Part shown: positions 1 to 10,029 of the stretch, piece by piece
How the letters are laid out: each line of letters opens with the position of its first letter
Position numbering within the stretch: position 1 is the stretch's first letter
Source of the DNA: Thermoproteota archaeon
GTDB taxonomy: Archaea > Thermoproteota > EX4484-205 > JAAOZP01
DNA length: 10,029 bases
Reading direction: 5' to 3'
Assembly: GCA_049700215.1 (NCBI GenBank)
Contig: JBNAVT010000049.1
Location: 1 to 10,029 of the forward strand
Notes under the pieces: model-generated
The model's database searches: none
Seen by the model: the letters and a program-made list of their open reading frames with translations, nothing else
What the model was told of the DNA's origin: nothing
Program-made: the position numbers and the translations under genes

Positions 1-20
1 CATCCCCGGGAGCAACGTTG

Positions 21-40
21 AAAAAGTTTTTAACCCTTTC
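21..40 (-). promoter_or_regulatory. Putative BRE/TATA promoter for a gene starting at or beyond the left edge
   Basis: Minus strand reads GAAAGGGTTAAAAACTTTTT. An ATG (plus-strand cat, 1-3) lies about 25 nt downstream, which suits a leaderless archaeal transcript. Confidence 0.45.
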
Positions 41-45
41 CCAGG

Positions 46-70
46 CTAGCCGGGGATCGTGAGCCACCTG
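46..70 (-). other. Displaced original 3' end of gatA (codons RWLTIPG-stop), separated from the gene by the IS
   Basis: Joining 763 to 70 on the minus strand gives GGT TTC AC|C AGG TGG CTC ACG ATC CCC GGC TAG, in frame with gatA, with the stop at 48-46. Confidence 0.8.
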
Positions 71-250
71 GTCAGCTACCCACGTCTGAAGTCATGGGCT
101 TGAAGCTCGGGGTGTTTTGATGCCATCTGCACCCTTCATCCTTCAAAACATGCCCGCTGACTGGGGCATTCCCCTGAGGAGTCTGACCCTTAGCTGGGTC
201 GGCTACTTGGGTCGCCCTCAGGGCGATGTTGAGGCTCGCCACCCTGTCCC
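51..250 (-). ncRNA. Predicted omega/reRNA of the IS (scaffold overlapping the tnpB 3' end, guide from flank 70 to about 51); boundaries approximate
   Basis: Inferred from established TnpB biology. The tnpB tail after the LNIA motif looks non-globular and runs through the right-end hairpin. Not directly demonstrable from sequence. Confidence 0.5.
71..102 (-). repeat. IS right end: guide CAAG, hairpin, TAGCTGAC terminus
   Basis: Minus strand CAAG-CCCATG-ACTTCAGA-CGTGGG-TAGC-TGAC, the typical IS200/IS605 right-end layout. Confidence 0.85.
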
Positions 251-719
251 TATCCGCCCCATAGCCGCACCTGACGCATCTGAAGTATTCATAGCCCCTC
301 CAGTTTCCTCTGCTGATATGCCCGCACCGCGGGCAGGTTTGGCTAGTGTAGTTGGGCTTGATTTCCTCAACAATCACGCCTTCTCTTTCAGCAACACATT
401 TCAAGGCGTGCCTGAAGAGGGCGTAGGGTATGCGGTTGACCTTCTTTCGACCCTTCTTGCTCCATTCGCCTTTACGCTTCCTCAGATGCCTAAGCCTTTC
501 AATAGCGATATTAGCGTTGAACTGTTTGGCAAGCTTGACAATTTCGTTGGCTATCTGCCACATCCTCGTCCTAACGTAGTTTCTTTGCTTTCCGCTGAGA
601 CGTTTGAGTTTAAGCCCCGCCTTTCCTTTAGAAGCGGTGTCTCGATACTCTTGAAGTTTGGCTCTTCTCTCTTCAAATCTGAACTGTCTTGTGGAAACGT
701 CCGCGCGCGCTGGTCGCAA
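72..719 (-). pseudogene. tnpB: N-terminally truncated TnpB (RNA-guided endonuclease, IS200/IS605 family)
   Basis: Retains a basic bridge-helix region, RuvC-II (NIAIERL), YTSQTCPRCG…FRCVRCG zinc ribbon and RuvC-III (ADRDRVASLNIA). The N-terminal REC/WED region and RuvC-I Asp motif are absent, and only the IS left end lies upstream. Confidence 0.85.
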
Positions 720-762
720 TTCCTCCCACGTCTAAAGAAGTGGGCTTCCTTGCGACAGTTTG
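713..762 (-). repeat. IS left end: guide GAAG, hairpin, enclosing GTCGCAA/TTGCGAC inverted repeat
   Basis: Minus strand CAAACT-GTCGCAA-G-GAAG-CCCAC-TTCTTTAGAC-GTGGG-AGGAA-TTGCGAC, immediately after TTCAC. Confidence 0.82.
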
Positions 763-2189
763 GTGAAACCGGTTTCAGCCTCGTAAGCGTAGGATAGCCT
801 GAGCAGCGTCGCCTCCTCAAAATGGTCTCCTGCGAGTTGAAGACCCACGGGGAGAGAGTTGACGAAGCCTGCTGGAACACTTACCGCGGGAAGCCCAGCA
901 AGGTTGACGGCGACTGTTTCAAAATCCATCATGTAGGTTTCCAGCGGCGACACTATTTCGCCTATTCTCCAAGGGAGGACGGGCATGGTTGGCGTAGCCA
1001 GAGCATCGAAGTCTTTAAACAGGAGCTTGAAATCGTCATGTATCCTCCTCCTGACTCTGCAGGCCTTCATGTAGAAATCCTCCTTGTAGCCTGCGGAAAG
1101 CACGAAGGTCCCTAGGAATATCCTCCGCTTAACCTCCTCTCCAAAGCCCTCGGTCCTAGTCTTGACAATCCTCTCCTCCCACTTGCCTTCGACACTTCCC
1201 CCGCCGTAGCGGATCCCGTCGAACCTCGCAAGGTTGCTTGAACACTCCGCCATAGCTATGATATAGTAGGCTGGGAGAGCATACTTCATGAAAGGAAACG
1301 ATACTTCCTCGACCGAGCACCCGGTTTTCTCGAGGACGCCTACAGCGTCGTAAACCCTTCTCGAAACCTTCTCGTCAATATTCTCGAAACCCTCCTTAAT
1401 AATGCCGATTCTAAGGCCCCTGGCTCCCCCTAGGGCTTCTTCAACATAATCAGGCGTCTCCCTGCTTGAAGAAGTTGAATCTCTTGAATCGCCGCCCGCT
1501 ATTACTTGAAGCAGCAGGGCTGTGGACAGCGTGTCCCTAGCCATAGGCCCTATTTGGTCAAGGCTGCTCGCGTACGCTATTAAACCGTAGCGTGAAACCC
1601 TGCCGTAAGTCGGCTTCAGCCCGACTACGGAGTTGAAGGCCGCGGGGTTCCTTATCGACCCCCCGGTGTCGCTTCCGAGAGCAAGCTCCACGGCCCCTGT
1701 TGCAAGGGAAACCGCGCTTCCGCCGCTGCTGCCCCCGGAGACCCTGGAATGGTCGAAAAAGTTTCTCGTCGGGCCGAAGAAAGAGGTTTCAGTGCTTGAG
1801 CCCATTGCGAACTCGTCCATGTTCGTCTTCCCAATAATAATGCCATCCTCCCTCTTTATCTTCTCGACAACAGTGGCGTCGTAAACCGGAACATAGTTTT
1901 CAAGCATTCTTGAGGCGCATGTCGTCCTTAGACCCTTCGTGGAAATATTGTCTTTAACCGCGACCAGGAGACCAGCTAGCCTGCCTGTTTTTCCACCAGC
2001 CATGATTCTACGCTTAAGCTCCTCCGCACTCCTGATGGCGCCCTCGCTGTCGACCGTTATGAAAGCATTCAGCCCTCTCGTCTCCTCGATTCTTTCAAGA
2101 GCCCTGTGGACTTTCTCAACCGGGTCGGCGGAATCAAAGCCCTGATCTAGAAAACCGTTTAACCCAGCACTTGGCCTGACACAAACCAT
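732..2189 (-). CDS. gatA: Asp-tRNA(Asn)/Glu-tRNA(Gln) amidotransferase subunit A
   Basis: Amidase signature VAVKDN, GKTNMDEFAMGSSTE, GGSSGGSA, GSDTGGSIRNPA; GatA-specific AECSSNLARFDGIRYG and GFGEEVKRRIFLGT; adjacent to gatC. The last 9 residues and stop come from the IS left end. The start overlaps the gatC end. Confidence 0.97.
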   Translation of the reverse strand: MVCVRPSAGLNGFLDQGFDSADPVEKVHRALERIEETRGLNAFITVDSEGAIRSAEELKRRIMAGGKTGRLAGLLVAVKDNISTKGLRTTCASRMLENYVPVYDATVVEKIKREDGIIIGKTNMDEFAMGSSTETSFFGPTRNFFDHSRVSGGSSGGSAVSLATGAVELALGSDTGGSIRNPAAFNSVVGLKPTYGRVSRYGLIAYASSLDQIGPMARDTLSTALLLQVIAGGDSRDSTSSSRETPDYVEEALGGARGLRIGIIKEGFENIDEKVSRRVYDAVGVLEKTGCSVEEVSFPFMKYALPAYYIIAMAECSSNLARFDGIRYGGGSVEGKWEERIVKTRTEGFGEEVKRRIFLGTFVLSAGYKEDFYMKACRVRRRIHDDFKLLFKDFDALATPTMPVLPWRIGEIVSPLETYMMDFETVAVNLAGLPAVSVPAGFVNSLPVGLQLAGDHFEEATLLRLSYAYEAETGFTKLSQGSPLL

Positions 2190-2455
2190 TTCTCATCCTT
2201 CTCTCCAGCGTTCTTGAAAACATCCTCCTCCGGAAGAGTTTCCCCAGGCTTATCTTCCCTCAGAGCCTCACTGAAACCGGTCACGTAAACCATCGGCTCC
2301 ACATCCAGCTGCAGGCTTCTCACAGTGTTGAAATAATCCAGTATCTCATTGACGTCTTTCTGTAGCCTCGCCACATCAGCCTCGCTCAGGGAGATTCTGC
2401 AGAGCTTCGCGTAATGCAGAACCTCTTCTTTCGAGACAACTATTTTTTCACTCAT
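2159..2455 (-). CDS. gatC: Asp-tRNA(Asn)/Glu-tRNA(Gln) amidotransferase subunit C
   Basis: 98 aa with the pattern SKEEVLHYAKLCRISLSE…ILDYF…LREDKP…VFKNA, directly upstream of gatA. Confidence 0.93.
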   Translation of the reverse strand: MSEKIVVSKEEVLHYAKLCRISLSEADVARLQKDVNEILDYFNTVRSLQLDVEPMVYVTGFSEALREDKPGETLPEEDVFKNAGEKDEKWFVSGQVLG

Positions 2456-2481
2456 CTGGACGAGCCCTATTTCTCTCCGGC

Positions 2482-2501
2482 TTGTCTATTTATCAGTTTC
2501 C
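2482..2501 (-). promoter_or_regulatory. Putative gatCA promoter (BRE/TATA)
   Basis: Minus strand GGAAACTGATAAATAGACAA, about 30 nt upstream of the gatC ATG. Confidence 0.5.
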
Positions 2502-2654
2502 TCCGGCAGCAGCGGCTTAAGCCGCTTCAGGAATGAGGCTGAGCATTCCAGTATTCCCGCCTCTGAGACGGCTAGCTCGCATCCTTAAAAAAGGACTACG
2601 CAAGCCCCCGGCCGCCGGTGTTTTTTAAAAGATTGTTGACGAGGATCCCTTAGC

Positions 2655-3275
2655 CTACTGAGTCTGGGAGCCGGTTTCCTCCATTTGCTGTCTAACGGCT
2701 TCAGGTATCTCTGGGAAGCTTGACTTCATTTTCTGAGAGGCTAGTATGGATGCTTCCTTCAATATCTGGTCTGCCTCGCTGTCAGGCGCAATATACGTCT
2801 CGTAGCCTGTGACTTCACCGGCCTGTATAAGCACCCTGTTCATCATGTCCTCCACCTGTCTGAGGCTGTCGGCAACCTGTGGCGCAACATTCCTTATCTC
2901 ATTCCCAACCCTGTTGACCACGTTAACAACCGGTCCAAGGATCTTCAGAGTCTCCTTAAAGTCTATCGTGTCTTCAAGCCTAAGTATTACTCTTTCAAGC
3001 GCAAGCCTGTTGCTCAGAATTATCTTACCCATTTTCCTTACCTGGGCAACCTCGTTCGCGTAGACTTGGGCGCGGGAATTGTCCCGCTCAATAAGAGCCT
3101 TCTCGACTTCTTTGAAAAGCTGCTCATCCCTCGTCTTAATCCTGTGGTAGATCCTGTCAAGGTTCTGCTCCTGAATCTTAAGCATCGCGACCGCTTCCCT
3201 CAATGCGTCTTGAAACGCGTGCTGGTCCGCTGGTTGCGGGGGTGGTTGAGGCTTCCTTCCGAATAACGGACTCAT
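2655..3275 (-). CDS. ESCRT-III / Snf7-family cell division protein (CdvB1/CdvB2-like, no winged helix)
   Basis: Snf7 core (RDEQLF…RAQVYANEVAQVRKM…LALERVILRLE), EADQILKEA helix and C-terminal MIM2-like FPEIP; divergent from the Vps4 gene. Confidence 0.9.
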   Translation of the reverse strand: MSPLFGRKPQPPPQPADQHAFQDALREAVAMLKIQEQNLDRIYHRIKTRDEQLFKEVEKALIERDNSRAQVYANEVAQVRKMGKIILSNRLALERVILRLEDTIDFKETLKILGPVVNVVNRVGNEIRNVAPQVADSLRQVEDMMNRVLIQAGEVTGYETYIAPDSEADQILKEASILASQKMKSSFPEIPEAVRQQMEETGSQTQ

Positions 3276-3299
3276 CTTTATCAGTATCCGCCTTATGTC

Positions 3300-3362
3300 G
3301 TGGCTTAAATATTTTTAGGAGTGCAATAAATCTTTACTTTAAGGTAGATAAAACTTAATAGG
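3300..3362. promoter_or_regulatory. Divergent promoters for the ESCRT-III gene and cdvC
   Basis: Minus strand AAAAATATTTAAGCC (about 3317-3303) and plus strand ATAAAACTTAATAGG (about 3348-3362), each 25-30 nt from a start codon. Confidence 0.6.
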
Positions 3363-3387
3363 AATGCTTTATTGGTGTCAAGTTGGA

Positions 3388-4551
3388 GTGGAAGTGTCCA
3401 GCTTGGGCTGGCGGAGCGAGCTTGAGAAAACTGCGATAAGAAAGGCGCATGAAGCAGTTACAATGGACAGTCAGGGAGACTACAAGTCTGCATTGAAGCT
3501 TTACAGGGAGACTATTGAAATACTCATGCAGCTTTACACGCTTACTGATAACGACAGTATGAAAAGGGTCTACTTAGACCGTATAAGGGAATATCAGAAA
3601 AGAGTTGAGAAGCTTGAAGGCCTTATGAAGAGGAAGGAAGAGGTTGTTTACATCAATAAAACCGAGACCAAGGAGGGGGAGGACAAGTGGCTCCAGGACG
3701 TTGTCCTGATAGAGAAGCCCTCCGTCAGGTGGGAGGACATCATAAACCTGGAGGAGGCTAAGAAGAAGCTGTATGTCAACGTGATCTTTCCAACCATCCG
3801 TCCGGATGTCTACAAGCTGCCCTGGTCCACAGGGATACTTTTCTACGGGCCCCCGGGGTGTGGGAAAACACTCTTGGCAGCAGCCTTGGCCAACAGTATT
3901 AGGGCGACCTTCTACCTAGTTAAAGCTTCTTCAGTGCTTTCTAAATGGCTTGGGGAATCTGAGAAGAATATTGCTAAGCTTTTCGAACACGCTAGGAGGA
4001 ACAGCAGCTCCAACGAGCCGGCTATACTTTTCATAGATGAGGTTGAAAGCATCGTTGGAACCCATATTTATGAAACAGGGGGCGAGTCGAGAGCTAGACT
4101 GCAGCTCCAGCAGGAGATGGATGGGCTTGCAAGCAAGGGCCGTGTGGAACACGTCTACGTGATAGCGGCGACGAACAACCCGTGGCTACTGCCGGACTCC
4201 TTCCTAAGAAGATTTGAGGAGCGTCTTTACGTTCCTCCTCCAGACGTTAGGGCTAGGAAGAAGCTCTTCATGTACTTCACGTCTAAGCTCAGCCTTAAGC
4301 CGCCGATAAACTACGATGAGCTGGCGCGGTTGACAGAAGGCTATTCTGCCCACGATATTGAAAACATATGTAAGGATGCTTTCAAAATGACTATTGAAGA
4401 ATTCTTCGAGCAGGGCGACCCGATGAAGGGCGACCCCAGGCCCGTTAGCATGGAGGACCTTGTTAAAGCTATTAGAAACAGGGGCAGCAGCATAAGCAGG
4501 GAGAGCCTGGCTAAAATGGAGGAATGGAGGAGGGAAAGGGGCTCTGCCTAG
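3388..4551 (+). CDS. cdvC: Vps4/CdvC AAA+ ATPase with N-terminal MIT domain (start probably GTG 3388 or 3394; ORF open from 3364)
   Basis: MIT helices (AIRKAHEAVTMDSQGDYKSALKLY…YLDRIREYQKRVEKL), Walker A GPPGCGKT, pore loop SKWLGES, Walker B LFIDEVE, SRH AATNNPW…FLRRF; flanked by two ESCRT-III genes. Confidence 0.95.
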   Translation: MEVSSLGWRSELEKTAIRKAHEAVTMDSQGDYKSALKLYRETIEILMQLYTLTDNDSMKRVYLDRIREYQKRVEKLEGLMKRKEEVVYINKTETKEGEDKWLQDVVLIEKPSVRWEDIINLEEAKKKLYVNVIFPTIRPDVYKLPWSTGILFYGPPGCGKTLLAAALANSIRATFYLVKASSVLSKWLGESEKNIAKLFEHARRNSSSNEPAILFIDEVESIVGTHIYETGGESRARLQLQQEMDGLASKGRVEHVYVIAATNNPWLLPDSFLRRFEERLYVPPPDVRARKKLFMYFTSKLSLKPPINYDELARLTEGYSAHDIENICKDAFKMTIEEFFEQGDPMKGDPRPVSMEDLVKAIRNRGSSISRESLAKMEEWRRERGSA

Positions 4552-5264
4552 ACAAACTCCTCCTCGCGTTTTACAACAACTTTCTTCTCCTTAATGAGCT
4601 CGTTCAAAAGGCTTTCAACCTCGTTCTTCTCCATTGAGAGGTCTTTCGCGCACCTCTCTATGTTGAAGGAATCCGTGTTAGCCTTAAGATATTCTAGAAC
4701 CTTCTGCTTAGCCTCCTCCCGCAGATCATGGCTCGGCACCTTTGGAAAAGTTGTTTCAAGCTTCAGCAGGGCAAGCCTCTCAGCCTCCTTAATCACCCTG
4801 TCAGCCTCAGTGTCAACGGTTTCCGCCCTGATGTCTGTCGTCCTCGTTATTATCGAAGCCGCTTCCTCAAGCCTAGCCTTAACCCCGACAAACTCTTTTT
4901 CAAGATTCGGCAGGGGGCTTGTCTCACTTATCCTGGAGAGCAGCCTCGCCAGCTGCGGAAGCATGCCGTACAGCTCCTCGGACTCCACCATGGTTTCAAG
5001 CCTGAGCTTAATGGTTAACACGAGCAGGCTAGACTGGTAGACAAGTTTAGCAACTCTTCTCAGCATGGCTATCTCCTCAGCATAGGCCTTAGCCCTGTCG
5101 TGATCATTCTTCTCGAGAAGAAGACTTATCTTCTCAAGATACTCACTATCCTTCCTCCTCAGGTTCTTAACTATCTTCTCAAGGTCGTAGGATACTAGCT
5201 CTATGTCGGTCAACGACTCCCTAAGCAGAAGCCTCACCCTCTCCATGCTGCCTGCGGGCTCCAT
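4548..5264 (-). CDS. cdvB: ESCRT-III cell division protein with C-terminal winged-helix-like domain (CdvB-type)
   Basis: Snf7 core (DRAKAYAEEIAMLRRV…IKLRLET), EADRVIKEA helix, MIM2-like FPKVP, then a wH-like tail KVLEYLKANTDSFNIERCAKDLSMEKNEVESLLNELIKEKKVVV. Its stop codon overlaps that of cdvC (shared CTAG). Confidence 0.88.
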   Translation of the reverse strand: MEPAGSMERVRLLLRESLTDIELVSYDLEKIVKNLRRKDSEYLEKISLLLEKNDHDRAKAYAEEIAMLRRVAKLVYQSSLLVLTIKLRLETMVESEELYGMLPQLARLLSRISETSPLPNLEKEFVGVKARLEEAASIITRTTDIRAETVDTEADRVIKEAERLALLKLETTFPKVPSHDLREEAKQKVLEYLKANTDSFNIERCAKDLSMEKNEVESLLNELIKEKKVVVKREEEFV

Positions 5265-5266
5265 CT

Positions 5267-5980
5267 TTACTGTCTTCTCCCCTCCAACTCTAATACTCCA
5301 CCGCTCGTACCCACATAAGCATAGCTTACGACGCCTTTAAAGATACCGTTCTCCAGGATCCCAGGGGTATTGTTGAAGAAACCATCCAGCCAGTCGAGAC
5401 TACGGTTCTCAGGCAGGGGGACGTCTATAATAGCGTTCCCAAAGTCTGTTATCACGGGCCCAACCTTACCGCTTCCAGTCCTGATCCTAACGGCTACTCC
5501 AAGAGTCTTTTCAACCCTCTTTTTAACCAGTAGCACCAGGTTTTGAAGAACCTCCACCGGTATTGGGAAGCCTGGCGGAATCCTTTCAACAATCTTCCTC
5601 TCATCCAGAACCAGAACCATCTTCCTTGAAACCGAGCTCAAAGCCTTCTCCAGAAGCAGAGCGCCTCCCCCACCCTTTATCGCGGTCAACGATTCTCTTT
5701 CAACAAGGTCCGCGCTATCTATAGTGACATCCACATGATCTATCTGGTTGAAGCTCGTGGTTTCCAAGCCTTCCTCCAGAATCCTAAACTCTATTTGACG
5801 AGACGACGGGACAAGCGAAACATCCCTGATGAGGCCCGCCCTTATTCTCTCAGCCAGCAGGGGTAGGAAAACATCCCCTATCGTGCTCCCGGAGCCAAGC
5901 CCTATGATCATCCCGGATTCAACATGAGCCAAGGCTTTCTCAGAGGCCAGCCTCCTCAGACCGGCGAGGCTTCCACTCAT
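5267..5980 (-). CDS. rpiA: Ribose-5-phosphate isomerase A
   Basis: IGLGSGST, IDSAD (variant of DGADE), IKGGGGALLLEK, PIPVEV, GKVGPVITDFGN and PGILENGIF motifs. Confidence 0.95.
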   Translation of the reverse strand: MSGSLAGLRRLASEKALAHVESGMIIGLGSGSTIGDVFLPLLAERIRAGLIRDVSLVPSSRQIEFRILEEGLETTSFNQIDHVDVTIDSADLVERESLTAIKGGGGALLLEKALSSVSRKMVLVLDERKIVERIPPGFPIPVEVLQNLVLLVKKRVEKTLGVAVRIRTGSGKVGPVITDFGNAIIDVPLPENRSLDWLDGFFNNTPGILENGIFKGVVSYAYVGTSGGVLELEGRRQ

Positions 5981-5984
5981 TTCT

Positions 5985-6398
5985 TCAAACCAGCCGGCTC
6001 AGGTTGCTCAGGGTCTCCCTGGCGACACGGTAAGCCCGGTTCAATTCTTCTTCAAGCCTCGACAAGTCGCCCAGGATGAAGTCGGGCTCCTTGGAAGCAT
6101 GCTTGCTGCCGCCGTTTAAAAGAGTAGGGGCCGCTGGAGGCTTAAACCCTACGCCGTGTTTCTGCGCGAGGAGAATGCTTCTCTTAACCATTTCAAGCCT
6201 GAGAGTCTGAAGAAGGTTCTCCAGCTTTTCAACACCCGCGTCAGGATCATTGCCCCCACCGTTTTTCAACTCTACAATCCTCCTCCTGACGGTTTTCATC
6301 ATCTCCATTATCTCAAGAACCTCGGAAACAAGGGTCTCGGACTCTGAGGACTCCTCGCCCTCGGCATCCTGTACAAGCATCTTTAGCATCATTTCCAC
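5985..6398 (-). CDS. Hypothetical alpha-helical/coiled-coil protein (137 aa), first gene of a probable operon with rpiA and cdvB
   Basis: Codon style like neighbouring genes, 4-nt gap to rpiA, AT-rich promoter-like sequence upstream (minus strand ATATAAAAAGCCATATAAG). No family recognised. Confidence 0.75.
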   Translation of the reverse strand: MEMMLKMLVQDAEGEESSESETLVSEVLEIMEMMKTVRRRIVELKNGGGNDPDAGVEKLENLLQTLRLEMVKRSILLAQKHGVGFKPPAAPTLLNGGSKHASKEPDFILGDLSRLEEELNRAYRVARETLSNLSRLV

Positions 6399-6750
6399 TG
6401 CAGGGACTGACTTATATGGCTTTTTATATTGGTTTCAATACAATCTTCTTTACTAGTTTATTCAGAAAACTTTTGGAGAAAGGATGTTTCCCACTAGGAG
6501 GAAGAGGTTTATCCACGTCAAACAGAGTTCTCGCGTTAAAATCAAGCAGCATCCTTATACAAACTGCGTATCCCTCCACGCAGCCAAAAAATCTAAAAAG
6601 CTCAAAAAATCCGTAAAACCGAAAATATTGCCGCTTGCTCCTAAGAGCTGGAGAAACCACTGGAAAACAGAAACGGTTCTCCCAGCGCACACTGCCGAAG
6701 GATCGTGCACCATCCTGCTTGCAGACAGGATGTAGCTCCTAATGGTGCAC

Positions 6751-6763
6751 GAAAAGCTTAAAG
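6751..6763 (+). promoter_or_regulatory. tRNA-Thr(GGT) promoter (BRE/TATA)
   Basis: GAAAAGCTTAAAG, about 25 nt upstream of the tRNA 5' end. Confidence 0.7.
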
Positions 6764-6786
6764 CCGACGGATAAGGAAAAACACCA

Positions 6787-6874
6787 GCCCTGGTAACTCA
6801 GTCTGGCCAGAGTGCCTCCTTGGTAGCACGTGCTGGAGAGGAGGATGTCACGGGTTCAAATCCCGTCCAGGGCT
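6787..6874 (+). tRNA. tRNA-Thr(GGT) with 13-nt intron at 37/38 (6826-6838)
   Basis: Acceptor GCCCTGG/CCAGGGC, discriminator U, D stem ACTC/GAGT, anticodon stem CCTCC/GGAGG with loop TT-GGT-A|A, T arm ACGGG-TTCAAAT-CCCGT. Relaxed BHB (TTGG:CTGG). Confidence 0.93.
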
Positions 6875-7190
6875 TGTTCTATATGGGTTTATGGGTTCGA
6901 ATCCTAACGAAGCTCGAATGCGTGCACTAGTTACGCTTAAAACGCCCTGGTTTGAATAATAGTGTGATGAACCATAAGCTTAGAAAGCGGTTCGTGGATT
7001 CGATGGAGTGTCTTCGCCAGATGGGCTTATCCCTGCTCCTTATTGGACAATAAAAATCTTTTCGAAACAAGGAAGGCTTACGCAGTTAAACCCGCATTTA
7101 CTCTTTTTCAATATATTGATTTTTACACGCTTGGAATTTAAACGAATATTTCGATTGGGCTCATACTAGCCTTATGATTCTATTTTTGGA

Positions 7191-7281
7191 AGCCTCGGGA
7201 GGGATTTGAACCCTCGGCTAACAGCTTCCCCGGCTCTTCTGCTTACAAGGCTGCCACTCTACCAGGCTGAGTTACCGAGGC
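7191..7281 (-). tRNA. tRNA-Thr(TGT) with 17-nt intron at 37/38 (7227-7243)
   Basis: Acceptor GCCTCGG/CCGAGGC, discriminator U, anticodon stem GCAGC/GCTGT with loop CT-TGT-A|A, T arm GAGGG-TTCAAAT-CCCTC. BHB with central helix CTTG:CGGG. Promoter CGAAAATGTTTTAAG upstream. Confidence 0.94.
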
Positions 7282-7322
7282 TTAACCAAGATTGTTCCAA
7301 AGGGGCTTAAAACATTTTCGTC

Positions 7323-7609
7323 TACAATGCTGGAAACGAGGGGACTGGGAAAACGTTGACTGTTTTCCCGGATAAGACACCCCCAACGATAAGCGGTGAG
7401 CCCCGGCAACGTCGATATCACGGTCGTTCAAAGATGCTTGACGTACAGACTATTTCATCATATTCTACGGGGCGATCGTGTTATTCGCAATACTCTCGGC
7501 ACGCGTTGTCCTACTCTTGAGGGGAAAACGCCTCCGCCGTAAGATTGTTCTAGTATTCCTCCGGAGAAAAACCTTACGAATGCTAAAAGTGTGTACGCGT
7601 GTTGATTGA
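7323..7609 (+). pseudogene. Decayed remnant of a membrane-anchored surface protein (Ig-like motif plus C-terminal TM helix and basic tail)
   Basis: One frame gives YNAGNEGTGKTLTVFPDKTPPTI. A shifted frame (7442-7609) gives TDYFIIFYGAIVLFAILSARVVLLLRGKRLRRK…*. No proper start, and stops lie immediately upstream of both segments. Confidence 0.55.
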
Positions 7610-7616
7610 GAGGAAA

Positions 7617-7690
7617 GGCCGCTGCCGAGATTCGAACTCGGACGAGTGGCTCCACAGGCCACCGCGCTGCCTGGTTACGCTACAGCGGCC
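7617..7690 (-). tRNA. tRNA-His(GTG), intronless, genomically encoded G-1
   Basis: G(-1)-GCCGCTG/CAGCGGC-C73, anticodon arm GTGGC-CTGTGGA-GCCAC, T arm CCGAG-TTCGAAT-CTCGG. Promoter TAAAAGTTTAAAAC upstream. Confidence 0.96.
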
Positions 7691-7786
7691 GTTTAATACG
7701 GGTTCTCGTTAAACGGGTTTTACGGTGTTTTAAACTTTTAGCTCTCCCACTCTCCGCTCACCCAGTAGTCTGGATGGATTGGCTTA

Positions 7787-7806
7787 GGGGAAAACATTAT
7801 ATATCG
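7787..7806 (+). promoter_or_regulatory. tRNA-Ala promoter (BRE/TATA)
   Basis: GGGGAAAACATTATATATCG, about 25 nt upstream of the tRNA. Confidence 0.7.
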
Positions 7807-7826
7807 TGATGGAAAACTATTCGCCG

Positions 7827-7913
7827 GGGCCGGTAGTTCAGTGGTAGAATGTCCGACTTGCACTCGGAATGGGTGACCCCGAAGGGTCGTGGGTTCGAGT
7901 CCCACCCGGTCCA
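7827..7913 (+). tRNA. tRNA-Ala(TGC) with non-canonical 15-nt intron at 44/45 (7870-7884)
   Basis: Acceptor GGGCCGG/CCGGTCC with G3:U70, A73, anticodon arm TCCGA-CTTGCAC-TCGGA, T arm GTGGG-TTCGAGT-CCCAC. Removing TGGGTGACCCCGAAG restores variable loop AGGTC. Followed by a T-run. Confidence 0.93.
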
Positions 7914-7987
7914 TTTTTCGAGGATTATTTTTCACTGTCTGAACACTCTTCGAATCGTGAGGGATGCTTAACCTTTTTCTCTTTCAA

Positions 7988-8902
7988 CTAGCTTATTTGG
8001 AAGGCTCGAGCAGGGTTCTTGACTAAAACCTCTTCCACCAGGCTCCGGCTGAACCCTTCCCTCAGCATGAGGGGGATGAAATGCTTCACCAGGTAGCTGT
8101 ACGGCCTGATAACGCCTCCCCTGTTCTCGCCCACGTTGTACCATCCTGCATCCTGAGACAGGAGAAGCCTGCTGCTGAAACCGTTCTCAACCACGAGCCG
8201 TATCAGGTTTAAAGCTTTAGCCGACGTGGCTTCACTAATGCCGTCGTATTCAACCCACGCGCCCCGCCTCAGTATTTCGAGATGATAATTCCAATCCTCC
8301 TCGGAGTCACAGTGCGCGACTATCACCTTGGCGGGGTCAAGACCCTCCTCGCTGGTTATGTTCAAAAGGTCCATCGCCGCCACGCCGCTGGCGGTGTGGC
8401 AGACTATCGCAGCTCCAGTCGATAGGCTGCATCTTGCAGCCGCCCTCACGATTTTCTGCTGTATCGGGATTATGCGACCCGGGTTCACGGCGATCTTCAC
8501 GAATCCTGCTTTAACGAATGTCCCCTCGATTCCTTCCTCGACCTCGCTGATCCACATGCCGGCCAACTGTTCAACCGGCTGTTCAAAAGCATACTTGGGA
8601 AGGAAGGGCTCCTTGTAAAGGCCAGTGTTGGTTAGAATATGGATGCCTGAAGCCTTCGAAAGCCTGGCGAGCAGCAGCGGGTCTCTCCCGATGAACGCGG
8701 GAGTACAGTCTACGAATCCTGAAACGCCAAGCTGCTTAACCTCGTTCAAGTATGGCAGCATAACGTTGAAGACCTCCAGGGGGTCATAGCGGTCCCTACT
8801 AACCCTTTCTGCCCCTATGAAATCACAGAGTATGTGCTCATGCACCAGTGTTAGCCCAAGCTCGTCGGGGTGGATGTCTCCCAACACTGTCCGTATCTTC
8901 AC
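7988..8902 (-). CDS. Phosphotriesterase-family (PTE/PHP-like) amidohydrolase / lactonase; start probably GTG 8902, ORF open to 9007
   Basis: IRTVLGDI…LGLTLVHEHI (HxH), VDCTP…GRD, GFVK (bridging Lys), CHT, AHCD and LLLSQDAG metal-ligand motifs, ending LVKNPARAF. Confidence 0.92.
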   Translation of the reverse strand: MKIRTVLGDIHPDELGLTLVHEHILCDFIGAERVSRDRYDPLEVFNVMLPYLNEVKQLGVSGFVDCTPAFIGRDPLLLARLSKASGIHILTNTGLYKEPFLPKYAFEQPVEQLAGMWISEVEEGIEGTFVKAGFVKIAVNPGRIIPIQQKIVRAAARCSLSTGAAIVCHTASGVAAMDLLNITSEEGLDPAKVIVAHCDSEEDWNYHLEILRRGAWVEYDGISEATSAKALNLIRLVVENGFSSRLLLSQDAGWYNVGENRGGVIRPYSYLVKHFIPLMLREGFSRSLVEEVLVKNPARAFQIS

Positions 8903-9060
8903 GGGACATTTGTGGCGGCTAGAGGGGTAATTAGACTTTAGGGTTGATGGGGAGGGTGGAGCCAGTCTGCAGCCAGCCTGGTTTTCCACTGGAGAAGAAT
9001 CTTTCAAAGACCTCTGCCGGAAGCGGTTCCCCCAGGCCTTTTAAACAGTCGCCAGCCGTT

Positions 9061-9078
9061 AGAAATGCTTAAATAAGC
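9061..9078 (+). promoter_or_regulatory. rRNA promoter (BRE/TATA)
   Basis: AGAAATGCTTAAATAAGC, about 180 nt upstream of the 16S 5' end and followed by a structured leader. Confidence 0.7.
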
Positions 9079-9251
9079 GTCTGGTTCAATATACTCCGGA
9101 TCCACACTGGAACGGCGTGCCCCTCGGACGCTGGTGCAAAACCAGGTATGATAAGGGGGCTCCACGTGTGGATACACGATGTTGAGGACTCGAAAGAGTC
9201 TGATGCTGTTGAACATGTAAGGAAAGTCCACCGTCCAAGACCGTAACTCCC

Positions 9252-10029
<778 letters not shown>

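Follow-up and report, generated by a model that had tools for sequence, protein, structure and literature searches.

A probable tnpB-only IS200/IS605-family element supplies the last codons and the stop of gatA in a hot-spring archaeon

Introduction

IS608 from Helicobacter pylori and ISDra2, both moved by the Y1 transposase TnpA, insert 3′ of a tetranucleotide without duplicating it. They carry subterminal hairpins at both ends, each preceded immediately 5′ of its foot by a 4-nt guide that matches the cleavage motif; this motif lies outside the element on the left and inside it on the right, and tnpB is 3′-sided and runs into the right end. In IS608, guide and cleavage motif pair in an exact register. 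Archaeal IS1341-type elements contain tnpB and no tnpA, and 3′ sense-overlapping (omega) RNAs are described for IS1341-type genes in the excerpted text of PMC4615843. PATEs and other minimal IS200/IS605 derivatives have kept their ends and lost their interior, and their mobility would need a transposase in trans (excerpts of PMC10055086). Scarless excision is established chemistry for the family, as far as the excerpts of PMC10055086 and PMC3201880 describe it. Meers et al. assayed a lacZ mini-transposon whose removal by TnpA repairs the interrupted frame without a scar, and the resulting donor joint (TAM plus flank) is the target of the element's own guide RNA (excerpts of PMC10055086).

Here we describe a 692-bp insertion in gatA that shares with IS608 and ISDra2 the mode of insertion, the subterminal hairpins, the guides, the placing of the two cleavage motifs and the 3′-sided tnpB. 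The cleavage motifs are TCAC and TGAC, compared with TTAC and TCAA in IS608/ISDra2, and the motif-to-foot distances are 18 and 8 nt, compared with 19 and 10 in IS608 according to the excerpted PMC3201880. Unlike IS608 and ISDra2, the element has no tnpA, nor have the 17 genomes of the genus, and its tnpB is internally deleted. Its full-length relatives are tnpB-only, as in archaeal IS1341-type elements, and the covarying last ~165 nt would fit an omega RNA as a predicted structure, but in the copy studied here the gene is reduced to its C-terminal half. It resembles PATEs in having kept its ends, although the deletion is partial, leaving 692 bp and half the gene. The lacZ assay was engineered, with TnpA supplied, and interrupts its gene, whereas here no TnpA or working TnpB was found and gatA has been re-tailed rather than inactivated.

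The analysed stretch of DNA, hereafter the window, spans 10,029 nucleotides and begins at the first base of contig C49, so that only 70 bases beyond the element fall inside it. The host is a hot-spring archaeon with Cdv cell-division genes, represented by a metagenome-assembled genome (MAG; 94.6% complete, 85 contigs). It was compared with 16 other genomes of the same genus, giving 17 in all. The probable source metagenome, run X1, which may be the source sample, was analysed as Logan contigs from a k=31 assembly.

Results

The minus-strand open reading frame 2189..732 encodes a 485-aa protein with the C-terminus ...ETGFTKLSQGSPLL followed by the stop codon. The product is GatA by its match to the Pfam Amidase family (E 2e-142), by a full-length equivalog match to TIGR00132 (581.3 bits vs a cut-off of 481.1, the model covering residues 24–473) and by its partners: gatC lies directly upstream (2455..2159, minus strand), gatB is found on contig C28 (457.7 bits vs a cut-off of 314.8), and both are intact. 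Residues 1–476 are native. Residues 477–485 (KLSQGSPLL) and the stop TAG at 734–732 come from the left end of the element; the TAG straddles the boundary between the loop TTTA (736–733) of the left-end hairpin and its 3′ arm, taking up one base of the latter. The frame thus confirms the original prediction, made from the sequence, that this hairpin donates the gatA stop. The other sequence statements of that prediction hold as well. The native 3′ end of gatA is stranded at 46..70 (minus strand), where the last base of a Thr codon, RWLTIPG and a TAG at 48–46 remain; in the frame set by ...TTCAC, window 70..46 reads (T)RWLTIPG and then the stop. Seven native residues have been replaced by nine read from the element. 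The native stop is also TAG in the eight closest relatives.

The element occupies 71..762 on the minus strand and comprises a left end, a deletion junction, the C-terminal half of tnpB, an omega-RNA-like region and a right end. The site of left-end cleavage directly follows the pentanucleotide TTCAC (763..767, minus strand; core TCAC 766–763), the target or transposon-adjacent motif, which falls in Phe-Thr codons of gatA. TCAC adjoins the left end in all six distinct loci of the element family, the window included, and TTCAC occurs at the homologous place in 7 of 14 same-genus loci among those listed. Since the four bases ACCA are common to both junctions, the limits of the element may slide by up to 4. 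At the right end, homology to the full-length relatives ceases at window 71 and the flanks diverge beyond it.

Relatives without the element show what the locus looked like. All 16 same-genus relatives searched lack it at the end of gatA and have C-termini of the form ...F[TNA][KRSE]W[LF]... In the eight closest (L003–L010), tails such as RWLHSPG or KWLRTPG and their stops are followed by ...gggaaagggttaaaaac..., which equals window 45..26 on the minus strand. Beside these eight loci both flanks of the window abut with neither gap nor duplication, as in an IS200/IS605-type insertion 3′ of a specific tetra- or pentanucleotide, the family to which the element had been assigned. Precise removal of 71–762 had been predicted to restore the native-type end RWLTIPG, and the tails and spacer of the relatives are indeed collinear with that product; the agreement of tail and spacer is far beyond chance. 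The remainder of gatA is an unbroken frame of 476 codons, 92% identical to the closest relative. We also scanned metagenomes with generic GatA peptide patterns. Among the 80 loci obtained, 79 were distant GatAs; only L086 (88%) was close, with an empty site like that of L009, and no same-strain empty allele was recovered from this mostly distant set.

The native spacer after gatA (1..45, minus strand) ends in the ATG (3–1) of the next gene, a co-directional class-V aminotransferase whose remainder lies on contig C76. The last 55 bases of C76 equal window 1–55, and the downstream context of gatA continues there. A conserved aaagggttaaaaac at 39–26 (minus strand) resembles a BRE/TATA box and may act as promoter of the next gene; the insertion left this box untouched.

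The left end (712..762, minus strand) consists of an outer stem (757–750 / 719–712), the guide GAAG (748–745) and an inner hairpin formed by CCCACTTC (744–737), the loop (736–733) and GACGTGGG (732–725), with one T.C mismatch; TCAC is located 18 nt 5′ of the hairpin foot. The right end, part of the omega-RNA-like scaffold (71..235, minus strand), carries the guide CAAG (102–99), a hairpin (98–91 / loop 90–87 / 86–79) with one mismatch and one G.T pair, and the end motif TGAC (74–71), which ends 8 nt from the hairpin foot and closes 11 of 12 aligned right ends. GAAG goes with TCAC on the left and CAAG with TGAC on the right, each guide 5′ of its hairpin foot, and the single C/G difference between the two motifs is matched by a complementary G/C difference between the two guides. 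This follows the guide-motif complementarity rule of IS200/IS605 ends as given in the excerpts of PMC3201880. With CAAACTG... and ...AGCTGAC as its termini, the element lacks terminal inverted repeats, and the palindromes are the imperfect hairpins 744–725 and 98–79, for which relatives show compensatory changes. The four short motifs required by a Y1 transposase (TCAC, GAAG, CAAG and TGAC) are all preserved, but the hairpins at both ends are weakened, containing mismatches and folding little or no better than shuffled sequences: the left and right hairpins of the window reach z-scores of −1.78 and −0.21, while those of the relative L071 reach −5.15 and −3.05.

From its sequence, the element is best classed as a tnpB-only (IS1341-like) IS200/IS605-family copy with an internal deletion. 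Full-length relatives encode proteins of ~404 aa, 73–82% identical, and in them tnpB comes straight after the left end and runs to the right end, with no tnpA between. In the window, left-end homology extends to ~711, the junction is occupied by the GC-alternating filler gcgcgcgcg (702..711, minus strand), and tnpB homology restarts at 701, equivalent to residue ~197 of the relatives. The deletion took about 640 bp and with them the RuvC-I aspartate (GVDINS column) and everything else in the first ~196 codons of TnpB, and thus the copy encodes no nuclease. An open frame of 215 codons (72..719, minus strand) covers the TnpB C-terminal half (residues ~197–404), with matches to PF07282 (68.3 bits) and NF040570 (103.3 bits vs a cut-off of 100). 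It retains the RuvC-II Glu, the zinc finger and the RuvC-III Asp; the RuvC D-E-D triad is incomplete, and the WED/REC domains are deleted. The remnant lies in the frame of gatA, separated from it by the TAG and four codons only, and its stop TGA (74–72) forms part of the end motif TGAC.

The element is single-copy in its host. The genome holds no further or parent copies, only 3–4 distant TnpB relics of 29–38% identity, and the missing N-terminal half of TnpB was not found elsewhere in it; one LE-like 30-mer lies on contig C20. No close copies occur in 40 relatives, in which the best match reached 35–38% identity. Two members of the same tnpB family in the protein collection, P0088 and P0090, have different internal deletions. 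As no second copy with the same deletion junction was found in the genome or the protein collection, nothing indicates that the deletion derivative ever moved.

The last ~165 nt of the element gave a consensus fold over 11 sequences with 38 pairs, 18 of them with compensatory changes; because this stretch also encodes protein, its conservation is confounded. A scan against Rfam matched no family. Window 46..70, the stranded gatA end, is the stretch that a putative omega RNA of the element would carry as its guide, a role for the flank next to the right end that rests on the published TnpB mechanism as excerpted from PMC10055086.

No Y1 (HUH) transposase was found in the element. A search for PF01797 was likewise negative in all 17 genomes of the genus, the window's included, while 4 of the 5 genomes with full-length relatives of the element have one. 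Since TnpA is missing from both element and genome, the element is considered a non-autonomous tnpB-only member (IS1341-like group) and not an autonomous IS. The MAG is incomplete and split over 85 contigs, and repeats often remain unassembled, so the missing TnpA is no proof of absence. With its four motifs intact and the remnant frame open, the element could still be excised by a transposase acting in trans from a virus, a plasmid or an unbinned contig.

Contigs of run X1 span both junctions with no differing letters (26–170 at depth 8.09 and 408–790 at depth 9.28), and contigs of X1 and X3 skip exactly 692 bases at the insertion site. An empty junction, of the kind that the original prediction proposed to search for, is present: X1, the same run that holds the IS allele, yields an empty-site contig of 73 nt at depth 6.16. 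It differs from the window by two letters within 56–68 of the stranded gatA end, one of them at position 56. Because of these two differences the contig represents another haplotype and is not an evident excision product. Both alleles co-occur in X1, and contigs alone do not reveal if one strain background carries both. Depths in this run were 10–11 for the flanks, 8–9 for the IS allele and 6 for the empty allele; they are too noisy to weigh, and SNP bubbles were possibly popped. The junction of right and left end expected for an excised circle did not occur among the contigs examined, which cannot show absence. In runs X2 and X5 the element was represented solely by diverged relatives with different surroundings, and these runs are uninformative on the gatA locus.

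Discussion

The data establish the insertion with its exact limits, the internal deletion, the exchanged tail and the presence of an empty site in the same run. We consider it likely that this insertion of a tnpB-only, IS1341-like copy without a transposase is recent, that the host tolerates it and that it is inert. A tnpB-only IS200/IS605 member entered the coding strand just 3′ of TTCAC at codons 475–476 of gatA, sparing the whole conserved GatA core, and the TAG in its left-end hairpin closes the frame after nine new residues. The copy would never have carried a transposase. Since none was found in the genome or the genus, the copy is most likely stuck, strain-specific, tolerated and inert. 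A sister strain with the ancestral allele would account for the empty site found in the same community. Read-through from gatCA probably transcribes the element.

None of the family models covers the swapped residues, the alignment to solved GatA chains stops short of them at residue 472–476, and the GatA tail varies across families. The Trp two residues past the junction, conserved genus-wide (16/16 relatives), is however missing from the new tail, and the swap may therefore not be neutral. The new tail could in principle cripple GatA, the allele persisting through redundancy of GatCAB with a direct AsnRS route while gatA heads to loss. The lost Trp would fit this, as would an AsnRS-like gene in the genome (TIGR00457, 370.9 bits vs a cut-off of 342.6; best match NF003037, 409.8) and a non-discriminating AspRS (NF003483, 502 bits). 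The AsnRS call is ambiguous, though, as the protein does not reach the NF003037 cut-off (414) and, with 363 bits, exceeds the 353 required by the AspRS(Asn) model NF003483. The remaining 476-codon frame is uninterrupted and shares 92% identity with the closest relative, the partner genes gatC and gatB are intact, gatA is retained in all 16 other genomes of the genus, and the exchanged residues are those that neither the models nor the solved chains cover. We regard a crippled GatA as unlikely. The earlier description of a tolerated insertion in an important gene is probably right as to tolerance, given the intact conserved core, and has to be softened as to importance, given a probable AsnRS beside the non-discriminating AspRS and GatCAB.

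The original prediction further proposed that the insertion forms a reversible switch between two C-terminal alleles. A Y1 transposase acting in trans would still mobilise the element, and the population would flip between KLSQGSPLL and RWLTIPG. Such a switch would draw on the scarless excision that excerpts of PMC10055086 and PMC3201880 describe for the family, and it is in keeping with the four intact motifs and with the empty-site contig (depth 6.16) beside the IS-junction contigs (8.09 and 9.28) in X1. Against it, no Y1 transposase was found in any of the 17 genus genomes, the N-terminal half of TnpB is gone, the end hairpins are weakened, and the two differing letters in 56–68 mean that the empty contig is not the product of excising the window copy. 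The SPAdes contig break at the 55-mer 1–55 indicates the same branch as the empty haplotype, no back-joint was seen among the contigs (contigs only), and the two tails have no known functional difference. Neither interconversion within one clonal lineage nor a catalyst was found. A narrow literature search returned, by title or abstract, nothing on a switch based on precise excision of an IS605 element. A translation gene that truly changed its C-terminus through excision would deserve notice; the evidence here argues against such a switch, and we judge it improbable.

Still more speculative, and highly improbable in our view, is a role for the omega-RNA-like region as an intact part. The gatCA transcript would carry at its 3′ end a complete orphan omega RNA with the native gatA end as guide. 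An entering cognate TnpB/TnpA would then interconvert the alleles and cut empty ones (TTCAC plus target), driving the IS allele through the population, and the two substitutions of the empty allele (56–68, in the first 15 bases from the TAM) would be escape changes in the guide target.

That the element was mis-joined to gatA at a repeat near a contig end, as the start of the window at the contig start, 70 bases past the element, and the contig break in the stranded end might suggest, is hardly credible, since the X1 k=31 Logan assembly spans both junctions unchanged (an independent assembler, though maybe not independent data), both junctions coincide precisely with the family motifs TCAC and TGAC, and the element is single-copy, leaving no repeat to mis-join.

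The analysis records the target TCAC, the end TGAC and the 4-nt guides for a TnpB family of uncultured archaea, which could aid reconstitution of these nucleases. Standard annotation shows an 'intact' gatA beside a short tnpB, whereas the last residues and stop of this gatA derive from a mobile element and its true end is stranded 692 bases off. The short tnpB annotation foreseen in the original prediction exists as a 163-aa gene call in the protein collection (P0081).

gatA ends on a stop codon inside an inserted element

The gatA open reading frame (2189..732, minus strand), with gatC directly upstream (2455..2159), encodes a 485-aa protein ending in ...AYEAETGFTKLSQGSPLL*. Its identity was confirmed by Pfam Amidase (E 2e-142) and by the NCBIfam gatA equivalog, which matches residues 24-473 at 581 bits (cut-off 481). 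The 3′ end reads ...GGT TTC ACC, then AAA CTG TCG CAA GGA AGC CCA CTT CTT TAG. This TAG (734-732) takes two bases from the end of the loop and one from the start of the 3′ arm of a hairpin (CCCACTTC at 744-737, loop TTTA, GACGTGGG at 732-725) at the left end of the element. ORF and hairpin coordinates thus agree with the original observation that gatA runs into an IS and stops in its hairpin. The predicted native end is likewise found stranded at 70..46, reading (T)RWLTIPG and then TAG in the frame left by TTCAC.

We searched for GatA in 40 relatives and inspected the 3′ ends at all loci returned. None of the 16 same-genus loci has an element at the gatA 3′ end, and all 16 show the C-terminus F[TNA][KRSE]W[LF]..., the native type that had been expected. 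The 8 closest (L003-L010, 79-92% identical) match both flanks: their tails, RWLHSPG*, KWLRTPG*, KWLRIPSA* etc., run on into gggaaagggttaaaaac, the minus-strand sequence of window 45..26. Placed beside these relatives at the DNA level, the window flanks ...gaaaccggtttcac (left) and caggtggctcacgatccccggctagcctgggaaaggg... (right) abut without gap or duplication. TTCAC occurs at the homologous place in 7 of the 14 same-genus loci picked up by the pattern, which left 2 of the 16 unmatched. Judged from these alignments, the insertion in gatA is real.

The element is a deleted, tnpB-only member of IS200/IS605

Downstream of the gatA TAG, a frame of 215 codons (719..72, minus strand) matches the TNB domain PF07282 (68 bits) and NF040570 guided_TnpB (103.3 bits, cut-off 100). 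Its longer relatives are TnpB proteins of about 404 aa, 73-82% identical, from uncultured archaea labelled Bathyarchaeia, Methanomethylicia and Nitrososphaeria. The fragment can be aligned only from about residue 197 of these proteins. It keeps the AIERL glutamate, the CxxC...CxxC finger and the ADRDR aspartate and lacks the first RuvC aspartate column (GVDINS) with everything N-terminal to it, so that it does not qualify as a complete nuclease. A search of the window's genome did not find the N-terminal half elsewhere. About 640 bp are missing between the left end and mid-tnpB, and a 9-nt GC filler (710-702) lies at the deletion junction.

In relatives, the left end (762..712) immediately precedes tnpB, without an intervening tnpA, and right-end homology to their DNA stops exactly at window 71 (...GTGGGTAGCTGAC), all flanks beyond being different. 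The TnpB relatives, the deletion and these conserved ends together define an element of 692 bp (762..71, minus strand) that is IS1341-like and tnpB-only. The bases ACCA (4) are common to both element junctions, and the alignment of metagenome contigs likewise gives 4 for both.

TCAC precedes the left end in 6/6 distinct loci, the window included, and TGAC terminates 11/12 aligned right ends. The four bases 5′ of the hairpin foot are GAAG on the left and CAAG, invariant among aligned right ends, on the right. TCAC and TGAC differ at a single base, and the guides thus show the complementary difference. Measured from the hairpin feet, TCAC is 18 nt away on the left, outside the element, and TGAC ends 8 nt away on the right, inside it. 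The corresponding IS608 distances are 19 and 10 nt, and its cleavage motifs are recognised through base pairing to such guides (PMC3201880). With its end motifs and guides, its TnpB-family remnant and no target duplication, the predicted IS200/IS605 derivative matches that family in its workings and belongs to it as a non-autonomous representative (IS1341-like group). The novelty is modest and lies in the end motifs of an uncultured archaeal TnpB family and in a neat example of a stop codon that an IS supplies and that annotation does not reveal.

The TGA stop of the TnpB frame falls within the terminal TGAC (71-74), an arrangement conserved in most relatives since they share this motif. The 3′ arms of both hairpins are the identical octamer GACGTGGG (725-732 and 79-86), while the 5′ arms, CCCACTTC on the left and CCCATGAC on the right, are unlike. 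Both stems are consequently imperfect, with one T.C mismatch on the left and one mismatch plus one G.T on the right. The identical arms may stem from conversion between the ends or from chance. Elsewhere in the genome, 30 bases (C20:41511-41540) are 90% identical to the left-end hairpin region and have the same loop with TAG. They lie 285 bases from a contig end with no recognisable tnpB after them, and possibly mark one end of a further element missing from the assembly.

Across 11 sequences, the ~165 nt leading up to the right end give a consensus fold of 38 pairs, of which 18 show compensatory changes. This fits an omega RNA scaffold, which we regard as suggestive only because the stretch is also coding and an Rfam scan gave no match to it. 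On an Atabeyarchaeia-labelled chromosome (L065:3895-4064), only the last ~110 bases are common to the element's family. They comprise the omega-RNA-like part and the right end, preceded by unrelated sequence, and look like a solo right end.

gatA and the TnpB remnant share a frame, with nothing but the TAG and four codons between them (719-734). Read-through of this single stop would yield a GatA-TnpB′ fusion of about 705 aa; the shared frame is likely a one-in-three coincidence.

Probable tolerance of the new tail

The junction follows GatA residue 476. Matches to the gatA family model reach residue 473 and those to solved GatA chains 472-476, and past the junction both length and sequence vary from family to family; we therefore infer an untouched catalytic core. 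However, a Trp two residues past the junction, kept in 16/16 same-genus relatives, is lost in the window GatA, which counts against neutrality of the swap.

The window's genome has gatB (C28:1569-2948) and thus a complete GatCAB, a non-discriminating-type AspRS (C1:1904-3139; NF003483, 502 bits) and an AsnRS-like paralogue (C37:9720-10958). The paralogue scores 370.9 with TIGR00457 (cut-off 342.6) and 409.8 with NF003037, just under the cut-off of 414, and it also passes the AspRS(Asn) model (363 vs 353). As these genes coexist, both routes to Asn-tRNA are possibly present, and by gene content the genome may not be fully dependent on GatCAB. Tolerance of the insertion, as proposed, is plausible as regards the core, while the premise of a normally important gene is softened.

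An empty site is present, but a switch is improbable

Beyond the insertion itself, a reversible two-allele C-terminal switch had been proposed. For IS200/IS605 it is already published that scarless excision can restore an interrupted gene and that guide RNAs target the restored joint (PMC10055086), so the idea would be an instance of known chemistry. A search for the Y1 transposase family PF01797 detected no member in the window's genome (94.6% complete) or among the 17 genomes of the genus; it did detect the family in 4 of the 5 genomes carrying full-length relatives of the element's tnpB and in 6 of 14 control genomes. On this basis the element has no TnpA of its own and probably no access to one. 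Compared with shuffles, its hairpins as ssDNA reach z -1.78 (left) and -0.21 (right), against -5.15 and -3.05 for the ends of a relative (L071); both are degraded.

We then considered X1, a hot-spring metagenome run in which 0.88 of the window's sampled words occur; as the probable source, it does not count as independent data. Logan contigs of this run cross both IS junctions with 0 differing letters (26-170, depth 8.09; 408-790, depth 9.28). A 73-nt contig (depth 6.16) links 68 directly to 761 and leaves out exactly 692 bases; it represents the empty site, with 2 letters different from the window within 26-68. One difference must be at 56 and the other within 57-68, because both alternative contigs begin at 26 and the one they share stops at 55 (k=31). 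In the genome assembly, the end of contig C76 (3385-3439) is identical to window 1-55 over 55 bases, and the window begins at the start of its contig, C49. This is a SPAdes-type k=55 graph overlap marking the same branch point, position 56, as the k=31 contigs. Both assemblies branching at one place indicates strain-level variation in the stub adjoining the element. Since position 56 is the middle base of the Ile codon in the native tail, the tail encoded by the empty allele differs slightly.

With its two differing letters, the empty allele is not what excision of the window copy would yield and resembles an ancestral allele carried by a sister strain in the same community. Alternatively, the stub changed since insertion; the contigs cannot phase wider flanks and SNP bubbles were possibly popped, which limits the choice between the two readings. 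Given that no catalyst was found, the degraded hairpins and an empty allele of different haplotype, the element is probably not a switch. No back-joint of the expected circle was seen among contigs of the runs, which could easily miss one. A run of another study (X3) has the empty site in a relative of ~92-93% identity. One X1 contig departs from the window after 170 into 38 unmatched bases starting with a GCGCGCGC run, which resembles the filler at 702-710; it may come from a second deletion derivative within X1, shorter than the window copy.

Neighbourhood of the element

The co-directional next gene, a class-V aminotransferase, has its ATG at window 3-1 and continues on C76. The insertion spares a box, aaagggttaaaaac (26-39), that lies 25 nt further on, ~25 nt upstream of this ATG, and is kept in the 8 closest relatives. 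It is probably the BRE/TATA promoter of a leaderless mRNA for the aminotransferase. The rest of the window holds CdvB-like (3275..2655 and 5264..4548) and CdvC (3364-4551) cell-division genes, rpiA (5980..5267), four tRNA genes of 73-91 nt (6787-7913), several of them of sufficient length for introns, and a partial archaeal 16S rRNA (9252 to the window end, first 759 model positions).
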